Below the pieces are notes generated by a model that had not been told where the DNA came from, ran no database searches, and saw only the letters and a list, made by a program, of their open reading frames with translations. Shown here in pieces: positions 1-45,693 of a DNA stretch of 45,693 nucleotides; positions within the stretch are counted from its first letter, which is position 1, and the number at the start of each line of letters is the position of its first letter. Source of the DNA: Candidatus Parcubacteria bacterium (GTDB taxonomy: Bacteria > Patescibacteriota > Minisyncoccia > JAHIHE01 > JAGLIN01); the NCBI GenBank assembly GCA_023140775.1, contig JAGLLA010000009.1, forward strand, positions 1 to 45,693, in the 5' to 3' direction. The translations under genes and the position numbers were made by a program.

Positions 1-575
1 AAGAAAAATATAATTTGCCTAAAAAGTTTATTTTATATCTTGGAACGATTGAACCGAGGAAAAACATCACTGGCATAATTAGAGCTTTTGAAAAATTAAA
101 AGTGGGGCACTTCAAAATGTCATCAACGGTTAAGGATTGCAAGCTTGTAATTGCAGGTTCAAAAGGGTGGCTATGTCAAGATGTTTTTAACCTCGCTATG
201 AATTCTGTTGTGGCGGATGATATTTTTTTTACTGGATTTGTTGATGATGAAGATAAAGCAATTTTGTACAAATTAGCTGAAATTTTTGTTTATCCATCTT
301 TTTATGAAGGTTTTGGATTTCCACCGCTTGAAGCAATGCAAAACAAAACTCCTGTGATCACTTCAAATGTATCTTCTCTTCCTGAGGCGGTGGGCGGGGC
401 AGCGATTATGGTTGATCCGTACAACATCAATGAGCTTGAAAGAGCGATAGAAAATCTTCTTAGTGATGAGAATTTAAAAAATAATATAACCCAAAAAGGA
501 ATTGAGCAGACAAAAAAATTCTCTTGGAGCAGGTGTGCAGAAGAGACTTTAGCTATTTTAAAGTCAGAAAAATAA
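1..575 (+). CDS. Glycosyltransferase family 1 (GT4-type, GT-B fold), C-terminal part; the 5' end lies outside the window
   Basis: The frame is open from base 3 (EKYN then LPKKFILYLGTIEPRKN). It carries the C-terminal GT-B motif EGFGFPPLEAMQNKTPVITSNVSSLPE and is paralogous to 932..2065. Confidence 0.85.
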   Translation, partial: EKYNLPKKFILYLGTIEPRKNITGIIRAFEKLKVGHFKMSSTVKDCKLVIAGSKGWLCQDVFNLAMNSVVADDIFFTGFVDDEDKAILYKLAEIFVYPSFYEGFGFPPLEAMQNKTPVITSNVSSLPEAVGGAAIMVDPYNINELERAIENLLSDENLKNNITQKGIEQTKKFSWSRCAEETLAILKSEK

Positions 576-626
576 GTTAAATTTTTAGATTATGATTATA
601 TGAATTTCAAATAAAAAAATCTGAAA

Positions 627-827
627 TTAATCAGATGTTATTGTGTTCTCATACTCTGAGCCAAGTGTCCAATAAAAAAGACTCCATATTCCTACACACA
701 TTAAAAATAATCCAACTATTGTGGTAAACTCATTATTTTCAAATAAAGAGACTACACTTAGTGCCAAAATCATACTGATTGAGGCTATTGCTGGTTTTAC
801 TATTTTGATGATTTGATTGATTTTCAA
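627..827 (-). CDS. Small two-helix membrane protein (66 aa)
   Basis: GGAGG lies 8 nt upstream of a TTG start (minus strand reads ggaggaataatccTTGAAAATC). The protein has two hydrophobic segments. Confidence 0.5.
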   Translation of the reverse strand: MKINQIIKIVKPAIASISMILALSVVSLFENNEFTTIVGLFLMCVGIWSLFYWTLGSEYENTITSD

Positions 828-931
828 GGATTATTCCTCCTTAATATAGTTTATTTTCATAGATAAACTATATTACAAATTTTTCAACAATGCAGGTAAA
901 CGAGACAAGAAACATAACTTAAGAAAAATCT

Positions 932-2065
932 ATGACTAATAAATCAAAAAAAATTGGGATTGATGCGCGGATGTATGGATATGCGCAAACTGGAATTGGA
1001 AACTATATTAGACATCTTTTGGAATATCTTTTCAGGGTTGATAAGAAAAATGAATATGTTATATTTTTGATGCCCGAGGAATATGATGATTTTGTCTTGC
1101 CAAATGAAAGAGTTCGAAAAGTGAAAGTTTCAGCAAAATGGTACGGATGGAAAGAACAATTTTTGTTTCCATTTCAATTGTACAAAGAAAAACTTGATTT
1201 AATGCATTTCACTCATTTTAATTCTCCGATATTGTATTTCAAAAAATCAATTGTCACAATTCACGATGTGACACCTTTTTTCTTTCCTGGGCACAAAATG
1301 AAGTCTTTGATCAGAAGGATTGGCTTTCGAGCAGTATTCTTTTCTTCTGTTAAAAAAGCAACAAGAGTTATCGCAGTGTCAAAGAACACAAAGAATGACA
1401 TTGTAAAATATTTCAAAATCAACGAAACAAAAATCGAAGTAGTTTACGAAGGAGCTGATGAGCAGTTTCGAGTAATTAATGATGATGAGAAAATTAAAAA
1501 ATTTCAAGAAAAATATCACATCACCAAGCCTTATATTTTTTATACGGGAGTTTGGCGAAATCACAAAAATCTCGTGGGGCTGATCAGGGCTTTTGAGATT
1601 TTGAAAAATAAACATAAATTGAATTATCAACTTGTGCTCGGTGGCAAGGAAGACCCTTATTATCCTGAAGTGCGAGAAACTTGGGAGGATTTGAGACTTG
1701 GTGACGATATTATCAGACCTGGATTTATTGACCAAGAAGATATTCCATTGTTTTATAACTTTGCAAAAGCATTTGTCATTCCTTCTTTTTATGAGGGATT
1801 TGGACTGATTGGGCTGGAGGCAATGGCTTGTGGAACGCCAGTAGCTTCTTCTAATACAACGAGTTTGCCAGAAGTTTTGGGAGAAGCGGCGGTATATTTT
1901 GATCCAAAAAATTCGGAAGAAATGGCAGAAAAAATAAGACTGGTTCTAACTAATGAAAAGTTGTATAATGAACTTAGAGAAAAAGGTTTCAAACAACTTA
2001 AAAAATATAATTGGGAGAAAATGGTAATTGAGACCATGGAGATTTATGAAAGTATCTTGAAATAA
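932..2065 (+). CDS. Glycosyltransferase family 1 (GT4-type)
   Basis: 377 aa with YTGVWRNHKN and EGFGLIGLEAMACGTPVASSNTTSLPEV motifs, typical of GT-B retaining glycosyltransferases. Confidence 0.9.
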   Translation: MTNKSKKIGIDARMYGYAQTGIGNYIRHLLEYLFRVDKKNEYVIFLMPEEYDDFVLPNERVRKVKVSAKWYGWKEQFLFPFQLYKEKLDLMHFTHFNSPILYFKKSIVTIHDVTPFFFPGHKMKSLIRRIGFRAVFFSSVKKATRVIAVSKNTKNDIVKYFKINETKIEVVYEGADEQFRVINDDEKIKKFQEKYHITKPYIFYTGVWRNHKNLVGLIRAFEILKNKHKLNYQLVLGGKEDPYYPEVRETWEDLRLGDDIIRPGFIDQEDIPLFYNFAKAFVIPSFYEGFGLIGLEAMACGTPVASSNTTSLPEVLGEAAVYFDPKNSEEMAEKIRLVLTNEKLYNELREKGFKQLKKYNWEKMVIETMEIYESILK

Positions 2066-2069
2066 AAAT

Positions 2070-2093
2070 AGAACAATGAATCTTCATTGTTCT
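2070..2093 (-). terminator. Hairpin between convergent genes; followed by a U-rich tract only on the minus strand
   Basis: agaacaatgaa/ttcattgttct forms a 10-11 bp stem. On the minus strand it is followed by ATTTTTATTT. Confidence 0.5.
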
Positions 2094-2117
2094 GTGACTA
2101 GATAAAAATAAATCACT

Positions 2118-2315
2118 TTAATTTAAATGATTCTCTAAGGATTTACTTATATCGTCTCTTGACTCGTTTGTTGCTGGAAAGCCCTCGCTTGTTTCTGTGA
2201 TGCATTTTTCCTTACTGGTACTTCGCAGTTTTTTGGCGAGTGCAATGACAATGCGATCAATTGCTATTCCGAGCAAAAAAATAATTAAGTATAATATTAA
2301 CATTTCTTCATTCAT
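2118..2315 (-). CDS. Small single-pass membrane protein (65 aa)
   Basis: The ATG overlaps the stop of the upstream ORF (gATGAATGA). It has an N-terminal hydrophobic helix. Confidence 0.45.
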   Translation of the reverse strand: MNEEMLILYLIIFLLGIAIDRIVIALAKKLRSTSKEKCITETSEGFPATNESRDDISKSLENHLN

Positions 2316-2502
2316 CCCATTTCTTCCCTTTTTTGTGTTTATCGGGATCTGGACTAACTAACGGAACAAGGTCACTTGAGATGCTATATCCTCTTTCTGC
2401 ATCATTCTTCAGATTATTAATCTGTAATTGCTGACTGATTATTGCTATTAAAAATATAATCAATACTAGTACAGCAAGACCTACACAATACAATTCGTTC
2501 AC
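2308..2502 (-). CDS. Small single-pass membrane protein (64 aa)
   Basis: GGAGG lies 8 nt upstream of a GTG start. It has an N-terminal hydrophobic helix and appears translationally coupled to 2118..2315. Confidence 0.5.
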   Translation of the reverse strand: MNELYCVGLAVLVLIIFLIAIISQQLQINNLKNDAERGYSISSDLVPLVSPDPDKHKKGKKWDE

Positions 2503-2588
2503 TTATTATACCTCCATCAATTTAATATTTCCTAGGTTGATTAAATGTTAGTTCATATATAATTAAAAGTCAATTAAATTTTCAAGTA

Positions 2589-4895
2589 ATGGACATCATT
2601 CCAAATAAAAAATCAAATCTTCTGTTTCAGAGAGGTGACATGGCAAATAAAGGCGTTATTGACTTGCGTCAGTTTTCTGACGAGAAAAAAAGAAAAAATA
2701 TATTAGTAGAAAATAATAACAACACAGTTTATGAAATTATTCGAAAAGAAAGTATTACAGAGTCAAAAAAGATTGCCCAAAAAGCAGATATAAAGCAAGA
2801 TGGAGCTATTGAGAATTATGCTTTACGTGAAAAAAAATATAAAAAGAGTTATGTCTCAAATGTTGATGTAAAAAAAACAGAAAGTGGAATAAAGCCAAAA
2901 TTTCGTTTTTCTCTTATATTGAGTAGATCTTTTGCATCGTTCATGTTTGCATCTGTATTTGTCTCTTCTCTTGTATTTTCTCTTTCGTTCCTTCAAAGTC
3001 AATTTGAAGAAAAGGGTCGAATTATGGGGGTGGGTGTAGAGGCTTTTGATCACTTGAAACAAGCAGGACAGTCTGTTGTTAAGCATGATTTTAGCGAAAG
3101 TTTTGGTGAATTTCAAGATGCCAAACTTACCTTTTCTGAAGCAAAAAGACTAACCGATGAATTCGGATTTGGCTTGGCGGGAATGCTCAACGCTTTGCCA
3201 ATAGATACGCCACTTTCTACTGCCAGAAATCTTTCAGGAGCGGGAGAAAACATCGCATTTGCGGGAGAAAATATTGTAAAACTTTTTGATGAGATCTCGA
3301 GGCTTGATCCAGGAAATTTTTCTTCTTCATCAATTTCAGGATTTGGAACTTTGATAGATAAAATTGCGATCAGTCTAAGGCAAGCTGGAAATGACATAAA
3401 TTCGATAAATATAGATTATATACCAGCTGAAATGAGAAATAAAATAGAGCTAGCTCAAAAAGAGTTGCCTATACTGGCTGACAATCTGGAAAATTTATCT
3501 GAAGATTTCGAGACTCTAACTGAGATAATCGGAAACAAAAGGCCTCAGAAATATTTGTTATTATTTCAAAATAATAGCGAAATGAGAGCGACTGGAGGGT
3601 TTATTGGAAGTTATGGAATTTTGGATATGGAAAATGGAAAAGTAGAAAATATATTTATTGATGGTATATTCAATCCGGATGGACAGCTGAAAGAGAAGAT
3701 CGTCCCACCGATGCCAATTCAGAAAATTAGCGCGAACTGGAGCATGCACGACGCAAATTGGTTTGCTGATTTCCCAACTAGCGCTCAAAAGGTTGCTTCT
3801 TTCTATGAGAAAACTGGAGGACCTACAGTTGACGGAGTGATCTCTTTTACGCCAACTGTAATCGAAAAAATATTAAAGATCACAGGTCCAGTTCGTATGG
3901 ATGAATATGACATAATCATAAATGCCGAAAATTTCCTTTCGCTCTCCCAAATGCAAGTTGAAGAATTGTATGACAGGCAGGAGAATAGACCGAAGAAATT
4001 TCTAGCAGATTTGATGCCAGTGATATTTGAAAAAATGATAAACAGTGAAGAAATGAACAAGAAGGAAAAAATTCAAAGATATCTTGATTTTATCAATGTA
4101 GTTGAAGAAAGCTTGAAAGAAAAACACATTATGTTCTATCACAGAGATTCTGAGATTGAAAATATGATCATCAAGAGAGGTTGGGGTGGTCAGATGTTGA
4201 ATTCTAGCGGAAACTATTTGAGTGTCGTAAATAGCAATATAAATGGATATAAAACAGATGCTGTCGTTGAAGAAACGATCGATCATCTGACTGAAATTTT
4301 TGAAGATGGTTCAATTGTTAACACTGTCAAAGTCACCAGAGTGCACAAGGGCGGACAAAGTGAGTATGATTGGTATAATCGGGTTAATTCTGATTATTTG
4401 AGAGTGTATGTGCCACTTGGAAGCATTTTGCTGGAAGCTAGCGGTCATACAGCGCAAGAATATGAGCCTCCAATGAATTATGATAATTTTCGTATCGATG
4501 AAGATGTAAAAAATGTTGAAGACACGATCAAGATTGATCCTGATTCGGGAACTCAGATTTTTACAGAATCCGGGAAGACTGTTTTTGGAAATTGGGTTTA
4601 TGTGAGTCCGGGTGAAAAGGTTGAAGTGATCTATAAATATAAATTGCCCTATCAGATTGATTTTGATTCTTTTACAAAACCAGCCGATAGATATAGTTTA
4701 CTAATTCAGAAACAGTCTGGTAGTCGAGGAAGTAATTTTTCTGGTACAATTAAAGTTCCAGATAGATGGAAAATTCTTTGGGAGTCTGCTGATTTGATAA
4801 CTCAAGATCAAAAAGAAAGCTATTTTGAGAGCAAATTAACGACAGATAGGTTCTATGGAGTTGTTTTTTCAAGGGGGCTCTGGGGGGATGAATAG
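2589..4895 (+). CDS. DUF4012-like membrane-anchored extracytoplasmic protein (768 aa)
   Basis: One TM segment (FASFMFASVFVSSLVFSLSF) followed by a large domain with LLLFQNNSEMRATGGFIGSYG, the signature I associate with DUF4012. The true start may be the internal MANKG at 2640. Confidence 0.6.
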   Translation: MDIIPNKKSNLLFQRGDMANKGVIDLRQFSDEKKRKNILVENNNNTVYEIIRKESITESKKIAQKADIKQDGAIENYALREKKYKKSYVSNVDVKKTESGIKPKFRFSLILSRSFASFMFASVFVSSLVFSLSFLQSQFEEKGRIMGVGVEAFDHLKQAGQSVVKHDFSESFGEFQDAKLTFSEAKRLTDEFGFGLAGMLNALPIDTPLSTARNLSGAGENIAFAGENIVKLFDEISRLDPGNFSSSSISGFGTLIDKIAISLRQAGNDINSINIDYIPAEMRNKIELAQKELPILADNLENLSEDFETLTEIIGNKRPQKYLLLFQNNSEMRATGGFIGSYGILDMENGKVENIFIDGIFNPDGQLKEKIVPPMPIQKISANWSMHDANWFADFPTSAQKVASFYEKTGGPTVDGVISFTPTVIEKILKITGPVRMDEYDIIINAENFLSLSQMQVEELYDRQENRPKKFLADLMPVIFEKMINSEEMNKKEKIQRYLDFINVVEESLKEKHIMFYHRDSEIENMIIKRGWGGQMLNSSGNYLSVVNSNINGYKTDAVVEETIDHLTEIFEDGSIVNTVKVTRVHKGGQSEYDWYNRVNSDYLRVYVPLGSILLEASGHTAQEYEPPMNYDNFRIDEDVKNVEDTIKIDPDSGTQIFTESGKTVFGNWVYVSPGEKVEVIYKYKLPYQIDFDSFTKPADRYSLLIQKQSGSRGSNFSGTIKVPDRWKILWESADLITQDQKESYFESKLTTDRFYGVVFSRGLWGDE

Positions 4896-5004
4896 AGATC
4901 GTATTTTCAGAATAAGTTCCTCTGGCGTAGAAAAAGTAGTTTGAAATGACAACTATCGAAAGTGTCCTTTTACGCCCTGATGTAATGAATGATTTTTCAA
5001 GTGA

Positions 5005-5032
5005 TTGACATAGAGGTAAATTGCTATAGAAT
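5005..5032 (+). promoter_or_regulatory. Sigma70-type promoter candidate for iscU and the pilin-like array
   Basis: TTGACA (5005-5010), 16-nt spacer, TAGAAT (5027-5032), about 40 nt upstream of the iscU ATG. Confidence 0.5.
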
Positions 5033-5071
5033 AAAAGTATAAATGATATAAATTATAATAGCTTTTTATAT

Positions 5072-5437
5072 ATGTATACAAAAAAAGTAATCCAGCATTT
5101 CACAAATCCTCATAACTGTGGTAAAATGAAAGAAGCAGATGCAGTAGGGGAAGCAGGTAATCCAGTTTGTGGAGATTTGATGAAAATTTACATCAAGGTT
5201 GATGATAATATCATCAAAGACATCTCGTTTGAAACTTTGGGTTGCGCGGCGGCGATTGCCACTTCTTCAATGGTGACTGATCTTGCTAAGGGAAGATCAT
5301 TGGACGAGGCAATGCAAATTACGAACAGTGAAGTGGCAGAAAACCTCAAAGGTCTTCCACCTGTCAAAATGCACTGCTCTAACCTAGCTGCCAGCGCTCT
5401 GCATAAGGCAATCGAGAATTATAAAAATAAAAAATAA
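5072..5437 (+). CDS. iscU: Fe-S cluster assembly scaffold, IscU/NifU N-terminal domain family
   Basis: GNPVCGDLMKIYIKV, LGCAAAIATSSM and MHCSNLAASALHKAI supply the three conserved cysteines of IscU-type scaffolds. Confidence 0.85.
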   Translation: MYTKKVIQHFTNPHNCGKMKEADAVGEAGNPVCGDLMKIYIKVDDNIIKDISFETLGCAAAIATSSMVTDLAKGRSLDEAMQITNSEVAENLKGLPPVKMHCSNLAASALHKAIENYKNKK

Positions 5438-5444
5438 GAAAATT

Positions 5445-5903
5445 GTGATGAAAATGTTAATTAGCAGAAAAATACTTCTTTTTATGATATTTTTTTCTGT
5501 CTTTTTTGTTGGGCAATTTTCTTTTACTGATATAAATGTTATTGGTGTTAAAGTGGCTACTGCTGGTTGTGTCCCTGGACCTAATGATGCTAATAGTGAT
5601 GGAGATGATTGTGATCCGAAAGAAAATTTATTTAATTGTAAACGAGACTGTTTACCTGCTGGAATTCCAACAAAAACTCCGGAGGATGCGCTAGATGCAA
5701 TAATCAAATGGATCTTAGGTTTTGGCTTGGTGCTTTCGGTCATCTTCCTGATTTGGGGTGGTATATATTACATTGGATCTTCTGGAGATTCGCAAAAAAC
5801 AGAGACAGCTAAAAAGATTATCAAATATGCCATATTGGGAATTATCGTGATCGGCGCATCGTTTGCAATTATTTCTGTGATAAGCACAATGCTTGCTCCA
5901 TAA
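5445..5903 (+). CDS. TrbC/VirB2-like (CPR-type T4SS pilin-like) protein, paralog 1, with a Cys-rich N-terminal extension
   Basis: Signal/TM segment followed by the conserved core WILGFGLVLSVIFLIWGGIYYIGSSGDSQKTETAKKIIKYAILGIIVIGASFAI. The ORF-track start is GTG; an ATG lies at 5448. Confidence 0.7.
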   Translation: MMKMLISRKILLFMIFFSVFFVGQFSFTDINVIGVKVATAGCVPGPNDANSDGDDCDPKENLFNCKRDCLPAGIPTKTPEDALDAIIKWILGFGLVLSVIFLIWGGIYYIGSSGDSQKTETAKKIIKYAILGIIVIGASFAIISVISTMLAP

Positions 5904-5909
5904 TCTGAT

Positions 5910-6287
5910 TTGACCAAACCTTTAAATAGTGAAATAATGATATTAATGAAAAAAAATAATCAAAAAATATTTTATGTATTACTGGCATCTCAATTTTTAG
6001 TCGCTGTTAGTGTTGCGAATGCTCAATATAGAAAGCCTTCAAGTTTTGGTTTGGCAAATGATATGGATAGTATGGCGGAGAAAATGATCGATTGGCTTCT
6101 GGGGTTTGCAACAGTACTTTCAGTTCTTGCTTTGATTTGGGGTGGCGTAAATTATATAGGTTCTTCTGGGGATGCGCAAAAAGCTGATCTCTCCAAAAAA
6201 ATTATTTATTTCGCTCTGATAGGTTTGGTGGTTACTGGTCTGGCTTTTGCGATGGTGAAAGTTCTAGTAGATGTAATTTTGAAATAA
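5910..6287 (+). CDS. TrbC/VirB2-like pilin-like protein, paralog 2
   Basis: Core WLLGFATVLSVLALIWGGVNYIGSSGDAQKADLSKKIIYFALIGLVVTGLAFAM. The track start is TTG; the likely ATG is at 5937 or 5946. Confidence 0.7.
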   Translation: MTKPLNSEIMILMKKNNQKIFYVLLASQFLVAVSVANAQYRKPSSFGLANDMDSMAEKMIDWLLGFATVLSVLALIWGGVNYIGSSGDAQKADLSKKIIYFALIGLVVTGLAFAMVKVLVDVILK

Positions 6288-6320
6288 TATTTAATAATCA
6301 AAAAACTAACTTTTATCCAA

Positions 6321-6692
6321 TTGAAATATAATATTATGAAAATGAAAAATAAGACACATCTCATACTCTTGTCTGTTTTGCTTTTTGTAAGTTATGCTAG
6401 TACAGCGCTAGCTAATATAGCATCTGGATGGGCTACTCCAGCGAAGCCAGGCGGAGTCGCGGACGATGTTGATTCTGCATTTATAAATATGACAAATTGG
6501 ATTTTGGGATTTATATCTATATTGGCTGTGCTCTTTGTTATTTGGGGCGGTGTTATGTATTTAACTTCAGCAGGTGATGAAAACAAGGCAGAAAGCGGAA
6601 AAAAAACCATAACATATGCTCTATTGGGTATAGTTATAGCTGGCCTTGCTTATGCAATGATAAAGATTATTGTAGGTACTATATTAATATAA
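6321..6692 (+). CDS. TrbC/VirB2-like pilin-like protein, paralog 3
   Basis: Core WILGFISILAVLFVIWGGVMYLTSAGDENKAESGKKTITYALLGIVIAGLAYAM. The track start is TTG; the likely ATG is at 6336 or 6342. Confidence 0.7.
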   Translation: MKYNIMKMKNKTHLILLSVLLFVSYASTALANIASGWATPAKPGGVADDVDSAFINMTNWILGFISILAVLFVIWGGVMYLTSAGDENKAESGKKTITYALLGIVIAGLAYAMIKIIVGTILI

Positions 6693-6734
6693 TTAAACTA
6701 TTTTTATAATAAATCAATAAAATTTTGAAAGGAG

Positions 6735-7100
6735 GTGAAACGAATGAAAAATTTAATAAAAGTTTTTTCAATTTCATATGTTATTGCTTATGCAATGAGT
6801 TATAGTCCAGCTGTAGCTGTAACGATTTCAACGTGGGGTACAACAGAAGCTCCTGCCGGTGTGCCAACTGACATTAGGGGCGCTGTAATGAATCTTACTA
6901 ACTGGATTTTGGGATTTATCTCTATTATTGCAACACTTGTAATTATCTGGGGTGGTGTTCAATATCTTACTGCCGGTGGAAATGATGAGCAGGTTGGCGC
7001 AGCAAAGAAGACTATTTCTTACGGAATCATTGGAATTGTAATTGCAGGTCTTGCTTATGCAATGGTTATTGTTGTTTCAACTGTTATTCTACAAGCATAA
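6735..7100 (+). CDS. TrbC/VirB2-like pilin-like protein, paralog 4
   Basis: Core WILGFISIIATLVIIWGGVQYLTAGGNDEQVGAAKKTISYGIIGIVIAGLAYAM. AGGAGG sits just upstream of the ATG at 6744, so that is the likely start. Confidence 0.72.
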   Translation: MKRMKNLIKVFSISYVIAYAMSYSPAVAVTISTWGTTEAPAGVPTDIRGAVMNLTNWILGFISIIATLVIIWGGVQYLTAGGNDEQVGAAKKTISYGIIGIVIAGLAYAMVIVVSTVILQA

Positions 7101-7132
7101 CAACTTAGCTTAACTAACGATATTTAAAAAAT

Positions 7133-7159
7133 AAAAAAGATGGATTTACCATCTTTTTT
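7133..7159. terminator. Bidirectional rho-independent terminator between convergent genes
   Basis: aaaaAAGATGG-attta-CCATCTTttttt: a 7-bp stem flanked by an A-run and a T-run. Confidence 0.75.
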
Positions 7160-7185
7160 ATTTTGGCAACAAAGAATCAATAATG

Positions 7186-8193
7186 TTATTCTTTGTTATG
7201 TAAATATAGAAAACTAAGACTTCCAAAAAATATGATAAACATCAAATAGATTAAGTGATAATTGAAGGCGATACCAATTGAAAGATTTTTCTCTATTCCA
7301 AATGATGTCAAAAAAGATGAAATACCTAGTTCTAAAATTCCAATTCCGGCGATCCCGTTGATCGGCAGACTTGTTGTGACAATTATTATTAAAGAAATTG
7401 TAAGTACTTCGAGATAAGTTAAGTCAATTGGATATGCATTTAGAATAAATCCGAAAGCAAAGATTAGGGTTGTAAATATTAAAGCAGATAAAACTAGCGT
7501 TTTTCCTATTGTATCTTTGTAAAATTTATAGATTGGTAATAAACTATCAGTATATATAAATATTTTATTAAAAATTTTAGAATCTCTTTTTTTTGATGAG
7601 AAATTTTTTAGTCTGGACAGAATGACATCTCCCTTGAAAAGCAATGTGATTATAAACAGTAATAGAGTAAATATTAGTATATATGAAATGCTTTTTAACT
7701 GGATAATATTGCCAGATAAAAACAAAACAACAAAAAGCAAGAAGAAAAGTATAACAAGCATATCTATCGTTCTCAGATATAAAAGTAATAAAAAACCTTC
7801 TTTTTTGGGAACTTCAGAATATTTTTTTAAGAGGATAGGAAGCGATAGTTCGCCAATTCGAAACGGTAGAATATTTATTACAAGATTATTTGTCAAAACT
7901 GTTGCGAACAAGTCTTTTATGCGGATCCTGCTTCGAAGAAGTAATTTTATTCTCAACGTTCTTATCAATGTTAATAAAAAATAAAAAATAAAACTTATTA
8001 TGACATAGTTATAGTTTATTTTTGTAAATAATAAAAGAATATTCTTGTAATCGGTTTGTCTCAATAAAAAATAACCCAAAGTCAGGGTAATAAGCAGGGA
8101 AATTATTATTTTTTTACTGAAGTGTTTTGTCATTATAGTATATTTTATAAAACATATAATTAAATCGCTTGTATTGAAATTTATTTTTTGCAA
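7186..8193 (-). CDS. Flippase-like polytopic membrane protein (lysylphosphatidylglycerol-synthase TM-region family)
   Basis: About 8 TM segments and the motif LVINILPFRIGELSLPILLKK (P-x-R-x-GE). The track start is TTG at 8193, overlapping the upstream gene. ATG at 8133 (MTKHFSKK) is more likely. Confidence 0.6.
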   Translation of the reverse strand: MQKINFNTSDLIICFIKYTIMTKHFSKKIIISLLITLTLGYFLLRQTDYKNILLLFTKINYNYVIISFIFYFLLTLIRTLRIKLLLRSRIRIKDLFATVLTNNLVINILPFRIGELSLPILLKKYSEVPKKEGFLLLLYLRTIDMLVILFFLLFVVLFLSGNIIQLKSISYILIFTLLLFIITLLFKGDVILSRLKNFSSKKRDSKIFNKIFIYTDSLLPIYKFYKDTIGKTLVLSALIFTTLIFAFGFILNAYPIDLTYLEVLTISLIIIVTTSLPINGIAGIGILELGISSFLTSFGIEKNLSIGIAFNYHLIYLMFIIFFGSLSFLYLHNKE

Positions 8194-8990
8194 ATTGCCA
8201 GAAAGTCTAAACTATTATCAATATCATTTTCTGTTAAGTGATAATCTCTTATGCTAAATTTATTTAAAAAATTAATATTTTTTGTTTTTTTATTTTGATT
8301 AATAGTGTATTTTAGTAGTTTTAGGATTAGTGTTTTTAATGATTGGGGAATGAATTTTGCAATATTAAAAAAATCATAAGAAAGTATTCTAGAAATTAAT
8401 TTTACTCTTTCAATTTCTATTTTCTGTACCTCTTGGTTGCCAAAGACGCCCATTATTTTTATATTAGAAAATGTTCTTTGTAATATTTCATTCAATTCGT
8501 TGAAATAATATTCTCTGACATGAAACTCATTAAGAAGTCTTCCTCTTCTTCCTGTTCTAGGTTTTTTATTCGGAGTAGAAATAATAAGTATTCCACCACT
8601 TTTTAAAACCCTATAAATTTCTGAGATAAAATTATAATCATCTCGAACATGTTCTATGACATGAAAAGATACAGCTACATCGAAAGAGTTACTATTATGT
8701 GGAATTTTTGTACCATTAAATTGTTGAAAGACGCAGTTTTCTGAAGCATATTTATCCGAAGCATGTTTGATTGTATTTTGATCAATATCTATCCCAATAA
8801 TTCTTTTTACATTTTTAGACAGTAAGCTTGTTCCGTACCCCTCTCCACATCCAATTTCTATGACAAGATTGTCAGCAGTTAATTTTTCTATCGCAGATTG
8901 ATATTCAAAAGAATGACGCAAAAAAATAAGATATTCTTCTTTCGTTCTGAATTCCCTAGGGATTATTCTCTCTCTTGTTTTTGTCATCAT
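8181..8990 (-). CDS. Class I SAM-dependent methyltransferase
   Basis: SAM-binding motif I VIEIGCGEGYGTSLL, followed by DVAVSFHVIEHV and LKSGGILIISTPN. Confidence 0.85.
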   Translation of the reverse strand: MMTKTRERIIPREFRTKEEYLIFLRHSFEYQSAIEKLTADNLVIEIGCGEGYGTSLLSKNVKRIIGIDIDQNTIKHASDKYASENCVFQQFNGTKIPHNSNSFDVAVSFHVIEHVRDDYNFISEIYRVLKSGGILIISTPNKKPRTGRRGRLLNEFHVREYYFNELNEILQRTFSNIKIMGVFGNQEVQKIEIERVKLISRILSYDFFNIAKFIPQSLKTLILKLLKYTINQNKKTKNINFLNKFSIRDYHLTENDIDNSLDFLAICKK

Positions 8991-8993
8991 AAT

Positions 8994-10085
8994 TTATTTA
9001 TTTGCTAATTTCGTAAATTCATTTAAGTATTTTTCAGAAACTGTATTCCAACTATAATTCATAATTATAAATTCTCTTGTTTTTTTGATTGCATTATTCT
9101 CCTTTTTACTATTTAATAAATCATTAATAATCCTTGTATATTCATTTTTATCGTAAGGGGTTATTAAAAATCCTTTCTTATAATCCCTAAGTGCATCCTT
9201 GATTCCTTCTAGATTTGAAGCGACAACAGATAAACCGCAGGAAGCTGCCTCTAGTGTCACGAGCCCAAATCCTTCAGCATTGCCCTTGACCGGAATATTG
9301 GGCATTATAAAAATATTAGATGAATTGTAAATGAATTTTAATGTCGTAGTATCTATTTTTCCAAGGAGCTTGACGTGTTTATTAAGTTTTTTTTCTGCTA
9401 TAATCTTAGCAATTTTTTCATTCATCACTCCTTCTCCGATTACAAGATAAACAAAGTCTTTTCTTTTTTTCAGAATTTCAGGAATAACATTCTCGACAAA
9501 CCATTGAACTCCTTTTCTTTTAACTAATCTCCCTACTGAAATTATTATTTTCTTTTCCTCCAATGGAATTTTCAATGTTTTTTCTAATTCAAGTAGAATA
9601 TTCTTTTTATTCATATTTTCTATATAAAATTCATCTGAAATTCCATTTGTAATTATGGTTATTTTTTCAATGGGTACTTTTCTTTTTATGCACTCGTTCT
9701 TTGTATAATTGCTTATGCAGATTATTTTATCAAGTTTCGCAATGCTTTTAAGAACAAAATATTGATAAATTTTATTTGAATACACAATATCTAAAGCATG
9801 AGCTGTCATTATAACAGGTTTTTTGCTAAAAATCTTTAATATAAATCCTAGGGGAGCGATTGAACCGTCTGCAATATAAATAATATTAATTTTTTTGGTA
9901 AAAAGAATCAAAAATGATTTTAGGAGAAAAAACGGCACTACGATAAATAGCCACTTATTGGAACCGCCCCACTTAATAAGTTCTACCTCTTCTTTTCTCT
10001 CTAGTTGTCTATAAAGCTCGTAGGCAACTTTTTCCATTCCTCCTATTGAGGGAGGAAATTTTCTGGAAATATACAAAATTTTCAT
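8994..10085 (-). CDS. Glycosyltransferase family 1 (GT4-type)
   Basis: N-terminal FPPSIGGMEKVAYEL and C-terminal EGFGLVTLEAASCGLSVVASNLEGI motifs. Confidence 0.88.
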   Translation of the reverse strand: MKILYISRKFPPSIGGMEKVAYELYRQLERKEEVELIKWGGSNKWLFIVVPFFLLKSFLILFTKKINIIYIADGSIAPLGFILKIFSKKPVIMTAHALDIVYSNKIYQYFVLKSIAKLDKIICISNYTKNECIKRKVPIEKITIITNGISDEFYIENMNKKNILLELEKTLKIPLEEKKIIISVGRLVKRKGVQWFVENVIPEILKKRKDFVYLVIGEGVMNEKIAKIIAEKKLNKHVKLLGKIDTTTLKFIYNSSNIFIMPNIPVKGNAEGFGLVTLEAASCGLSVVASNLEGIKDALRDYKKGFLITPYDKNEYTRIINDLLNSKKENNAIKKTREFIIMNYSWNTVSEKYLNEFTKLANK

Positions 10086-10163
10086 ATGTATTTAGTGTGA
10101 TAAATATAAATTATAATCAAAGAATCTTCCACATAAAGATGCCTCACAGTTAAAGTTATTCTG

Positions 10164-10994
10164 CTAGTTGTAATTATTTCTTGAAATAACCATCAGTTTT
10201 GTACTTGGACCATTGATATTGTATTTTAATATAATTTTATCAATACTATAAAGTAATTTTCCTATTAAATTATTAAGCACTTTACCGTATTTCCCTGAAT
10301 TGTCAAATAAGACAATAATGCTTGCAATAAGATACCAAAGCAATAAGCGAGGTGAATGTAAGAATTTACTATTCAATGGTTTTGACATAAAATAAAAGAT
10401 TGGCTTGATGACTTTTATTTTCATTTCATTTTTTTTAAGCACTTCAATATACCTGCTAAGTGTTCTTAACTTCACATGAAAACTTTCTTGGTAAGAATGT
10501 TTCAAGTAGCTATCCATAATTAATATTATACTTTTTTCGTGTGATATTTTTTTTATATTTTGAATAATTTGCTCAAATTTATCTTCATCTAAAACATGAA
10601 ATAATACATCAAAAACGGTAATAATATCAAATTTTTCTTTTATTGGTAAATCAGGAGATGAAATATCAGCTCTGATGAATTTATACTCAGGATAAGCACT
10701 GCTCAGCTCTTTAACACTTTTTTCTGTTATGTCAATTCCTATAAATTCGGATATTTTCTTTTTTTTCCAATAATTCACATAAAATCCACTTCCAACGCCG
10801 AGTTCTAGGATTTTTTTATTTTCGCATGATATATTATGTTTTTCTATAGTTTGATCCAGAGTCCTTATTCTTGCTTTATAGAGCCATTTATTATATTGTT
10901 CTCCTAGTTTAGCATAGCCAACTCCTTTTAGATTAAAATTTTTTTCTAAGCGTCTTTCCCAAAAATCTTTAGGATTGTATCTTTTTTTGTTCAT
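10164..10994 (-). CDS. Class I SAM-dependent methyltransferase with a hydrophobic C-terminal tail
   Basis: Motif I ILELGVGSGFY, then DIITVFDVLFHV; the C-terminal region is hydrophobic. Confidence 0.8.
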   Translation of the reverse strand: MNKKRYNPKDFWERRLEKNFNLKGVGYAKLGEQYNKWLYKARIRTLDQTIEKHNISCENKKILELGVGSGFYVNYWKKKKISEFIGIDITEKSVKELSSAYPEYKFIRADISSPDLPIKEKFDIITVFDVLFHVLDEDKFEQIIQNIKKISHEKSIILIMDSYLKHSYQESFHVKLRTLSRYIEVLKKNEMKIKVIKPIFYFMSKPLNSKFLHSPRLLLWYLIASIIVLFDNSGKYGKVLNNLIGKLLYSIDKIILKYNINGPSTKLMVISRNNYN

Positions 10995-11032
10995 GACTCA
11001 GTCTATTAAAATATTATATCAATTTTTTGAGG

Positions 11033-11959
11033 TTAAGCTATATTATTTTTGCTATTATTTTTTCTTGAAATTTTTACAAACATTTCTCCGATCAATCCAA
11101 GAGAGATGAGTTGAATGCCCACCATAATAAACAAAATTCCTGCAATAAAAAGAGGCAATCTTCCTTGAATATTACCAAAAGTAAGTTTGAGATAGATAAT
11201 ATACATATTAATAACAAATCCTAGAAAAAGAGCAATACTTCCCAGTCCACCAAAGAAATGAGCAGGTCTTTTGAAATATTTAGTCAAAACCATAACTGTC
11301 AGCAGGTCTAGAAATCCGTTGAGAAATCGAATTGGTCCATATTTCGACTTTCCGAATTTTCTTTTGCGGTGATGAACTGGAATTTCAGTAATTTTATAAC
11401 CCTCATTTCCAGCCATCACAGGAATATACCTGTGCATTTGACCGTAGAGATCTAATCCCTTAGCAACTTCACCTTTGTAAGCCTTAAAGCCACAATTAAA
11501 GTCGTGTAATTTTATTTTCGAAAGGAGGGAAGTTACGAAATTAAAGAACTTAGAACTGCTATTTTTTACAAAAGAATCTTTGCGATTTTGTTTCCAGCCT
11601 GAAACAAGGTCGAAGCCTTCATCGATTTTATCGAGAAAATTGGGGATTTCTTGGGGATCATCTTGCAAGTCGGCGTCCATTGTAAAAATTGTTTCACCTA
11701 CTGCTTTTTTGAATCCTGCGCTCAAGGCAGATGCTTTGCCAAAGTTAGTTCGAAAATGTATTCCTGAAATGTGAATGTCTTTTGCAGTTAAATTTTCAAT
11801 AACCTCTTTTGTTTTGTCAGTGCTTCCGTCGTTGACAATGATTATTTCGTAGTTCTTGGTAATGTTTTTCAAAACATCTTTGATTTCGTCACATAAAAAT
11901 GGAAGATTTTCAGCCTCATTATATGCGGGAATTACAATTGATATTTCTTTATTGTTCAT
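11033..11959 (-). CDS. GT2-family polyprenol-phosphate glycosyltransferase (GtrB/ArnC/DPM1-like)
   Basis: ISIVIPAYNEAENL, VNDGSTDKT and TMDADLQDDP (DxD) motifs plus two C-terminal TM helices. This is the architecture of lipid-phosphate sugar synthases. Confidence 0.85.
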   Translation of the reverse strand: MNNKEISIVIPAYNEAENLPFLCDEIKDVLKNITKNYEIIIVNDGSTDKTKEVIENLTAKDIHISGIHFRTNFGKASALSAGFKKAVGETIFTMDADLQDDPQEIPNFLDKIDEGFDLVSGWKQNRKDSFVKNSSSKFFNFVTSLLSKIKLHDFNCGFKAYKGEVAKGLDLYGQMHRYIPVMAGNEGYKITEIPVHHRKRKFGKSKYGPIRFLNGFLDLLTVMVLTKYFKRPAHFFGGLGSIALFLGFVINMYIIYLKLTFGNIQGRLPLFIAGILFIMVGIQLISLGLIGEMFVKISRKNNSKNNIA

Positions 11960-12474
11960 TTTAAAATTATTTTAACTAATTTGATGATCTTAGTAATAAA
12001 TTACAGTATGTAGTTAGTTATTTTGTAGCTGTTTTTATTAAATTTTGCCATTTCAAGCGATAGTGAAGAATCTCGTTAATACTTAACACTTAATCGTACT
12101 GTCATTAGGTGAAACTTCTCATGGAATCATTTATTCTTTCACTAGCTGGTAATGATAGAGTATTTTTCAGTAGATGACTCTTACTTAGAAGATATTAGTT
12201 TTTATTACTTATAATAGTAGTTCACTTTGTTTTCTTTGGCAAACTTTAAATTGCCACTTCGAATCCTGGAGAGTGAGAAACGAGCCCGCCGTAGGCAGGT
12301 CCGTAAACTTTACAATGTAAAAAATTGAAAATTAGATGACATTTATGCAGCTAATTAACCTCTCAAGCGCTGCTCTCGTTTCGAGATGATAAATCCATTT
12401 AGATAAACTCAGGATTGACGGACATCGTTTTCTTAGAGAGGTCTTTTGATTTTTAATCTTAAATAATTCAATTA

Positions 12475-13812
12475 TCAAAAAGATGGTAAGGTTTTAATTT
12501 TTTCAACTTCTGAATGATATATAAGCAATCCTTGTGAGATCAAGATAAAAACAATAATCCAATAATAGACTATTTTTTTATCAGCTATTTTATTTTTTTT
12601 AATAAAGAGATTGCTAATTTCATAAATTCCAATTCCAGCTACTATTTGGAAGATAATTAAAATTGGAACAAGATAGCGAAAGGAATAAATTTTGCTAAAC
12701 GCAATTGTGAAAATGAAAAATGAAAAGAAATATATTATCAAAATCAAAAGCTCTTCATTTATTTTCTCTCTTATTCTAATTTTTTTTATTACCAACAAGA
12801 GGAATATTATAAGTATTGATATTATAAAAAGATTAAATGATATTAAAAAAGGATCTGTCAGATATGCTTTTGAAATATCTATAAAGTATAAGATATTGTG
12901 ATTATCGGAGACCATTCTTCTTGCTGTTTCTCCTGAAATTATTTTTTTAATAGATTGAGGGTTTGTGATGATAGTTGGCAGAAACAATATGGAAGTCATA
13001 AAGAAAACCAGAATCCAAATCAAATAATCAGAAATTATTTTTTTAAGTGGTTGTAAGATTTTCTTGTCACTATTTTTTGAGAGTAGGCAATTCAAAATAT
13101 TTCGCTTATAAAATAATAATACAAAAAAACTAAATGGGATCAAAAACAATCCTGATAGCTTTGTGAGAACCGCCCAAGATCCGAAAATTGCTGAAAAAAT
13201 GAGATATTTACCATTGCCTTTTTGACTTGCATATACCAAGAGACTTAAGATGCTGAGGGTGGAAAAAATACCTAAAAATTTATCGGTTGGCGTTGTAAAA
13301 TATATATAATAAGGCGTGGTGACAATAAGTAACAAGGAAAATGCTGTTGCCCATTTTGATGTTCCCAGTTTTTGCAAGAGATGATATAAAGAAAAAATAA
13401 AGAGAACAATAACTGAAAATATAGGTATGTTTAGTAAAAAACTGATTTGTTTATATGCGTTGTATATTTGTGCATTCTGTGAGTTGTCATTGATTATATT
13501 ATAGCCGACGCCAGATTCATTAAGAGAGATCATGAAATTGGCAATTAAATTAAAATCATAATTTAGAATTTCCATAAAAGGACCAACTGCCCACATCACC
13601 ATAATGCCTGGATGATATGATTGAATGAGGTTTGAAAAATCAAGGGCAATGAGATTATCAAAGAAAAATCGAGATCTGTACATCCAGAGAAGTTCGTCAA
13701 GATTTGTGAAATTCATAGAATGTTTTATTTTGAAAAAAAATAAAAATAAAATTCCGATAATTATTATCAGAAGAACTAAAAAAAAGTCTTTTAATTTTGC
13801 ATTTGTTTTCAT
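12475..13812 (-). CDS. GT-C fold membrane glycosyltransferase (ArnT/PMT, GT39/GT83-like), paralog A
   Basis: 445 aa and polytopic. First-loop motif NLDELLWMYRS (DE motif). Clearly paralogous to 13863..15194. Confidence 0.55.
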   Translation of the reverse strand: MKTNAKLKDFFLVLLIIIIGILFLFFFKIKHSMNFTNLDELLWMYRSRFFFDNLIALDFSNLIQSYHPGIMVMWAVGPFMEILNYDFNLIANFMISLNESGVGYNIINDNSQNAQIYNAYKQISFLLNIPIFSVIVLFIFSLYHLLQKLGTSKWATAFSLLLIVTTPYYIYFTTPTDKFLGIFSTLSILSLLVYASQKGNGKYLIFSAIFGSWAVLTKLSGLFLIPFSFFVLLFYKRNILNCLLSKNSDKKILQPLKKIISDYLIWILVFFMTSILFLPTIITNPQSIKKIISGETARRMVSDNHNILYFIDISKAYLTDPFLISFNLFIISILIIFLLLVIKKIRIREKINEELLILIIYFFSFFIFTIAFSKIYSFRYLVPILIIFQIVAGIGIYEISNLFIKKNKIADKKIVYYWIIVFILISQGLLIYHSEVEKIKTLPSF

Positions 13813-13862
13813 TTTTTAAACATTGCGATTTTAAATGTTTTGTGTCTATTTGCAAATTCAAC

Positions 13863-15194
13863 CTACCATAGCGTCGTGAACAGTGCTCCGTTGAGAATGA
13901 GAAATATAATTTGTAATATAATAGTCATAAAAAATATCGAGACATAAAAAATATTTTTGAATTTTTCGCTAGTGTTGTTTCTTTGAGCTATAATTTCCAC
14001 AACGCCGTAAAGTCCGATGGCTGCTAGTATGTTTAACATAATCAAAGCTGGAGTCATAAAGCGAGTGTCGCTATTGTCACTTATTGAGATAACCATAATA
14101 ATAAATAGTATTATGTAAGCGCTTATAATATTTATGTGTTTTGTGGGCAAATCTTTGAAAATATTATTATATTTTTTATTGTGCCTGATAAATAAAAATG
14201 ATAATAGTGATAAAAAGAATATATGAGAAAGGTATTGAGTTAGTATGGATAAGGATAAGCTGGCATATTTTAGCAAGCCTCCTGTGATTGGATTGTCAAT
14301 TGCTGGATTATTCGAAATAATGGCATTTGATCTAAAAACAAGATCATAGACCTCATTGGGATTGGTAATGATAGAAGGTAGGAAAATAATGTTTACTAAG
14401 GTAAATATAAAAATCCAGGTAAAATAATCCTTGAAGATCATTTTTAATTTTTCTTTGTTAAGGGGCCATCTGTAATAGATGAAAATCGAAAAATAAAATG
14501 GCAAGACAAACAGAGCTGATATTTTTGAAAGAACAGCCCAGGCACCAAAGACAGCAGAAAAAATCAAATATTTTTGATTTTCTCTTTTTGGGAGATAGAC
14601 AAGAATTGTCAGAAAGCTGAGCGTCATAAAAAAATTAAGCATTTTGTCAGAAGGTGTGGTCCAAAATTGCAAATATGTATTTGTGACAATAAACAGTAAT
14701 GAAAACGAAGCAATAATTCTGCCGAATCCAATTTTTTTCACGAGGTAATAAAAAGCAATAAAAAAAAGCACCAGTAACAGAAATAGTGGTGTATTAAAGG
14801 CAAAGCTTATTGTTTCATATGCTTTGTATGTTGCCATGTCGTGATTGTTGATGGCATAGTTGAAATCTAGCCCTTCGACTTCTTTGTCTGCAATTTTGAC
14901 CATCACATCATTAAAATCAAAATTGAAAAATTTCATCATAAAGCCCGTGAACCAATAGACGGTAATTCCTGGTTGAGCTGATTGGATCAGCCCCGAAAAG
15001 TCAAAAGCAAGAATTTTACTCCAAAAAATATCCGATCGATAATGCCAGAGCATTTCATCGAGATTTGGAAAGCTCCAAAAATTATTGATTTTATAAATGG
15101 CAGAGACGAGAAAGCCAGAAAAAATTATAAAAAGAACACAAACAAATTCTTCCAGTTTTTTGTAGTGTGATTTAAAATCAGATATTAAATTCAT
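13863..15194 (-). CDS. GT-C fold membrane glycosyltransferase (ArnT/PMT-like), paralog B
   Basis: NLDEMLWHYRS motif and polytopic topology. The start is reset to ATG at 15194 (MNLISDFK) because the ORF-track N-terminus is a read-through of tRNA-Leu. Confidence 0.55.
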   Translation of the reverse strand: MNLISDFKSHYKKLEEFVCVLFIIFSGFLVSAIYKINNFWSFPNLDEMLWHYRSDIFWSKILAFDFSGLIQSAQPGITVYWFTGFMMKFFNFDFNDVMVKIADKEVEGLDFNYAINNHDMATYKAYETISFAFNTPLFLLLVLFFIAFYYLVKKIGFGRIIASFSLLFIVTNTYLQFWTTPSDKMLNFFMTLSFLTILVYLPKRENQKYLIFSAVFGAWAVLSKISALFVLPFYFSIFIYYRWPLNKEKLKMIFKDYFTWIFIFTLVNIIFLPSIITNPNEVYDLVFRSNAIISNNPAIDNPITGGLLKYASLSLSILTQYLSHIFFLSLLSFLFIRHNKKYNNIFKDLPTKHINIISAYIILFIIMVISISDNSDTRFMTPALIMLNILAAIGLYGVVEIIAQRNNTSEKFKNIFYVSIFFMTIILQIIFLILNGALFTTLW

Positions 15195-15234
15195 AATACA
15201 TTCCCTTAGAATGAATTTATTTAACAAATTTGTG

Positions 15235-15314
15235 TGCAGGCGGTGGGAGTCGAACCCACAATCCGAGGAACATGGTCCTAAACCATGCGCGTATGCCAAT
15301 TCCGCCACGCCTGC
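15235..15314 (-). tRNA. tRNA-Leu (anticodon TAG), type II with a long variable arm; no encoded CCA
   Basis: Hand-folded cloverleaf: acceptor GCAGGCG/CGCCTGC, anticodon stem CATGG/CCATG with loop TTTAGGA, T arm GTGGG-TTCGACT-CCCAC. Confidence 0.9.
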
Positions 15315-15357
15315 AAAAAACAGCAATATACTAATAATATACTAATTTCTGAAAAAA

Positions 15358-16326
15358 TCAAGCCTGCGTTCGTTTTGAATGAAATTTTTTGTGAATATCT
15401 TTGAGGTGTTTGTTCGTGATGTGGGTATAGATTTGAGTTGTGGTTATGCTTGAATGTCCCAGCATTGATTGAACTGATCTGATGTCCGCGCCGTTGGTCA
15501 ATAGGTCTGTGGCAAAGCTATGCCTGAGGGTGTGAGGTGTGACCTTTTTGACAATGCCAGCTTTTGTAGCGCATAATCTTACGATTCTTTGAACACTTCT
15601 GGGAGTCAATCTGAGAGACGAAGCAGTGTCAGCTCTATTTTTTTTGTTTGATTTTTTGAAATGAATAAAAAGAGCTGGATCGACATCCTTTCTTTTTTTG
15701 AGATACTCAAGCAGTACTTTTTTGGCAGAATCAGAAATGAAGACGATTCTAATCTTTCCACCTTTTCCTCTAATCGAGAATTCTCCACTTTTCAAATTTA
15801 TACTGTCTCTGTTTAAGTTGGATAGTTCGGAAACTCGAAGTCCAGTTGAAAACAAAAGTTCTAAAATAGCATTGTTTCGTAAATCTGCAATATTATTCCC
15901 TTTTGATGCAGAAATAAGCCTTTTCATTTCATCTAGCTCCAGAAATTCAACCTCTCGGTCTTCAGTTTTTCCCAGCTCAATTTTCTCGCTAGGTAGAGAT
16001 TGAATGTCTCGTTTGGCAAGATAAGCCAAAAATCCACGAATGGCAATTATATAATAATCTTGAGTCACTTTTTTTAGACCATCTCCTTTTTCATTACAAT
16101 ATCTGTTTAGATAGAGTCGAAACTTTCTAACCAGATTACTTGTAATATTTTCAGGACGACTAATTTCAGACCACTCGAAAAAACGTGACAAATAGTGGTC
16201 ATAATTTCTGATAGTGAGCGGGGATCGATTTTTTTCAATTTCAAGATACTCTAGATACTCACTTTTTAGCTTAGTTATTTCTTTTATTGACATATTATCG
16301 TAGTATGTTAGTATATCTTTGCTCAA
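15358..16326 (-). CDS. Tyrosine site-specific recombinase, XerC/XerD family
   Basis: N-terminal SAM-like domain and C-terminal catalytic motifs LFSTGLRVSEL and HTLRHSFATDLLTNGADIRSVQSMLGHSSITTTQIYTH. Confidence 0.88.
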   Translation of the reverse strand: MSKDILTYYDNMSIKEITKLKSEYLEYLEIEKNRSPLTIRNYDHYLSRFFEWSEISRPENITSNLVRKFRLYLNRYCNEKGDGLKKVTQDYYIIAIRGFLAYLAKRDIQSLPSEKIELGKTEDREVEFLELDEMKRLISASKGNNIADLRNNAILELLFSTGLRVSELSNLNRDSINLKSGEFSIRGKGGKIRIVFISDSAKKVLLEYLKKRKDVDPALFIHFKKSNKKNRADTASSLRLTPRSVQRIVRLCATKAGIVKKVTPHTLRHSFATDLLTNGADIRSVQSMLGHSSITTTQIYTHITNKHLKDIHKKFHSKRTQA

Positions 16327-16579
16327 AGAAAGATAGACTAGGTGAATTATATTAATATATTTTGCTTAGGTTTTTTGTGTTAATATCACGACCCAATAAC
16401 TAGATATGATTATATTCTAGGACAAAATTGGTCACTTGTCTATTCTTTGGTTTTGTGCTATTATTTCTATATGAAAAAAGTGTTTTGTATAACGGTTTGT
16501 CAATCGATTAATTATCATAAGGGTTGTATAATTTACTGTTATCTGAAATGAAAAATTTACTTAATTAATAATTAAAAAG

Positions 16580-16894
16580 ATGATTAAAAAAGAAAAAAAG
16601 AAAAAAATCATGAAGACCTATAGGGCGCATGATGATGATACAGGATCTTCTGAGATTCAAGTAGCAATCCTGACGGAAAGAATCAAAGAACTTACCTCTC
16701 ATTTGAAAGATAATCACAAGGACAATCATTCCAGAAGAGGTCTTTTACAAATGGTGGCTAAGAGAAAGAAACTGCTCAAGGACATCCAAGGAAGAAGCGA
16801 AGAAAGATATGGAAAAATTGTCACATCGTTAAAGTTAAAAGCAGCTAAATCACTCAAAAAAGCTGATGATTCAAAAAAAGAGGATGAAAAATAA
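16580..16894 (+). CDS. rpsO: 30S ribosomal protein S15 with a Lys-rich C-terminal extension
   Basis: DTGSSEIQVAILTERIKELTSHLKDNHKDNHSRRGLLQMVAKRKKLL matches the conserved S15 core. Confidence 0.9.
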   Translation: MIKKEKKKKIMKTYRAHDDDTGSSEIQVAILTERIKELTSHLKDNHKDNHSRRGLLQMVAKRKKLLKDIQGRSEERYGKIVTSLKLKAAKSLKKADDSKKEDEK

Positions 16895-17438
16895 TAGCAG
16901 TAATGCTAGTAATAAAAAAGAAGACATTGATTACAAGAGCTTGAAACACAAAGATCAGAGGATTGGGGTTTTTGTTGACGCTCAAAATATGTATCACAGC
17001 GCCAGAAATTTATATCAAGCGCGAGTAAATTTCAAAAATGTGCTAGAGGTGGCGGTTTCAGGGAGAATTTTGATTAGAGCGATAACTTATGTTATCAAAA
17101 CTGAAAGTGGTGAAGAAAAATCTTTTTTTGAAGCAATGGAAAAACTGGGATTCGAGATCAAGGAAAAGGATTTACAAATTTTTCCAGGTGGCCAGAAAAA
17201 AGCTGATTGGGATGTTGGACTTGCAGTTGATACGATCAAACTTGCTGACAAACTTGATGTAGTCGTGATCGTCTCAGGTGACGGAGATTACGAGCCATTA
17301 GTTGAATATCTGAAAGTGAATAAAGGATGTCGGGTAGAAACTGTCGCTTTTGGAGAAAGCACCTCGAGTAAGCTGATCGATATTGCAGATGAATTCACCG
17401 ATTTGAGCAAAGATAAAAAAAGATTCCTAATAAAATAG
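16866..17438 (+). CDS. NYN-domain (LabA/DUF88-like) predicted ribonuclease
   Basis: IGVFVDAQNMYHSARN and DVVVIVSGDGDYEPLVEYLK are typical of LabA-like NYN domains. It overlaps the rpsO 3' end; an alternative ATG lies at 16884. Confidence 0.7.
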   Translation: MIQKKRMKNNSSNASNKKEDIDYKSLKHKDQRIGVFVDAQNMYHSARNLYQARVNFKNVLEVAVSGRILIRAITYVIKTESGEEKSFFEAMEKLGFEIKEKDLQIFPGGQKKADWDVGLAVDTIKLADKLDVVVIVSGDGDYEPLVEYLKVNKGCRVETVAFGESTSSKLIDIADEFTDLSKDKKRFLIK

Positions 17439-18017
17439 CTTCTTATGGTCTTAAATTTGTGAATTTTAAAATTTTTTATACCGTGATTCTGAAAGAGTGA
17501 AACGATTGAAGAATCCCGTGAGATGTTACATCTGGTATTGATATGCAATATTTCTTTTCAGTAATAATGGAATCATTACTGTCGTATCTTTCTTATAATG
17601 ACAATATTATTTCAATATTTTGAACAATTCAATAATTTATATTTATTATGTTCGAGAAGTTAAAACAAAAATTAAGAAATAAATTCAAAAAATTAAGAAA
17701 AGCTATTTTTTTGGCTTTTGTTTCTTATATTTACGATAAAGTTACAAACAGGAAAGATAAGAAAAAATACATTGAAGATGTGGATTATAAGGTTGAAAAA
17801 AAAGATGTTGATAAACTGAAATAGTTTTTTGTCATTTTCTTGTAGGGGAGAATTGCATTCGCCCAAAAAAACAAAAAAAGAATCCCGCAAGAAGTTTCAC
17901 AAGTTTATAAAATAAAATTTTAGTTGTCGACTGGAGTGAAGCGAGGTACGAACAAGCGGAATGGAGAAATCGCTTTTAATCTCGTATGATTATTAAAAAT
18001 ATAATTTGAAAATCAAT

Positions 18018-18072
18018 TGGAGTTCAGGTTTTAACCTGTAAAATGTATTTACAGACTGAAGTCTGAACTCCA
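18018..18072 (+). promoter_or_regulatory. Long compound hairpin in the pnp 5' leader
   Basis: TGGAGTTCAG ... CTGAACTCCA outer stem (10 bp) encloses CTGTAAA-atgta-TTTACAG. It sits about 135 nt upstream of the pnp ATG. Confidence 0.5.
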
Positions 18073-18207
18073 GAAGTATATTTATGGTTTAGAGCTAATA
18101 ATAACTAATTAATCAATTTACTGATCTATAAACAATTAGATTATAATATTGTTTCAAAAACAATATCGTCTAGAGTTTGCAGGTCAGTAAATTAAAGGAA
18201 AACGAAA

Positions 18208-20289
18208 ATGGATGTAAAAACATTTAAAAAAGAAATTGCTGGAAGAGAGCTGATAATTGAGACTGGTAAAATGGCAAATCAAGCCAATGGTTCTGTGACC
18301 GTGCAGTACGGAGATACAGTACTTTTGGCAACTGCTACAATGAGTGACAGACAAAGAGAAGGTATTAATTATTTCCCCTTGATGGTTGACTATGAAGAGC
18401 GGCTTTATGCAGCTGGAAAGATCAAAGGGAGCAGATTTATGAAAAGAGAAGGAAGACCAACTGACGAAGCGGTTCTTTCGGGAAGAATGACAGACAGAAT
18501 CCTCAGACCTCTTTTTGATGGTAGAGTACGAAATGATATTCAAGTCGTCATCACGATCTTGTCAGTGGATCAAGAAAATGATCCTGATTTTTGTGCCATT
18601 ATTGGAGCATCATTGGCCTTGGCAATTTCTGACATACCCTGGAACGGTCCAGTCGGAGTTGTCCGCGTGGCAAAAGTTGATGGTAAAATTGTTGCTAATC
18701 CGACATACGAACAAAGAGCTGCAAGTCAGTATGAGATTATTATTGCAGGAAAAGGTGATAAGATAAATATGGTGGAAGCGGGAGGAAAAGAAGCTCCAGA
18801 GGCTGAGATCATGGAGGCATTCAAATTTTCATCGCAATATGTCAAAGAATTGACCGATTTTCAAATTGATATCATTTCTCAAATTGGAAAGACAAAAAAG
18901 GCAGTGAAGCTGGTCAAAGCTGATGATGAGATCGAGGAAGAGATCAGGCAATTTCTTTCTGCCAAAGTATATGAACTTAATTTTAGCACTCCCAAAGCAG
19001 AGCAGAGTATGAAAAGAGAAGAATTTAACAAAGAGTTAAAGGATTTTGTGGTTGGAAAATATGGAGAAGGAATGTTGTCAGTCGCGAAAATTATCGAAGA
19101 AGAAGAGACCGACGCCTTAATGCACAAAAGTATTCTCGAAGAAGATAAGAGGCCAGACGGAAGAAAAATGGACGAAGTGAGAGAGATTAGCAGTGAAGTA
19201 GGGGTTCTACCGAGAACCCATGGCTCAGGACTGTTCAATCGTGGAGCGACGCAAGCTTTGACTGTTGCCACCTTGGGATCTCCTGGGGATGAGCAAACTC
19301 TTGATGGCATGGAGGAAAATGGTACAAAGAGATTTATGCATCATTATACTTTTCCAGCATTTTCAGTTGGGGAAGTTGCGCCTAATAGAGGTCCTGGTCG
19401 AAGAGAGATCGGACATGGAGCTTTGGCAGAGAAAGCTCTTTGTTCAATGATTCCCGACAAGGAAAGTTTCCCGTATACAATCAGACTTGTATCTGAAATT
19501 CTCTCATCAAATGGATCATCGTCGATGGCTAGTGTTTGCGGAAGTTCACTTTCCTTGATGGATGCTGGCGTGCCAATTGAAAGACCTGTGGCTGGAATCG
19601 CCATGGGATTGATTACTGGAGAAAAAGGGCAACATAAAGTGCTGACTGATATTCAAGGTCCGGAGGATCATTATGGTGATATGGATTTCAAGATTGCGGG
19701 AACTTCCAAGGGAATTAATGCGATGCAAATGGATGTCAAACTTGAGGGCATTTCGCTTGATATAATTGAAGAAACGATTGTGGCGGCTAGAAAAGCAAGA
19801 ATGCATATTATTGATATTATGAATAAATCAATTGCTCAAACAAGAGAAGATCTGTCTCCTTATGCACCAAGAATTACAACTCTTCGAATCAATCCAGAAA
19901 AAATTAGAGATGTCATTGGTCCTGGCGGAAAAGTTATCAACGAAATTATTGCTGAAACTGACGTAGCGATTGATATTGAAGATGACGGACTCGTTCTGAT
20001 AACAGCAAAAAATTCCGAAGGTGCGAAGAAAGCAGAAGAATGGATTAAGAATCTTACTAGAGAAATCGTCGCAGGCGAAGTTTTTCAAGGAACCGTTGTT
20101 AAGATACTGGACTTCGGGGCATTCGTCGAACTTCTTCCTGGTAAAGATGGGTTAGTTCATATTTCAGAACTTGCCGAAAGTCGGGTTGAGAAAGTTGAAG
20201 ATGTTGTAAAAGTTGGCGATTCGATCAAGGTCAAAGTCAAGGAAATTGATGCTCAAGGAAGAATTAATTTAACTCATAAGGGAGTATAA
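18208..20289 (+). CDS. pnp: Polyribonucleotide nucleotidyltransferase (PNPase)
   Basis: 693 aa with two RNase PH domains, KH (IRDVIGPGGKVINEI) and S1 (GEVFQGTVVKILDFGAFVELLPGKDGLVHISEL) domains. Confidence 0.97.
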   Translation: MDVKTFKKEIAGRELIIETGKMANQANGSVTVQYGDTVLLATATMSDRQREGINYFPLMVDYEERLYAAGKIKGSRFMKREGRPTDEAVLSGRMTDRILRPLFDGRVRNDIQVVITILSVDQENDPDFCAIIGASLALAISDIPWNGPVGVVRVAKVDGKIVANPTYEQRAASQYEIIIAGKGDKINMVEAGGKEAPEAEIMEAFKFSSQYVKELTDFQIDIISQIGKTKKAVKLVKADDEIEEEIRQFLSAKVYELNFSTPKAEQSMKREEFNKELKDFVVGKYGEGMLSVAKIIEEEETDALMHKSILEEDKRPDGRKMDEVREISSEVGVLPRTHGSGLFNRGATQALTVATLGSPGDEQTLDGMEENGTKRFMHHYTFPAFSVGEVAPNRGPGRREIGHGALAEKALCSMIPDKESFPYTIRLVSEILSSNGSSSMASVCGSSLSLMDAGVPIERPVAGIAMGLITGEKGQHKVLTDIQGPEDHYGDMDFKIAGTSKGINAMQMDVKLEGISLDIIEETIVAARKARMHIIDIMNKSIAQTREDLSPYAPRITTLRINPEKIRDVIGPGGKVINEIIAETDVAIDIEDDGLVLITAKNSEGAKKAEEWIKNLTREIVAGEVFQGTVVKILDFGAFVELLPGKDGLVHISELAESRVEKVEDVVKVGDSIKVKVKEIDAQGRINLTHKGV

Positions 20290-20490
20290 GAGGTAGTAAA
20301 AGTCCGCTGATCAGATAATCTCAATGTGCCTCCTTTGAAGAAAATCTTCCCGAATGACAGTTTGTTCGTAATGGTTTCAGGGAGTTATTTTGTGTTTTAA
20401 AATAATTTATTTATCTTTTTAAAGATAAAAATTTTGCGTTAGATAAGTTAGATAATTATATATAATTTATATAAATTTAATAAAACATCT

Positions 20491-22695
20491 ATGAGTAATG
20501 GTTCAACAATAAGAACAATGAAAGATGATCTTAATGACGTGACTAATAATAAAAATCAAAAAACGGAAGAGAAAAAAGTCATACAGGATACAAAAGAAAT
20601 TAGAAAGGCGAATAGTTTAAATATGCAGCCAGAAAAAAATAATCTTGGCAGTATGAAAAGTGTTAGTTTGGAAAAGCCAACAGAGAATATCTTGCAAAAA
20701 AATGACATCGCGAGAGATGAGTCAATTCTTCCTGACGATTCTATTATTAGGGATGATTGCCAGGCAAATAACTTTCAAGATGATCAGCTTGCTAGTCTTA
20801 TCAAAAAAGCAAAGAGCGATAAAGATAAGGATGCTGAGAATAAAGTTCAAAAAATCGTTGAAAGGGTGTCTCCGACTACAAATTATAATAAGATGGAAAT
20901 TGAAAGTATGTCTTTGAATGAAAGCAAAAACAGTGAAGATGATGAAAAACATGAATTATTAAAAAAAGTGATTGAAGATCAAAATATCGGAAGTGCGGAT
21001 ATTGGTGGTGGTAATATCGATGATCTAAAAAATTTAATAAGTAAGATCTCAAAGCCTTCGATCCCTTTGAAAAAGAATTCAATCAAAGCTGATCTGAAAA
21101 ACGAGAAAATATCCGTCAGAGAAAATACTGATGGCGATTTTGCGAAGAAAAGCGATGTAATTTCCGAAAAATCAAAAATTTCTGCAGTCTCGGATGCCAA
21201 ACGAATTGAGAAGGATGATAAAAAGAGAATAGATGCTGAGTCTATGGATAAGGTAAAAACAGCTAGTGCATTATCTCAAAATAATAATATTGTTTCAGAA
21301 CCCGCCATCAATAACGCAGGTGGAATCAAGCCAGATATTTCTTTGCCAAGAGCTACCGTAGAAAAAAAGGATGCCACATCCAACATCTTACCTCTGGACG
21401 ATAAAATTACTTCTGAGCCTATTAGTGCTGATAAAGTACAAAGTATTGCGACTGATTTATCGAAAGAAGATGCAGTCGTTAAAGTTGATAAGCAAAACAT
21501 TAAAGCAGATGAGGAAGATAATAAGAAATTTCAATGGAGCGATCTAGCAAAAAAGATAAATGGTGATATGAATAAGAATAAGATCGACCGAATAGATGAT
21601 ATAAAAAAAGAGTCTTCTCTGGCTGGCACAACAACCAAAGCAGCGGAAACATTGAAATCTGGGATATTGGACATTAAAAAAGATAATCAAAAAAAAGGTC
21701 AAAAAGAAAAGGATGATAAGTTTGACAAGGAGCAGTCTTTGAGCTCTTATAGTGAAAATTATATATCTCCAAACGAAAGATTGATACACGGAAAACAGGA
21801 ATTCTATAGTTCTGTCTCGAAAGTCATAAGGCACAAAGAAAAAAATGATGATATTAAGGCCTTAAAGGAGGACGAGAGAATTAAAAATGCCCAAAATAAT
21901 GTTCTTACGAAAGATGAGGAGTACAAAAAATTAAAAAAAGGGATTATACGGAAATATAATATTAAATTAACGACACTGCCATGGAAGAAGATTATACCTG
22001 TCGGAGCGTTGTTTATTGTTTTTGTGGGAGTAGCTGCGTTCTTGCTTTTCTCTCGAGAGAAAGTGGAACCTGTCGTTAAGCCGCCAGTTGTTATATCTGG
22101 AATTGAGATCGAAAAATTCTCTAATATGACAGAAATAACAATGGATGAACATAGTCTTAAGCTGGGTGATTCGAGCGAGGAGGCAAGTGAAGAGTTCAAC
22201 GAGAGCGTAAAAGTTGTAAAACTTAGGATTATTTATGACGGGGTTGATAATAATATGTTAATATTGGAGGATGCCTTAAGTACCATTCTAAAAAAAGATA
22301 GAAGCTATTTTTATGATGGATTTTTTGAGGCGACAACTGGAAATTATAATATATTTATATTTCAAACCGAAAAAAAGACTATGCGATACGGACTTGCCAT
22401 TCAAATAAAGGAGGATGGTTTAATGCAAGATATTATGAGACAATGGGAGGCTGATCGCACAAATGATAAAAGAATAATATCAGTTTTTGAAAAATTGTTC
22501 ATAGATGATGCAAATGGATATTACGGATATACTGAGTTTTCCTCTGTGGGAGTTATGGGAATAGAAATAAATTATGCTCACTTGAAGGGTAATAGGGATA
22601 CTGCACTAAATTATTTCATTCATGATAATATTTTGATTATCACAACATCTATGGATAGTAACTCAACAATGATCGATCTAGTGACATCAAATTAA
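20491..22695 (+). CDS. Hypothetical membrane-anchored protein: about 500 aa charged low-complexity N-terminal region, one TM, and an about 210 aa C-terminal domain
   Basis: A single hydrophobic segment (IIPVGALFIVFVGVAAFLLF) near residue 505. I recognise no family. Confidence 0.5.
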   Translation: MSNGSTIRTMKDDLNDVTNNKNQKTEEKKVIQDTKEIRKANSLNMQPEKNNLGSMKSVSLEKPTENILQKNDIARDESILPDDSIIRDDCQANNFQDDQLASLIKKAKSDKDKDAENKVQKIVERVSPTTNYNKMEIESMSLNESKNSEDDEKHELLKKVIEDQNIGSADIGGGNIDDLKNLISKISKPSIPLKKNSIKADLKNEKISVRENTDGDFAKKSDVISEKSKISAVSDAKRIEKDDKKRIDAESMDKVKTASALSQNNNIVSEPAINNAGGIKPDISLPRATVEKKDATSNILPLDDKITSEPISADKVQSIATDLSKEDAVVKVDKQNIKADEEDNKKFQWSDLAKKINGDMNKNKIDRIDDIKKESSLAGTTTKAAETLKSGILDIKKDNQKKGQKEKDDKFDKEQSLSSYSENYISPNERLIHGKQEFYSSVSKVIRHKEKNDDIKALKEDERIKNAQNNVLTKDEEYKKLKKGIIRKYNIKLTTLPWKKIIPVGALFIVFVGVAAFLLFSREKVEPVVKPPVVISGIEIEKFSNMTEITMDEHSLKLGDSSEEASEEFNESVKVVKLRIIYDGVDNNMLILEDALSTILKKDRSYFYDGFFEATTGNYNIFIFQTEKKTMRYGLAIQIKEDGLMQDIMRQWEADRTNDKRIISVFEKLFIDDANGYYGYTEFSSVGVMGIEINYAHLKGNRDTALNYFIHDNILIITTSMDSNSTMIDLVTSN

Positions 22696-22730
22696 GAGAA
22701 TTGGTTTATAAAATATTTGATTTGTAAAAA

Positions 22731-24131
22731 ATGCTGAAAAAAGAACATCGAAGAAAAATTATCACATTTGTTTTGTTTGCTGTACTGATCGTTGGAATTT
22801 TTTATTTTAGATATGATATTGCAAAGAGAGATTATAATGCTGATATATTGATTAAGAATGCAACGATTTTAACCTTGAATGAACATTCAGAAATAATTTA
22901 TAATGGTTGGATTGTGATTCAAGGGGAGAAAATTATTGAAGTTGGCAAAGGGAAGCATGATTATAAATCAAAAAAAATAGTGGATGCCAAAGGGAAGGTT
23001 GTTATGCCAGGATTGGTCAATACGCACGCTCATGTTGCGATGGCTCCTTTCCGTGGGGTTGACGATGGATTAAATTTTTCGCAATGGATTTCAAATATAA
23101 ATAAATATGAACAAGTTGTCACAGAAGAGGATGTCTATTGGAGTTCACTCTTGGGAGAGGTCGAAATGATCAGGTCTGGAACGACAACGTATAATGATAT
23201 GTATTTTTATACAGAAAATATCATACAGTCAATTGAAAAAACTGGAATTAGAGCCGTAATTGATGTCCCGTTTGATTTGGAAAATAGTGATCTAAAAATA
23301 GAAGAGGATTTTCTGTTAAAGTATGACAGAATTTCTACGGTAACTTTTTCAATTGCGCCAAATCCACTAATTGAGTTTTCTGAAGAGAAGCTTAAAAAAA
23401 TAAAGAAGATCGTTGATGAAAATAACTTAATTGTGCACTTGCATATAGCAGAAGATTGGAGCGAAAGAAATCGTTTTGTGGAAAGATATAATAGAACGCC
23501 AATTGAAATGCTTTCTGATTCAGGACTTTTCAATAGCAAAATTGTTCTTGCTCATTCTGTGAATTTTACAGACGATGAAATTGATTACCTTTCAGAATAT
23601 AAAGATGTTGGAATATCATTTAATCCGAAAAGTAACTATAAGTTATTGGGATATACAGCGCCGATCAAAAGAATGATAGAAAAAAAGTTGACAATTGGAA
23701 TTGGAACGGATGGAGTGGGAAGTAGTAATAGTCTTGATATGTTCGATCAGATGAATTTTATCGCTTTTGTCAGCAAGGGGTGTCAAGAAGAAGGAAGTTT
23801 TTGTGATGATCAATCGGGCATTGATCCTGAAAAAATAATTCGCATGGCCACGATCGATGGCGCAGAGTCTCTTGGTCTTGAAAATGAAATTGGTTCAATT
23901 GAAGAAGGGAAGAAAGCAGATTTAATTTTCGTGGATTTTTCAAGAATTGGTTTGACTCCTTCTTATAATATTTATTCAAGTTTAGTATATAATACAGATG
24001 GTAGTGATGTAACAGATTCCATTATCAACGGAAAGATCATCATGGAAAATAAGAAAATATCAAGAGTTGATGAAATTTATATCGTCAAAAAGGTTGGAGA
24101 TATTTTTGAGAAAATAAAGAACTTGCAATAG
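22731..24131 (+). CDS. Amidohydrolase-superfamily deaminase (MtaD/chlorohydrolase-like) with an N-terminal TM anchor
   Basis: Metal ligands GLVNTHAHVAM (HxH), HLHIAE, LAHSV and GTDG. The N-terminal segment IITFVLFAVLIVGIFYF is hydrophobic. Confidence 0.8.
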   Translation: MLKKEHRRKIITFVLFAVLIVGIFYFRYDIAKRDYNADILIKNATILTLNEHSEIIYNGWIVIQGEKIIEVGKGKHDYKSKKIVDAKGKVVMPGLVNTHAHVAMAPFRGVDDGLNFSQWISNINKYEQVVTEEDVYWSSLLGEVEMIRSGTTTYNDMYFYTENIIQSIEKTGIRAVIDVPFDLENSDLKIEEDFLLKYDRISTVTFSIAPNPLIEFSEEKLKKIKKIVDENNLIVHLHIAEDWSERNRFVERYNRTPIEMLSDSGLFNSKIVLAHSVNFTDDEIDYLSEYKDVGISFNPKSNYKLLGYTAPIKRMIEKKLTIGIGTDGVGSSNSLDMFDQMNFIAFVSKGCQEEGSFCDDQSGIDPEKIIRMATIDGAESLGLENEIGSIEEGKKADLIFVDFSRIGLTPSYNIYSSLVYNTDGSDVTDSIINGKIIMENKKISRVDEIYIVKKVGDIFEKIKNLQ

Positions 24132-24158
24132 TATTAAATAATTATTAATAAAACAAAT

Positions 24159-24473
24159 ATGAACAAGAATAAAGTTTTACCAATTGTAGGGTTGTTATTG
24201 TTGTTGGGGTCTATAGTAATGGCGTTATATTTTAAAAATGTGGAAAGAAGAATAATTAAAGAAGATAATAATGCTCAGCCAAAGATTGAAGAAAAAGTTG
24301 AGATAATCAGTGAAGATGTTGAAACCAAGATAGACCCAGAGAATGATTTAAATGACGAAATGGTTTTAGAAATAGAAGAAATTGAAACATTAGATCAAGA
24401 TTTGATGGATTTGGAAAATCTGATTAATGATTCAATCTTGAGCGATATTGATTCAGATTTGAGTAATTTCTAA
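24159..24473 (+). CDS. Small membrane-anchored acidic protein
   Basis: N-terminal TM segment (LPIVGLLLLLGSIVMALYF) and an Asp/Glu-rich tail. Confidence 0.45.
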   Translation: MNKNKVLPIVGLLLLLGSIVMALYFKNVERRIIKEDNNAQPKIEEKVEIISEDVETKIDPENDLNDEMVLEIEEIETLDQDLMDLENLINDSILSDIDSDLSNF

Positions 24474-24496
24474 TAATTTATTAACAATCAATAATT

Positions 24497-25483
24497 ATGA
24501 AAAAAATAATATTTCTATTTATCTCACTTTGTTTTGTATTTAGTTTTAATGTTAATTTTGCTTCAGCCTCGCAAGTGGTTGTCTCTGAAGATGGTTCTCT
24601 TTTAAATCGAAATAATAAATTGCAGAGAAGCTATGAAGAATCAAAAAACGATTTTCAAGATTCAGTGCAGAAATATAAAGAGACCAAGAAAAATTTTTCA
24701 GATGCAAAGACAAGATTTCAGAACAAAAGAGACGATGTGAGTAGGAGAGAACTAAAGAAGGGGTCTTTTAACTATTTCGACAAAATTGGTGTAGTTATGA
24801 TAAAATATTTAGAGTCACTTGAAAATAAAATTCAGAATATTAAATTTGTTTCTGAGGATGTAAAAAATGAGATGATTGGAAAAATAAGTGAAAATAGAAG
24901 TATAATCGAAAAAGAGATAGAGAAGATCAAGGCTGTTGAAACGATTGAAGATCAAAGAGTATTGGTAAGAGAATTAAAGTCTCAATGGAAAGATATTCGA
25001 GCTTCAACAAAAAACATAACAGGTCAAATAATTTCTGCCAAGATCGATGTCTTCATTTCAAAAATGAAAAAAGTCTCAGAGGAATTTCAAGTGAAGGTAG
25101 GTGCAATGGAAAACGGAGAAAGGAAAGATCTATTGCAAGCGAAAGTTGAAAAATTTGATGAAAAAATTGAGTTGGCAGAATCTCAAAATCAATTAGCTCA
25201 GGGAAAATTTTTAGAAATAAATAACGCTGATCAGAAAAATGATTTATTTAAGGAAGGGCTAAAATTTGTTCGTAGCGCGCATCAATATATCAAAGAAGCT
25301 CACAAAGAACTTATAGGTATTGCACAAGAGATCAGAGAAGAAAAAAAGAGCGACGAGGAAGATAATAGTTCTGCAGATGAAGAAACTAGTGCTATAGAGA
25401 CAGATGACAACTTAAGTGATGAAGATGATAACGAAAGTGAAGAAAGTGACGTTGAAGAAGAGGAAGAAGATGATCTTGAATAA
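24497..25483 (+). CDS. Secreted coiled-coil protein with an extremely acidic C-terminus
   Basis: Signal peptide (IIFLFISLCFVFSFNVNFASA), heptad-like Lys/Glu-rich body and a C-terminal SDEDDNESEESDVEEEEEDDLE. Confidence 0.5.
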   Translation: MKKIIFLFISLCFVFSFNVNFASASQVVVSEDGSLLNRNNKLQRSYEESKNDFQDSVQKYKETKKNFSDAKTRFQNKRDDVSRRELKKGSFNYFDKIGVVMIKYLESLENKIQNIKFVSEDVKNEMIGKISENRSIIEKEIEKIKAVETIEDQRVLVRELKSQWKDIRASTKNITGQIISAKIDVFISKMKKVSEEFQVKVGAMENGERKDLLQAKVEKFDEKIELAESQNQLAQGKFLEINNADQKNDLFKEGLKFVRSAHQYIKEAHKELIGIAQEIREEKKSDEEDNSSADEETSAIETDDNLSDEDDNESEESDVEEEEEDDLE

Positions 25484-25497
25484 ATTCTATTAAAAGT

Positions 25498-25531
25498 AAA
25501 AGACATCTATGTTCATGTAGATGTCTTTTTG
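25498..25531 (+). terminator. Rho-independent terminator
   Basis: aaAGACATCTA-tgttcatg-TAGATGTCTtttttg. Confidence 0.8.
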
Positions 25532-25594
25532 TTTGATAGTTATAAATATTTCGACTTTGCAAATCTTATTTTTATGATAGACTTATAAAGTTCC

Positions 25595-25799
25595 AGAAGG
25601 GTGACTGAGTGGTTGCCAGCCCGAGGCTGGTCCCCTCCAGAGGCGGGCTAACGCCGGGGCGGAAAAGTGCCCCACTTAATTTTTTCAATATCGATATAAC
25701 AATTATGGAAGGGTGACTGAGTGGTTGCCAGCCCGAGGCTGGTCCGCCGGGGCGGAAAAGTGCCCCACTTAATTTTTTCAATATCGATATAACAATTAT
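25595..25799 (+). repeat. Two tandem units (111 and 93 nt). Each is the first 21 nt of tRNA-Ser fused to GC-rich hairpins and a T-run, followed by a copy of the tRNA-Ser upstream region
   Basis: gaagggtgactgagtggttg is identical to tRNA-Ser positions 2-21. It is followed by CCAGCC-cga-GGCTGG and GGGGC-ggaaaagt-GCCCC, then acttaattttttcaatatcgatataacaattat. Unit A carries a 19-nt insertion relative to unit B. Confidence 0.85.
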
Positions 25800-25886
25800 G
25801 GAAGGGTGACTGAGTGGTTGAAAGTGCTGCTCTCGAAAAGCAGTGTCCTAGCAATGGGACCGCGGGTTCGAATCCCGCCCCTTCCG
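25800..25886 (+). tRNA. tRNA-Ser (anticodon CGA), type II; no encoded CCA
   Basis: Acceptor GGAAGGG/CCCTTCC, D arm ACT-GAGTGGTTGAA-AGT, anticodon stem CTGCT/AGCAG with loop CTCGAAA, long variable arm, T arm GCGGG-TTCGAAT-CCCGC. Confidence 0.92.
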
Positions 25887-25937
25887 CAAATCAAAAATGC
25901 CGTAAAGCATTTTTTATGAAGAAAGGGATTTGAACTG

Positions 25938-26049
25938 GGAAGGGGTCGGGAAACGGTAGTTTCCCGTGGCGGAAATACTAAAACCGAGGGGTTTTAGAGA
26001 ATAATTTGTGATTAAATAGGTTATGATGTTCGATTTCCCGCCCCTTCCG
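25938..26049 (+). pseudogene. tRNA-Ser-derived element. The acceptor-stem halves (GGAAGGGG ... CCCCTTCC) bracket two perfect 7-bp hairpins and a degenerate T arm
   Basis: Hairpins GGGAAAC-ggta-GTTTCCC (25948-25965) and TAAAACC-gagg-GGTTTTA (25979-25996). The 24 nt cccgccccttccgcaaatcaaaaa are identical at 25874-25897 and 26037-26060. Confidence 0.6.
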
Positions 26050-26054
26050 CAAAT

Positions 26055-26084
26055 CAAAAAAACGAGGCATCCCCTCGTTTTTTT
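26055..26084. terminator. Bidirectional rho-independent terminator
   Basis: aaaaaaaCGAGG-catcc-CCTCGttttttt. Confidence 0.8.
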
Positions 26085-26110
26085 ATGGAAATTATAGAAT
26101 GATTTGTAAT

Positions 26111-26881
26111 TTACTCTGGCAAATTTTTTCCATCAAGCTCGGTCCAGATGAAATCGAACATAAATTTTACAAGGGAATGTATTGCTTCATTTTTGATTAA
26201 AATCGAAGAATAAGGTTTTTGCAAAGAAATGAGGGCGATTTTGTCGTCAAATAGGATCATTCCTGATTTAAAATTTTCAACAGCTGATGTAAATCGAATT
26301 TCGCGAAAATCGGTATCTTCTTCGCGATAGAATTTTTTATTTTGTTTATGGTAATCGGTGATGATATAAGCCATCGTTCCTCCAATCTGGCGTCTTTTTT
26401 TTGTTACATCAGTTAGAATCCTTGATAATCCAAGATGCTTATAGATTGATCCAGGAAAAATAACAAACATATCTTTTCGACTTTTTACCAAAACATCGAC
26501 AATATTCCAAATACCTTCAATACCTTGAAAATGGAGTATTTCTTCCTTAGGATCCGCTGTTTTGTTTTTCAGGATTCTTTCAAGTTGCGGTAAGAATTCT
26601 TTGATTCGCTGTTCTTCTTTTTCAATTTCCTTTTTCTTTGTTTCGGCAATTTTGAGTAACTTGGAAGGTTTCTGGGCAAAAAAGATTTTTTTATTTTTTT
26701 GGATTATTTCTCCGACCAAACCTATTTGTTTCAGTCTTTCCAGGACTAGATAGGTCGTCGTTCGCTTGATACCAGTTTCGTTTGCGATGCTTTGCGCAGA
26801 AACGGAGCCCAGCTTGAGAATGGCAAGGTATATTTTGATTTCTTTTTCTTTGAGACCAATTTGTTTAAGGCTTTTAAGCAT
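26111..26881 (-). CDS. TrmB-family winged-helix transcriptional regulator, paralog 1
   Basis: N-terminal LKEKEIKIYLAILKLGSVSAQSIANETGIKRTTTYLVLERLKQIGLV (TrmB-type wHTH). The C-terminal domain ends FMFDFIWTELDGKNLPE. Confidence 0.75.
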   Translation of the reverse strand: MLKSLKQIGLKEKEIKIYLAILKLGSVSAQSIANETGIKRTTTYLVLERLKQIGLVGEIIQKNKKIFFAQKPSKLLKIAETKKKEIEKEEQRIKEFLPQLERILKNKTADPKEEILHFQGIEGIWNIVDVLVKSRKDMFVIFPGSIYKHLGLSRILTDVTKKRRQIGGTMAYIITDYHKQNKKFYREEDTDFREIRFTSAVENFKSGMILFDDKIALISLQKPYSSILIKNEAIHSLVKFMFDFIWTELDGKNLPE

Positions 26882-27189
26882 ATGTTTATTAATAAATTGT
26901 TTTTAAAAAATGACAACAAAAGTTATGTACGTTAATTGCTTACATTAGCCACGATACAGAGTATGCAATTTAAATATATATTATCATATCTAAGCAGTAT
27001 AGACAAGTAATACTTTTTTATATAAGCTTAATAAGCAAAATGATCTTTTACAATTGAATTGAGAAAGAGGATGTGAAGGGAAATGGAAAAAGATGAGATA
27101 GTCGAAGCTGAGTTAAAGTTTGAAAAATTGAAACAAAGAATGAAATCTAAATTAGAGAGATAGCAATAAACAAATAGGGAGAGATAAAG

Positions 27190-27702
27190 ATGGTTGAAAA
27201 TAAAACAGAAATAAATTCCGAAAGAGCGGAGAAATGGATCGATGCGATAACGAAAATCATAAGTTATTCTTTGATAGAATCTGACGAAGAATCTGACGAA
27301 GAATCTGACGAAGAATCTGACGAAGATAGTTTCAGAGATTTTATAATAGAAATAAGAGAAGGAAATCTAGAAGAAGCATTTATGTTGCTACCTTTGATTG
27401 TTTATCGTACTTGCGATAATGAGGAGCTTGTTGAAATATATTCGCGTGTATTTATCGATGTGCTAAGAGAAAGTGAAACAGCTGAAGGAGTTATTGATGA
27501 TGTAGCAGAGGCAATAGAGAGGGAAATTTATTCAGGAGAGTTCTACCCAGAGCAAGCTCAGGCATGGTTTTTTTTGCAGTGTCTAAAAGGTATGTCGCTT
27601 GAATCTGTAAGAAAAGACAAGGTAATAGAACGATATAGAAAAGCATTACCACATCACATCAAGATAGAAGATATTGAAAAGGATGCTGACGATGAAGTAT
27701 AA
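27190..27702 (+). CDS. Acidic hypothetical protein carrying an (ESDE)4 repeat
   Basis: GGGAGAG lies 6 nt upstream of the ATG. 170 aa, highly acidic. I recognise no family. Confidence 0.5.
   Translation: MVENKTEINSERAEKWIDAITKIISYSLIESDEESDEESDEESDEDSFRDFIIEIREGNLEEAFMLLPLIVYRTCDNEELVEIYSRVFIDVLRESETAEGVIDDVAEAIEREIYSGEFYPEQAQAWFFLQCLKGMSLESVRKDKVIERYRKALPHHIKIEDIEKDADDEV
27277..27324 (+). repeat. Perfect tandem repeat, 12 nt x 4 (gaatctgacgaa), in-frame inside the CDS
   Basis: Read directly from the sequence: gaatctgacgaa occurs four times head to tail and encodes ESDE x4. Confidence 0.95.
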
Positions 27703-27790
27703 TATTAAGAAATAAATTAACATAAAAGCTTATTTAAATAATTTAAATAAGCTTTATTTTTTTGCATTAAATTATGAAATCCATTTGATT

Positions 27791-28576
27791 CTATTTCGGC
27801 AAATTCTTTCCTCTGAGTTCTCGCCAGAGGGAGTCGAACATAAACTTGAAGACACTAAAAAATTCTTGGTTGTCGATAATCAAACCGTAATATGGTTTTT
27901 TGAGGAAAAGGAGAGCGACTTTGTTGCCATAAAGAAAAATTGCGGTGTCGAGGTCTTTGAGCTCGGGTAAAAATCTATATTCTCTAATATCTGTCTCCTC
28001 AAGGCGCCATAGTCTAACTTCTTCCTTGTGATGATCGGCAATTACATAGCCCTTGTTGCCAATCTCTCTTCTTTTTTGTATGATTTTTTTCATCATCACT
28101 TTCTTTCCATAAATGTCAAAAAACTTTCCTGGCACGACCATCCACGATGTTTCTCCCGATTCAATCATATCTCCGAGAATTTTCCACATGTTTTCCTTGC
28201 CTTCGTAATATCGGACCAAAGGCATAGTAGAATTCTTTTTTCCGAGAGCTTCGAATTGGGGCAGTTGAGAAATGATCTCATCTTCTTGCTCGTTGATGGT
28301 TTGTTTTTCAAGCTCGATTAATTTGAGAAGTTTTTCAGGATTTTGAGCAATGACGGTTTGCTTTCCCTTATCTTCACTCAAGGAAATGAGTCCTTTTTCC
28401 TTGAGATTTTCGATAATAGCATAGGCATTCGATCTTTTTATTTTCGCCTTTTGTGCAATGGAACTAATTGGCGCACTACCCATTTTCAAAATTGCCAGAT
28501 AGATATCCGCCTCTTTTTTGGAAAAATTTAGTTGTTGGAGAATTTGTTGCATATTGTATAAATTAATTTTCTGCAA
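27791..28576 (-). CDS. TrmB-family winged-helix transcriptional regulator, paralog 2
   Basis: FSKKEADIYLAILKMGSAPISSIAQKAKIKRSNAYAIIENLKEKGLIS; C-terminus FMFDSLWRELRGKNLPK. By alignment to its paralogs, the start is more likely ATG at 28552 (MQQILQQLNF). Confidence 0.75.
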   Translation of the reverse strand: MQKINLYNMQQILQQLNFSKKEADIYLAILKMGSAPISSIAQKAKIKRSNAYAIIENLKEKGLISLSEDKGKQTVIAQNPEKLLKLIELEKQTINEQEDEIISQLPQFEALGKKNSTMPLVRYYEGKENMWKILGDMIESGETSWMVVPGKFFDIYGKKVMMKKIIQKRREIGNKGYVIADHHKEEVRLWRLEETDIREYRFLPELKDLDTAIFLYGNKVALLFLKKPYYGLIIDNQEFFSVFKFMFDSLWRELRGKNLPK

Positions 28577-28578
28577 TT

Positions 28579-28594
28579 CCCCCCGATAAGGGGG
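28579..28594 (+). repeat. GC-rich palindromic element, copy E1 (CCCCCCGATAAGGGGG)
   Basis: A self-complementary GC island in an AT-rich spacer, about 30 nt upstream of the likely TrmB paralog 2 start. Confidence 0.8.
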
Positions 28595-28669
28595 TTTGAA
28601 TGTAGATTATGAGGTAAATTAAAAAGAATTATTAATTAAATCTTATTGTAGGCTTAATGATGCTTTAAG

Positions 28670-28701
28670 CCCACCCCAACACTCCCTTATCGGGGAGGGA
28701 G
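28670..28701 (-). repeat. GC-rich palindromic element, copy E2 (inverted relative to E1)
   Basis: The reverse complement reads ctccctCCCCGATAAGGGagtgttGGGGtGGGC. It shares the CCCCGATAAGGG core and a trailing G-tract with E1 and E3. Confidence 0.75.
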
Positions 28702-28711
28702 TTAATAAATC

Positions 28712-29473
28712 CTATTTTGGCAGATTATTTCCATCTAATTCTTTCCAAAGCGATTGAAACATAAATTTCATCACAGTCACAAGCTCTGTATTTTCGATCA
28801 TTAATCCACTCAGAGGTTCTTTGAAAAAGATCAAAGATACTTTGTCACCATAGATATAAATTGTTGAATCAATTTTGATGTTTTCAGGAGCAAAGCGAAT
28901 TTCACGCGCATCGGTCTCATTTATTCTCCACAATTTTTCCATTATGGGATGGTGGTCGGTGATAAGAAAGCCTTTTGTTTTTGTTTCAGATCGTTTTTCA
29001 ATTACTTCTTTCATCATGCGGTCGATTCCAAAGACATCATAAATTTTTCCTGGTACGATAATCCAAGCTGTTTCTTTTGAAGCGATGAGGTCATTGACGA
29101 TATTAAAAACTCCCTCTTTTTCTTCAAAATATTGAACAGTAGGTGCTTTTATATTTTTTTGAAATAGTTTTTGCAGTTCAGGTAGTGATTTTTGAATTAA
29201 TTTCTTCTTCTTCGCGATTTTCTTTTTTTTCTGATTAATAAGATCAAGAAGTTGATCAGGATGTTCACAAACAAAAACTTGCTTGTTATCCCTTTTTTCA
29301 AGGGAAATTAGCCCCATTTCGCATAATTTTTCCAAAATAACATAAGTTGTTGGTCTTTTGATTCTCGCCTGTTTAGCAAGCTTGCTGATTGAACCGCTTT
29401 GCAATTTCAAAGCCGAGAGATAAATATCAATCTCTTTTTCAGAAAAATTTAGTTTTTGTAATATTTCTCGCAT
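28712..29473 (-). CDS. TrmB-family winged-helix transcriptional regulator, paralog 3
   Basis: MREILQKLNFSEKEIDIYLSALKLQSGSISKLAKQARIKRPTTYVILEKLCEMGLIS; C-terminus FMFQSLWKELDGNNLPK. The start is reset to ATG 29473 because the ORF-track N-terminus reads through GC-rich element E3. Confidence 0.75.
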   Translation of the reverse strand: MREILQKLNFSEKEIDIYLSALKLQSGSISKLAKQARIKRPTTYVILEKLCEMGLISLEKRDNKQVFVCEHPDQLLDLINQKKKKIAKKKKLIQKSLPELQKLFQKNIKAPTVQYFEEKEGVFNIVNDLIASKETAWIIVPGKIYDVFGIDRMMKEVIEKRSETKTKGFLITDHHPIMEKLWRINETDAREIRFAPENIKIDSTIYIYGDKVSLIFFKEPLSGLMIENTELVTVMKFMFQSLWKELDGNNLPK

Positions 29474-29525
29474 AAAGTTAAATTTAGTCTCGTAATATAT
29501 TTGGCCTTCTCGATTTCCTCTGAGT

Positions 29526-29564
29526 TCCCCCTGATAAGGGGGTTGGGGGGTTGTGAAAGTGGGG
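29526..29564 (+). repeat. GC-rich palindromic element, copy E3 (CCCCCTGATAAGGGGGttGGGGGGttgtgaaagtGGGGC)
   Basis: Same core as E1 and E2; lies 53-91 nt upstream of the TrmB paralog 3 start. Confidence 0.75.
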
Positions 29565-29593
29565 CTTATTACCACCAGGCTGAAAAAATCGAC

Positions 29594-29621
29594 GGTTCCA
29601 TAGTCCCGAAGGGCTGTGGAA
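29594..29621 (-). other. GC-rich imperfect hairpin, followed 6 nt later by T6 on the minus strand (terminator-like)
   Basis: The minus strand reads GTTCCACAGCCC-ttc-GGGACTATGGAAC then cgtcgaTTTTTT. Confidence 0.4.
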
Positions 29622-29866
29622 CTGAAATGCAAAACAAGGTAAATAAATTATATAAATATCTTCTGAATAATCGTCATTTTGGAGTACTGACATGCATCAG
29701 CATAAACTCCTCGATTGAATCTTTTTCAGTCACTTATATCTCCATTATACTCTAAAAATCATAGATTGTCAACAAGAGTTGACAACAAAACAATATAAAA
29801 AAAGGCGTCAAATAAGCAATAATAACAAATATTATGTAATAAAAAAAACATAAACTGGTATAACGA

Positions 29867-29895
29867 TTGACAGAAATAGAAATTTATGATATAGT
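29867..29895 (+). promoter_or_regulatory. Near-consensus sigma70 promoter with an extended -10
   Basis: TTGACA (29867-29872), 17-nt spacer ending in TGa, then TATAGT (29890-29895). Confidence 0.65.
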
Positions 29896-30098
29896 ACTAT
29901 GTTGACGATGAGAAATGAATATGCAAATCGCCAACCTTTGAAAAAATTTCAGAGTTGTACATTGAAAATAAGATATCCAAAAAACTTCAGGGCTGCGAAT
30001 TGTTTGAGAAAACTCTTGATCATTTCGTAGTCTTCAAGAAAATTTCTCCAGAACTAAAAATGCTCTCAAGGCAAAGATTTTGAGAGCGAGGTGAAAAA

Positions 30099-30302
30099 AT
30101 GATTATAATGAATAATGATACAATAACAGTTACTTTTTCAGAAGATATATTCACTAAAGTAATCATTATACTGTCTCTTTTATTGATCGTGGCATGCAAT
30201 TATTTGGTCATGTATGGCATCTTCCCAATAATATCATTTATTATGGCAGTAATAATATTTTTTGTTTTAGTTAGGTTTCTAATTTGGCTTAGCCATCAAT
30301 GA
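30099..30302 (+). CDS. Small two-helix membrane protein (67 aa)
   Basis: GAGGTG lies 6 nt upstream of the ATG. It has two hydrophobic helices and is followed by a strong terminator. Confidence 0.5.
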   Translation: MIIMNNDTITVTFSEDIFTKVIIILSLLLIVACNYLVMYGIFPIISFIMAVIIFFVLVRFLIWLSHQ

Positions 30303-30310
30303 AGCTCATG

Positions 30311-30361
30311 ACAGGTGTTCTGATTTGCTTATAAAATAATCAAATCAGACCCTGTTTTTTT
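30311..30361 (+). terminator. Rho-independent terminator (long hairpin plus T7)
   Basis: ACAGG-tgt-TCTGATTTG ... CAAATCAGA-c-CCTGT followed by ttttttt. Confidence 0.8.
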
Positions 30362-30531
30362 ATTTGGAAAATTTAAGTACGCTAGTCTATGAATAAATAT
30401 TGTATCATTGAAAGATACAAGGATGTGTAAAGATGTATTTAGACTTGCAAATTATTTAAATGCATGTTATAAATTTTAGTGATCACAGGTTTTATGGTAG
30501 AGTTTTTCATTGAGACTATATCGCAAGAACA

Positions 30532-31095
30532 GTGATTAAATTTATAAATACAGGACTAAAAGGAGGAAGTTCTTTGACAACTAAACCAGATATAGAGAAA
30601 AAATTCTTAGTCGACCCCAGCAAGCTTCCTGCAGATTTTGCAGAGTATCTACATTGTAATATAAGGTATGTTTATCTCACGCGACCAGAAGATTCTATTC
30701 AGGTAAGATTGCGCGCACAAATTCATAGAAATAAGGCGCTGTTCCTTTTGGCAACAAAAATTGGATCTGGGATAAAAAGAACGAAAACAGAATGCTTAAT
30801 AAACAGTGAGGCATTTTATAAATTTTACAGAGATAATCAAAATATTTCTCTTGTAAAAGAAAGATTTATGATTGAATATCAGGGTGTTATGATCGAAGTG
30901 GATATTTATGATTACATGCCTGATAAGCCATTTTCAGAAATGAAAATTACTGCTAAAATAGAACTTGGAAGTGAAGATCAGCTCAATGATATGAACTTGC
31001 CAAGTTGGATTAAAAGAGAAGTAACAAACGATATTAGATATAGTAATATTCGTATTGCAGAATTTGGATTCCCTACGGAAGAAGTTGAAACATAA
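30532..31095 (+). CDS. CYTH-domain protein (CyaB/thiamine-triphosphatase-like triphosphate tunnel enzyme)
   Basis: DIEKKFLV matches the CYTH N-terminal ExExK signature. AAGGAGG lies 7 nt upstream of TTG at 30574, which is the more likely start. Confidence 0.55.
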   Translation: MIKFINTGLKGGSSLTTKPDIEKKFLVDPSKLPADFAEYLHCNIRYVYLTRPEDSIQVRLRAQIHRNKALFLLATKIGSGIKRTKTECLINSEAFYKFYRDNQNISLVKERFMIEYQGVMIEVDIYDYMPDKPFSEMKITAKIELGSEDQLNDMNLPSWIKREVTNDIRYSNIRIAEFGFPTEEVET

Positions 31096-31340
31096 GAACT
31101 GGAGGTATAGAATATAATTAAGAGCAATATATTTGAGATTCAAAAAAGAAACTCAAATTGAGCTCTGTTTTTTTATATATAATTGTCATCCTAAGTGAAG
31201 TCGAGGTCTTGGATCCGCCTTGGGTGGGGATACTTCTTGATTAAATAGGTAATAAATAATTCCGTGAAATAAAGAGGGATTTCTGTCAAAGGCGAATACA
31301 TCGGAATTGTGATTGTTTTCTAATTCATTGATAAAAACTT

Positions 31341-31366
31341 TGTCATTCTGAATTTAATTCAGAATC
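31341..31366 (+). repeat. Hairpin repeat tgtcattctgaatttaattcagaatc (dispersed TGTCATYCTGA family)
   Basis: ATTCTGAAT/ATTCAGAAT forms a 9-bp stem. An inverted partner lies at 31491-31516. Confidence 0.7.
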
Positions 31367-31490
31367 TTTATTTTTGTACATTAAAACAAGTTAATAAATC
31401 ACTAACTAAACTATTTATTAAAGTATAATTATATTCTATTTATACAATAGCACTATGAATATAGTATAAATTGAAGCCTAATTTAACAGA

Positions 31491-31516
31491 GATTCTGAAT
31501 AAATTTCAGGATGACA
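31491..31516 (-). repeat. Hairpin repeat, inverted copy (minus strand tgtcatcctgaaatttattcagaatc)
   Basis: Near-identical to 31341-31366 in opposite orientation, about 125 nt away. Confidence 0.7.
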
Positions 31517-31579
31517 GAATTAAAGTGTATTTTGTTGGTAAATTGACAGATATTTGGAGGAATGACAAATGAATAATAT

Positions 31580-33184
31580 CTAATCCTCTGTGATGATCTC
31601 TGTTGTTTCAAATTTTGTCTTAAACAATCTTTTTTGAATTGAATTCCTGAAAACAATAAACTCTTCAATTTTCAAGATCCAGCTCAAGATGCAGTACAGG
31701 ACAAGTCCAACAATTCCAGCAATGAATCCTTGCAGGAAGATGCCAACTCCAGTTGAGGTATTGAGAAATGGTTCGACAAAATATAAAGTTTGATATGACA
31801 AGTAACCAGAGGCAAGCGCAGCTCCTGAAATTTTTAGGAGTGGTTTATAGATTCGATTATGACAGATAAAGTTTGTTTTTTTGTTGATAAAATAATAAAG
31901 CAAGAGGGCATTAATGATAGCGGAAATTGAAAAGGCTCCAATCAGTCCGATCAGTCCATATTGAGCAGATAGATAAAAGGCGAGAGCCACATTTACGATG
32001 ACACTGAAAAGCGAGGTTAGAAATGGAGTTTTGGCATCATGCAGAGCCCAAAAAGCTCGAGAAAACAAAGGAATAACTCCTTGCGCAAAAAGGCTGATTG
32101 AAAAAATAGCGACAGCATCAAGAAGCATGGTTGTTTCGTTCCAACCAATTTCTCCAGTTCCAAAGATTGTACGCACAATTTGAGCGCGTAAAATTAGAAG
32201 TAAGACGCTAACAGGAATAATAAAAAATAGAATCTGTTTAGTGGTAGTGGTGAGATTTCTAGCGAATTCTTTTTTGTTTTCACTGAGAGCCGAAAGTGTT
32301 GGAAATGAGGCCACAGCAAAAGATATTGCAAAAAGTCCCAATGGAAAACTTTGCAAGTTGTTGGCAAAGTTGAAAGCGCTTAAACTTCCTTCTTGTAGAG
32401 TTGAAGCGATGATGGTAATCACAATTAAATTCAGTTGAACTGTGATGAGAGTTAAGGTTCGCGGAATCATCATTTTGATTATTTTTCTGGCACCACTGTC
32501 TTTGAAGTCTAAGATAAATTGATAGCTAAATCCGAGTTTTTTGACAATTGGAACTTGGACTGCAAAATGAAAAAATGATCCCAAGACAACTCCCCAGGCC
32601 AGTCCATGAATTCCCCAAATTGGCGCAAAATAAAGAGCTCCAATGATAATCCCAATGTTGTACATGATAGGGGAGAGAGAATAGACAAAGAATCTGTGAT
32701 ACGATTGAAGAATTCCTCCAGTAATACTGCTTAAAAGGAGAAAAACAGGACTGAGAAACATAATACGTGTCAATTCGATGGTCAGGTCTTTTTTCTCAGG
32801 CGAAAAGCCAGGGGTTAGAAGAGAGACGATTGTTGGCGAAAATATAATTCCCAAAAGACACAAAAAAAGCAATGTGACCATCACCAAATTCAAGACAGCA
32901 TTAGCGGTTTTGAAAGCTTCCTTTTCCTTTTTTTGTGAGACTAGTTTGGCAAAGACTGGTATAAATCCCGCAGAAATTGCGCCAAGTACAACAATGTTGA
33001 AAATCAGATCTGGAACTCGAAATGAGGCAAAATAGATATCAAGTTCATTTCCAAGTCCGAATGTTCCTGCTAAGATTCGATCTCGGTATAAACCGAGAAA
33101 TTTACTGGCAAGCGAGGCAATTGCCAATATAAGGGCAGCAGATGTAATTGAGCTTATTTTTCCGTTTATCAGTCTTTTTATCAT
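31580..33184 (-). CDS. murJ: Lipid II flippase MurJ (MviN family)
   Basis: 534 aa with about 14 TM segments. N-terminal SKFLGLYRDRILAGTFGLGNELDIYFASFRVPDLIFNIVVLGAISAGFIPVF is the conserved MurJ N-terminus. Confidence 0.9.
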   Translation of the reverse strand: MIKRLINGKISSITSAALILAIASLASKFLGLYRDRILAGTFGLGNELDIYFASFRVPDLIFNIVVLGAISAGFIPVFAKLVSQKKEKEAFKTANAVLNLVMVTLLFLCLLGIIFSPTIVSLLTPGFSPEKKDLTIELTRIMFLSPVFLLLSSITGGILQSYHRFFVYSLSPIMYNIGIIIGALYFAPIWGIHGLAWGVVLGSFFHFAVQVPIVKKLGFSYQFILDFKDSGARKIIKMMIPRTLTLITVQLNLIVITIIASTLQEGSLSAFNFANNLQSFPLGLFAISFAVASFPTLSALSENKKEFARNLTTTTKQILFFIIPVSVLLLILRAQIVRTIFGTGEIGWNETTMLLDAVAIFSISLFAQGVIPLFSRAFWALHDAKTPFLTSLFSVIVNVALAFYLSAQYGLIGLIGAFSISAIINALLLYYFINKKTNFICHNRIYKPLLKISGAALASGYLSYQTLYFVEPFLNTSTGVGIFLQGFIAGIVGLVLYCILSWILKIEEFIVFRNSIQKRLFKTKFETTEIITED

Positions 33185-33380
33185 TGAGGAGTTTTGTTAG
33201 TTGTTACATATCTATTCTATCGTATATTATGAAAATAGACAAAGAATCGAAATAAATTTTATTTTCCAACATTAAATTGCTGATTTATTTACATTATTTC
33301 TGGAATTGAGCTATTTTAATATAGATCCAGAAATGATATAATGAGATTAACTTTAAACTGTATTTAATCATAAATATCAT

Positions 33381-33950
33381 ATGAAATTTATAAAAAAAAC
33401 GACTTGGAAGGAAGTATTTCAAAATTGGAAAATTGCTGAAGCTGATAATCCACAGTGGATCCATTGTGCGACAAAGATCAAGGGGTGGTCTGATTGGGAA
33501 TCTTGGAGAAAACATACTGCCACGCAATTAAATTTGCAAAATAGAAATTGGAAAATTTATGAATTTGATGATCCGATTAATGAAATTCCGCAAATGTTAA
33601 TCGGACCCTTTTCGGGTTGGCAATCTCGAGTTTTGAAAAAAAATCTTTCTTCTTTTTTTGATTTGATTAGCACGCCAAAAGAATATAAGAATTTTAAAAA
33701 TAATAATAAAATAATTTCAATATTAAAAAACCAATCATTTGGTGCAGATTTGATTGGTATTTTTCGCGAAGATATGAATCGAATTGTTTGCATCGAAGGA
33801 CATCACAGAGCAATCGCACTTGCAATCGCCAAAAAAGAGGGGATGAAATTAAAGTTTGAGAAGCCAGTTCGAATTGCATTTGCAAAATTACCAAAAGACG
33901 AAGTTTTCTTAATTGATAAAACATTGAAAAGAGGGTCTTCAAAAAAATAA
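33381..33950 (+). CDS. Hypothetical protein with an EGHHR motif (possibly a ParB/sulfiredoxin-like fold)
   Basis: VCIEGHHRAIALAIAKKEG resembles the (D/E)GxHR motif of ParB-like nuclease domains. I have no other support. Confidence 0.3.
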   Translation: MKFIKKTTWKEVFQNWKIAEADNPQWIHCATKIKGWSDWESWRKHTATQLNLQNRNWKIYEFDDPINEIPQMLIGPFSGWQSRVLKKNLSSFFDLISTPKEYKNFKNNNKIISILKNQSFGADLIGIFREDMNRIVCIEGHHRAIALAIAKKEGMKLKFEKPVRIAFAKLPKDEVFLIDKTLKRGSSKK

Positions 33951-34111
33951 AGATGAACATTTATCTTTGTTTTGCCAATTTAGCTAAAAATTTTTGAAAA
34001 AATATATTGAATTGATAAAACATCTCGATATTTATATCGGCTTGAGTTATCAAAATGATTATTTTTAAATAACTTGTTGGCTTGCTATAAGGTGATTTAT
34101 TAGAAAAAATT

Positions 34112-34180
34112 TGTGTCCCCGGCAGGTATCCGTAAGCCTCCTCCCGAGGCGGACACAGCGTCGCATGAAGGGGAACCTAC
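34112..34180 (-). pseudogene. tRNA-Arg 3' fragment whose T-loop is interrupted by a 41-nt GC-rich insert
   Basis: The minus strand reads GTAGGTTC-[cccttcatgcgacgctgtgtccgcctcgggaggaggcttacg]-GATACCTGCCGGGGACA. Compare GTAGGTTCGATTCCTGCCGAGGACA in the intact tRNA 39 nt upstream. Confidence 0.6.
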
Positions 34181-34218
34181 TTTTAATGCTGAAGGCCTTA
34201 TTATTAGATAATGTTTTG

Positions 34219-34290
34219 TGTCCTCGGCAGGAATCGAACCTACATCTAGAGCTTAGGAGGCTCTTGTTCTATCCGTTGAACTACGAGGAC
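34219..34290 (-). tRNA. tRNA-Arg (anticodon CCT); no encoded CCA
   Basis: Acceptor GTCCTCG/CGAGGAC, D stem GTTC/GAAC, anticodon stem AGAGC/GCTCT with loop CTCCTAA, T arm GTAGG-TTCGATT-CCTGC. Confidence 0.9.
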
Positions 34291-34425
34291 AAGATATGTG
34301 CTACTATATAAATATAACAGGATTTTAGCTGTAGTCAATTGTTTATTTGGGAGAATTTTCAATATGGTATATTTATAACTCAGGCTTTGCATTTACAGTC
34401 TTTTATTATATGTTAGACTATATTC

Positions 34426-35907
34426 ATGAAGATTCCACAGGAGATACAATCAATTCTCGAAAAGATCCAAAAAGAAGGCTTTGAAGCTTATATTGTCGGC
34501 GGAAGCGTGCGAGATTTTTTGCTTGAAAAAAAACCAAAAGATTGGGATATCACCACTAATGCAAAACCTGAGGAAATTCAAAAGATCTTTACAAAAAGTT
34601 TTTATAACAATACTTTTGGAACTGTCACAGTAATAAACAAAGATGCAGATGATAAAAGTTTGAAGAATATTGAAATCACAACTTATAGAATTGATACAGG
34701 ATACAGCGATCGGAGGCATCCAGATGAAGTTAAATTCACTCCAAATCTGAAAGAAGATTTGGCTCGCCGCGATTTTACGATCAACGCTATGGCTTTACAA
34801 GTTAAAAATGAAAAGCAAAAAGCTAAAAGTAGTGAAATGTTAAAAGTGAAAAATTATGAAATTGTTGATTTATTTGGTGGGCAGGAAGATTTGAAAAAAA
34901 AGTTGATCAAGGCGGTGGGCGAGGCGGAAAAAAGATTTTCAGAGGATGCTCTCAGAATGCTTCGAGCAGTTCGATTTTCAGCTCAACTTGGCTTTGAGAT
35001 CGAAAAGAAAACTTTTCAGGCTATGCAGAAAAATAGTGAATTATTGAAATTTGTATCGCAGGAAAGAATTCGTGATGAATTTCAAAGAATAATTCTCTCA
35101 GACAGAGCTTATGAAGGAGTTGAACTTCTACGCACTTCAGGACTTCTGAGTTATATTATTCCTGAACTTGAACAGGGGATTGGAGTGGCACAAAACAAAC
35201 ATCATATTTATACAATATATGAACATTGCGCGCTTTCTTTGAGGTATTGTCCCAGTAAAAAACTAGAGGTTCGTCTGGCATCTCTTTTTCATGATATCGC
35301 CAAACCTCAGACAAAGGCAGGAACAGGTCCTGACAGTACATTTTACAATCACGATTATGTCGGCGCTAAATTTGCCAGAAAAATTTTATCGCGTCTTAAG
35401 TTTTCAAACAAGGTTGTCGACAAAGTTGCTCTGCTCGTCAAAAATCATATGTTCTACTATAATGTTGATGAAGTTTCAGAGGCTGGAATAAGAAGATTGA
35501 TCAAAAGAGTTGGAAAAGATAATTTGAAAGATCTGATGGATTTGCGAATTGCTGATCGACTAGGTAGCGGTGTGCCAAAAGCAAAGCCATACAAACTTCG
35601 TCATCTGGAATATTTGATCGAAAAAGTAAGCAGAGATCCAATTTCTGCCAAGATGCTCATGATCAACGGACAGGACATCATGAAAATTCTCAAGGCAAAG
35701 CCTGGACCAAAAATCGGAGCTATTCTCAAAGTTCTTCTTTCAGAAATAATCGAAAATCCTAAAAACAATACAAAAGAATATCTGGATAAAAGAACAAAAG
35801 AACTATACGAACTTTCACCCGAGGAGATAAGAAATAGTGAAAAGATCATTGAGGAAAAAAAAGAAGAAGAGGATATGGAAGATAAAAAGAAATTTTGGGT
35901 GAAATAA
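34426..35907 (+). CDS. cca: CCA-adding enzyme (tRNA nucleotidyltransferase) with an HD domain
   Basis: YIVGGSVRDFLLEKKPKDWDITT, RRDFTINAMA and LFHDIAKP ... DHM motifs. Confidence 0.9.
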   Translation: MKIPQEIQSILEKIQKEGFEAYIVGGSVRDFLLEKKPKDWDITTNAKPEEIQKIFTKSFYNNTFGTVTVINKDADDKSLKNIEITTYRIDTGYSDRRHPDEVKFTPNLKEDLARRDFTINAMALQVKNEKQKAKSSEMLKVKNYEIVDLFGGQEDLKKKLIKAVGEAEKRFSEDALRMLRAVRFSAQLGFEIEKKTFQAMQKNSELLKFVSQERIRDEFQRIILSDRAYEGVELLRTSGLLSYIIPELEQGIGVAQNKHHIYTIYEHCALSLRYCPSKKLEVRLASLFHDIAKPQTKAGTGPDSTFYNHDYVGAKFARKILSRLKFSNKVVDKVALLVKNHMFYYNVDEVSEAGIRRLIKRVGKDNLKDLMDLRIADRLGSGVPKAKPYKLRHLEYLIEKVSRDPISAKMLMINGQDIMKILKAKPGPKIGAILKVLLSEIIENPKNNTKEYLDKRTKELYELSPEEIRNSEKIIEEKKEEEDMEDKKKFWVK

Positions 35908-35918
35908 ATTTAAATTAC

Positions 35919-35951
35919 AAAAAAGGACTAGTATTGAGATAGTCTTTTTTT
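35919..35951. terminator. Bidirectional terminator between convergent genes
   Basis: aaaaaaGGACTA-gtattgaga-TAGTCttttttt. Confidence 0.7.
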
Positions 35952-35983
35952 GTTTGTTAAAATAAATTATATTAAGATTTTCA

Positions 35984-36580
35984 TCAAGACGCGAGTTTCT
36001 CAATTTGAGCAATGTTTTCAAGCAATTTAGCATGATCTTTTTCGATCTCAGCAAGTCCAGAAAAGATATCTTTGACTCTTTGTTCAGTTGCTTTATGGAA
36101 TGAATCTAGATAAAATTTTGTAGCCTCCCTTTCAATTTTAGTAGCCATTTCGATATTTTCACGATCTAGTCGGAAACAAATATTTTCCATGCTAGAATTT
36201 GGTCTTTGAATTTTTAAGGCCCTTGAAATCAACAAAACATGCTCTGTTTCAACTCTCAAGAAACCTTTGAATGTTGCTTGAATTTTTACATTATGCGTGT
36301 GAGATATTGAACATTTATAAAAACGCACACTCTCTTGTTCTAATTTGAGAGCTTTTATTAGATTCTTTCTTGATCTCTCTGAAAAAATTTCTTTATGATT
36401 TGATTGCTTCCAATCTTTGGCAAGTATTATATGATGATCATGCGCACCACAAAATGGACAAGTAGATGATTTGTGTTCGGCAAAAATAATCTCCTCGCAA
36501 AGTATACATTTGAAAACATTTAAATGATATGTTTCTAACATTTCTATTTTTGAAAATAATAATATATGAATGATAGTCAT
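35984..36580 (-). CDS. Rubrerythrin-like ferritin-fold protein with an N-terminal Cys4 zinc-ribbon/rubredoxin-like motif
   Basis: CILCEE ... CPFCG, followed by paired E..E/ExxH helices (LEQESVRFY, ETEHVLL, EREATKFY, EIEKDHAKLL). The start is uncertain; an internal MLETYH is possible. Confidence 0.55.
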   Translation of the reverse strand: MTIIHILLFSKIEMLETYHLNVFKCILCEEIIFAEHKSSTCPFCGAHDHHIILAKDWKQSNHKEIFSERSRKNLIKALKLEQESVRFYKCSISHTHNVKIQATFKGFLRVETEHVLLISRALKIQRPNSSMENICFRLDRENIEMATKIEREATKFYLDSFHKATEQRVKDIFSGLAEIEKDHAKLLENIAQIEKLAS

Positions 36581-36642
36581 AGAATGGCCTTTTTGTCCTT
36601 CGAGAAAAAGGTATAAATACGATCTAAGGTCGAGTAGAATTT

Positions 36643-37287
36643 CTATTTATCAAAACTAAAAGCAGAAGGGCAGTCTTTTTTTAGTATGCAAGCGCTACAT
36701 TTTGGATTGCGAGCACTACAAATTGCGCGACCGTGAGAGATCAAAAGGTTAGACAGTCTTCTCCATTCATTTTGAGCGGTATGATCCATTAGATCTCTTT
36801 CTATTTTATCGGGGTTTGAATTTTGAGACAAACTAAGTCTTTGTGAAAGTCGTCGAACATGAGTATCGACTGCAATGCCTTCGTTTTTTCCAAAAGCTTC
36901 TGAAAGGATGACATTCGCAGTTTTTCTGGCTACTCCCGGAAGAAGGATTAACTTTTCCATCTTATCTGGTATTCGAGAATGAAACTTCTCAACGATCATT
37001 TTTGAAGCGGCAATGATATTTTTTGATTTATTTCTGAAAAAACCAGTAGTCCTGATGCTTTTTTCAAATTCACCGGGGCTGACTTTTGCATAATCACTAA
37101 CTTTTTTATATTTTTTGAATAGATCTTTTGTGACCTCGTTTACTCTTTTGTCGGTACATTGCGCAGAAAGAATCGTGGCCACGAGAAGCTGATGATTTGT
37201 CTTATAATGCAATGCTGTTTTGGGATTCTTGTATTTAGTGTTTAAAAGGTTTATGATTTTTTTTATTCTTTTTTTATTTTCTGACAT
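36643..37287 (-). CDS. nth: Endonuclease III (DNA glycosylase/AP lyase)
   Basis: LVATILSAQCTDKRVN, an HhH-GPD motif (LPGVARKTANVIL, VDTHVRR) and a C-terminal CxxxxxxCxxCxxxxxC Fe-S cluster loop. Confidence 0.93.
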   Translation of the reverse strand: MSENKKRIKKIINLLNTKYKNPKTALHYKTNHQLLVATILSAQCTDKRVNEVTKDLFKKYKKVSDYAKVSPGEFEKSIRTTGFFRNKSKNIIAASKMIVEKFHSRIPDKMEKLILLPGVARKTANVILSEAFGKNEGIAVDTHVRRLSQRLSLSQNSNPDKIERDLMDHTAQNEWRRLSNLLISHGRAICSARNPKCSACILKKDCPSAFSFDK

Positions 37288-37363
37288 ATATTTAATTTAT
37301 TGTTTATTAAATTGCCATGTTGATTTGATAAAAAATTCTTGTTTGTGTTGAATGAAAATGTGA

Positions 37364-37437
37364 TGGTGGACTCACCAGGAATTGAACCAAGAACTCGGCA
37401 ATACAATTGCCGTGTAATGCCATTTTACTATGAGCCC
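37364..37437 (-). tRNA. tRNA-Thr (anticodon TGT) with encoded CCA
   Basis: Acceptor GGGCTCA/TGAGTCC, D stem GTAA/TTAC, anticodon stem CGGCA/TGCCG with loop ATTGTAT, 3' ACCA. There is one T-T mismatch in the T stem. Confidence 0.8.
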
Positions 37438-37582
37438 GAAATTTCTGTGTCATTTCATAAATTCGCCGGCTGGCGACGAAGATCGATCTACAAGCCTTAC
37501 TGATTGCACTTTTAACACTTTTAGATTTCTTAAATATTTTAGTCTGTCGTATGGCAACATAGATATTATTTTTATATAGAAG

Positions 37583-38176
37583 TTATACAACTAATGACAT
37601 AAAATAAGGAGTTATATATGCCTCAATTAGAGCCGCGAAGAATAAAAGGGGAATGAGGACAAATATATAAAATCTTAAAGCCTTGGTGAATTCCACAAGA
37701 AGATCCCCTTTTTTCCCAAATAATTTCCAAACTGTAATCTTTCCAATTTTTAGGCTTACTGCGGTAGCTAAAACGAGAACAGGAATTTCAATGATACCGT
37801 GAGGAGCAATACCAAGAATAAAAAATTCCCATGAGATCATACTAGACGAAACTTGAGCAAAAATACCGAGAACAAATCCATTTACAAGTATAAAGAACAA
37901 TGCAAAAAGTCCTGCAAAAAGTCCCAAGGGTAATAAGAGAAGTATCTTACTTGCATTATTCTCAAAGATAAACAAGAATATTCGATATGACGTCGTATTT
38001 TCTTCAATTGGAAAATAGGATTCAATATTTCTCAAAAATTTTGCTATCTCCTCAGGATTATTTTGAGCGAATACAAATCCAAAAACAATTGAAATCAAGA
38101 AAAGATAAGCAGAAAATACAATATAAGGCTTGATGCCGATTATATATTTTCTAATTTCTTTGATGTTCATAGGCAA
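37583..38176 (-). CDS. SpoIIM-like (stage II sporulation protein M family) membrane protein
   Basis: 197 aa, about 5 TM segments, with FENNASKILL ... VNGFVLG ... PHGIIEIPVL motifs typical of the family. Confidence 0.6.
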   Translation of the reverse strand: MPMNIKEIRKYIIGIKPYIVFSAYLFLISIVFGFVFAQNNPEEIAKFLRNIESYFPIEENTTSYRIFLFIFENNASKILLLLPLGLFAGLFALFFILVNGFVLGIFAQVSSSMISWEFFILGIAPHGIIEIPVLVLATAVSLKIGKITVWKLFGKKGDLLVEFTKALRFYIFVLIPLLFFAALIEAYITPYFMSLVV

Positions 38177-38222
38177 GATTAATTATACTTATATTATATC
38201 ACAAAATTATAATTATGCTATT

Positions 38223-38249
38223 AAAATAAAAACCCAAGTTTGACTTGGG
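38223..38249 (-). terminator. Rho-independent terminator (minus strand)
   Basis: The minus strand reads CCCAAGT-caa-ACTTGGG then tttttatttt. Confidence 0.75.
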
Positions 38250-38278
38250 AGAAATGCTTAATAATGTTTTTCATATTA

Positions 38279-38362
38279 TCAAACACTAAATTTCCAACCT
38301 ACGAACAAAATTCCGTGGCTAATAATAATGCTAATAATACTTTGCTGATTGTTTGAGTTCAT
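38279..38362 (-). CDS. Small ORF P1 (27 aa, MNSNNQQSIISIIISHGILFVGWKFSV), hydrophobic C-terminal half
   Basis: ATG to TGA, followed within 30 nt by an intrinsic terminator. It shares the N-terminal M-x3-N-x-Q-S pattern with P2 and P3. It has no Shine-Dalgarno site. Confidence 0.35.
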   Translation of the reverse strand: MNSNNQQSIISIIISHGILFVGWKFSV

Positions 38363-38411
38363 ATTTAAATGTTGATTATTACGAATAAAAGGAGGAATAA
38401 ATTTATTAATG

Positions 38412-38492
38412 TTATTTTTTATGCTCTATCAGTTTAGGATGTTTTAATAAACATATTTTAAATAACCTTTCAGTCAATTCTTGAAATGTCAT
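38412..38492 (-). CDS. Small ORF S1 (26 aa, MTFQELTERLFKICLLKHPKLIEHKK)
   Basis: Strong Shine-Dalgarno site: AGAGGAGGGcaacaATG. Confidence 0.45.
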   Translation of the reverse strand: MTFQELTERLFKICLLKHPKLIEHKK

Positions 38493-38532
38493 TGTTGCCC
38501 TCCTCTTGTTGTTTATATTATTTTAATATAAT

Positions 38533-38561
38533 TTGTGTATATAAATATTTTATATACACAA
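38533..38561. promoter_or_regulatory. Perfect 29-bp palindrome (13-bp arms, 3-nt centre), candidate operator
   Basis: TTGTGTATATAAA-tat-TTTATATACACAA lies about 40 nt upstream of the S1 start on the minus strand. Confidence 0.5.
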
Positions 38562-38599
38562 GCTATTTTAAAATAAACTTGTTTGAATAAATGGAGAAG

Positions 38600-38640
38600 G
38601 AGAAGCTATATTTTTTGCGTTGTTTCGCATTGAGCTTCTC
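38600..38640. other. Hairpin between small ORFs S2 and S1
   Basis: GAGAAGCT ... AGCTTCTC (8 bp) encloses GCG-ttgttt-CGC. Confidence 0.5.
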
Positions 38641-38672
38641 ACTTCAAGGAGAAAAATACTAAACCCATAAAA

Positions 38673-38795
38673 TCAACCTCTGCTACTATTATGACTTGCC
38701 TCAGAGTTAAGCACGCTCGACGCATTGATTACGTATTGCTCATCTGGATCTTTAAAATATGGTATTTTTCTAGCTCCTTCGATTTCACTACACAT
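38673..38795 (-). CDS. Small ORF S2 (40 aa, MCSEIEGARKIPYFKDPDEQYVINASSVLNSEASHNSSRG)
   Basis: Shine-Dalgarno site GAGGAGataaactATG. The protein is hydrophilic. It is antisense to the less plausible + ORF 38691..38933. Confidence 0.45.
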   Translation of the reverse strand: MCSEIEGARKIPYFKDPDEQYVINASSVLNSEASHNSSRG

Positions 38796-39040
38796 AGTTT
38801 ATCTCCTCTGTCTCTTTTCGTGTCTAATTTAAGAGACAATTCATGTTTACAAATATTTATAAACACAAATCGTCCTTTAAACTATTTCATTATCAATGAT
38901 CGTGAAGCAGATAGTGTTGCAAGAAGAGTATGAGTGATTTATATTATCACTTTTCTATTATCGAATCATACTCTCTTACAACTAGCCGTGGCTGACGACT
39001 TTATAGGACAGTGTCTAGCTTTATGATCTTTGACGGGATT

Positions 39041-39084
39041 GATATTGTCTTGATTACAGAAAATAGTTGAATCAAGACAATATC
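39041..39084. other. Perfect 15-bp-stem hairpin
   Basis: GATATTGTCTTGATT-acagaaaatagttg-AATCAAGACAATATC. Confidence 0.7.
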
Positions 39085-39186
39085 GCCAAACACCTTGAGT
39101 CCTACTGAAAATCATTTATATAACTTTATATAATAAACTTTCGGTAAGACTAAAATATTTATAATCAATAATCAATTTTTTATAAC

Positions 39187-39206
39187 AAAAAACCCACTTT
39201 CGTAGG
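39187..39206 (-). terminator. Rho-independent terminator of unit P2
   Basis: The minus strand reads CCTAC-gaaa-GTGGG then ttttttg. Confidence 0.65.
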
Positions 39207-39242
39207 TTACTTTTAGTTTCGTTTGTTTTCTTTCTCTTTTAA

Positions 39243-39350
39243 CTAAACCAAAAGCAACTTACTAATTAGTAGGTTTTTTTTCGCAATAATCACGGCACTA
39301 GTTGTCTGGAGTGAGGTATTTCCATTGGATTGTGAATTTGATGTTGTCAT
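39243..39350 (-). CDS. Small ORF P2 (35 aa, MTTSNSQSNGNTSLQTTSAVIIAKKNLLISKLLLV); alternatively part of a non-coding sRNA of about 175 nt
   Basis: It lies between a consensus promoter and a terminator. It aligns without gaps and in frame with P3 over 30 codons. It has no Shine-Dalgarno site. Confidence 0.35.
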   Translation of the reverse strand: MTTSNSQSNGNTSLQTTSAVIIAKKNLLISKLLLV

Positions 39351-39370
39351 ATGTTTTTTTAACTGGTTGC

Positions 39371-39398
39371 ATTATAGCACGCATTGAAATGTTGTCAA
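39371..39398 (-). promoter_or_regulatory. Consensus sigma70 promoter of unit P2
   Basis: The minus strand reads TTGACA-16 nt-TATAAT; the -10 element ends 20 nt upstream of the P2 ATG. Confidence 0.65.
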
Positions 39399-39889
39399 AT
39401 AATTAATTGTGGATAGATGACGGATACCAAATTAATTTATTATTTACTGTGAATTGTTGAATTAGAAGTGATGATTTTTAAATGTTAAGCATTCATTTAT
39501 GGCGACCATCACCGTAAATAATTTGCGTTAAGTTTTTTCTTGATAGTTAAATTTGTTTTTTGAAAAATTAGAGGGCATGGATAATTATCCTTAGACACAA
39601 ACTCCAGTGCGTTTTTGCTGCCCCCTAAATACGCGACGTTCTTCACCTTCACTTTCACTTTCATCCCTATCCTTACCTTTCTTTTTATTTCTTTTTTTCT
39701 CTTTCTCGCTTGGCATAATTTCACACACTCCCTTTTATTTTTGTTTCATTTGTTTATTGCATTTGAGCAATCAGTAATTTTTAAATTATTTTTAAAAACA
39801 ATTGATTGATAAAATGTCGTCTAAAAAACCTACCGCCTTAGTGATTTGCTTTTAATCTGGTTTGTTTCCTAAACAAAATTAAAAGTAAA

Positions 39890-39982
39890 TTACTTAGCTA
39901 GTAGGTCTAGTTTCACAATCACAAAAGATCCAGCTGTCTGGGATTTAATTGCTTGTGTCGATTGTGGATTTAATTTATTCAT
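39890..39982 (-). CDS. Small ORF P3 (30 aa, MNKLNPQSTQAIKSQTAGSFVIVKLDLLAK); alternatively part of a non-coding sRNA of about 175 nt
   Basis: A paralog of P2 at both nucleotide and peptide level, preceded by a consensus promoter. Its 3' region folds into long stems ending GGTAGGTTTTTT (T-run at 39823-39828). Confidence 0.35.
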   Translation of the reverse strand: MNKLNPQSTQAIKSQTAGSFVIVKLDLLAK

Positions 39983-40005
39983 ATGAATTTTCAAATTATA
40001 TCTAG

Positions 40006-40034
40006 ATAATAGCATCATTCAAAGTTACTGTCAA
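40006..40034 (-). promoter_or_regulatory. Near-consensus sigma70 promoter of unit P3
   Basis: The minus strand reads TTGACA-17 nt-TATTAT; the -10 element ends 23 nt upstream of the P3 ATG. Confidence 0.6.
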
Positions 40035-40101
40035 TGTTCCTAGAAATGTCAATTTCGCGCTTTTAAGCTAGCTTCTCGTGATAAGAAATGGTTGGGATAA
40101 T

Positions 40102-40129
40102 AAAAAGCTCCACTTGGACTAGTGGAGCT
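40102..40129 (-). terminator. Rho-independent terminator ending the response-regulator operon
   Basis: The minus strand reads AGCTCCACT-agtcca-AGTGGAGCT then ttttta, 37 nt downstream of the stop at 40166. Confidence 0.8.
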
Positions 40130-40165
40130 CTAAGCGATAAGAATTAACGTGTTGGAAGTGAGAAC

Positions 40166-41029
40166 TTATTTTTTCTTTTTTTTCTTTTCAACAATCTCTC
40201 TCACTTTTTCAATAATTTCTCCAACGGTGAAATGAGCTTTAATTATATAATCTTCTGCTCCTAGGGCAAATCCTTTTTCAATTTCGCTTGTTTGACCTAG
40301 GTTAGTAAGCATTATGACAGGAATTGATGCCTTTTCTGGAATTTCTTTGATTTTTTTCAACACTTCAAATCCATCCATTTTAGGCATAATAATGTCAAGT
40401 AATATTATTTCAGGGTCTTCTTCTTTGATCTTGGCAAGCGCTTCAACACCATCACAGGCCGAGCTAACATCAAATCCTTCTTTTTTAAATTTAGTTTCAC
40501 ATATGTCTCTTAAAAAATCATCATCTTCTGCAAGAATAACTTTCAGTCCACCCTTTTTATTCTCGTCAACTGAAATTTCTTCTTCCTCCTCTTCAATTTC
40601 CGTCTTGTCATTCTTTTCAATTACAGGCTCCCTTTTAGCTATTTTCTGAGTATTGTTGAAAAAATTAGAAACTTTTTCTAAAACTTCTGTGGGATCAAAA
40701 TCTGCTTTAATTAAATAATCAACTATATCAAATTTTTTGATCCTTTCAATTTCTACTGGTTCTCCCGAATTGGAGATAATGATCACCGGAATAGATGAAA
40801 ACTTATCATTCGCTCTCAGGTCATGCAGAACCTCAAATCCGTCTTTTATCGGCATTACTATGTCTAGTAAGATTAAATCCGGCATAAAACCGTCTTTTAT
40901 AAGATTTATTCCTTCTTCACCGTTATTGGCAACTAAAATTTCGTATCCGTTTGCTTCTAATTTCTTTTTCAAGAGACTCTGAAGAATTTCCTCGTCCTCC
41001 ATAATTATAATTTTTTTTGTCATAATCAA
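40166..41029 (-). CDS. Response regulator with two tandem receiver (REC) domains and no output domain
   Basis: Two CheY-like modules (DLILLDIVMPIKDGFEV and EIILLDIIMPKMDGFEV) joined by an acidic linker. Confidence 0.85.
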   Translation of the reverse strand: MIMTKKIIIMEDEEILQSLLKKKLEANGYEILVANNGEEGINLIKDGFMPDLILLDIVMPIKDGFEVLHDLRANDKFSSIPVIIISNSGEPVEIERIKKFDIVDYLIKADFDPTEVLEKVSNFFNNTQKIAKREPVIEKNDKTEIEEEEEEISVDENKKGGLKVILAEDDDFLRDICETKFKKEGFDVSSACDGVEALAKIKEEDPEIILLDIIMPKMDGFEVLKKIKEIPEKASIPVIMLTNLGQTSEIEKGFALGAEDYIIKAHFTVGEIIEKVREIVEKKKKKK

Positions 41030-41058
41030 AAGTTAGTATTTTATGGTTTAATTATTAT

Positions 41059-41430
41059 TTAAAATTGCTTTTCAATTTTTGCGAGAACTTCGTCTGGATC
41101 AAAATCAGTTTTGATGAGATAATCTTTTATTCCCATGTTCATAGCTCGTTCAATTTCAACGGGCTGTCCAGAATTTGATATAATTATTACAGGAATTTTG
41201 TCTAAACTTAAATCACTTGTTTGATTCATTTTTTCCATGACCTCAAACCCATCAAGTACCGGCATAATAATATCAAGTAGTATTAGATCTGGCTTTTCTT
41301 TTTCGATCAAACGAAATCCATCCTCACCATTTGTGGCCGTACAAACATCGTATCCTTTGCTCATTAATTTCTTTTTGATCAAACTTAATAGAATTTCTTC
41401 ATCTTCGATAACAAGTATTCTTTTTTTCAT
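41059..41430 (-). CDS. Single-domain (CheY-like) response regulator
   Basis: 123 aa with ILVIEDEE, DLILLDIIMPVLDGFEV, and a conserved T/S and K (IIISNSG ... DYLIK). Confidence 0.88.
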   Translation of the reverse strand: MKKRILVIEDEEILLSLIKKKLMSKGYDVCTATNGEDGFRLIEKEKPDLILLDIIMPVLDGFEVMEKMNQTSDLSLDKIPVIIISNSGQPVEIERAMNMGIKDYLIKTDFDPDEVLAKIEKQF

Positions 41431-41540
41431 ATTTTTTGCTAAAAAATTTATTTCCTATGAAAAATATCTAATTTGCTTTATTTTAAATTAATTATAACAT
41501 ATATTCTTGTTTTCGAATACTTTTTACAATTAAAATTGGT

Positions 41541-43013
41541 TTATACTACTTTTACTTTGGTTGTCGGTAATTTGAAATAAAAAGATGTATCTTTCCCTTC
41601 TTGTGAAGTGAACCATATCGTGCCATTGTGAGATTCTATTATATTTTTATTGATGAATAAACCAAGTCCAGATCCCACAGTCTCAGTTTTAACCGCATTT
41701 GCAGCTCTGAAAAATTTATTGAACATTCTTTCCTGTGCTTCTTTTGGTATGCCAATTCCTTGATTGGTAACCCTGAATTCAAGCTCCTTTTTTTTCTTGT
41801 CGTGACTTAAATTCACATTTATATCAGTTTTTGGAAAACAGTAGTTCAATGCATTCTCAATCAAATTTTGAATAACTAATTTAATTTTTTCTTTGTCGAT
41901 TTGAACCTTGGGCAGGGACGCGTCTTCCTTGAAGATAATTCTGACCTCTTTCTTTTTACATCTTAGGCTTTCTTCTTCTATGACTGCATTAACCAAATCT
42001 TCAATTTGCGTTGGCTCTAATTTTGAAATATATCTACCCTCTTCGATTCTGGAAAGGTTTAAGAGATCGTTCACCAATTCGATCATTCTTTCATTTGAGA
42101 CATTGGCTTTTTTGAGATAGGTCAATTGTTTTTCTTCTAAATCGCCAAAATCGCCGTCAATTAGTGCTGTGAGAGTCCATTTGATCGCTGACAGGGGGGT
42201 TCGCAGTTGATGCGCGGCTATTGAAACGAATTCTGTTTTAAGCGCTTGTACCTTTTTTTCTCGGGAGATGTCATGTAAAATAATGAATTTACCAATTTGC
42301 TTGTCATTGATCAAGATTGGAGAAACTGACACTTCAATAAATTCATCCTTGTCACCTATTTTCAACTCCTCTCTGAAGACATTTTTAATTTCCGATCCAA
42401 CGATATCTAAAACTGACTTAAAAGATTTGATCTTAATTAAATCGCTAACATTCTTTTTTCGGTAAGTACTCTCTTCTATTTTGCCTAAATTCAAAAATTT
42501 TATCGCCATCTCGTTAACCGCAGTTAAAACATTTTTATTGTTAAAAATCAGAATACCGTCAGACATATTTTTAATAATGGCAATAGTTTTTTCTTTTTCT
42601 GCCTGAGAAATATTTTTTTCAATTCGATAATCATCAAGAATATTCAGAAGAGCTTTTTGTGAATCTTCTAATTTTCTCGTTCTCACTCTGACTTCCTGAT
42701 CTAAGCCATCGATCATTTCTCTTAGCTGTCTGGTCTTTGCGTTTAATCTGATCTCTAAGATATCTTTTGTGTCTTCAAGTTTTCCGTTGCTTTTTTCAAG
42801 TTGATTTATTTTTTCATCAAGAGCTTCATTGATTTTTCTCAATTCTAGGTCACGCTTAAATAAGAGCTTAGAAATTTTTTCTGTCTCTGCTCTGTGTTTT
42901 TTTTCAATATCTGCCAATTGTTTTTTGGAAAATATTTTCTCATTTATTTGATCTTTTTTATGCGTTGGCATTCCATTTAAATAAAAACATAGATCTGTCG
43001 CGTCGAGTAACAA
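41541..43013 (-). CDS. Cytoplasmic sensor histidine kinase (coiled coil, PAS-like, HisKA, HATPase_c)
   Basis: H-box SIAAHQLRTPLSAIKW, N-box QNLIENALNY, and G-boxes GIGIP and GSGLGL. No TM segment. The track start is TTG; ATG at 42971 (MPTHKK) is more likely. Confidence 0.88.
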   Translation of the reverse strand: MLLDATDLCFYLNGMPTHKKDQINEKIFSKKQLADIEKKHRAETEKISKLLFKRDLELRKINEALDEKINQLEKSNGKLEDTKDILEIRLNAKTRQLREMIDGLDQEVRVRTRKLEDSQKALLNILDDYRIEKNISQAEKEKTIAIIKNMSDGILIFNNKNVLTAVNEMAIKFLNLGKIEESTYRKKNVSDLIKIKSFKSVLDIVGSEIKNVFREELKIGDKDEFIEVSVSPILINDKQIGKFIILHDISREKKVQALKTEFVSIAAHQLRTPLSAIKWTLTALIDGDFGDLEEKQLTYLKKANVSNERMIELVNDLLNLSRIEEGRYISKLEPTQIEDLVNAVIEEESLRCKKKEVRIIFKEDASLPKVQIDKEKIKLVIQNLIENALNYCFPKTDINVNLSHDKKKKELEFRVTNQGIGIPKEAQERMFNKFFRAANAVKTETVGSGLGLFINKNIIESHNGTIWFTSQEGKDTSFYFKLPTTKVKVV

Positions 43014-43143
43014 ATTCTAATCTAAATTAGTAATTCTTAAAATATATTCTAACAATAAATACGATTTACCTTAAAATTCATTTGAAGTTTTGCTAATTAG
43101 TGTTCTCGCTGTGAGGTTGTGCTCATAATCAAAACAGGTTAAC

Positions 43144-43222
43144 GAAGCAATCTTTTTCAAAAATCGATATCGATCGCAAGATTGCTTCATCTCCCTACCA
43201 TGCATCTCAGAAAAGTGAGATG
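43144..43222. other. Two hairpins in the FIST-kinase intergenic spacer
   Basis: GAAGCAATCTT ... AAGATTGCTTC (perfect 11-bp stem, loop containing the palindrome atcgatatcgat) and CATCTCA-gaaaag-TGAGATG. Confidence 0.6.
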
Positions 43223-43252
43223 TTCGTGTTTGAGAACTGAAAAAAATTATGT

Positions 43253-44434
43253 TTACTCTCCAATAACCGTAATAACTGCTGTTTCGTTGTGAAATCTACA
43301 AATTATATCATTTTTACCGTTAATTGGGGCTATCTCTCCGTAGGTATAAAAACCAATCACTGGAATATCTTTCCCTAGCACTTCTTTAATGGCATCAATT
43401 TCATCTTTGGCATGTCTGCTAAATAATTTTTGTCTGGCAATGCAATTAAAAACAATTACTCCTGCAGGTTTTTTACCATTCAGATTTTCAAGCGCGTTTT
43501 TTGCTGCCTCTTTTGCCGCAGCGATGGCCTCATCTTTACTGCCGATCATTAGTCTTACTTCAGACCCTTCTGGAACTTCAGCCGCACAAGTAATCGCTCC
43601 ATTATCGTCAGCGCTTATCGGAGCTCTGAGTAACAATTCGTCATTGTCAGCAGTTGTCATTCCTAGCGGATATGTTAAGGCCATCTTTGCCAGAGCTTCA
43701 TTTTTCAAACTCTTAGCTTCTTCTTCTCCGAAATAGTCTTCGTAGATCGAAAGAGCCGGCTTACCATCAATTTCTTCAATAATTGCCCCTTGAGACTTGG
43801 TGACTTTCATTGGATTTCCAATTGGAACCCAACCGTGACGCACTCCAACCGTCATAATGTTGTCACCATAAAACCCAGCTCCAACTATAGAAGATGGTAG
43901 AACCTTGTCGTTGAGATACACAAAAGTTTCTTTGAAAGAAAAATCGTCTCCTGCTGCTCCGCCTACAATGAGAGTATCTTTGCCTAAAACTGAATTTACA
44001 CCACGAACAGCGTCTGCTCCATTGCCAGTCAGAACATCGATTAACATAATGACAGAGTCTATCGAAGCTCCTTCGGTTTGCTCGACTAATTTATTCGCCA
44101 TTTTGATGCCAGCTTCTTTTGGATTAGGCTTTATGCTTTCTCCTTCGGCAACTACACAATTCATCGAATCGCTTTCAATGGCCATAATGGCGACACTTTT
44201 GCTAAGAGGTCCTGATCCAATGATCTCACCAGAAGAACTGCATCCAATGAGGGGAATGTCACCACTAACTTCCCTAATGGCAGAAAGCATTTCTTGCTGG
44301 TCATATCCAGACGAAGAAAAGACGATTAGGAGTTTTGGATTTTTAAGTCCTTCGATTGCCTGCAAGCAGGCGTCTTTGCCAGCTTGACTTGGATCAAGAT
44401 TACTGCTTGAACCAACCTTTGTTTTTGTTGTCAT
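43253..44434 (-). CDS. FIST-domain (FIST_N + FIST_C) signal-transduction protein
   Basis: 393 aa. The N-terminal pattern DPSQAGKDACLQAIEGLKNPKLLIVFSSSGYDQQEMLSAIREVSGDIPLIGCSSSGEI is typical of FIST sensors. Confidence 0.7.
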   Translation of the reverse strand: MTTKTKVGSSSNLDPSQAGKDACLQAIEGLKNPKLLIVFSSSGYDQQEMLSAIREVSGDIPLIGCSSSGEIIGSGPLSKSVAIMAIESDSMNCVVAEGESIKPNPKEAGIKMANKLVEQTEGASIDSVIMLIDVLTGNGADAVRGVNSVLGKDTLIVGGAAGDDFSFKETFVYLNDKVLPSSIVGAGFYGDNIMTVGVRHGWVPIGNPMKVTKSQGAIIEEIDGKPALSIYEDYFGEEEAKSLKNEALAKMALTYPLGMTTADNDELLLRAPISADDNGAITCAAEVPEGSEVRLMIGSKDEAIAAAKEAAKNALENLNGKKPAGVIVFNCIARQKLFSRHAKDEIDAIKEVLGKDIPVIGFYTYGEIAPINGKNDIICRFHNETAVITVIGE

Positions 44435-44490
44435 GTGTTTTCTTAATTAATAAAATAAATTCTTTTTTTTATTGTATTTTATTCTAATAT

Positions 44491-45693
44491 TTATAATTCA
44501 ATATTATCATCAGTAGCATTACCGTTTTCACCTAAATTCTTTTTTTGATTATCATCAATATAAGACGCATTATTTTTCTTCAAATCTTTGATCTGTTCTT
44601 TGAGTTTAATCATGACTAGTTCCCTACCTACTGCCAATTCATTGAATTTTTCAAGCTCCTTAATTTTTTCCTTGATTTCCTTGGTCCTTTTTTCTACTTT
44701 ATTTTCAAGATCTGCTGCCAAAATCTCTAATTTTTTTGTTCTGGCCTTTACTTTGATCTCAAGGACATCTCTCACTTCTTCCAGATTATCAAGCATTGTA
44801 TTGATGATTTTGGCTGTTTTTCCTATTTCATTATTTGAATGAATTAAAATCCTTTTTTTATAATCACCCCTAGCTATTTCTATAGCATCATCAGTCAGCC
44901 TTTTTATCGGCTCAGAAATAGTATTTGATAATAAATATCCGATGCTGATTACCAGAAGCATAAAACTTAACATAAAAGCTAAAGCTAGAAAATTTAAGTT
45001 ATCTTCGATGTCTTTTTGCCTCTCTGTTTGAATGGTGTTTATTTGTGCCTGAATTGATGATATATCGTCTTCGATCTTCTCAAGCTTTTTAATTTTCTCA
45101 AACTCATTTATCTTATTGTATTCATTGTGAATAAGACGATTAGACAGATCATGGATATACGACTCATAAAGACTCATTTCATTGATAAGTACTTTATTAT
45201 CTTCAGCAATAAAATCTTCTAGTAAATTATGTACGACAGCGTCCCATTCTTGCAAGTGCTTTTCATCTTTGTACTGAAATAGAGCTTCCTTGCTGTAATA
45301 CATCATCAAGGCATATTTTTCTCGTGTTTGAAGATCTTCTGAATTATTGATGAATTCTTTAATGGCATATCTCTTTTTTTTCTCCTGTGAAAGAATATCA
45401 TTCAATTCTTTGTTGTCTATGATATTCTGATCGTGCAGCTTGATCGTCTCGGAACTGATTTTCAGAAATTCAATACTTTTCTTTTTAACCAAAGAGATTA
45501 TCTCTGAATTATTTTTGGTCATTGATTCATACAACGAAATCGCCTCAATTATTTTTCTATTTTCACTTTCAAAATCTATGTCTGGAGAAGAATTAAGATC
45601 GTTTGAAAATAAATATGTTCTTACTTCTAGGTCAATCTCTTTTTGATTGATGATAATTTGGTGAATAATATGAGAAGCATGATTTAGGGCTGA
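44491..45693 (-). CDS. Membrane sensor protein with a HAMP domain and signalling-helix coiled coil; the N-terminus lies outside the window
   Basis: The frame stays open upstream of the track start (TTG 45534) to the window edge. It has a TM segment (FLALAFMLSFMLLVISIGYLL), a HAMP domain (EPIKRLTDDAIEIARGDYKKRI ... EIGKTAKIINTMLDNL) and a C-terminal ELAVGRELVMIKLKEQI helix. No kinase domain is present. Confidence 0.7.
   Translation of the reverse strand, partial: SALNHASHIIHQIIINQKEIDLEVRTYLFSNDLNSSPDIDFESENRKIIEAISLYESMTKNNSEIISLVKKKSIEFLKISSETIKLHDQNIIDNKELNDILSQEKKKRYAIKEFINNSEDLQTREKYALMMYYSKEALFQYKDEKHLQEWDAVVHNLLEDFIAEDNKVLINEMSLYESYIHDLSNRLIHNEYNKINEFEKIKKLEKIEDDISSIQAQINTIQTERQKDIEDNLNFLALAFMLSFMLLVISIGYLLSNTISEPIKRLTDDAIEIARGDYKKRILIHSNNEIGKTAKIINTMLDNLEEVRDVLEIKVKARTKKLEILAADLENKVEKRTKEIKEKIKELEKFNELAVGRELVMIKLKEQIKDLKKNNASYIDDNQKKNLGENGNATDDNIEL

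Follow-up and report, generated by a model that had tools for sequence, protein, structure and literature searches.

Short GC-rich hairpin modules that land in the coding sequences of AT-rich genomes are familiar from yeast mitochondria, where they are called GC clusters or "byp" elements; both are organellar and eukaryotic, and the ribosome skips byps. In bacteria, the Rickettsia palindromic elements (RPEs) are repeats of 105–146 bp that are confined to one genus; 19 protein genes harbour them, as do the genes for tmRNA and RNase P RNA (PMC2229807). REPs, in the account given by PMC3733652, are GC-rich palindromes of 20–40 bp. Here, we describe a tRNA-Ser locus at which partial copies of the tRNA gene carry members of two hairpin module families, M1 and M2. 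Coordinates refer to the window, the whole 45.7-kb stretch of DNA that was analysed, which comes from an uncultured Patescibacteria bacterium; the parts of the locus lie on its plus strand. With a probability of roughly 0.7, the locus consists of one functional tRNA-Ser(CGA) gene and non-functional partial copies of its own ends, colonized by two hairpin module families that circulate among Patescibacteria. Literature searches by sequence, peptide and topic returned neither the M1 module nor the M2 family, and the M1 family appears to be undescribed.

Anatomy of the tRNA-Ser(CGA) locus

ARAGORN and Rfam agree on a single intact tRNA-Ser(CGA) at positions 25800–25887, a class II tRNA whose CCA is not encoded. 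Its RF00005 score of 60.1 bits, against a threshold of 29, places it among the tRNAs. As the original prediction had stated, two upstream units (A and B) reuse the first 21 nt of this gene, which the repeat search also recovered; neither the units nor the downstream element is called as a tRNA by ARAGORN or Rfam. The repeat search further returned a 76-nt exact repeat, D1 (25652–25727 and 25745–25820), and a 38-nt repeat present in two exact copies and, in addition, at the tRNA 5′ end. The 3′ end of the tRNA, together with its flank, recurs as an exact repeat of 25 nt (25873–25897 and 26036–26060). TRF gave a 93-nt period over the upstream units, and the chance expectation of the repeat patterns of the locus, obtained from shuffles, is 0. 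The locus is neighboured by TrmB and by a 328-aa protein of unknown kind, which as a query found no relatives in the first genome scan.

The ancestral flank or promoter region of the tRNA-Ser gene (…TTATTTTTATGATAGACTTATAAAGTTCC) occupies 25545–25594. In alignment A3, this flank abuts the intact tRNA in two sister species (L132 and L133) and precedes a decayed unit in a third (L134). Unit A follows at 25595–25615 as a dead tRNA 5′ piece that matches nt 1–21 with one mismatch, its first base being A and not G. Its place right behind the ancestral flank identifies unit A as the gene's original 5′ end, now displaced. The 48-nt long form of M1 with three hairpins (CCAGCCCGAGGCTGG TCC-CCTCCAGAGGCGGGCTAAC-GCCGGGGCGGA; 25616–25663) separates tRNA nt 21 from nt 22, a D-loop position; its architecture folds and is shared with other loci. 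Past the module, the tRNA resumes with AAAGTGC, nt 22–28, as can be read at 25664–25670, and the same resumption is found at L003 (AAAGCGCAT). This shows that insertion was precise and without target duplication. It also corrects the original prediction that the units simply diverge past nt 21; the GC-rich hairpins described there do exist, but the pairing of GGGGC with GCCCC is a local one, formed by the module end, tRNA nt 22–28 and CCC.

A 36-nt spacer (CCCAC TTAA T6 … TATAAC AATTAT; 25671–25706) comes next; it gives a terminator-like match, with a T-run and a −10-like box 6 nt ahead of the next G1. Unit B (25707–25727), which lies within the 93-nt tandem repeat, is a second dead copy of tRNA nt 1–21 and matches exactly. 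Its M1 is a short form of 29 nt (25728–25756; consensus 30 nt) that corresponds to the long form minus the 19-nt central hairpin, and it is followed by AAAGTGC (tRNA nt 22–28) and the 36-nt spacer at 25757–25799, an exact copy of 25664–25706 within D1. A duplicated upstream region, originally attributed to both units, is present at unit B but not at unit A, which starts with A and has a different, ancestral flank.

Two other assemblies of the same population contain unit A only, which may reflect repeat collapse or true copy-number variation. That the tandem units or modules are assembly artefacts is nevertheless very improbable. The absence of unit B from those assemblies would fit such an origin, as would the 38-nt repeat, which exceeds the 31-letter words used by Logan and so makes graph traversal ambiguous. 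However, 31-mers spanning the A-to-B tandem junction occur in independent Logan contigs of two runs. Across many studies, MAGs, one SAG and a closed chromosome contain M1 inside uninterrupted ORFs whose flanks are specific to the host. The M1 and M2 modules at the locus coincide with coverage spikes and contig ends, and it is because of these modules that assemblies break there.

In L132 and L133, the flank runs directly into the tRNA, with no units, no M1 and no M2; L132 has a 2-kb island at the same tRNA. The tRNA-Ser(CGA) itself is near-identical in L132, L133 and L134, and the ranking of the first two as closer relatives comes from one protein only (69% and 67% versus 63%). L134 has a homologous, diverged version of the 36-nt spacer (AAGTGCCCCAC…) and a decayed M1 stretch with 15 matches, 17 transitions (16 of them GC-to-AT) and 5 transversions, and it has no T-run. 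An intact M1 in the window and a decayed homologous copy in L134 call for re-insertion or gene conversion, or for selection in the window lineage.

Comparison of orthologous tRNA-Ser loci had been put forward as a check. Two sister species lack the units, which are decayed in the third, and the units are therefore not conserved RNA genes. That tRNA parts have given rise here to independent small-RNA genes, in the units as well as in the downstream element, each running from promoter and leader to terminator and serving a cellular function, is quite improbable. Each of the units does combine a −10-like box with hairpins and a T6 run, the ancestral promoter is still in place upstream of unit A, the downstream element has a very stable fold with a strong terminator at its end, and the M2 stems co-vary across three copies. 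Nevertheless, the hairpins belong to a generic module that resides mostly in coding genes and points either way with respect to tRNAs, conservation of the terminator-like end is lacking (the unit equivalent at L003 has none), and the fold z scores of the upstream units are unremarkable (−1.1 and −1.6). Rfam, at gathering thresholds and at E ≤ 10, matched only tRNA on the locus and on L003, L006, L010 and L075, and a search of RNA runs found sharing at tRNA words only (0.04–0.06 of sampled words). Other RNA candidates were rejected: a tmRNA or permuted tmRNA (negative in ARAGORN; RF04321 at only 13.5 bits), a ribozyme (no Rfam match) and a retron ncRNA (reverse transcriptase absent nearby).

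Split or permuted tRNA remnants had been offered as another reading, in which the fragments would be halves that are joined in trans now or once were. Both 5′ and 3′ tRNA parts are indeed reused, and the ends of the downstream element could pair like an acceptor stem. This reading is scarcely credible, given that an intact, high-scoring tRNA-Ser(CGA) exists and that the fragments comprise only nt 2–28 and the stretch from the T-loop to the 3′ end, lack the anticodon and variable arms, and are not detected as tRNA. Moreover, the genome is bacterial (PNPase, MurJ), and to our knowledge the splicing of tRNA halves by splicing endonuclease is known only from archaea.

Module M1 and its hosts

In its 30-nt form, M1 is CCAGCCCGAGGCTGG-TCCGCCTTGGGCGGA, composed of two 15-nt hairpin units and palindromic overall; a form of 48–51 nt adds a third hairpin. 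The second hairpin of the family is TCCGCC/GGCGGA, and the family is modular, with H2-H2 and TCGGCC-type dimers. M1 begins with CCAG and finishes with GGA, has a length that is a multiple of three with no stop in any frame, and is GC-rich within AT-rich genomes. Diverged copies and a compensatory stem variant, TCGGCC/GGCCGA, were recovered with blastn-short. A classical MITE, which has terminal inverted repeats and a target-site duplication, was considered and rejected: M1 is palindromic overall, but the tRNA and Tgt sequences run on unbroken on the far side of the insert, and none of their bases is duplicated.

The search for the hairpin modules in related genomes, suggested at the outset, bore fruit: an exact-pattern scan placed M1 at more than 119 loci, mainly in Patescibacteria MAGs, and M2 was found in L006 and L075. 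Among the M1 matches listed, 63 of 80 titles name Patescibacteria lineages, and the identical 30-mer makes up 102 of 120 copies and long variants 8 of 120. Because the census relied on exact matching, the 100% identity of the copies is partly a product of ascertainment. The long form (49–51 nt) also occurs in L017, L057, L073, L092, L099, L117 and L124. Four of the seven metagenome matches to a 21-mer (L001, L002, L004 and L007) diverge directly past the first hairpin and are treated as chance or coding matches. M1 had 0 matches in viral contigs, and BLAST gave no match in phage and plasmid collections.

The flanks of the listed matches have T at −2 (76%), a base other than A at −1, and A at +1 to +3 (74/94/74%), which defines an insertion preference of T(C/G)^AAA; these bases are not duplicated in tRNA or Tgt targets. 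Among the matches listed, long ORFs hold 85 of 120 copies (71%), and 74 of those 85 lie in one frame, antisense to the module, which encodes the 10 residues SAQGGPASGW. This frame bias indicates that M1 in genes is translated. Host proteins include Tgt and DnaJ. In an alignment of the L041 Tgt to the solved Tgt 10fb (E 1e-111), SAQGGPASGW corresponds to a clean gap of 10 residues. The insert is present in the Tgt proteins P0121 and P0122, nine relatives with 77–89% identity read GF|DGYA without it, and about 16 more distant Tgt proteins have the insert or decayed variants of it. Judged from sequence, M1 copies are mostly tolerated 10-amino-acid inserts in ordinary proteins.

A functional sequence under selection, whether it serves as a regulatory hairpin, as a useful peptide tag (SAQGGPASGW) or as a signal for recognition or DNA uptake, could also account for a 30-mer that is identical across phylum-level lineages, for the strong single-frame bias, for the compensatory variant and for an intact copy in the window versus a decayed one in L134. 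We consider this improbable, since the identity of the copies is inflated by exact-match ascertainment, M1 is patchy among close Tgt relatives and has decayed variants, and its hosts are unrelated proteins and pseudo-tRNA loops. Its density is low as well, with 2 copies in the 45.7-kb window, both in dead DNA. A DNA-uptake sequence as such was rejected on that density.

Outside ORFs, 15 of 35 M1 copies among the matches listed have a tRNA no more than 300 nt away, on DNA that contains 51 tRNAs in 856 kb. In at least 12 cases, in either orientation, M1 occupies a D-, anticodon- or T-loop within a partial tRNA that adjoins an intact one. Such partial pieces are best regarded as dead duplicates that merely host M1.

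The downstream insert and module M2

Past the tRNA lies a first terminator-like hairpin (AAAAATGC-CGTAAA-GCATTTTT; 25889–25917), seen as inverted repeat I9 and in the fold. M2 occupies 25937–25999 with two hairpins (GAAGGGGTC-GGGAAAC GGTA GTTTCCC-GTGGCGGAAATA-CTAAAACC GAGG GGTTTTAG-AGA), and base-pairing links its 5′ part to the repeated 3′ end of the tRNA. A third, AT-rich hairpin also folds (26001–26024); the equivalent position in L075 is variable. A dead tRNA 3′ piece, from the T-loop to the 3′ end (GTTCGATTTCCCGCCCCTTCCG) with 11 nt of flank, spans 26028–26060 and contains the exact repeat 26036–26060. It overlaps a second terminator-like hairpin (AAAAAAACGAGG-CATCC-CCTCGTTTTTTT; 26054–26086), which is recovered in the fold and as inverted repeat I6 (12 bp, 100% complementary). 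The original description of the 112-nt downstream stretch as structured is borne out by a fold z of −5.2 against shuffles, or −7.1 with the terminator.

M2 is defined from three independent copies only, in the window, L006 and L075, and its stems co-vary among them; it also stands in other contexts on other cold-seep contigs. Over about 0.9 Mb of fetched Patescibacteria DNA, an nhmmer search with a three-sequence M2 profile returned only the window population, L006 and L075, and M2 had 0 matches in viral contigs. The layout recurs at L075, where tRNA-Lys is followed by a copy of the local T-arm in inverted orientation, then by M2 and a hairpin, and finally by the tRNA 3′ end repeated in direct orientation; the fold z there is −5.15.

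The downstream insert of 138 nt is bracketed by direct repeats of the tRNA 3′ end that begin in the T-loop. The exact repeat of the tRNA 3′ end and flank, first given as 24 nt, is 25 nt long, and an imperfect one extends over 32 nt from GTTCGA, which gives an attL/attR geometry; L075 has the same type of arrangement. The locus had been described as something other than a simple att-site scar. The insert is indeed very small and structured, but the downstream part has exactly the geometry of such a scar.

The fragments might accordingly be att-type scars of miniature integrative elements, served in trans by a tyrosine recombinase, with M1 and M2 as structural or recombinase-binding parts. Consistent with this, the T-loop is where the tRNA 3′-end repeats of the window and of L075 begin, a tRNA followed by a 40–70-nt spacer and a 3′ fragment recurs at seven other loci, a 2-kb island occupies the same tRNA in L132, and the window contains an Xer-like recombinase. 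That enzyme, the closest tyrosine recombinase to the locus in the window, is however encoded 10 kb off (15358–16326) beside tRNA-Leu. The 138-nt insert has no ORF, and no integrase lies within or adjoining it or next to the locus; the 5′-side duplication is unusual for integrases. In addition, M1 is found far from tRNAs, in conserved genes and without target repeats, and so moves on its own. We regard the scar reading as unlikely overall; for M2 it is compatible with the explanation that we favour.

Proposed origin and comparison with known systems

Taken together, these data give a probable history of a functional tRNA gene with colonized partial copies. Ancestrally, the flank was followed by the tRNA, as it is in the two sister species. 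In the window lineage, an old insertion or duplication pushed the original 5′ end (nt 2–28) upstream, supplying the 36-nt spacer and a fresh copy of tRNA nt 1–28. M1 lies in the dead 5′ piece, exactly between tRNA nt 21 and 22. Unit B arose recently as a tandem copy of 93 nt; it shows 100% identity over 76 nt, and its M1 lacks the 19-nt central hairpin. Unequal recombination between repeats may alter unit number. M1 is a generic insertion module, tolerated mainly in one protein frame and in the loops of dead tRNA fragments; tRNA loops presumably offer good targets (TTCG^AA, GTTG^AAA), with survivors only in redundant fragments. The downstream 138-nt insert, with M2 between tRNA 3′-end repeats, has integrase-att geometry, and any transcripts of the units would be by-products of the ancestral promoter. 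The partial tRNA duplications either predate the modules or were caused by them.

As for movement, M1 may be mobilized in trans by an enzyme that recognizes hairpins and acts on single-stranded DNA, much as in the IS200/IS605 or REP-RAYT systems. Such a mechanism would explain why insertion is precise and duplicates no target, why alleles that lack M1 are precise, and why M1 in genes has a strong orientation bias. No M1-moving enzyme and no RAYT was found; the only recombinase in the window is Xer-like, and the 45.7 kb contain no Y1/HUH transposase. In a search for an autonomous M1, conducted as paired hairpins around a gene, the palindromic hairpins match both strands. More tentatively, M1 could be a mobile hairpin of 30 nt that is active to this day throughout the Patescibacteria, a pair of 15-nt units (5 residues each) that inserts and excises precisely, without duplication, at T(C/G)^AAA, with tRNA loops as hot spots and one protein frame; M2-type inserts could then be miniature tRNA-integrating elements that carry their own target in inverted form.

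Of the three readings offered in the original prediction, a miniature mobile element comes closest, although the mobile entity is neither derived from tRNA nor specific to it. The tRNA locus is a hot spot strewn with selfish hairpin modules, mostly debris and genomic parasites, for which annotation as sRNA genes is unwarranted. This debris nonetheless reveals a very small, uniform hairpin module in Tgt, DnaJ and tRNA fragments across many CPR lineages. M1 is a source of recurrent 10-residue inserts that will confuse protein alignments and phylogenies of the host organisms, and it is a marker of horizontal exchange between bacteria whose genomes are tiny and supposedly streamlined. If truly mobile, it offers a compact model of hairpin-directed DNA insertion.

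The tRNA att duplications of tyrosine integrases and their CIME-like derivatives resemble the arrangement in the window (25873–25897/26036–26060) and at L075, in that foreign DNA lies between direct 3′-end repeats that begin in the T-loop, with the tRNA restored. The window differs in having an insert of 138 nt, no integrase, a two-hairpin module with an inverted local T-arm copy, and the rarer 5′-side duplication.

M1 is reminiscent of the palindrome-associated elements of the IS200/IS605 and REP/RAYT systems in its hairpins, its precise, duplication-free insertion beside a short preferred sequence, its precise empty sites and its orientation bias in genes. It has two similar 6-bp hairpins, no duplication and the T(C/G)^AAA preference; however, its hairpins abut the module ends, which is atypical of the IS200/IS605 family, and leave no room for a guide or linker segment. 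REPs, which carry a GTAG/CGTC tag, are species-specific and lie outside genes, whereas M1 is mostly intragenic (71% in ORFs among the matches listed) and untagged, with a CCAG start and a GGA end that set it apart from REP/BIME sequences. Like byps, M1 is a short GC-rich hairpin module inside the coding sequences of AT-rich genomes, but it has an in-frame length and a frame bias that implies translation.

The likeness to RPEs is behavioural only; no sequence relationship between them and M1 was found. Both are non-coding palindromic repeats that lie in frame in conserved protein genes and also in structural RNA genes and are tolerated as extra peptide loops. M1 falls outside the 105–146 bp and the restriction to Rickettsia that define the RPE family: it measures 30 bp (49–51 bp in the long form), is GC-rich, occurs in identical form in many Patescibacteria lineages, and combines the lack of target duplication with a clear T(C/G)^AAA flank preference. 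As a mobile hairpin of 30 nt, M1 would be much smaller than the non-autonomous bacterial repeat families with which it was compared, which measure about 100–200 bp (PMC2229807).

The tRNA-Ser(CGA) locus and its sister loci

The window comes from a cold-seep metagenome and matches contig DAOVWU010000005.1 of MAG GCA_030636505.1 in sequence. Its gene content is bacterial (PNPase, MurJ, three TrmB regulators and a CCA-adding enzyme), its GC content is ~33%, and the nearest named relatives of the amidohydrolase near the locus belong to 'Candidatus Pacebacteria' and Patescibacteria. ARAGORN and Rfam identified a single intact tRNA-Ser(CGA) at 25800–25887, and tRNA was the sole family matched by Rfam in the locus (25595–26086) up to E ≤ 10. 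Repeat analysis revealed a tandem with a period of 93 nt, comprising 76 nt of exact repeat, and three copies of the first 21 nt of the tRNA, with G1 replaced by A in the first copy. The 3′ end of the tRNA and its flank recur as a 25-nt exact repeat 163 nt downstream. None of these three repeats is expected by chance, and the reuse of 5′ and 3′ tRNA parts described in the original prediction was confirmed. The two dead 5′ units, A (at 25595) and B (at 25707), fold much like shuffled sequences (z −1.1 and −1.6). Behind both window copies of their GC-rich module, M1, stands AAAGTGC, which is nt 22–28 of tRNA-Ser(CGA).

Three orthologous loci (L132, L133 and L134) were reached through homologues of the neighbouring amidohydrolase, which are 69%, 67% and 63% identical to that of the window, respectively. 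In L132 and L133, the flank found before unit A of the window (…TTATGATAGACTTAAAAAG…) directly abuts the intact tRNA-Ser(CGA), and the units, M1 and the downstream module M2 are all absent. In L134, the flank leads into a 5′ fragment with mutations and 44 nt of AT-rich sequence; the junction AAGTGCCCCAC, as in the window, a diverged spacer and the tRNA come next. Aligned with the long M1 of the window, the AT-rich stretch has 15 matches, 17 transitions (16 from GC in the window to AT in L134) and 5 transversions, which marks it as a decayed homologue of that module. The state of L132 and L133, together with the decay in L134, indicates that unit A is the original 5′ end of the gene, displaced by an old event, and that the unit structure is not preserved as an RNA gene. 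We therefore reject, as very unlikely, the proposal that the units are tRNA-derived sRNA genes; the split-tRNA reading is also rejected.

The comparison of sister loci further indicates that the unit structure can be lost or can expand. Recombination between the repeats would remove the units and restore the state seen in L132 and L133. Unit B is an expansion of such a structure: 76 nt are identical to its neighbour, and relative to unit A only the 19-nt central hairpin is missing. Its junction k-mers were found in independent contigs from two runs, and two other assemblies of the population carry a single unit, which fits either repeat collapse or real polymorphism. An intact M1 in the window, against a decayed copy in L134, requires re-insertion, conversion or selection. 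Upstream of the tRNA-Ser locus of L134, intergenic DNA (3780–4040) contains further perfect GC-rich palindromes, including CGTGGAGGCTCGGCCTCCACG in two copies and one palindrome of 44 nt.

Several other features of the window were recorded. Upstream of the locus, a 328-aa protein has a highly acidic, D/E/S-rich C-terminal tail with an internal 21-nt tandem repeat (25402–25483); the protein matched no Pfam family, and a scan of genome contigs found no relatives. Directly after the locus lie three TrmB-family regulator paralogues on one strand (26111–29632, minus), with one unknown 170-aa gene between them on the opposite strand (27190–27702), within which the 12-nt perfect tandem repeat AGAATCTGACGA is present 4.2 times (27276–27326). 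Four small genes of the T4SS pilin/TrbC-VirB2 family form an unusual tandem paralogue array at 5445–7100 (plus strand).

M1 in protein genes and tRNA fragments

When Logan contigs of four cold-seep runs were aligned to the locus, coverage spiked exactly at the hairpins, and some contigs carried these hairpins between unrelated flanks. A metagenome scan with the junction 21-mer gave three real matches. In locus L003, the hairpins come after nt 1–21 of another tRNA, Ser(GCT), whose acceptor stem differs; in L005 and L006, which are identical in sequence and come from two metagenomes, they lie within a glycosyltransferase gene. A genome scan with only the hairpin pair, in line with the search suggested in the original prediction, located this module, M1 (CCAGCCCGAGGCTGG-TCCGCCTTGGGCGGA; 30 nt), at no fewer than 119 loci. 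Among the matches listed, Patescibacteria lineages are named in 63 of 80 titles, and the lineages include Saccharibacteria, Staskawiczbacteria, Paceibacterota, Giovannonibacteria, Moranbacteria, Levybacteria and Doudnabacteria. The exact 30-mer accounts for 102 of 120 copies, a uniformity inflated by the exact-match census, and 8 of the 120 are 49–51 nt long with an additional central hairpin, as in unit A. Two folds are possible for M1, a pair of 6-bp hairpins or a single long imperfect hairpin (−20.5 kcal/mol); the former is favoured by variants in the loops and by one double-compensatory stem variant (TCGGCC/GGCCGA). Its relatives include other dimers built from 15-nt hairpin units. Five loci labelled Pseudomonadales or Gammaproteobacteria (L048, L050, L088, L092 and L116) have M1 in odd low-complexity intergenic DNA built of short word repeats such as gaaagttgaaag and attaagattaag; their AT-rich, Patescibacteria-like sequence makes the MAG labels look doubtful.

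Long stop-free stretches hold 85 of the 120 copies, and the 30-mer is free of stop codons in all six frames. In 74 of these 85, the gene reads the module antisense in a single frame that encodes SAQGGPASGW, against only 4 in sense. In queuine tRNA-ribosyltransferase (Tgt) of four species, M1 occupies one common codon boundary; alignment with the solved structure 10fb (E 1e-111) shows 10 extra residues, cleanly placed between GF and DGYAVGG. A comparison of 120 Tgt homologues found the insert in the two closest sequences; nine relatives with 77–89% identity read GF|DGYA without it, and ~16 more distant ones have the insert or decayed forms such as SAKGGPASGW, SARGGPASLW and SSTQDKPASGW. The insert is thus polymorphic in presence and absence, and its boundaries are exact, which is the behaviour expected of a mobile insertion. 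M1 insertions lack a target duplication and have a flank preference: T at −2 (76%), C, G or T at −1 (A in only 2%), and AAA at +1 to +3 (74%, 94% and 74%). The Tgt genes of L108 and L115 hold more GC-rich in-frame insertions (e.g., RLRPARRGASAGQG) that are missing from the L041 orthologue, suggesting other insertion modules in the same genes.

A tRNA gene is found no more than 300 nt away from 15 of the 35 non-ORF copies, against a background of one tRNA per 17 kb of fetched DNA. In at least 12 cases, M1 interrupts a partial tRNA copy beside an intact tRNA. Downstream of the tRNA, the interrupted pieces are 3′ fragments, and M1 sits in their T-loop (L045, L046, L073, L081, L085, L103 and L107). 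Upstream, they are 5′ fragments, with M1 mostly in the D-loop (the window, L003, L066, L098 and L123) and with the T-loop of a 52-nt fragment as its site in L039. The flanks of M1 in L127 place it in the anticodon loop of a fragment. M1 is found in either orientation relative to the tRNA, and in all cases the tRNA sequence continues unbroken across M1 without duplication. Since tRNA loops offer good target sequences, for example GTT^CGAA (on either strand) and GGTTG^AAAG, we infer that M1 finds natural hot spots in tRNA genes and that only insertions in redundant fragments survive. The reading as a miniature tRNA-targeting mobile element is recast: mobility is assigned to hairpin modules of a generic kind, and the tRNA pieces are debris hosting them. 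Small GIY-YIG nuclease-like ORFs (starting MYYVYILYS…) adjoin M1-bearing tRNA-Ser fragments in L003 (200–450), L098, L123 and L127; in L123, this gene and the 5′ part of the tRNA are duplicated in tandem.

The downstream element and M2

Between one copy of the tRNA 3′ end and the next lie 138 nt that contain the first terminator, a short stretch (GGGATTTGAAC) resembling the reverse complement of the T-loop, the 60-nt two-hairpin module M2 (25937–25999) and an AT-rich hairpin; a second terminator follows the second copy. The layout recurs in L075, where the spacer after tRNA-Lys(TTT) holds the T-arm of that tRNA in inverted, imperfect form; M2 and a hairpin come next, and the 3′ end of tRNA-Lys is then directly repeated, starting in the T-loop. 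The whole elements (112 nt in the window) fold into a long closing stem with three hairpins (z −5.2 in the window and −5.15 in L075), and the M2 stems co-vary across three copies. In L006, M2 lies ~190 nt from an M1 copy. There (4140–4320, minus strand), it stands between ~30-nt imperfect direct repeats, preceded by a 19-bp inverted copy of the repeat that spans the start of the glycosyltransferase gene; this gene also has an M1 insert (SAQGGPASGWQP).

The geometry matches an integrase att duplication, but the insert is tiny, structured and free of genes. At the position of the 138-nt insert, L132 has a 2-kb island (8150–10130) with an Xre-type HTH gene, small membrane proteins and GC-rich non-coding stretches (9690–10070), which makes tRNA-Ser(CGA) an insertion hot spot. 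From three independent copies only, we infer that M2 may be a miniature integrative element.

Possible movement of M1 and relation to known elements

Movement of M1 would resemble single-strand, hairpin-guided transposition of the IS200/IS605 or REP/RAYT type, given its precise insertions and empty sites, lack of target duplication, dependence on hairpins, short flank preference and strong in-gene orientation bias. No enzyme of the IS200/IS605 or RAYT type was found in the 45.7-kb window. An XerC/D-like tyrosine recombinase (Phage_integrase and SAM_1 domains; 15358–16326, minus strand) lies directly beside tRNA-Leu (15234–15314, minus strand), of which no partial repeat was found elsewhere in the window.

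Literature searches by sequence, peptide and topic found no description of M1, although it may be described elsewhere. M1 lacks the target duplication that defines classical MITEs, and unlike REPs it is intragenic and without a GTAG/CGTC tag. In behaviour, the closest known system is the Rickettsia palindromic elements, which are inserted in frame in conserved proteins and also in tmRNA and RNase P RNA (PMC2229807). M1 differs from them in being three to five times shorter and GC-rich, in its unrelated sequence, and in its spread across many phylum-level lineages.

Follow-up and report, generated by a model that had tools for sequence, protein, structure and literature searches.

A conserved array of small expression modules preceding a SpoIIM-family gene in Patescibacteria

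What does a 2-kb stretch of a Patescibacterial genome specify when it holds no long gene? The 45,693-nt sequence analysed here (the window) is a contig of a metagenome-assembled genome from a Pacebacteria-like member of the ultra-small CPR bacteria. Its region at 38177-40165 is AT-rich (28-30% GC) and, by ORF listing, contains no ORF above 80 aa, as the initial annotation had reported. That annotation had thought the three tracked candidates likely to be spurious, and for the three longest ORFs we reach the same view. An 80-aa plus-strand ORF is unsupported, the syntenic stretch of locus L024 having no counterpart of at least 50 aa; a 71-aa ORF, also unsupported, lies in another frame and overlaps the micro-ORF K described below; a 64-aa ORF is likewise unsupported, and none of the three has a meaningful Pfam match.

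The minus strand had been read instead as a succession of promoters, micro-ORFs, terminators and palindromes, and ORF, promoter, terminator and repeat scans recover all of these signals at or near the places assigned to them (Table 1). Promoter scoring returned promoter-like sites at 39398-39371 (12/12) and 40034-40006 (11/12), the terminator scan placed terminators at 40131-40104, 39208-39191 and 38249-38233, and the micro-ORFs measure 30, 35, 40, 26 and 27 aa (P3, P2, S2, S1 and P1, respectively). The proposed excess of expression signals also holds, with 26 promoter-like sites against 15.9 +/- 4.3 in shuffled sequence and 5 terminator-like sites against 1.3 +/- 1.0. Folding relative to shuffled sequence gives z scores of -4.7 for P3, -3.9 for P2, -8.7 for 38780-39165 and -5.6 for 38470-38680. 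None of the modules matches Rfam, Pfam, NCBIfam or PADLOC; across the window and seven related loci the Rfam gathering threshold is reached by tRNAs only, and the weaker scores are generic hairpin matches to miRNA models. The search of the peptides against family databases returned no Pfam, NCBIfam or PADLOC match.

Translation starts in this genome provide a useful reference. An SD-like tetramer is absent from the 30 nt upstream of 33 of the 38 long ORFs, a well-placed SD is found in only three, and several carry TATAAT within that distance. SD-less starts, such as those of the A-unit and P1 ORFs described below, therefore look normal for the genome, and the GGAGG motifs before K, S2, S1 and the "cargo" ORFs that follow P1 in relatives are exceptional.

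Table 1. Features of the region, listed in minus-strand order, with window coordinates.
Feature	Position	Strand	Evidence or remark
Intrinsic terminator of the response-regulator operon	40104..40131	-	11-bp stem, then T-run
Promoter of P3, TTGACA-17-TGcTATTAT	40006..40034	-	11/12 plus TG extension
P3 ORF, 30 codons, MNKLNPQSTQAIKSQTAGSFVIVKLDLLAK; helices H1 and H2 inside	39890..39982	-	Invariant ATG, open frame
P3 long 3' hairpin H3 and U-run; ORF stop codon in 5' arm	39823..39906	-	z = -4.7
K, highly charged 41-aa ORF	39591..39716	-	Relatives in L064/65 and L066/67
Terminator-like hairpin of K, AGGGGGCA...TGCCCTCT + T5	39562..39626	-	Read from sequence
Promoter of P2, TTGACA-16-TGcTATAAT	39371..39398	-	12/12 plus TG extension; kept in orthologues
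P2 ORF, 35 codons	39243..39350	-	1-nt deletion versus P3 type
P2 long 3' hairpin and U-run	39185..39274	-	Terminator scan, folding, family structure
Element E, hairpin/palindrome with 13-bp stem	39098..39151	-	Compensatory changes in relatives
Helix J, 39083-39093 pairing with 38988-38998	38988..39093	-	Repeat search, comparison with relatives
Hairpin G, purine-rich 5' arm GUAAGAGAGUAUGA, pyrimidine-rich 3' arm UCAUACUCUUCUUGC	38909..38979	-	Relatives and folding
Module H, inverted repeat around TTGTGTTTATAAATATTTGTAAAC, then small hairpin and SD of S2	38826..38885	-	Relatives
S2, 40-aa ORF, SD GAGGAG	38673..38795	-	SD-led relatives
Middle 20-codon ORF	38568..38630	-	Overlaps hairpin GAGAAGCU...AGCUUCUC and CU-rich tract
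Palindrome just upstream of S1	38518..38576	-	Core 38533-38561, TTGTGTATATAAA-ATA-TTTATATACACAA
S1, 26-aa ORF, SD AGAGGAGGG	38412..38492	-	Relatives in L024, L064, L066
P1, Ile-rich 27-codon leader ORF, MNSNNQQSIISIIISHGILFVGWKFSV	38279..38362	-	Full-length units in relatives
P1 terminator, CCCAAGU-CAA-ACUUGGG and U-run	38228..38249	-	Terminator scan
Extended -10 promoter of the SpoIIM gene, TGTGATATAAT	38193..38203	-	Read from sequence

Conservation and neighbours of the array

Comparison with related genomes shows that the ordered array recurs upstream of a SpoIIM-family gene in 12 other distinct loci. L024, L059, L062, L064, L066, L068, L070, L072, L083 and L084 share the ordered elements, and L049 and L053, counted among the 12, share elements from the far side of the array. 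The SpoIIM-family gene is the invariant partner across the compared loci, its proteins being 50-70% identical among genomes that carry the array. The response regulator, by comparison, adjoins the array only in the window and in L064, the two aligning across the regulator gene and the P3 unit at 73% over 1252 nt. Elsewhere other genes take this place upstream, namely a LeuA-like gene in L062, FtsH in L068 and unrelated membrane-protein genes in L049 and L053. Because it precedes the SpoIIM-family gene in 12 other loci, the array is, on this comparison, anchored to that gene and not to the kinase/receiver operon with which it had initially been linked.

The same alignments bear on whether the region is a decaying remnant, or a set of chance signal matches in AT-rich DNA. 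Low GC content does favour chance promoter-like matches, the antiterminator has been lost from the window copy of P1 (see below), and the spacer at approximately 39400-39560 is matchless in all relatives compared. However, module order is kept in the 12 other loci together with compensatory base changes in the conserved modules, tblastn finds no remnant of LeuA-like or cargo genes in the region, and the folding z score falls as low as -8.7. Decay or chance is thus scarcely credible for the region overall, and for the conserved modules the comparative evidence has already refuted it: both ORFs and structures are conserved in relatives, so the array is not a remnant. The initial proposal of a cluster of small RNAs and/or small peptides gains support from the units, promoters, terminators, ORFs and hairpins that relatives retain. 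As judged from these alignments, the 2-kb array is conserved and functional rather than junk.

The early suggestion of a locus for peptide pheromones or bacteriocins, acting through the neighbouring kinase and receivers, has in its favour that a two-component operon immediately precedes several small peptides, that the P3 unit still stands beside the response regulator in L064, and that the small A-unit peptides contain a variable patch. We nonetheless hold this reading to be highly improbable. The array adjoins other genes in most relatives, the listed peptides show by eye neither a double-glycine leader nor a Cys-rich core, and they have no Pfam, NCBIfam or PADLOC match. Moreover, a scan of 10 flanking genes, at 33.4-38.2 kb and at 40.2-45.5 kb, shows no exporter, processing or C39 peptidase, immunity gene or modification enzyme, in agreement with the earlier remark that no processing or export genes are visible. 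The window also carries a MurJ/MatE-family flippase-like gene at 31580-33184, assigned from precomputed Pfam matches only.

The paralogous A-units P3 and P2

The promoters, ORFs and 3' structures first described for units P3 and P2 are present; what had been missed is that the two units are paralogues, 76% identical. They belong to a family, the A-units, of which 13 copies were found. Each spans approximately 170 nt and consists of an extended -10 promoter, an AU-rich leader of about 20 nt, an ORF of 30 or 35 codons, and a long terminator hairpin that is imperfect, about 80 nt in length and followed by a U-run, with the ORF stop codon always inside its 5' arm. The GACA of the -35 box and the TG extension do not vary across 11 aligned units, and the ATG, TCACAAT, CCAGAC and CCTACTA are also invariant in A-units. 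With terminators conserved in 13 units and promoters scoring 12/12 and 11/12, transcription is predicted, and each A-unit should yield an RNA of approximately 170 nt. In the P2 subtype, which is also present in L064b and L066, the 1-nt deletion relative to the P3 type puts the stop codon deeper in the hairpin, and the A-run ahead of the hairpin forms a U-run on the opposite strand too.

The family structure is 97% paired, and its inner 3' hairpin contains 4 pairs with compensatory changes (10 cells, against 0/500 shuffles and none in slid controls). Helices H1-H3 show no covariation and are simply invariant, the covariation proof being limited to the inner hairpin. We found no antiterminator for the A-unit, both alternative folds being predicted still to terminate.

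The A-unit frame is open in all 13 copies, the other two frames holding 35 and 8 stops, and the two indels in these ORFs are both 3-nt and in frame. Amino-acid-level constraint, on the other hand, is not seen by pN/pS, which is 1.15 overall, 3.2 for close P3-type copies and 0.87 for the P2 type, as compared with 0.26 for the SpoIIM gene. All three codon positions vary equally, and the nucleotide sequence is preserved through frameshifts that change the C-terminal end of the peptide in the P2 subtype and cut it short in L024. The open frame could in part be a by-product of conserved nucleotides. In the suggested comparison of Ka/Ks with compensatory change, S1 has a pN/pS of 0.40 (first 14 codons) and A-units lie at about 1 or above, with compensatory changes in the hairpin. 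If the A-unit ORFs were conventional functional micro-proteins, for example partners of SpoIIM, with the hairpin acting as terminator only, their invariant ATG, open frame, in-frame indels, genome-typical start context and constant linkage to the SpoIIM gene would all be accounted for. A pN/pS of about 1 to 3 against 0.26, equally variable codon positions and the frameshifts nevertheless make this very unlikely.

The A-units, and perhaps P1, could alternatively be type I toxin-antitoxin-like, with a small and in part hydrophobic peptide encoded on a highly structured mRNA, which a convergent, 3'-overlapping antisense RNA would keep in check. Loci of this type with RNAs that overlap at their 3' ends include txpA/RatA and bsrG/SR4 of B. 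subtilis. A-units share with these a small ORF on a structured mRNA and a long, stable 3' hairpin, and the P2 subtype additionally shares a terminator on both strands and an opposite-strand promoter-like site just downstream (39105-39134, plus strand, perfect TATAAT), pointing back into the unit; comparable reverse-strand sites can be seen by eye in E of L053, L049 and L024. The presence of two A-unit copies per genome, the Val/Ile/Leu-rich C-terminal halves (FVIVKISLLIK; VIIVKKSLLISKLLLV) and the fast accumulation of amino-acid changes are consistent with such a scheme. In contrast to the known systems, however, none of the peptides has a membrane-spanning stretch, the longest uncharged hydrophobic runs being about 5-8 residues, and the candidate antisense promoter, E, is inconsistent: P3-type units are not followed by it, nor are the P2-type units in L064 and L066. 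A patchy distribution is usual for toxin-antitoxin modules, whereas A-units are inherited vertically and keep strict synteny even though the SpoIIM proteins of their genomes have diverged to the extent given above; a search for viral copies found none, and PADLOC gave no match. We consider this explanation distinctly unlikely.

A further comparison is with small RNAs of dual function, which specify a micro-protein as well, for example RNAIII/hld, SR1/SR1P and SgrS/SgrT (reviewed in PMC12310071). A-units resemble them in having their own promoter and terminator, a conserved structure and a short open ORF within some 170 nt, but differ in that the A peptide is without purifying selection, that the stop codon always lies in the 5' arm of the terminator, and that the units are two paralogues in fixed synteny. 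On the reading we prefer, A-units would be abundant small RNAs read through by ribosomes, with selection probably acting on nucleotides and structure rather than on the peptide, though the frame is kept open; as such, they may be dual-function or leader-like riboregulators.

Micro-ORFs and hairpins between P3 and P1

The purine-rich stretch noted downstream of P3 is present, but its coding character had been missed: it corresponds to the conserved ORF K, preceded by an SD-like AAGGGAG at 39728-39734. Relatives of 45 and 41 aa lie in L064/65 and L066/67, directly after a P3-type unit, and have a C-terminal [KR]R.[FW].G motif in common with K. The 5' arm of the terminator-like hairpin of K falls within the last K codons, an arrangement also found in L064 (GAGGGGA...CCTCCCCTC + T6) and L066 (GGGGA...TCTCCCC + T7). 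Together with S2 and S1, K makes up a set of three conserved tiny ORFs, each behind a GGAGG SD motif. S2 has SD-led relatives of 34 and 38 aa in L024 and L064, sharing a ...SE..H...R motif, and the S1 pattern M[TS]F.EL..L..I is kept in L024 and L064, with a longer SD-led version in L066. The 'SPS.F' of the middle ORF is found again in L024 and L064; the hairpin that it overlaps remains paired in L024, where a G-C pair has become A-U, and in the predicted fold the SD of S1 is paired with a CU-rich tract.

Four conserved hairpins, E, J, G and H, are located between P2 and S2. E is kept in L024, L049, L053, L062 and L070 with compensatory changes. J encloses a perfect 15-bp hairpin (39041-39055 / 39070-39084) and the invariant single-stranded AAUCCCGUCA (39031-39040), its apical loop carrying a CCUCC-like sequence in relatives. 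Equivalents of G occur in L024, L049, L053, L059, L066 and L070. H is 79-87% identical in L024, L064 and L066, where changes in its arms are mirrored, and has related copies in L059, L062 and L070. The palindrome upstream of S1, whose core has two 13-bp arms around 3 central nt, is kept in L024, L064 and L066, again with mirrored changes in both arms.

Precedents for SD-sequestering hairpins and C/U-rich loops include RNA thermometers and staphylococcal small RNAs with UCCC loops. The array is similar in that GGAG-type purine and CUCC/UCCC pyrimidine strands pair at the starts of S2 and S1 and in G, and in that AAUCCCGUCA is invariant and unpaired; it differs in that it cannot be assigned to any such family, since its pairing is predicted and has partial covariation support. 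Since the SDs of K, S2 and S1 lie in or beside conserved hairpins with CU-rich partners, translation of these ORFs, which are probably real micro-proteins, would be gated by RNA structure.

H can be taken as a hairpin in RNA or as an operator-bearing extended -10 promoter. The half-sites of E, H and the S1 palindrome resemble the SpoIIM promoter TTGTGnTATAAT, so that these sequences could just as well be DNA palindromes in which a promoter is combined with an operator. All three would then be DNA operators on extended -10 promoters, each micro-ORF promoter being repressed separately. Consistent with this, half-sites TTGTGTTTATAA and TTGTGTATATAA resemble the promoter TTGTGATATAAT of the SpoIIM gene, E reads as TTGAAA-N17-TATAAa on either strand in several genomes, S2 and S1 have otherwise no recognisable promoter, and mirrored arm changes are also expected from a co-evolving dimeric repressor. 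Yet no DNA-binding regulator gene stands beside the array in any locus examined, the paired arms reach well past the promoter-like hexamers, and J, G, the A-unit hairpin and the P1 antiterminator helices covary without being promoter-like. We regard operators as unlikely to explain these elements.

The isoleucine-rich leader P1 and the slot ahead of the SpoIIM gene

Full-length P1 units are present in L024, L059, L062, L066, L068, L072, L083 and L084 and conform to the pattern ..NIIISIIIS[HR]G.L..R.V. Most of the nine full-length copies read IIISIIIS, with Ile at 6 of 8 consecutive codons; L024 is weaker (4 Ile), and the window copy reads SIISIIIS (5 Ile, 5 of 7 codons). Equivalents of the P1 terminator are present in relatives, which also possess an antiterminator, a 26-bp helix that is 92.7% paired and has 4 pairs with compensatory change. 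The 3' arm of the antiterminator overlaps the 5' arm of the terminator, alignment columns 115-120 being common to both. These alternatives were folded in L024, L059, L062, L066 and L068, aligned in L072, and identified by eye in L083 and L084; in the window, folding predicts no antiterminator for P1, and L070 and L053 have kept the P1 ORF and lost its hairpins. The gene after P1 is 2-isopropylmalate-synthase-like (branched-chain amino-acid synthesis) in L062/63, alone among the loci compared. In other loci P1 is followed by unrelated ORFs of 52-113 aa that match no family, or by the SpoIIM gene under a promoter of its own; the motif of that promoter, TTGTG[AG]TATAAT, is likewise found ahead of the SpoIIM gene in L064, L066 and L084.

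Leader-peptide transcription attenuators control amino-acid operons such as ilvGMEDA/ilvBN, thr and trp of E. coli. Like these, P1 has a short ORF in which codons for a single amino acid, here Ile, are clustered, and an intrinsic terminator lies before the next gene, which in one relative encodes the LeuA-like enzyme. In relatives the ORF enters the 5' arm of a long helix that has 5-6 nt in common with the downstream terminator, and pairing of this arm with an upstream segment, the Ile codons, is possible, in the manner of a four-segment model. Unlike them, P1 resides in CPR bacteria, which are generally without amino-acid biosynthesis, its cargo is mostly unrelated small ORFs, its leader ORF has no SD (as is normal for the genome), it matches no Rfam leader family, and the window copy is without an antiterminator.

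Taken together, we put at roughly one in two the probability that the region is an RNA-controlled array of small genes, including a leader-peptide attenuator, placed before a SpoIIM-family gene. P1 would be a ribosome-mediated attenuator that senses isoleucyl-tRNA and controls read-through into a variable cargo slot ahead of the SpoIIM gene. In the window genome this slot appears to be empty and the antiterminator degenerate, so that P1 may now be a constitutive terminator, insulating the array from the SpoIIM gene's own promoter. More broadly, the locus would represent a vertically inherited array of small expression modules that act chiefly as RNA and belong to a clade of Pacebacteria-like Patescibacteria.

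A conserved array beside the SpoIIM-family gene

The 2 kb separating the SpoIIM-family gene from that of a double-receiver response regulator is a genuine array of small-RNA and micro-ORF modules, conserved within a CPR clade and not described before. All elements that the initial annotation had listed there were recovered, and no ORF in the region exceeds 80 aa; two minus-strand consensus promoters score 12/12 and 11/12, each with a TG extension, three clean terminators lie on the same strand, and both the perfect 15-bp hairpin and the palindrome were verified. RNA from the region folds much more strongly than shuffled sequence (z of -3.9 to -8.7). The window is a contig of a metagenome-assembled Patescibacteria (CPR) genome, GCA_030636505.1; by exact-protein look-up, its DNA was recovered from three assemblies at 99.99-100% identity, and the closest named SpoIIM-family proteins belong to 'Candidatus Pacebacteria'.

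Related loci repeat all or part of the order A - (E, J, G, H) - S2 - S1 - P1 - (cargo) - SpoIIM, where A stands for the A-units (promoter, short ORF and long 3' hairpin with U-run), E, J, G and H for hairpin elements, S2 and S1 for small ORFs with a Shine-Dalgarno sequence (SD), P1 for an isoleucine-rich leader ORF and cargo for a variable slot. Such a complete or partial match occurs in every locus where the SpoIIM protein has at least 49% identity to that of the window, and the array is absent where identity is 47% (L071) or 35% (L073). Past the response regulator lie a second receiver, a histidine kinase, and FIST and HAMP proteins, a setting that had been taken to recall peptide signalling. 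Because the array recurs with SpoIIM, and adjoins the response regulator in the window and locus L064 alone, it is anchored to the SpoIIM gene, and the signalling idea finds no support.

Coordinates of features in the window and in related loci
Feature	Sequence	Position	Strand	Remark
SpoIIM-family gene	window	37583-38170	-	flank of array
Array region	window	38177-40165	-	
P1 ORF	window	38279-38362	-	
S1 ORF	window	38412-38492	-	26 aa
S2 ORF	window	38673-38795	-	40 aa
Promoter-like site	window	39105-39134	+	in element E
P2 ORF	window	39243-39350	-	A-unit
ORF K	window	39591-39716	-	41 aa
Deposited gene call	L001	8507-8662		51 aa; window 39664-39509 (-)
P3 ORF	window	39890-39982	-	A-unit
Double-receiver response regulator gene	window	40166-41029	-	flank of array
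487-aa ORF	window	13863-15326	-	TTG start
tRNA-Leu gene	window	15234-15314	-	
TTGTGTTTAWAA near-match	window	20390-20401	+	one mismatch
TTGTGTTTAWAA near-match	window	26897-26908	+	one mismatch
~230-nt RNA-like unit	L049	~1-240		
~230-nt RNA-like unit	L059	~2600-2900		
~230-nt RNA-like unit	L062	~1690-1800		
~230-nt RNA-like unit	L070	~870-1080		
~230-nt RNA-like unit	L072	~1690-1900		
tRNA-Val gene	L059	3214-3287		inside array
tRNA gene	L062	1547-1621		inside array
LeuA-like genes	L062/L063	1-796; 3022-4533		flank array
~60-nt repeat	L064	~3940-4010; ~4790-4860		inside array

Rfam searches of the window and seven related loci, at gathering and permissive thresholds, returned tRNAs and nothing else, and none of the micro-ORFs matched Pfam, NCBIfam or PADLOC. 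A disguised 6S, SRP, RNase P or tmRNA was rejected, since Rfam and ARAGORN lent no support and the architecture is wrong; a pseudogene or degraded-gene remnant was rejected after negative tblastn searches with the LeuA-like and cargo proteins, and a phage-borne array after a scan of viral contigs gave chance matches alone. GC skew here tracks gene orientation, which removes a replication origin or terminus from consideration. A metagenome scan with our first pattern found no match, although the JGI contig L068 fits that pattern, so the collection is incomplete for this clade; scanning again, this time with a P1 pattern, brought in two more loci (L083 and L084). Our literature search found nothing on small RNAs or attenuators of CPR bacteria.

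A-units as conserved RNAs with a probably translated frame

The two A-units of the window, P3 and P2, are paralogues and share 76% identity from promoter through terminator. A pattern built from both gave 58 matches, mostly due to chance, among which four other CPR genomes contributed true homologues; further copies were gained by fetching the neighborhoods of SpoIIM homologues. In total, nhmmer identified 13 distinct, strongly scoring units, with two in L064 as in the window; a weaker fourteenth came to light separately in L084. Invariant across the alignments are the -35 GACA, the extended -10 TG, the ATG, the segments TCACAAT, CCAGAC and CCTACTA, and the U-run. The consensus fold comprises a 5' hairpin (H1) around a 4-bp hairpin (H2) and, 3' of these, a long hairpin with imperfect pairing; 97% of cells are paired and 10 show compensatory double changes, a level reached in 0 of 500 shuffles, while slid controls show none. 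Covariation is confined to the inner hairpin at the 3' end; the outer stem, like H1 and H2, shows no variation, and these helices are thus neither proven nor disproven.

The ORF within the A-unit is open in all 13 copies, where the other two frames hold 35 and 8 stops, and its only two indels are 3-nt deletions. Variability is equal at codon positions 1, 2 and 3, which counts against coding, and pN/pS is 1.15 overall (3.2 for five close copies, 0.87 for three P2-type copies), compared with 0.26 for the neighboring SpoIIM gene. In the P2 subtype, a 1-nt deletion creates a different, longer C-terminus with the nucleotide sequence kept; in L024, the ORF is truncated, and its nucleotide sequence is likewise retained. 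We read these patterns as selection that preserves the RNA and not the peptide, along a frame that is probably traversed by ribosomes. A concatenated A-peptide query drew no scoring match from the protein database, which seems to lack peptides of such a small size.

The missing SD is no argument against translation of the A-units, because 33 of the 38 long ORFs in the whole window also have no SD-like tetramer in the 30 nt upstream of their start. Just three of the 38 have a well-placed one, and in several a TATAAT falls inside the same 30 nt; the genome is SD-poor, and short, AU-rich leaders seem to be the rule. One mechanically called ORF of 487 aa overruns a tRNA-Leu gene, and must in fact begin farther downstream than called.

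As no antiterminator was found in the A-unit, and its 3' end, in either alternative fold, keeps a stem before the U-run and would still terminate, we dropped the classical attenuator and treat the unit as autonomous. A riboswitch aptamer was also set aside: the stems are invariant and the linkers variable, the reverse of the usual pattern. Some relatives carry tRNA genes inside the array. In L059, a tRNA-Val begins 5 nt past an A-unit U-run, leaving no room for its own promoter, which implies terminator read-through or RNA processing. In the window, a plus-strand promoter-like site (CTGAAA-18-TATAAT) faces the P2 unit, whose hairpin is preceded by an A-run and would thus terminate a plus-strand transcript too; judged from these motifs, a ~140-nt antisense RNA against P2 is possible.

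Hairpin elements and SD-led micro-ORFs

Conservation extends beyond the P2 terminator. Element E forms a hairpin whose 13-bp stem shows compensatory changes in five relatives; helix J surrounds the 15-bp hairpin together with AAUCCCGUCA, which is invariant and unpaired, and has an apical loop that is CCUCC-like in relatives; hairpin G pairs a purine-rich with a pyrimidine-rich arm; and module H is an inverted repeat centered on TTGTGTTTATAAAT. The S1 palindrome, E and H read equally well, from their sequence, as RNA hairpins or as palindromic operators on extended -10 promoters; their half-sites are similar to the SpoIIM promoter TTGTGATATAAT. Near-matches to TTGTGTTTAWAA at two other intergenic spots may be ordinary extended -10 promoters; if so, the promoter reading of H and the S1 palindrome would be favored. 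Several relatives carry, 3' of an H-type hairpin, an additional, highly conserved RNA-like unit of ~230 nt (GCUCAUUUGCUU...GAAUACUUUGAAUC...GGGAAU...CCGCCCCUUUCUCAUCCUCC), which is absent from the window and has no match in Rfam.

What had been described as a purine-rich stretch is an ORF, K, encoding a highly charged peptide and preceded by AAGGGAG. Counterparts of 45 aa (L064/65) and 41 aa (L066/67) occupy the same position directly after a P3-type unit, and all three have a common upstream sequence and C-terminal motif, and each a terminator-like hairpin whose 5' arm lies within the last codons; a profile search with K recovered these two relatives and no further ones. The deposited contig (L001) calls a 51-aa product here in a frame that differs from K, and places a 49-aa ORF over the 15-bp hairpin, two calls that are apparent mis-annotations. 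S2 and S1 have relatives with an SD and common motifs in L024 and L064, and S1 a longer version in L066. For S1, a pN/pS of 0.40 indicates moderate purifying selection, and a CU-rich tract upstream is predicted to pair with its SD. GGAGG precedes K, S2 and S1, as well as cargo ORFs in relatives; given the rarity of this motif in the genome, its clustering in the array is notable.

The P1 leader and a possible translation-sensing role

P1 is full-length in the window and eight other loci. Its peptide mostly reads ..NIIISIIIS[HR]G.L..R.V (SIISIIIS in the window, weaker in L024). In relatives, the ORF enters the 5' arm of a 26-bp helix, with its stop codon at the helix top, and 5-6 nt of the 3' arm also belong to the 5' arm of an intrinsic terminator; pairing in the helix reaches 92.7%, with compensatory change in four pairs. 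In the minimum-energy fold predicted for the L068 P1, the isoleucine-codon segment pairs with the 5' arm, which yields the four-segment arrangement of classical leader-peptide attenuators. In the window, folding predicts no antiterminator for P1, and the space between its terminator and the SpoIIM gene's own promoter is empty; L070 and L053 keep the P1 ORF and have lost the hairpins. In L064, a ~60-nt repeat (..AAATTATATTTAT.ATTTCTC.TCGTTAT.ACTCCCA.GAAAT.ACAAAT..) occurs twice, with one copy at the site of a degenerated P1.

The gene following P1 in L062/63 encodes a 2-isopropylmalate-synthase-like enzyme; elsewhere, several unrelated ORFs (SD-led, 52-113 aa) that match no family stand in its place, and this speaks against a simple isoleucine regulon. 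The array in L062/L063 is flanked by two LeuA-like (2-isopropylmalate-synthase family) genes, an unusual find in bacteria that are generally considered devoid of amino-acid biosynthesis.

Parts of the array resemble known kinds of element (leader-peptide attenuators, dual-function small RNAs and SD-sequestering hairpins), and are themselves new families. One scheme for the whole, to which we give about one chance in five, is a translation-sensing region specific to this clade. The A-units and P1 would form an undescribed set of leader RNAs read by ribosomes, and would monitor the host-derived supply of charged tRNA in an auxotrophic cell, for isoleucine and perhaps branched-chain amino acids generally; they would then gate the micro-proteins and the variable cargo gene beside the SpoIIM-family membrane protein.

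CPR bacteria have tiny genomes and cannot be grown alone, and to our knowledge their gene regulation is almost unstudied; a 2-kb stretch that is poor in genes and yet conserved there strongly hints at function. Families outside Rfam and Pfam that can now be modeled, searched for and tested in metatranscriptomes are the A-unit, the P1 leader, the E-J-G hairpins and the K, S2 and S1 peptides. For annotation, gene callers overlook such units or pick the wrong frame, as for K. If P1 works as an isoleucine attenuator, ribosome-mediated attenuation persists in organisms usually deemed unable to make amino acids, where it would probably serve as a nutrient sensor.

Follow-up and report, generated by a model that had tools for sequence, protein, structure and literature searches.

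The P1-P3 locus

We analysed a stretch of 45,693 nucleotides of a Candidatus Parcubacteria bacterium (assembly GCA_023140775.1, contig JAGLLA010000009.1; hereafter the window). Three micro-ORFs, named P1, P2 and P3, were present where the original prediction had placed them, all on the minus strand (Table 1). The ORF of P3 had already been called by a gene caller (P0002). Downstream, P1 is adjoined by a SpoIIM-like gene at a distance of 58 nt, and P3 is followed by a non-conserved spacer of 420 nt.

Table 1. Candidate features of the P1, P2 and P3 units, with promoters obtained by a consensus scan
Feature	Position	Strand	Description
P1 intrinsic terminator	38224..38249	-	Stem 38249-38233 followed by a T tract
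P1 candidate leader ORF	38362..38279	-	27 codons plus stop, 27 aa; match to the P1-family HMM with E 1.1e-21
Structured non-coding block 3' of P2	38900..39183	-	Conserved; may or may not belong to the P2 unit; without Rfam match
P2 long terminator hairpin and T tract	39187..39279	-	z = -3.93 compared with shuffles; second local hairpin at 39208-39191
P2 candidate leader ORF	39350..39243	-	35 codons plus stop, 35 aa
P2 promoter	39371..39398	-	TTGACA, 16 nt, TATAAT; 12/12 hexamer matches
P3 long terminator hairpin and T tract	39820..39908	-	z = -4.86 compared with shuffles; conserved with covariation
P3 candidate leader ORF	39982..39890	-	30 codons plus stop; starts at an ATG inside a listed ORF of 42 aa
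P3 promoter	40006..40034	-	TTGACA, 17 nt, TATTAT, with TG before the -10 element; 11/12 hexamer matches

Relatives of the three ORFs share a common layout, consisting of a promoter, a short AU-rich leader of ~12-20 nt before the ATG, an ORF of 20-39 codons and an intrinsic terminator. The homologues of the P3 unit also have the same promoter layout as P3 itself. As judged from the sequence, each of P1, P2 and P3 is, or derives from, a small unit of transcription running from a putative sigma-70-type promoter to a predicted intrinsic terminator.

Kinship of the three micro-ORFs

P2 and P3 could be aligned without gaps over 30 codons, and all ten identities listed in the original prediction were confirmed. 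Their likeness is also visible at the DNA level (65.6% over 160 nt, E 8.8e-4), where it extends over the promoter on one side and, past the stop codon, over the 3' hairpin on the other. We regard P2 and P3 as true paralogues.

An N-terminal signature with Asn, Gln and Ser had been proposed to unite all three ORFs. The residues N5, Q7 and S8 do occur in all three window peptides, but they are not a shared feature of P1 and P2/P3 at the family level. Among 13 P1-type peptides, N5 was found in eight, Q7 in three, and S8 in the window's own copy only. With the amino-acid frequencies of the window's genome, the combination of N5, Q7 and S8 has a chance of ~1.2e-4 per peptide; since the motif was picked after inspection of the sequences, we treat its match in P1 as probably coincidental. 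In the P2/P3 family, the codons for residues 5-8 lie in the 5' arm of an RNA stem that is conserved. Furthermore, when profile HMMs were built for the P1 and P2/P3 families, neither matched the other, even at E<=10, and we assign P1 to a separate family. Both families are conserved across one family of the Patescibacteria.

Candidate leader units upstream of biosynthesis genes in relatives

Related genomes were searched for genes of the LeuA/CimA family (HMGL genes), and nine such genes were found in eight of the 32 genomes of the order. A leader unit is located directly upstream and on the same strand in eight of these nine cases. Upstream of five HMGL genes (in G012, G015, G018, G021 and at G002:C106), within 110-190 nt, lies a P2/P3-type unit whose tail is Leu-rich. 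Another three, those of G009 and G004 (at 64 nt in both) and G002:C107, are preceded by a P1-type unit. Neither leader type was found upstream of the HMGL gene of G010. In the genomes examined, P2-type copies were never located directly upstream of an HMGL gene. A profile of P2/P3-type copies that do not adjoin HMGL genes matched the five gene-linked units with E-values of 6e-11 to 1.5e-19. Among 17 candidate places, weak matches in G015 and G021 and a reverse-strand match in G002 were dropped after inspection. The alignments exclude the truncated copy of G010, and some of them also exclude L002, which is cut by the end of its contig, the partial copy L003b and two short forms.

The clades of the HMGL enzymes correspond to the type of leader, with a support of 1.0. 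NCBIfam could not separate LeuA from CimA; three full-length enzymes all matched the same 2-isopropylmalate-synthase subfamily. If the leaders act as proposed below, two paralogous LeuA/CimA-type enzymes, each with a matching leader, would provide a hint to enzyme specificity from sequence only.

The amino-acid composition of the leaders follows their type. Gene-linked leaders of the P2/P3 type contain 6-7 Leu per peptide, and in three of them six Leu are found within the last 11 residues. The tails of P2 and P3 in the window are less Leu-rich, with six Leu in P2 and four in P3, of which three are encoded by CTA. Peptides of the P1 family contain 5-8 Ile in a total of 22-35 aa; P1 of the window has six, with the run ATT ATT AGC ATT ATT ATT at ~38338-38321. 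The Ile codons of the P1 family vary synonymously (7 synonymous versus 6 non-synonymous variant types, P=0.013), and in all 13 copies the ATG and the Ile run share a frame, across five spacings. We read the hydrophobic C-terminus noted in the original prediction as a run of regulatory Ile or Leu/Val/Ile codons.

Proposed attenuation mechanism

We consider it likely that P1, P2 and P3 encode the leader peptides of ribosome-dependent transcription attenuators, with P1 of an isoleucine type and P2 and P3 as paralogues of a leucine/branched-chain type, and that all three are orphans in this genome.

In the P1 type, segment A, which directly follows the Ile run, and the terminator 3' arm E would compete for segment D. 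If a ribosome stalls near the start of the Ile run, A would stay free, such that the A:D antiterminator could form and transcription would read through. A ribosome continuing over A to the stop codon would instead allow the D:E terminator to form. In the alignment of the P1 family, A:D and D:E use common D columns and are mutually exclusive helices. Pairing is ~90% or higher in both, and of the 10 pairs in each helix, 5 in A:D and 4 in D:E show compensatory changes; none of 500 shuffles reached the covariation score of either whole structure (the alternative helix together with the shared B:C hairpin). When a ribosome was modelled at the stop codon, A:D was still the minimum-energy fold in four of five family members (G009, G004, G022 and G006, but not G016); the direction of regulation assigned to the P1 type hence rests on analogy and a steric argument. 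P1 of the window has retained only ~5 of the 10 antiterminator pairs, and its terminator was predicted in every modelled ribosome state. With its antiterminator lost, P1 of the window looks decayed in these models.

In the P2/P3 type, the Leu codons themselves, including an invariant CTA CTA of this minor codon, would serve as the 5' arm of the basal helix of the terminator, and a ribosome stalled on them would keep the terminator from forming. A separate antiterminator was not found for this type, and the modelled effect is occlusion of the terminator 5' arm by the ribosome. In P3, three CTA codons (~39910-39899) lie in or adjoin this arm. P3 has no local back-up hairpin in the fold model, and when a ribosome was placed on its Leu-Leu codons in the model, none of the last 8 nt of the terminator 3' arm was still paired. 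In P2, a 1-nt deletion two codons before the usual stop of the family has lengthened the frame by five codons, a 35-codon form that is also found in G003 and G001 of the same genus. Its Leu codons include CTA CTA at ~39272-39267 and TTG CTT TTG at ~39257-39249. The local hairpin of P2 formed in the fold model even with the 5' arm masked, which predicts ribosome-independent termination at P2, and constitutive termination is likewise predicted for P2-type copies with their local back-up hairpin.

Probable coding frames and constraint on the RNA

Several results suggest that the ORFs are translated. In 18 long-form copies of the P2/P3 type, which were used for the stop-avoidance and codon tests, no stop was observed in frame 0 whereas column shuffles predicted 5.1±1.7 (P=0.0006); the numbers of stops in frames +1 and +2 were as expected. 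The distance from the ATG to the terminator arm maintains one frame in all 20 P2/P3-type copies, despite five different lengths, and this frame is kept through at least six separate indels of 3n nucleotides. The 3' segment outside the ORF does not keep a frame, as its lengths are split 7/6/6 over the three frames. Moreover, the ATG is invariant in all aligned copies (13/13 and 26/26). The original prediction had taken the absence of frame-breaking indels as an argument for coding; frame-breaking indels were looked for in the homologues and none were found between the ATG and the terminator arm in the 20 copies, which together with the avoidance of in-frame stops bears the argument out. The leader ORFs lack a Shine-Dalgarno sequence, but this is no objection to translation, because in the window's genome the Shine-Dalgarno sequence occurs at background level (6.1% of 358 long ORFs versus a background of 8.2%). 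The start context of the leader ORFs, A-rich with T at -1, is usual for this genome. By these measures, the frames of the P1, P2 and P3 types behave as coding frames and look translated.

The constraint on the P2/P3 sequences follows the RNA rather than the peptide. The variability at codon positions 1, 2 and 3 was 0.39, 0.62 and 0.48 in unpaired codons and 0.22, 0.24 and 0.23 in stem codons, and codon-position variability in the 18 copies gave no signature of amino-acid-level selection. Synonymous sites are frozen; CTA CTA and CAA were each conserved in 18/18 copies, even though CTA accounts for 10% of the Leu codons in the window's genome. The conserved residue blocks coincide without exception with arms of RNA stems, and compensatory changes in these stems alter residues. 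For the 26 copies of the P2/P3 type, 26 pairs were predicted, nine of them with compensatory changes, and the basal terminator helix is conserved. Hence, the single family of functional 27-35 aa peptides that had been proposed was not supported, given that P1 forms a family of its own, the lack of residue-level selection in P2/P3 and the frozen synonymous sites.

These results also bear on other explanations. Small-protein genes, whose peptides would have a polar head, a hydrophobic or amphipathic tail and a function in trans, would account for ORFs that stay open and in frame and for the strong conservation of P2-type units in genomes without any HMGL gene, and a leader peptide with a function in trans has a precedent in the available text on peTrpL (PMC7298713). 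Yet no sign of purifying selection on the amino acids was found in the codon-position variability, stem arms explain the conserved residue blocks, and the ORFs, whose middle part is not conserved, vary in length between 20 and 39 codons. When 1.84 billion proteins were searched with a profile, only six matches were obtained at E<=0.001, of which five belong to the P2/P3 family itself, including P3 of the window; the sixth, a repetitive 128-aa protein, was judged unrelated. We consider trans-acting small proteins unlikely.

Somewhat less probable still are purely non-coding small RNAs in which the ORFs are incidental. The strong conserved folds with covariation, the equal conservation of stems at all three codon positions, and the units with a promoter and terminator of their own would all suit such RNAs. 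The avoidance of stops specifically in frame 0, the invariant ATG and the preservation of the frame through the 3n indels, but not in the 3' part, would not, and neither would tails with runs of Ile or Leu codons in units that precede the matching biosynthetic genes.

Type I toxin genes, which encode small hydrophobic peptides on highly structured mRNAs, would match the ~30 aa peptides with a hydrophobic tail and the structured mRNA without Shine-Dalgarno sequence, but are very improbable, as the hydrophobic stretch spans just ~11-13 residues and is broken by Lys, a consensus scan (a weak test) gave no plus-strand promoter-like site inside the ORF of P2 or P3, and the adjacency to HMGL genes and the logic of the Ile and Leu codons have no place in a toxin model. 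An antisense RNA from the nearest promoter-like site on the plus strand (39105-39134) was rejected because this site lies inside a conserved hairpin arm. Precursors of RiPPs or bacteriocins were rejected as well, with no modification or export genes nearby, and SRP RNA, 6S RNA, RNase P RNA and tmRNA found no support in Rfam or ARAGORN.

Probably orphaned units in the window

Returning to the attenuator reading, we classify the three units of the window as orphan leaders because no HMGL gene adjoins them. A search with tblastn did not recover a remnant of such a gene: the best match in the window's gap was 23 aa long with E 0.65, and there was nothing at E<=1e-3 across the genome, of which the assembly is 70% complete. 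With no HMGL gene beside the leaders or in the assembly, a function in cis cannot apply here as it does in the relatives. Most likely, the target biosynthesis genes were deleted in this lineage and survive in the relatives. In G002, of the same genus, the site just after the gene of the dual-receiver regulator, which is equivalent to the site of P3, is occupied by a homologous leader and, after it, an HMGL-family gene. The units of the window would thus be attenuators by descent, not by present arrangement.

In 33 of 36 genome pairs, conservation is stronger in the P2-type copies than in the adjacent SpoIIM gene, and this also holds for pairs of 100%-complete genomes without an HMGL gene. This hints at a retained function of their own, and P2 and P3, which are still well conserved, may act on their own. 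A tentative and somewhat doubtful extension is that the orphan P2/P3-type units are not relics, but stand-alone translation-coupled small RNA genes derived from a leucine attenuator. In favour of this, besides their conservation, their frame has stayed open and their structure covaries. The units would report the charging of Leu-, Ile- and Val-tRNA after the loss of branched-chain amino-acid synthesis. Their output would be an RNA or a peptide acting in trans, or else read-through into the structured RNA block downstream.

Relation to known attenuators

Leader-peptide attenuation is textbook biology, and the trp, leu, ilv, thr, his and phe leaders of Proteobacteria are the classical ribosome-dependent attenuators. 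The units described here resemble them in the codon run for the regulated amino acid that their short ORF carries, in the intrinsic terminator just upstream of the biosynthetic gene (in the relatives), and, for the P1 family, in the mutually exclusive antiterminator and terminator helices. They differ in that they match no Rfam leader family, occur in Patescibacteria with a genome that makes no use of Shine-Dalgarno sequences, and in the window are without the regulated gene. A literature search, with incomplete coverage, returned only passing mentions of leader peptides in Patescibacteria and no report of leader-peptide attenuation. If our interpretation is correct, reduced genomes nearly without Shine-Dalgarno sequences would couple translation to transcription termination, thereby sensing Ile and Leu.

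The layout of the P2/P3 type is similar to that of the candidate leaders of actinobacterial ilvB, in which, according to the available text of Seliverstov et al. (2005; PMC1262725), runs of Ile, Val and Leu codons overlap the terminator hairpins. The sequences are unrelated and come from another phylum. The units described here have a LeuA/CimA-family gene as their target and an unusually long terminator hairpin (~90 nt). The same text describes that mutation of the candidate regulatory codons in the ilvB leader of S. coelicolor left regulation unaffected, a caveat that applies equally to the mechanism proposed here.

For the conserved orphan units, a possible model is offered by rnTrpL and peTrpL of Sinorhizobium meliloti, the terminated attenuator RNA and the leader peptide of which function in trans, as far as described in the available text (PMC6614838, PMC7298713). 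In the same sources the rnTrpL attenuator still precedes trpE(G), whereas the P1, P2 and P3 units persist without a target gene. If true, leaders that outlive their targets under strong constraint would form a natural series from a cis-regulatory leader to an independent small RNA or protein gene. Moreover, the example warns that in annotation frame conservation alone is insufficient to call conserved micro-ORFs small proteins.

Other sequences in the gap

Rfam at the gathering threshold returned nothing but tRNAs for the window and five related loci. At E<=10, the window's gap gave sub-threshold noise, in which the only leader family was Phe_leader (19 bits versus a threshold of 55). A 143-aa ORF that follows the P3-type copy of G014 had no match to a Pfam family. 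The gap of the window also contains two ORFs of 40 and 41 aa with a Shine-Dalgarno sequence, for which no convincing homologue was found in 19 related loci. Even within the genus, the spacer with the 41-aa ORF lacks conservation, and the 40-aa ORF has a weak match of 17 aa in locus L003 of the same genus.

Anatomy and relatedness of the three units

The window is one of 49 contigs of a genome bin of 638 kb with 33% G+C that is 70% complete; relatives with the same elements carry the database labels Patescibacteria, Paceibacterota or Parcubacteria. All three micro-ORFs were present with the sequences originally given; they lie on the minus strand, within a 2-kb stretch without long ORFs. This stretch is flanked by a SpoIIM-like gene and by a response regulator gene, the last of a two-component operon. 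In a consensus scan, matches to the sigma-70-type promoter hexamers were 12/12 for P2 and 11/12 for P3. Both units have the order promoter, short AU-rich leader, ORF and hairpin of ~90 nt, with a 5′ arm that begins inside the final codons and a 3′ arm that continues into a T tract (fold z-scores of -3.9 and -4.9, respectively). The P1 terminator is shorter and its fold weaker (z = -1.7), and the scan listed no promoter-like site immediately upstream of P1.

Features of the window discussed in this section
Feature	Position	Strand	Remark
tRNA-Leu, anticodon TAG	15234-15314	minus	reader of CTA codons
SpoIIM-like gene	37583-38176	minus	one flank of 2-kb stretch
P1	38362-38279	minus	Ile-run leader family
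26-aa ORF	38492-38412		after second palindrome
AT-rich palindrome 2	~38530-38560	minus	near-perfect
40-aa ORF	38795-38673		after first palindrome
AT-rich palindrome 1	~38840-38880	minus	near-perfect
Conserved structured non-coding block	38900-39183	minus	immediately after P2 terminator
P2	39350-39243	minus	Leu/branched-chain leader family
P3-P2 spacer	39400-39822		~420 nt
41-aa low-complexity ORF	39716-39591		in P3-P2 spacer; SD-like block
P3	39982-39890	minus	Leu/branched-chain leader family
Dual-receiver response regulator gene	40166-41029	minus	other flank of 2-kb stretch

The three peptides had been proposed to form one family. P2 and P3 are indeed homologues, as seen in the DNA over the promoter and past the stop codon, but P1 stands apart: profile HMMs of the two families gave no cross-match even at E<=10, so that P1 is not detectably related. 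N5/Q7/S8 is the signature of the P2/P3 family, where its codons make the 5′ arm of a stem; among P1-type peptides only the window copy has S8 (1/13), and its match to the three-way motif is probably coincidental.

According to the profile HMMs, the window's genome has just two copies of the P2/P3 type and one of the P1 type. At E<=1e-5, P2/P3-type units occurred in 16 of the 32 genomes of the order (14/23 in the window's own family, 1/1 in a second and 0/7 in two others); further copies, in G004, G018, G021 and one other genome, came from profile searches of related loci. P1-type matches were obtained in 16/32 genomes at E<=1e-3, of which two were discarded as spurious; a further copy is truncated. 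When 185,579 species genomes were scanned for an exact pattern, 18 matches came up, 17 of them in candidate-phyla-type bins; the other, in a Paenibacillus, was dismissed as chance. A profile search of 1.84 billion proteins returned only five family members, the window's P3 among them. Short P2/P3-family forms of 25 codons (locus L040, G006:C67) and 20 codons (L041, G010:C27) have the promoter, last eight codons and terminator unchanged and a different 5′ half; they adjoin, convergently, prephenate dehydratase- and dehydrogenase-like ORFs identified by eye.

Leader units upstream of HMGL genes

HMGL-family (LeuA/CimA-family) genes were found in 8 of the 32 genomes, nine genes in total, encoding ~500 aa with HMGL, HCS_D2 and LeuA_dimer domains. 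Five of the nine have a P2/P3-type unit 110-190 nt ahead of them in the same orientation, with a peptide ending in a Leu-rich tail. A profile built from P2/P3-type copies without an HMGL neighbour confirmed these five leaders as homologous (E 6e-11 to 1.5e-19). A P1-type unit stands ahead of three further genes, at a distance of 64 nt in G009 and G004, and the G010 gene has neither leader type. Enzyme clades match leader type, with splits supported at 1.0: Ile-led enzymes (G009, G004, G002:C107) share 59-65% identity and Leu-led enzymes (G015, G018, G021, G012) 62-94%, versus 42-46% between the groups. NCBIfam assigns all of them, judged from three full-length enzymes, to a single isopropylmalate/citramalate synthase subfamily that does not separate LeuA from CimA; going by the leader codons, the Ile-led enzymes would be of the citramalate type and the Leu-led ones of the isopropylmalate type. 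This context in relatives very probably settles the identity of the elements as attenuator leaders.

The ORF preceding the leaderless gene (L063, G010:C52) was judged by eye to be isopropylmalate/isocitrate-dehydrogenase-like; repeated GC-richer hairpin elements are present upstream of the gene. The Leu-led LeuA-like gene of G012 (L062, G012:C11, ~4873-6414, minus) contains one in-frame TGA, which may reflect a sequencing error, pseudogenization or recoding. L061 (G015:C79, 1863-2450, minus) has, between a P2-type copy and SpoIIM, a 195-aa ORF that encodes no more than the HCS_D2 end and the LeuA_dimer allosteric domain. This ORF is either what is left of a second LeuA gene or a regulatory domain that stands alone.

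Predicted switching in the two families

In the P1 family, RNA segment A directly follows the Ile run and segment E is the 3′ arm of the terminator; both are complementary to segment D. The A:D and D:E helices are each ~90% or more paired, with compensatory changes at 5 and 4 of 10 pairs, respectively, among them triple covariation in G016 and G012. The covariation score of each whole structure, including the shared B:C hairpin, was reached by 0/500 shuffles. When the ribosome footprint was masked in fold models, an early stall in the Ile run kept the antiterminator, and a footprint over A gave the terminator in 4 of the 5 family members folded. A ribosome stalled early would preserve the A:D antiterminator, and one covering A would permit the D:E terminator. 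Folding did not separate the two outcomes for the 'ribosome at stop' state, so the likely direction of control was taken from the classical model.

In the P2/P3 type, the basal terminator helix has the Leu codons themselves as its 5′ arm. When these codons were masked, the helix was broken in the gene-linked leaders and in P3 (0/8 basal positions paired), where a ribosome on the Leu codons would disrupt it; masking had no such effect in P2-type copies, which have a local back-up hairpin. The part of PMC1262725 on actinobacterial ilvB leaders describes a similar layout, with the caution that codon mutations there were without effect.

Translation and RNA constraint

The original prediction had favoured a coding reading for lack of frame-breaking indels. 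The only indel that is not a multiple of three lies two codons ahead of the stop and merely lengthens the P2 frame by five codons. Among aligned P2/P3-type copies the ATG is invariant, and in-frame stops are avoided (0 observed versus 5.1±1.7 expected from column shuffles, P=0.0006), with stops in frames +1 and +2 as expected. The distance from ATG to terminator arm (47, 62, 74, 77 or 80 nt) keeps a single frame in 20/20 copies; the 3′ segment, by contrast, has 11 lengths with frames split 7/6/6. Gene-linked copies contain an extra 27-nt insertion. Absence of an SD is no objection to translation, because SD-like 4-mers precede only 6.1% of 358 long ORFs in this genome, against 8.2% at random places. 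Starts in this genome lie in A-rich sequence, and 58% of ORFs have T at -1, a context that the micro-ORFs share.

Codon-position variability showed no coding pattern. Leu28-Leu29 is encoded by CTA CTA in 18/18 copies, yet just 10% of Leu codons in this genome are CTA; the window carries a tRNA-Leu reading CTA. Each conserved residue block is an arm of an RNA stem, compensatory changes occur at 9 of 26 predicted pairs (26 copies), and those in the tip hairpin alter the encoded residues. Judged from these alignments, both translation and RNA constraint are present in the P2/P3 family. What selection appears to preserve is therefore the RNA fold and the process of being translated rather than any peptide sequence: the frames are probably translated, but their peptides are not what is being selected.

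Orphan copies and their conservation

No HMGL gene or remnant was found in the 2-kb gap or in the assembly (70% complete), and P1, P2 and P3 are therefore orphan leaders. The P1 terminator ends 58 nt ahead of the SpoIIM-like gene; at the equivalent place G009 has the order P1, HMGL gene, SpoIIM. P3 directly follows the regulator gene; in the same-genus genome G002 this position is taken up by a homologous leader, then a divergent HMGL gene and then a P2-type copy. The P3-P2 spacer, which is not conserved even within the genus, resembles a scar left by deletion of an HMGL gene. Nine genomes, 70% to 100% complete, keep a P1-type unit without an HMGL gene (the window's G000, G001, G005, G006, G008, G014, G016, G022 and G026). 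The window's P1 has lost A:D pairing and is 63.9% conserved relative to G001, versus 73.8% for the neighbouring gene; by these comparisons it looks like a decaying relic.

In none of the genomes examined does a P2-type copy lie immediately ahead of an HMGL gene. Even so, the conservation of these copies exceeds that of SpoIIM in 33 of 36 genome pairs (86.5% versus 69.2%, for instance, in two HMGL-less genomes, both 100% complete), which favours an independent function. As sequence families, the P1 and P2/P3 elements appear to be new, of a switch type already known; a limited literature search found no description of leader-peptide attenuators in this lineage. Their distinctive twist is that orphan copies are long-lived and conserved.

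The block after the P2 terminator comprises a long hairpin, a second with a short conserved single-stranded motif, and a third. It is common to G006, G008, G010, G002, G009 and G022, has no match in Rfam and could be part of the P2-type function. Trans-acting attenuator RNAs and leader peptides are known in Sinorhizobium, as part of PMC6614838 describes. In L004 (G022:C22), a tRNA-gene-like sequence, seen by eye directly after the P2-type terminator, occupies the place of the first hairpin of this block in other genomes. After each of the two palindromes come an SD-like purine block and a small ORF, an arrangement conserved in the same-genus loci L003 and L038. The palindromes resemble operator sites; SD-like blocks are unexpected in a genome that hardly uses SD.

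What the first reader, a model, noticed from the sequence alone, without database searches (positions are those of the whole stretch)
39187..40034. Two paralogous units of about 175 nt, each running from promoter to terminator (P2 and P3)
Both units begin with TTGACA-16/17-TAT[AT]AT on the minus strand (39371-39398 and 40006-40034) and end in a stem followed by T6. Between these signals the two sequences are clearly homologous, sharing the blocks AAAT[TC]CACAATC, [CT]CCAGACA[AG]CT, GTGATT, ACCTACTA, TAAGTAA, CTTTT and GTTTAG. Each carries an ATG-initiated ORF of 30-35 codons that starts 20-23 nt downstream of the -10 element and lacks a Shine-Dalgarno site, while neighbouring genes use GGAGG. 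The 3' halves form extensive stems, for example CTTTTAAT/ATTAAAAG and TTTGTT/AACAAA in P3. They could be duplicated sRNAs, dual-function RNAs, or short-leader peptide genes such as type I toxin-like or signalling peptides.
Basis: seen in the sequence. Interest (0 to 1): 0.7.

Follow-up and report, generated by a model that had tools for sequence, protein, structure and literature searches.

The report
Paired small-ORF-plus-terminator RNA cassettes
Two ~175-nt promoter-to-terminator cassettes in an uncultured Patescibacteria genome belong to a small undescribed RNA family that keeps a 30-35-codon reading frame open without conserving the peptide, which fits a ribosome-sensing leader or small RNA better than an ordinary protein gene.

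Summary
P3 (40034-39823) and P2 (39398-39187), both on the minus strand, are paralogous units. Each has a near-consensus extended -10 promoter, a Shine-Dalgarno-less ATG ORF (30 and 35 codons) and a long hairpin followed by T6.

I found 12 distinct homologues. All come from close relatives (Paceibacterota MAGs and metagenomes), and where flanking DNA is available they lie at the same site, downstream of a double-receiver response regulator. There is no Rfam match.

The ORF is intact in 12/12 units, with an invariant ATG and in-frame indels of 3 and 27 nt. However, pN/pS is about 1 and variability shows no codon periodicity. Conservation sits in nucleotide blocks instead. The 3' hairpin has 8 covarying pairs. 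Its 5' base is the invariant in-frame Leu pair CUA-CUA, with the stop codon a few codons downstream in the same arm. That base can also pair locally, so two alternative folds are possible.

My best reading (about 0.4) is a translated leader-type module in which a ribosome at the end of the ORF blocks the terminator. First-position units such as P3 always precede an SD-led gene, and in one lineage that gene is leuA-like. A trans-acting or dual-function sRNA (about 0.3) and a true micropeptide gene (about 0.17) remain possible. Type I toxin and pheromone readings are not supported.

The parts
40006..40034 (-). P3 promoter: TTGACA (40034-40029), 17-nt spacer, TGcTATTAT extended -10 (ends at 40006)
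   Evidence: 11/12 matches, TG before the -10. TTGACA is invariant in all aligned homologous units, and the promoter is also seen by eye in L097 and L098.
39890..39982 (-). P3 small ORF, 30 codons plus TAA (MNKLNPQSTQAIKSQTAGSFVIVKLDLLAK). No SD. The predicted 5' UTR is about 16 nt.
   Evidence: NCBI/ENA/Logan gene callers called it, without a name. The ORF is open in 12/12 homologues.
39912..39968 (-). P3 5' hairpin inside the ORF: UCCACAAU (39968-39961) pairs with AUUGUGAA (39919-39912), enclosing CCAG (39941-39938) / CUGG (39933-39930)
   Evidence: Both arms are nearly invariant. The outer helix has no covariation; the inner helix has one compensatory pair.
39899..39910 (-). CUA-GAC-CUA-CUA: three in-frame CUA leucine codons. 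CCUACUA (39905-39899) is invariant in the family and forms the 5' base of the terminator hairpin.
   Evidence: CUA is 11% of Leu codons in the window's genes. The motif occurs in the window only in the two units.
39823..39908 (-). P3 long 3' hairpin (39908-39829) plus T6 (39828-39823). This is the only terminator hairpin of this unit. The stop codon lies in its 5' arm.
   Evidence: I2; eight pairs with compensatory changes across helices 3 and 4; -22.8 kcal/mol when free; no stable hairpin when the ORF end is masked.
39371..39398 (-). P2 promoter: TTGACA (39398-39393), 16-nt spacer, TGcTATAAT (ends at 39371)
   Evidence: 12/12 matches, TG before the -10.
39243..39350 (-). P2 small ORF, 35 codons plus TAG (MTTSNSQSNGNTSLQTTSAVIIAKKNLLISKLLLV). 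A 1-nt deletion relative to P3 extends the frame by 5 codons into the inner stem. The same 35-codon form occurs in L003_b and L089_b.
39280..39336 (-). P2 5' hairpin: UUCACAAU (39336-39329) pairs with AUUGCGAA (39287-39280, one A.C mismatch)
39267..39272 (-). P2 in-frame CUA-CUA leucine codons, at the base of the long hairpin
39187..39279 (-). P2 long 3' hairpin plus T6 (39192-39187). Inside it lies a second, local terminator hairpin, AACCUACGAAAGUGGGUU (39208-39191).
   Evidence: (-23.6 kcal/mol full hairpin; local hairpin -5.3 kcal/mol remains when the ORF end is masked)
39756..39816 (-). Conserved structured leader directly after the P3 terminator: an imperfect hairpin (39816-39760) and a small ATTGC/GCAAT hairpin (39771-39756). 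Conserved in L089 and L091.
   Evidence: (I7)
39591..39716 (-). SD-led (AAAGGGAG) 41-codon K/E-rich ORF X' (MPSEKEKK...RRVFRGQQKRTGVCV), about 105 nt after the P3 T-run. It is the candidate gene reached by read-through. Counterparts follow the first unit in L003, L098, L089 (95 aa) and L091 (126 aa).
39095..39154 (-). Hairpin about 35 nt after the P2 T-run. The sequence of this stretch is conserved after second-position units in L089 and L004 (BLAST). I also saw an equivalent hairpin with changed arms by eye in L089 and L097.
   Evidence: (I6)

Best explanation
P3 and P2 belong to a small, undescribed family of about 175-nt transcripts in Paceibacterota-like Patescibacteria. I read them as translated leader-type (attenuator-like) modules.

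**Proposed mechanism**
- A near-consensus sigma-70 promoter fires.
- A short, A/U-rich leader without an SD lets ribosomes start at an invariant AUG.
- The 30-35-codon frame is read, but what matters is that it is read. The peptide sequence does not.
- The last codons are the invariant leucine pair CUA-CUA, followed a few codons later by the stop codon. These codons form the 5' base of an ~80-nt hairpin whose 3' base (GUAGG) sits directly before the U-run.
- With no ribosome on the ORF end, the hairpin closes (-23 to -33 kcal/mol), transcription stops and the ~175-nt RNA is released.
- With a ribosome held on the CUA-CUA or stop region, the base cannot form. In P3 no other terminator hairpin is available, so polymerase should read on into the conserved leader and the SD-led ORF X' (39716-39591).
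- P2 keeps a weaker local terminator hairpin and has no adjacent gene. It probably acts mainly as the released RNA.

**What is shown:** promoters, ORF conservation, lack of amino-acid constraint, hairpin covariation, overlap of ORF and terminator, and the downstream gene arrangement.

**What is inferred:** that the ORF is translated, that ribosome occupancy controls termination, and that leucine supply is the signal.
For: 1. **Homologues.** Twelve distinct homologues exist, and those with flanking DNA lie at the same site downstream of the double-receiver regulator: L003, L004/L008, L005, L089, L091, L098. L088 and L097 have little or no upstream flank.
2. **The ORF is kept.** The ATG is invariant and no in-frame stop occurs in 12/12 units, while the other frames have 2-7 and 0-3 stops. 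The indels are 3 nt and 27 nt, both in frame. Shuffling the variable columns keeps the frame open in only 0.26-0.51 of trials per sequence. Multiplied over six independent clusters this gives about 0.0035, before counting the in-frame indels.
3. **The peptide is not kept.** pN/pS is 1.06 in frame, against 0.99 and 0.96 out of frame. Mean entropy at codon positions 1/2/3 is 0.74/0.83/0.77. The conserved codons never vary synonymously (TCA-CAA, CAG, CTA-CTA) and use minor codons: CUA is 11% of Leu, CAG 24% of Gln, GUG 17% of Val. This is the pattern expected of a regulatory leader ORF.
4. **The structure is conserved.** 94.9% of cells pair, against 35-54% in slid controls. Nine pairs have compensatory changes (0/500 shuffles reach this), and eight of them lie in the 3' hairpin. 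One is pair 119:216, which ties the ORF end to the base before the U-run.
5. **Partner swapping.** The four segments are C (CCUACU), D (AGUAG, which holds the stop codon in the 30-codon units), F (CCUAC-like) and G (AGUAGG plus the U-run). They can form C:G + D:F or C:D + F:G. The alternative set pairs in 86% of cells, against 20-48% when slid. This is the topology of classical attenuators.
6. **Effect of a ribosome.** Folding with the footprint of a ribosome at the Leu codons or at the stop codon removes the strong hairpin in every unit. It leaves at best -0.8 kcal/mol in W_P3, L003_a and L089_a.
7. **Downstream genes.** Every first-position unit is followed on the same strand, within about 90-180 nt, by an SD-led ORF, and I found no strong promoter between them. 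The ORF is X or X' in the window, L003, L089, L091 and L098, with a conserved structured leader in the window, L089 and L091. In L004/L008 it is a 2-isopropylmalate-synthase-family gene. The L004 unit in front of that leuA-like gene has gained 27 nt that add three more Leu codons.
8. **Published support.** Ribosomes close to a terminator can almost abolish its function in vivo (PMC4824070, abstract).
Against: - No structure specific to antitermination exists. Both alternative folds leave G paired next to the U-run.
- D lies only 10-15 nt after C, so a ribosome stalled on the Leu codons would also cover D. The classical 2:3 antiterminator logic therefore does not apply.
- Several units keep a local F:G hairpin of -4 to -8 kcal/mol that could terminate even with a ribosome present: W_P2, L003_b, L089_b, L088_a, L091_a. 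One of these, L091_a, is followed by gene X.
- Second-position units such as P2 have no gene close downstream.
- In the window the downstream ORF X' is only a 41-codon low-complexity ORF, yet P3 is fully conserved. This suggests the unit has a function of its own.
- A weak promoter-like site (TTATCA-16-AATAAT, 39812-39785, 9/12 matches) lies between P3 and X'.
- The invariance of CCUACUA can be explained by its having several pairing partners, without any role as leucine codons. Two or three Leu codons is also a short run for an amino-acid attenuator.
- Second codon positions at codons 20-22 are nearly always U, giving hydrophobic residues. This hints at some peptide-level constraint.
- There are no expression data.
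Confidence: 0.4

Rival explanations
1. The units are stand-alone trans-acting small RNAs, possibly dual-function. The ~175-nt terminated RNA is the product. It acts by base pairing or by binding a protein through its conserved blocks (UUCACAAU, CCAGA, CCUACUA). The ORF is translated incidentally, or translation stabilises or modulates the RNA.
For: - Each unit has its own strong promoter and its own terminator.
- The structure is conserved and covaries.
- Conservation lies in nucleotide blocks rather than in codons.
- The units are retained intact where the downstream gene has shrunk (window, L003) or been replaced (L004).
- Two paralogous types are kept side by side in several genomes.
- P2-type units have no adjacent gene.
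- There is precedent: attenuator-derived rnTrpL acts in trans (PMC6614838).
Against: - A purely non-coding RNA does not explain the invariant AUG, the open frame in 12/12 units, or the in-frame 3-nt and 27-nt indels.
- Nearly all conserved blocks lie inside predicted stems, so no obvious single-stranded seed exists.
- No targets could be searched for, because only one contig of the genome is available.
Confidence: 0.3
2. The units are ordinary genes for 30-35-residue micropeptides, with a polar N-terminal half and a C-terminal phi-phi-phi-V-K-x-x-L-L-phi-K motif. The peptide might modulate the neighbouring two-component system. The RNA structure would be only a terminator and stability element.
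For: - ORF, start codon and stop position are conserved.
- Codons 20-22 have U at the second position while their first positions vary, and the third position too at codon 21. Residues there are always hydrophobic, and LL is invariant.
- The site next to the HAMP-FIST-HK-REC-REC/REC cluster is fixed.
- A different pair of small ORF units occupies the same site in a sister lineage.
- Gene callers annotated the P3 ORF.
Against: - pN/pS is 1.06, no different from the wrong frames.
- Codons 2-5 and 8-14 are essentially random.
- The conserved residues never show synonymous change and use minor codons, so the constraint is on nucleotides.
- There is no SD, whereas neighbouring ORFs use GGAG-type sites.
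- In 1.84 billion representative proteins the family has only two members.
Confidence: 0.17
3. The units are type I toxin-antitoxin-like loci: a small toxic peptide mRNA with a long structured 3' end, held in check by an antisense RNA.
For: - The peptide size is right, the mRNA is highly structured and the units are duplicated.
- In P2-type units the long hairpin is flanked by an A-run and a U-run. It could therefore also terminate a convergent transcript.
- A 10/12 promoter-like site on the plus strand at 39105-39134 points into the 3' end of P2.
Against: - The peptides have no 18-20-residue hydrophobic segment. The longest uncharged hydrophobic run is about 5-6 residues.
- The plus-strand promoter-like site is not conserved in L089 or L003, and it lies inside an AU-rich conserved hairpin.
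- P3-type units have no A-run.
- pN/pS is about 1.
Confidence: 0.03
4. The units encode secreted peptide pheromone precursors that are sensed by the adjacent histidine kinase, in the manner of ComC, AgrD or Phr.
For: - The units lie next to a kinase and receiver gene cluster in every lineage that has flanking DNA.
- The N-terminal half evolves fast, as pherotype peptides do.
Against: - I saw no signal peptide or double-glycine leader by eye.
- The flanking genes I annotated include no C39-peptidase ABC exporter and no AgrB-like gene.
- The response regulators have no output domain.
- The constraint at synonymous sites is not explained.
Confidence: 0.05

Closest known systems
Ribosome-mediated leader-peptide attenuators of amino-acid operons (leuL, pheL, trpL; Rfam Leu_leader / Phe_leader)
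   Same: - A short ORF without peptide-level constraint.
- In-frame codons for one amino acid near the ORF end, here the minor CUA codon. From memory, the enterobacterial leu leader also uses CUA; PMC1183508 discusses attenuation and mentions rare leucine codons, but I did not read it.
- An intrinsic terminator overlapping the ORF end.
- Four segments that can exchange pairing partners.
- One family member sits in front of a leuA-like gene.
   Different: - Only 2-3 regulatory codons.
- No antiterminator fold: both folds pair the segment next to the U-run.
- Most members are not upstream of amino-acid biosynthesis genes.
- The units occur as tandem paralogues, each with its own consensus promoter.
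- No Rfam leader model matches.
E. coli pyrBI-type attenuation and terminator repression by a closely following ribosome (PMC4824070)
   Same: The leader ORF runs into the terminator hairpin, so a ribosome physically prevents the hairpin from forming. No antiterminator RNA is needed. This is the mechanism I propose for P3.
   Different: From memory, in pyrBI the signal is UTP-dependent polymerase pausing, and the ORF spans the whole hairpin. Here the ORF ends in the 5' arm, 64-83 nt before the U-run, and the signal is unknown.
rnTrpL / peTrpL of Sinorhizobium (PMC6614838, PMC7298713)
   Same: A terminated attenuator RNA with a short leader and a tiny ORF serves as a cis attenuator, a trans-acting sRNA and a source of a peptide. 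This would reconcile my leading reading with its main rival.
   Different: rnTrpL is about 110 nt with a 14-codon ORF containing Trp codons, and it lies upstream of trpE(G). There is no sequence or structural similarity to it. The family here is untested.
Dual-function sRNAs with a small ORF (B. subtilis SR1/SR1P, S. aureus RNAIII/hld, E. coli SgrS/SgrT). Comparison from memory.
   Same: An independent promoter and terminator, a length of about 200 nt, structured, and carrying a 26-43-codon ORF.
   Different: In those RNAs the peptide is conserved as a protein and the base-pairing regions are separate and single-stranded. Here the peptide shows no purifying selection, and the ORF overlaps both conserved hairpins.

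Membership tests
Leader-peptide transcription attenuator (leu/phe/trp type) | Short translated ORF whose peptide sequence is unconstrained apart from its regulatory codons | tested here: met
   The ORF is open in 12/12 units, pN/pS is 1.06, and CUA-CUA is invariant. Translation itself could not be tested.
Leader-peptide transcription attenuator (leu/phe/trp type) | Intrinsic terminator immediately after or overlapping the leader ORF | tested here: met
Leader-peptide transcription attenuator (leu/phe/trp type) | A mutually exclusive antiterminator fold that frees the segment before the U-run | tested here: not met
   Alternative pairings exist (C:D + F:G versus C:G + D:F), but G is paired in both. 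Only ribosome masking removes the terminator, and only in some units.
Leader-peptide transcription attenuator (leu/phe/trp type) | Located directly upstream of a biosynthetic operon for the cognate amino acid | tested here: not met
   In the window, P3 precedes a 41-codon ORF of unknown function and P2 precedes no gene. Only L004/L008 have a leuA-family gene downstream.
Leader-peptide transcription attenuator (leu/phe/trp type) | Match to a curated leader RNA model | tested here: not met
   No Rfam family reaches its threshold. Phe_leader scores 19 bits against a gathering score of 55, with E = 4.4.
Trans-acting or dual-function sRNA | Own promoter and intrinsic terminator, with a conserved secondary structure | tested here: met
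Trans-acting or dual-function sRNA | Conserved accessible seed and identifiable targets | not testable with these tools
   The conserved blocks are mostly in stems. The rest of the genome is not available for target prediction.
Trans-acting or dual-function sRNA | For the dual-function case: peptide under purifying selection | tested here: not met
   pN/pS is 1.06. Only codons 20-22 show a coding-like pattern.
Type I toxin-antitoxin | Hydrophobic, membrane-spanning toxin peptide | tested here: not met
   The peptide sequences have no hydrophobic run of 18 or more residues.
Type I toxin-antitoxin | Overlapping or adjacent antisense antitoxin RNA with a conserved promoter | tested here: not met
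   No conserved opposite-strand promoter in the window, L089 or L003.
Peptide pheromone precursor of a two-component system | Export or processing leader and a dedicated exporter or protease nearby | tested here: not met
   I saw no leader motif by eye. The annotated neighbours are HAMP, FIST, HK, REC, REC-REC, SpoIIM, Nth, a rubrerythrin-like gene and a CCA-adding enzyme.

The most novel reading that the evidence does not exclude
The units could be a Patescibacteria-specific class of ribosome-occlusion attenuators that sense charged tRNA-Leu(UAG) through two or three in-frame CUA codons forming the base of the terminator stem itself. They would work without any antiterminator RNA. They would persist as portable promoter-leader cassettes that can be placed in front of different genes (X/X', and leuA in one lineage). 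The terminated ~175-nt product would double as a trans-acting RNA. The non-homologous 'MFYQ' small-ORF cassettes at the same site in a sister lineage would be a second, independently built solution.
Probability: 0.15. Interest if true: 0.65.

Novelty: new member of a known kind. Interest (0 to 1): 0.45.

Why it matters
In the literature searches I ran I found no described regulatory RNA or leader peptide from Patescibacteria (CPR). These are organisms with tiny genomes that, from general knowledge, cannot yet be grown alone.

This family offers a concrete, sequence-defined candidate: a strong promoter, an SD-independent start, a frame that is kept open while its peptide drifts, and a terminator built on the last codons of that frame. 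If ribosome occupancy does control termination here, it would show that translation-coupled attenuation operates in these reduced bacteria. It would also give a compact, portable sensor cassette.

If the RNA instead acts in trans, it would be one of the first CPR sRNA families with covariation support.

In either case the 2-kb 'gene-free' gap holding these units is in fact packed with conserved small transcription units that genome annotation misses.

Tried and rejected
- **Rfam.** I searched the window at gathering thresholds, the 2.2-kb region at E up to 10, and seven homologous loci at gathering thresholds. Only tRNAs and noise came back (microRNA models, Phe_leader at 19 bits).
- **Peptide homology.** The search for homologous proteins refuses queries under 40 aa. 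A profile of the two peptides against 1.84 billion representatives found only P3 itself, one further family member (P0122) and one spurious repeat protein.
- **Collection scans.** A 23.5-base pattern found one JGI metagenome contig (L088) and no viral contig. Eighty genome loci fetched through the neighbouring regulator gave no new distinct members: only L008 and L010 carry units, and both duplicate lineages I already had (L004 and L007). Loci whose regulator is at most 63% identical gave none. The family is therefore narrow.
- **Classical 1:2 / 2:3 / 3:4 attenuation.** The segment similarity is there. However, segment D is too close to the Leu codons to stay free of a stalled ribosome, and both folds terminate. 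I rejected the classical form.
- **Type I toxin-antitoxin.** Rejected: no conserved antisense promoter and no membrane-length hydrophobic peptide.
- **Homology of the 'MFYQ' cassettes** of L014, L028 and L095 to this family. The covariance model gives only 14-25 bits, driven by the AU-rich hairpin and terminator. I treat them as analogous, not as shown homologues.
- **Third small-ORF unit** (38362-38279) as a third paralogue. It scores 8.5 bits with E = 0.57. Not supported.
- **Gene X/X'.** No Pfam or PHROG family matches.
- **CTACTA tandem array upstream of the L091 unit.** It lies within a run of several unrelated short tandem repeats, so it is probably a coincidence.
- **Literature.** Searches for CPR sRNAs or small ORFs found nothing relevant.
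Full report
**Where this is.** The window matches contig DAOVWU010000005.1 of MAG GCA_030636505.1. The closest relatives are labelled Candidatus Paceibacterota or Patescibacteria. The window is 33% G+C.

The finding lies in a 2-kb stretch (38176-40166) with no long ORF. All the surrounding genes are on the minus strand. Upstream lies a signalling cluster: a HAMP protein, a FIST protein, a histidine kinase, a single-domain receiver and a double-receiver protein (40166-41029). Downstream lie a SpoIIM-family gene (37583-38176), endonuclease III and a rubrerythrin-like gene.

**Checking the observation.**
- The two best promoter-like sites in 38000-40400 are TTGACA-16-TGcTATAAT (39398-39371, 12/12) and TTGACA-17-TGcTATTAT (40034-40006, 11/12).
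- Each is followed 20-23 nt later by an ATG with no Shine-Dalgarno sequence. The ORFs have 35 codons (39350-39243) and 30 codons (39982-39890).
- Each unit ends in a stem followed by T6.
- The units align over their full length, with all the quoted blocks.
- A profile of the pair finds only these two copies in the window, and CCTACTA occurs nowhere else in it.
- Both RNAs fold far better than shuffled controls: -37.5 and -42.4 kcal/mol, z = -3.9 and -4.8.
- No Rfam family matches.

**Relatives.** The peptides are too short for the indexed protein search. I therefore used the adjacent double-receiver gene to fetch syntenic loci, 80 genome loci and one DNA-pattern scan of metagenomes.
- nhmmer and a covariance model (R1) recover 12 distinct units: W_P3, W_P2, L003_a/b, L004_a/b (= L008), L007_a (partial), L088_a, L089_a/b, L091_a, L097_a and L098_a.
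- All come from genomes whose regulator is at least 65% identical to the window's. Loci with 52-63% identity have none.
- The viral collection has none.
- Among 1.84 billion representative proteins, only P3 itself and one other member had been called as genes.
- Where flanks exist, the units lie directly downstream of the double-receiver gene, usually as a tandem pair.
- The 35-codon form of P2 recurs in L003_b and L089_b. The two types therefore predate the split of these genomes.

**A frame that is kept, a peptide that is not.**
- The ATG is invariant and the frame is open in 12/12 units. The other two frames carry 2-7 and 0-3 stops.
- The only length changes inside the frame are a 3-nt deletion (L004_b) and a 27-nt insertion (L004_a).
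- Shuffling only the variable columns leaves the frame open in 26-51% of trials per sequence. Multiplied over six effectively independent clusters this gives about 0.0035, before the in-frame indels are counted.
- Yet pN/pS over all pairs is 1.06, indistinguishable from the two wrong frames (0.99 and 0.96). Variability has no codon periodicity: entropy is 0.74/0.83/0.77 at positions 1/2/3.
- The conserved residues (Ser6-Gln7, Gln15, Leu27-Leu28) are encoded by codons that never change synonymously. These are minor codons in this genome: CUA is 11% of Leu codons, CAG 24% of Gln, GUG 17% of Val. The constraint there is on nucleotides.
- The one hint of peptide-level selection is at codons 20-22. 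The second position is almost always U while the first position varies, and at codon 21 the third position varies too.

**RNA structure.** RNAalifold and pair counting on an 11-sequence alignment give 94.9% paired cells, against 35-54% when partners are slid. Nine pairs have compensatory changes, which 0/500 shuffles reach.
- The support lies in the 3' hairpin: seven covarying pairs in the inner helix and one (119:216) in the basal helix.
- The basal helix joins A-A-A-C-C-U-A-C-U, which is the in-frame Leu codons CUA-CUA and their flank, to A-G-U-A-G-G-U-U-U immediately before the U-run.
- The stop codon lies in the same 5' arm.
- The 5' hairpin (UUCACAAU/AUUGUGAA around CCAG/CUGG) sits inside the ORF. 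It is conserved, but its outer helix has no covariation.
- Four short segments resemble each other in pairs. C (CCUACU) resembles F (CCUAC/CCACU), and D (AGUAG, which holds the stop codon in the 30-codon units) resembles G (AGUAGG).
- As a result, a second fold (C:D plus F:G) is possible in 86% of cells, against 20-48% when slid, with two compensatory pairs.
- Segments with several partners are expected to be frozen in sequence. That may be why CCUACUA is invariant.

**What a ribosome would do (inference).** I folded each unit with the footprint of a ribosome masked, either stalled with CUA in the A site or sitting at the stop codon.
- The full hairpin (-23 to -33 kcal/mol) is lost in every unit.
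- W_P3, L003_a and L089_a are left with nothing better than -0.8 kcal/mol next to the U-run.
- W_P2, L003_b and L089_b keep a local hairpin of -4.4 to -5.3 kcal/mol. L088_a, L091_a and the L004 units are intermediate.
- Experiments in E. coli show that a ribosome close to an intrinsic terminator can almost abolish it (PMC4824070, abstract).
- Termination at these units should therefore depend on whether a ribosome still occupies the last codons when polymerase reaches the U-run, 64-83 nt after the stop codon.

**Context.** Every first-position unit is followed on the same strand by an SD-led ORF within about 90-180 nt.
- In L089 this is a 95-residue protein and in L091 a 126-residue protein. 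Both end in LRVFINTLT and match no Pfam or PHROG family.
- In the window (39716-39591, 41 codons, containing RRVFRG), L003 and L098 it is a short K/E-rich version.
- The leader in between contains hairpins conserved in the window, L089 and L091. Only weak promoter-like sites occur there.
- In L004/L008 the gene after the first unit is instead a 2-isopropylmalate-synthase-family gene. A second such gene lies further on. That first unit is the one with the 27-nt insertion, which adds three more Leu codons, for six in the last 14.
- Second-position units, including P2, are followed by a conserved hairpin (window 39154-39095) and no nearby gene.
- No conserved antisense promoter exists.

**Interpretation.** The combination best fits a leader-type module in which the act of translation gates an intrinsic terminator. 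The elements are an invariant AUG, an open frame, unconstrained residues, nucleotide-level conservation, a terminator built on the last codons, segments that swap partners, and a downstream SD-led gene. The mechanism would resemble pyrBI-like ribosome occlusion more than the classical antiterminator switch. I give this 0.4.
- It is clearly incomplete. Both RNA folds terminate, and several units have a back-up hairpin.
- P2-type units have no gene to control.
- P3 stays intact although X' is reduced to 41 codons. This is what one would expect if the released RNA has its own job, as shown for the attenuator RNA rnTrpL (PMC6614838).
- A stand-alone or dual-function sRNA therefore gets 0.3, and a real micropeptide 0.17.
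- The leucine-sensing version (CUA codons, the leuA association) is attractive, but it rests on one lineage and on a motif whose invariance has another explanation. I put it at about 0.15.
- Type I toxin and pheromone readings fail their defining features.

**Novelty and score.** The family is not in Rfam, and its ORF is known only as an unnamed gene call. As a kind of element it is familiar: a small-ORF-bearing leader or sRNA. The family is confined to a few uncultured genomes and nothing can be tested directly. Interest is moderate (0.45).

Noticed in passing
window 38233-38362 (minus strand): A third small unit. A 27-codon ORF (38362-38279, MNSNNQQSIISIIISHGILFVGWKFSV) is followed by a terminator (38249-38233, CCCAAGTCAAACTTGGG plus a T-run) just upstream of SpoIIM. 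Both the peptide core IISIIISHG and the DNA are conserved in L004 (about 9900-10040) and L097 (1033-1165). The P2/P3 covariance model scores it only 8.5 bits, so it is not shown to be a paralogue.
   Followed up: partly
window 38412-38576 (minus strand): A 28-nt-arm palindrome (38518-38545 / 38549-38576, 89% complementary) is followed by an SD-led (AGAGGAGGG) 26-codon ORF (38492-38412, MTFQELTERLFKICLLKHPKLIEHKK).
   Followed up: no
window 38673-38893 (minus strand): A conserved AT-rich palindrome (38825-38884, containing TGTTTATAAATATTTGTAAACA) is followed by an SD-led 40-codon ORF (38795-38673). The palindrome is conserved in L003, L004, L089, L091 and L097. It is followed there too by a ~20-42-codon ORF of unrelated sequence, where one was seen (L004, L089, L091, L097).
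   Followed up: partly
window 39041-39084: A perfect 15-bp inverted repeat (GATATTGTCTTGATT / AATCAAGACAATATC) with a 14-nt loop, lying in the non-conserved part of the gap.
   Followed up: no
L095 4950-5330; L028 2210-2625; L014 1055-1765: In a sister lineage (regulator 60-63% identical) the same site holds two tandem cassettes of a different sequence family. Each has TTGACA-17-TGATATTAT, an ORF starting MFYQ(K/E/R) of 27-29 codons, and a terminator. The ORF contains a near copy of the terminator's 3' arm plus its U-run (GCGGTCGTTGTTTTT), so it could pair with the terminator's 5' arm as an antiterminator when not covered by a ribosome. The second cassette lies about 110 nt upstream of an Amidohydro_2-DFP-flavoprotein operon.
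   Followed up: partly
L004 6249-7868 and 10143-11654 (= L008): Two 2-isopropylmalate-synthase-family genes, and a tRNA-Val (8610-8686), have been inserted into this small-gene island in one lineage. Amino-acid biosynthesis genes are, from general knowledge, unusual in Patescibacteria.
   Followed up: partly
L006/L007/L010 about 7110-7134: These contigs carry the first unit but diverge from L005 in the middle of the 3' hairpin, into unrelated G+C-richer sequence (ATGAATTACCCCGCAGCAAGCTGACGAGG...). This is either an assembly break or an insertion.
   Followed up: no
L091 5529-5651: A run of short tandem repeats lies just upstream of the L091 unit. It includes about eight copies of a 7-mer that contains CTACTA (5567-5618), the same hexamer that is invariant in the units. 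It is probably a coincidence.
   Followed up: partly
window 15234-15314 (minus strand): tRNA-Leu with anticodon UAG, the cognate reader of the invariant CUA codons, is encoded in the same window.
   Followed up: no
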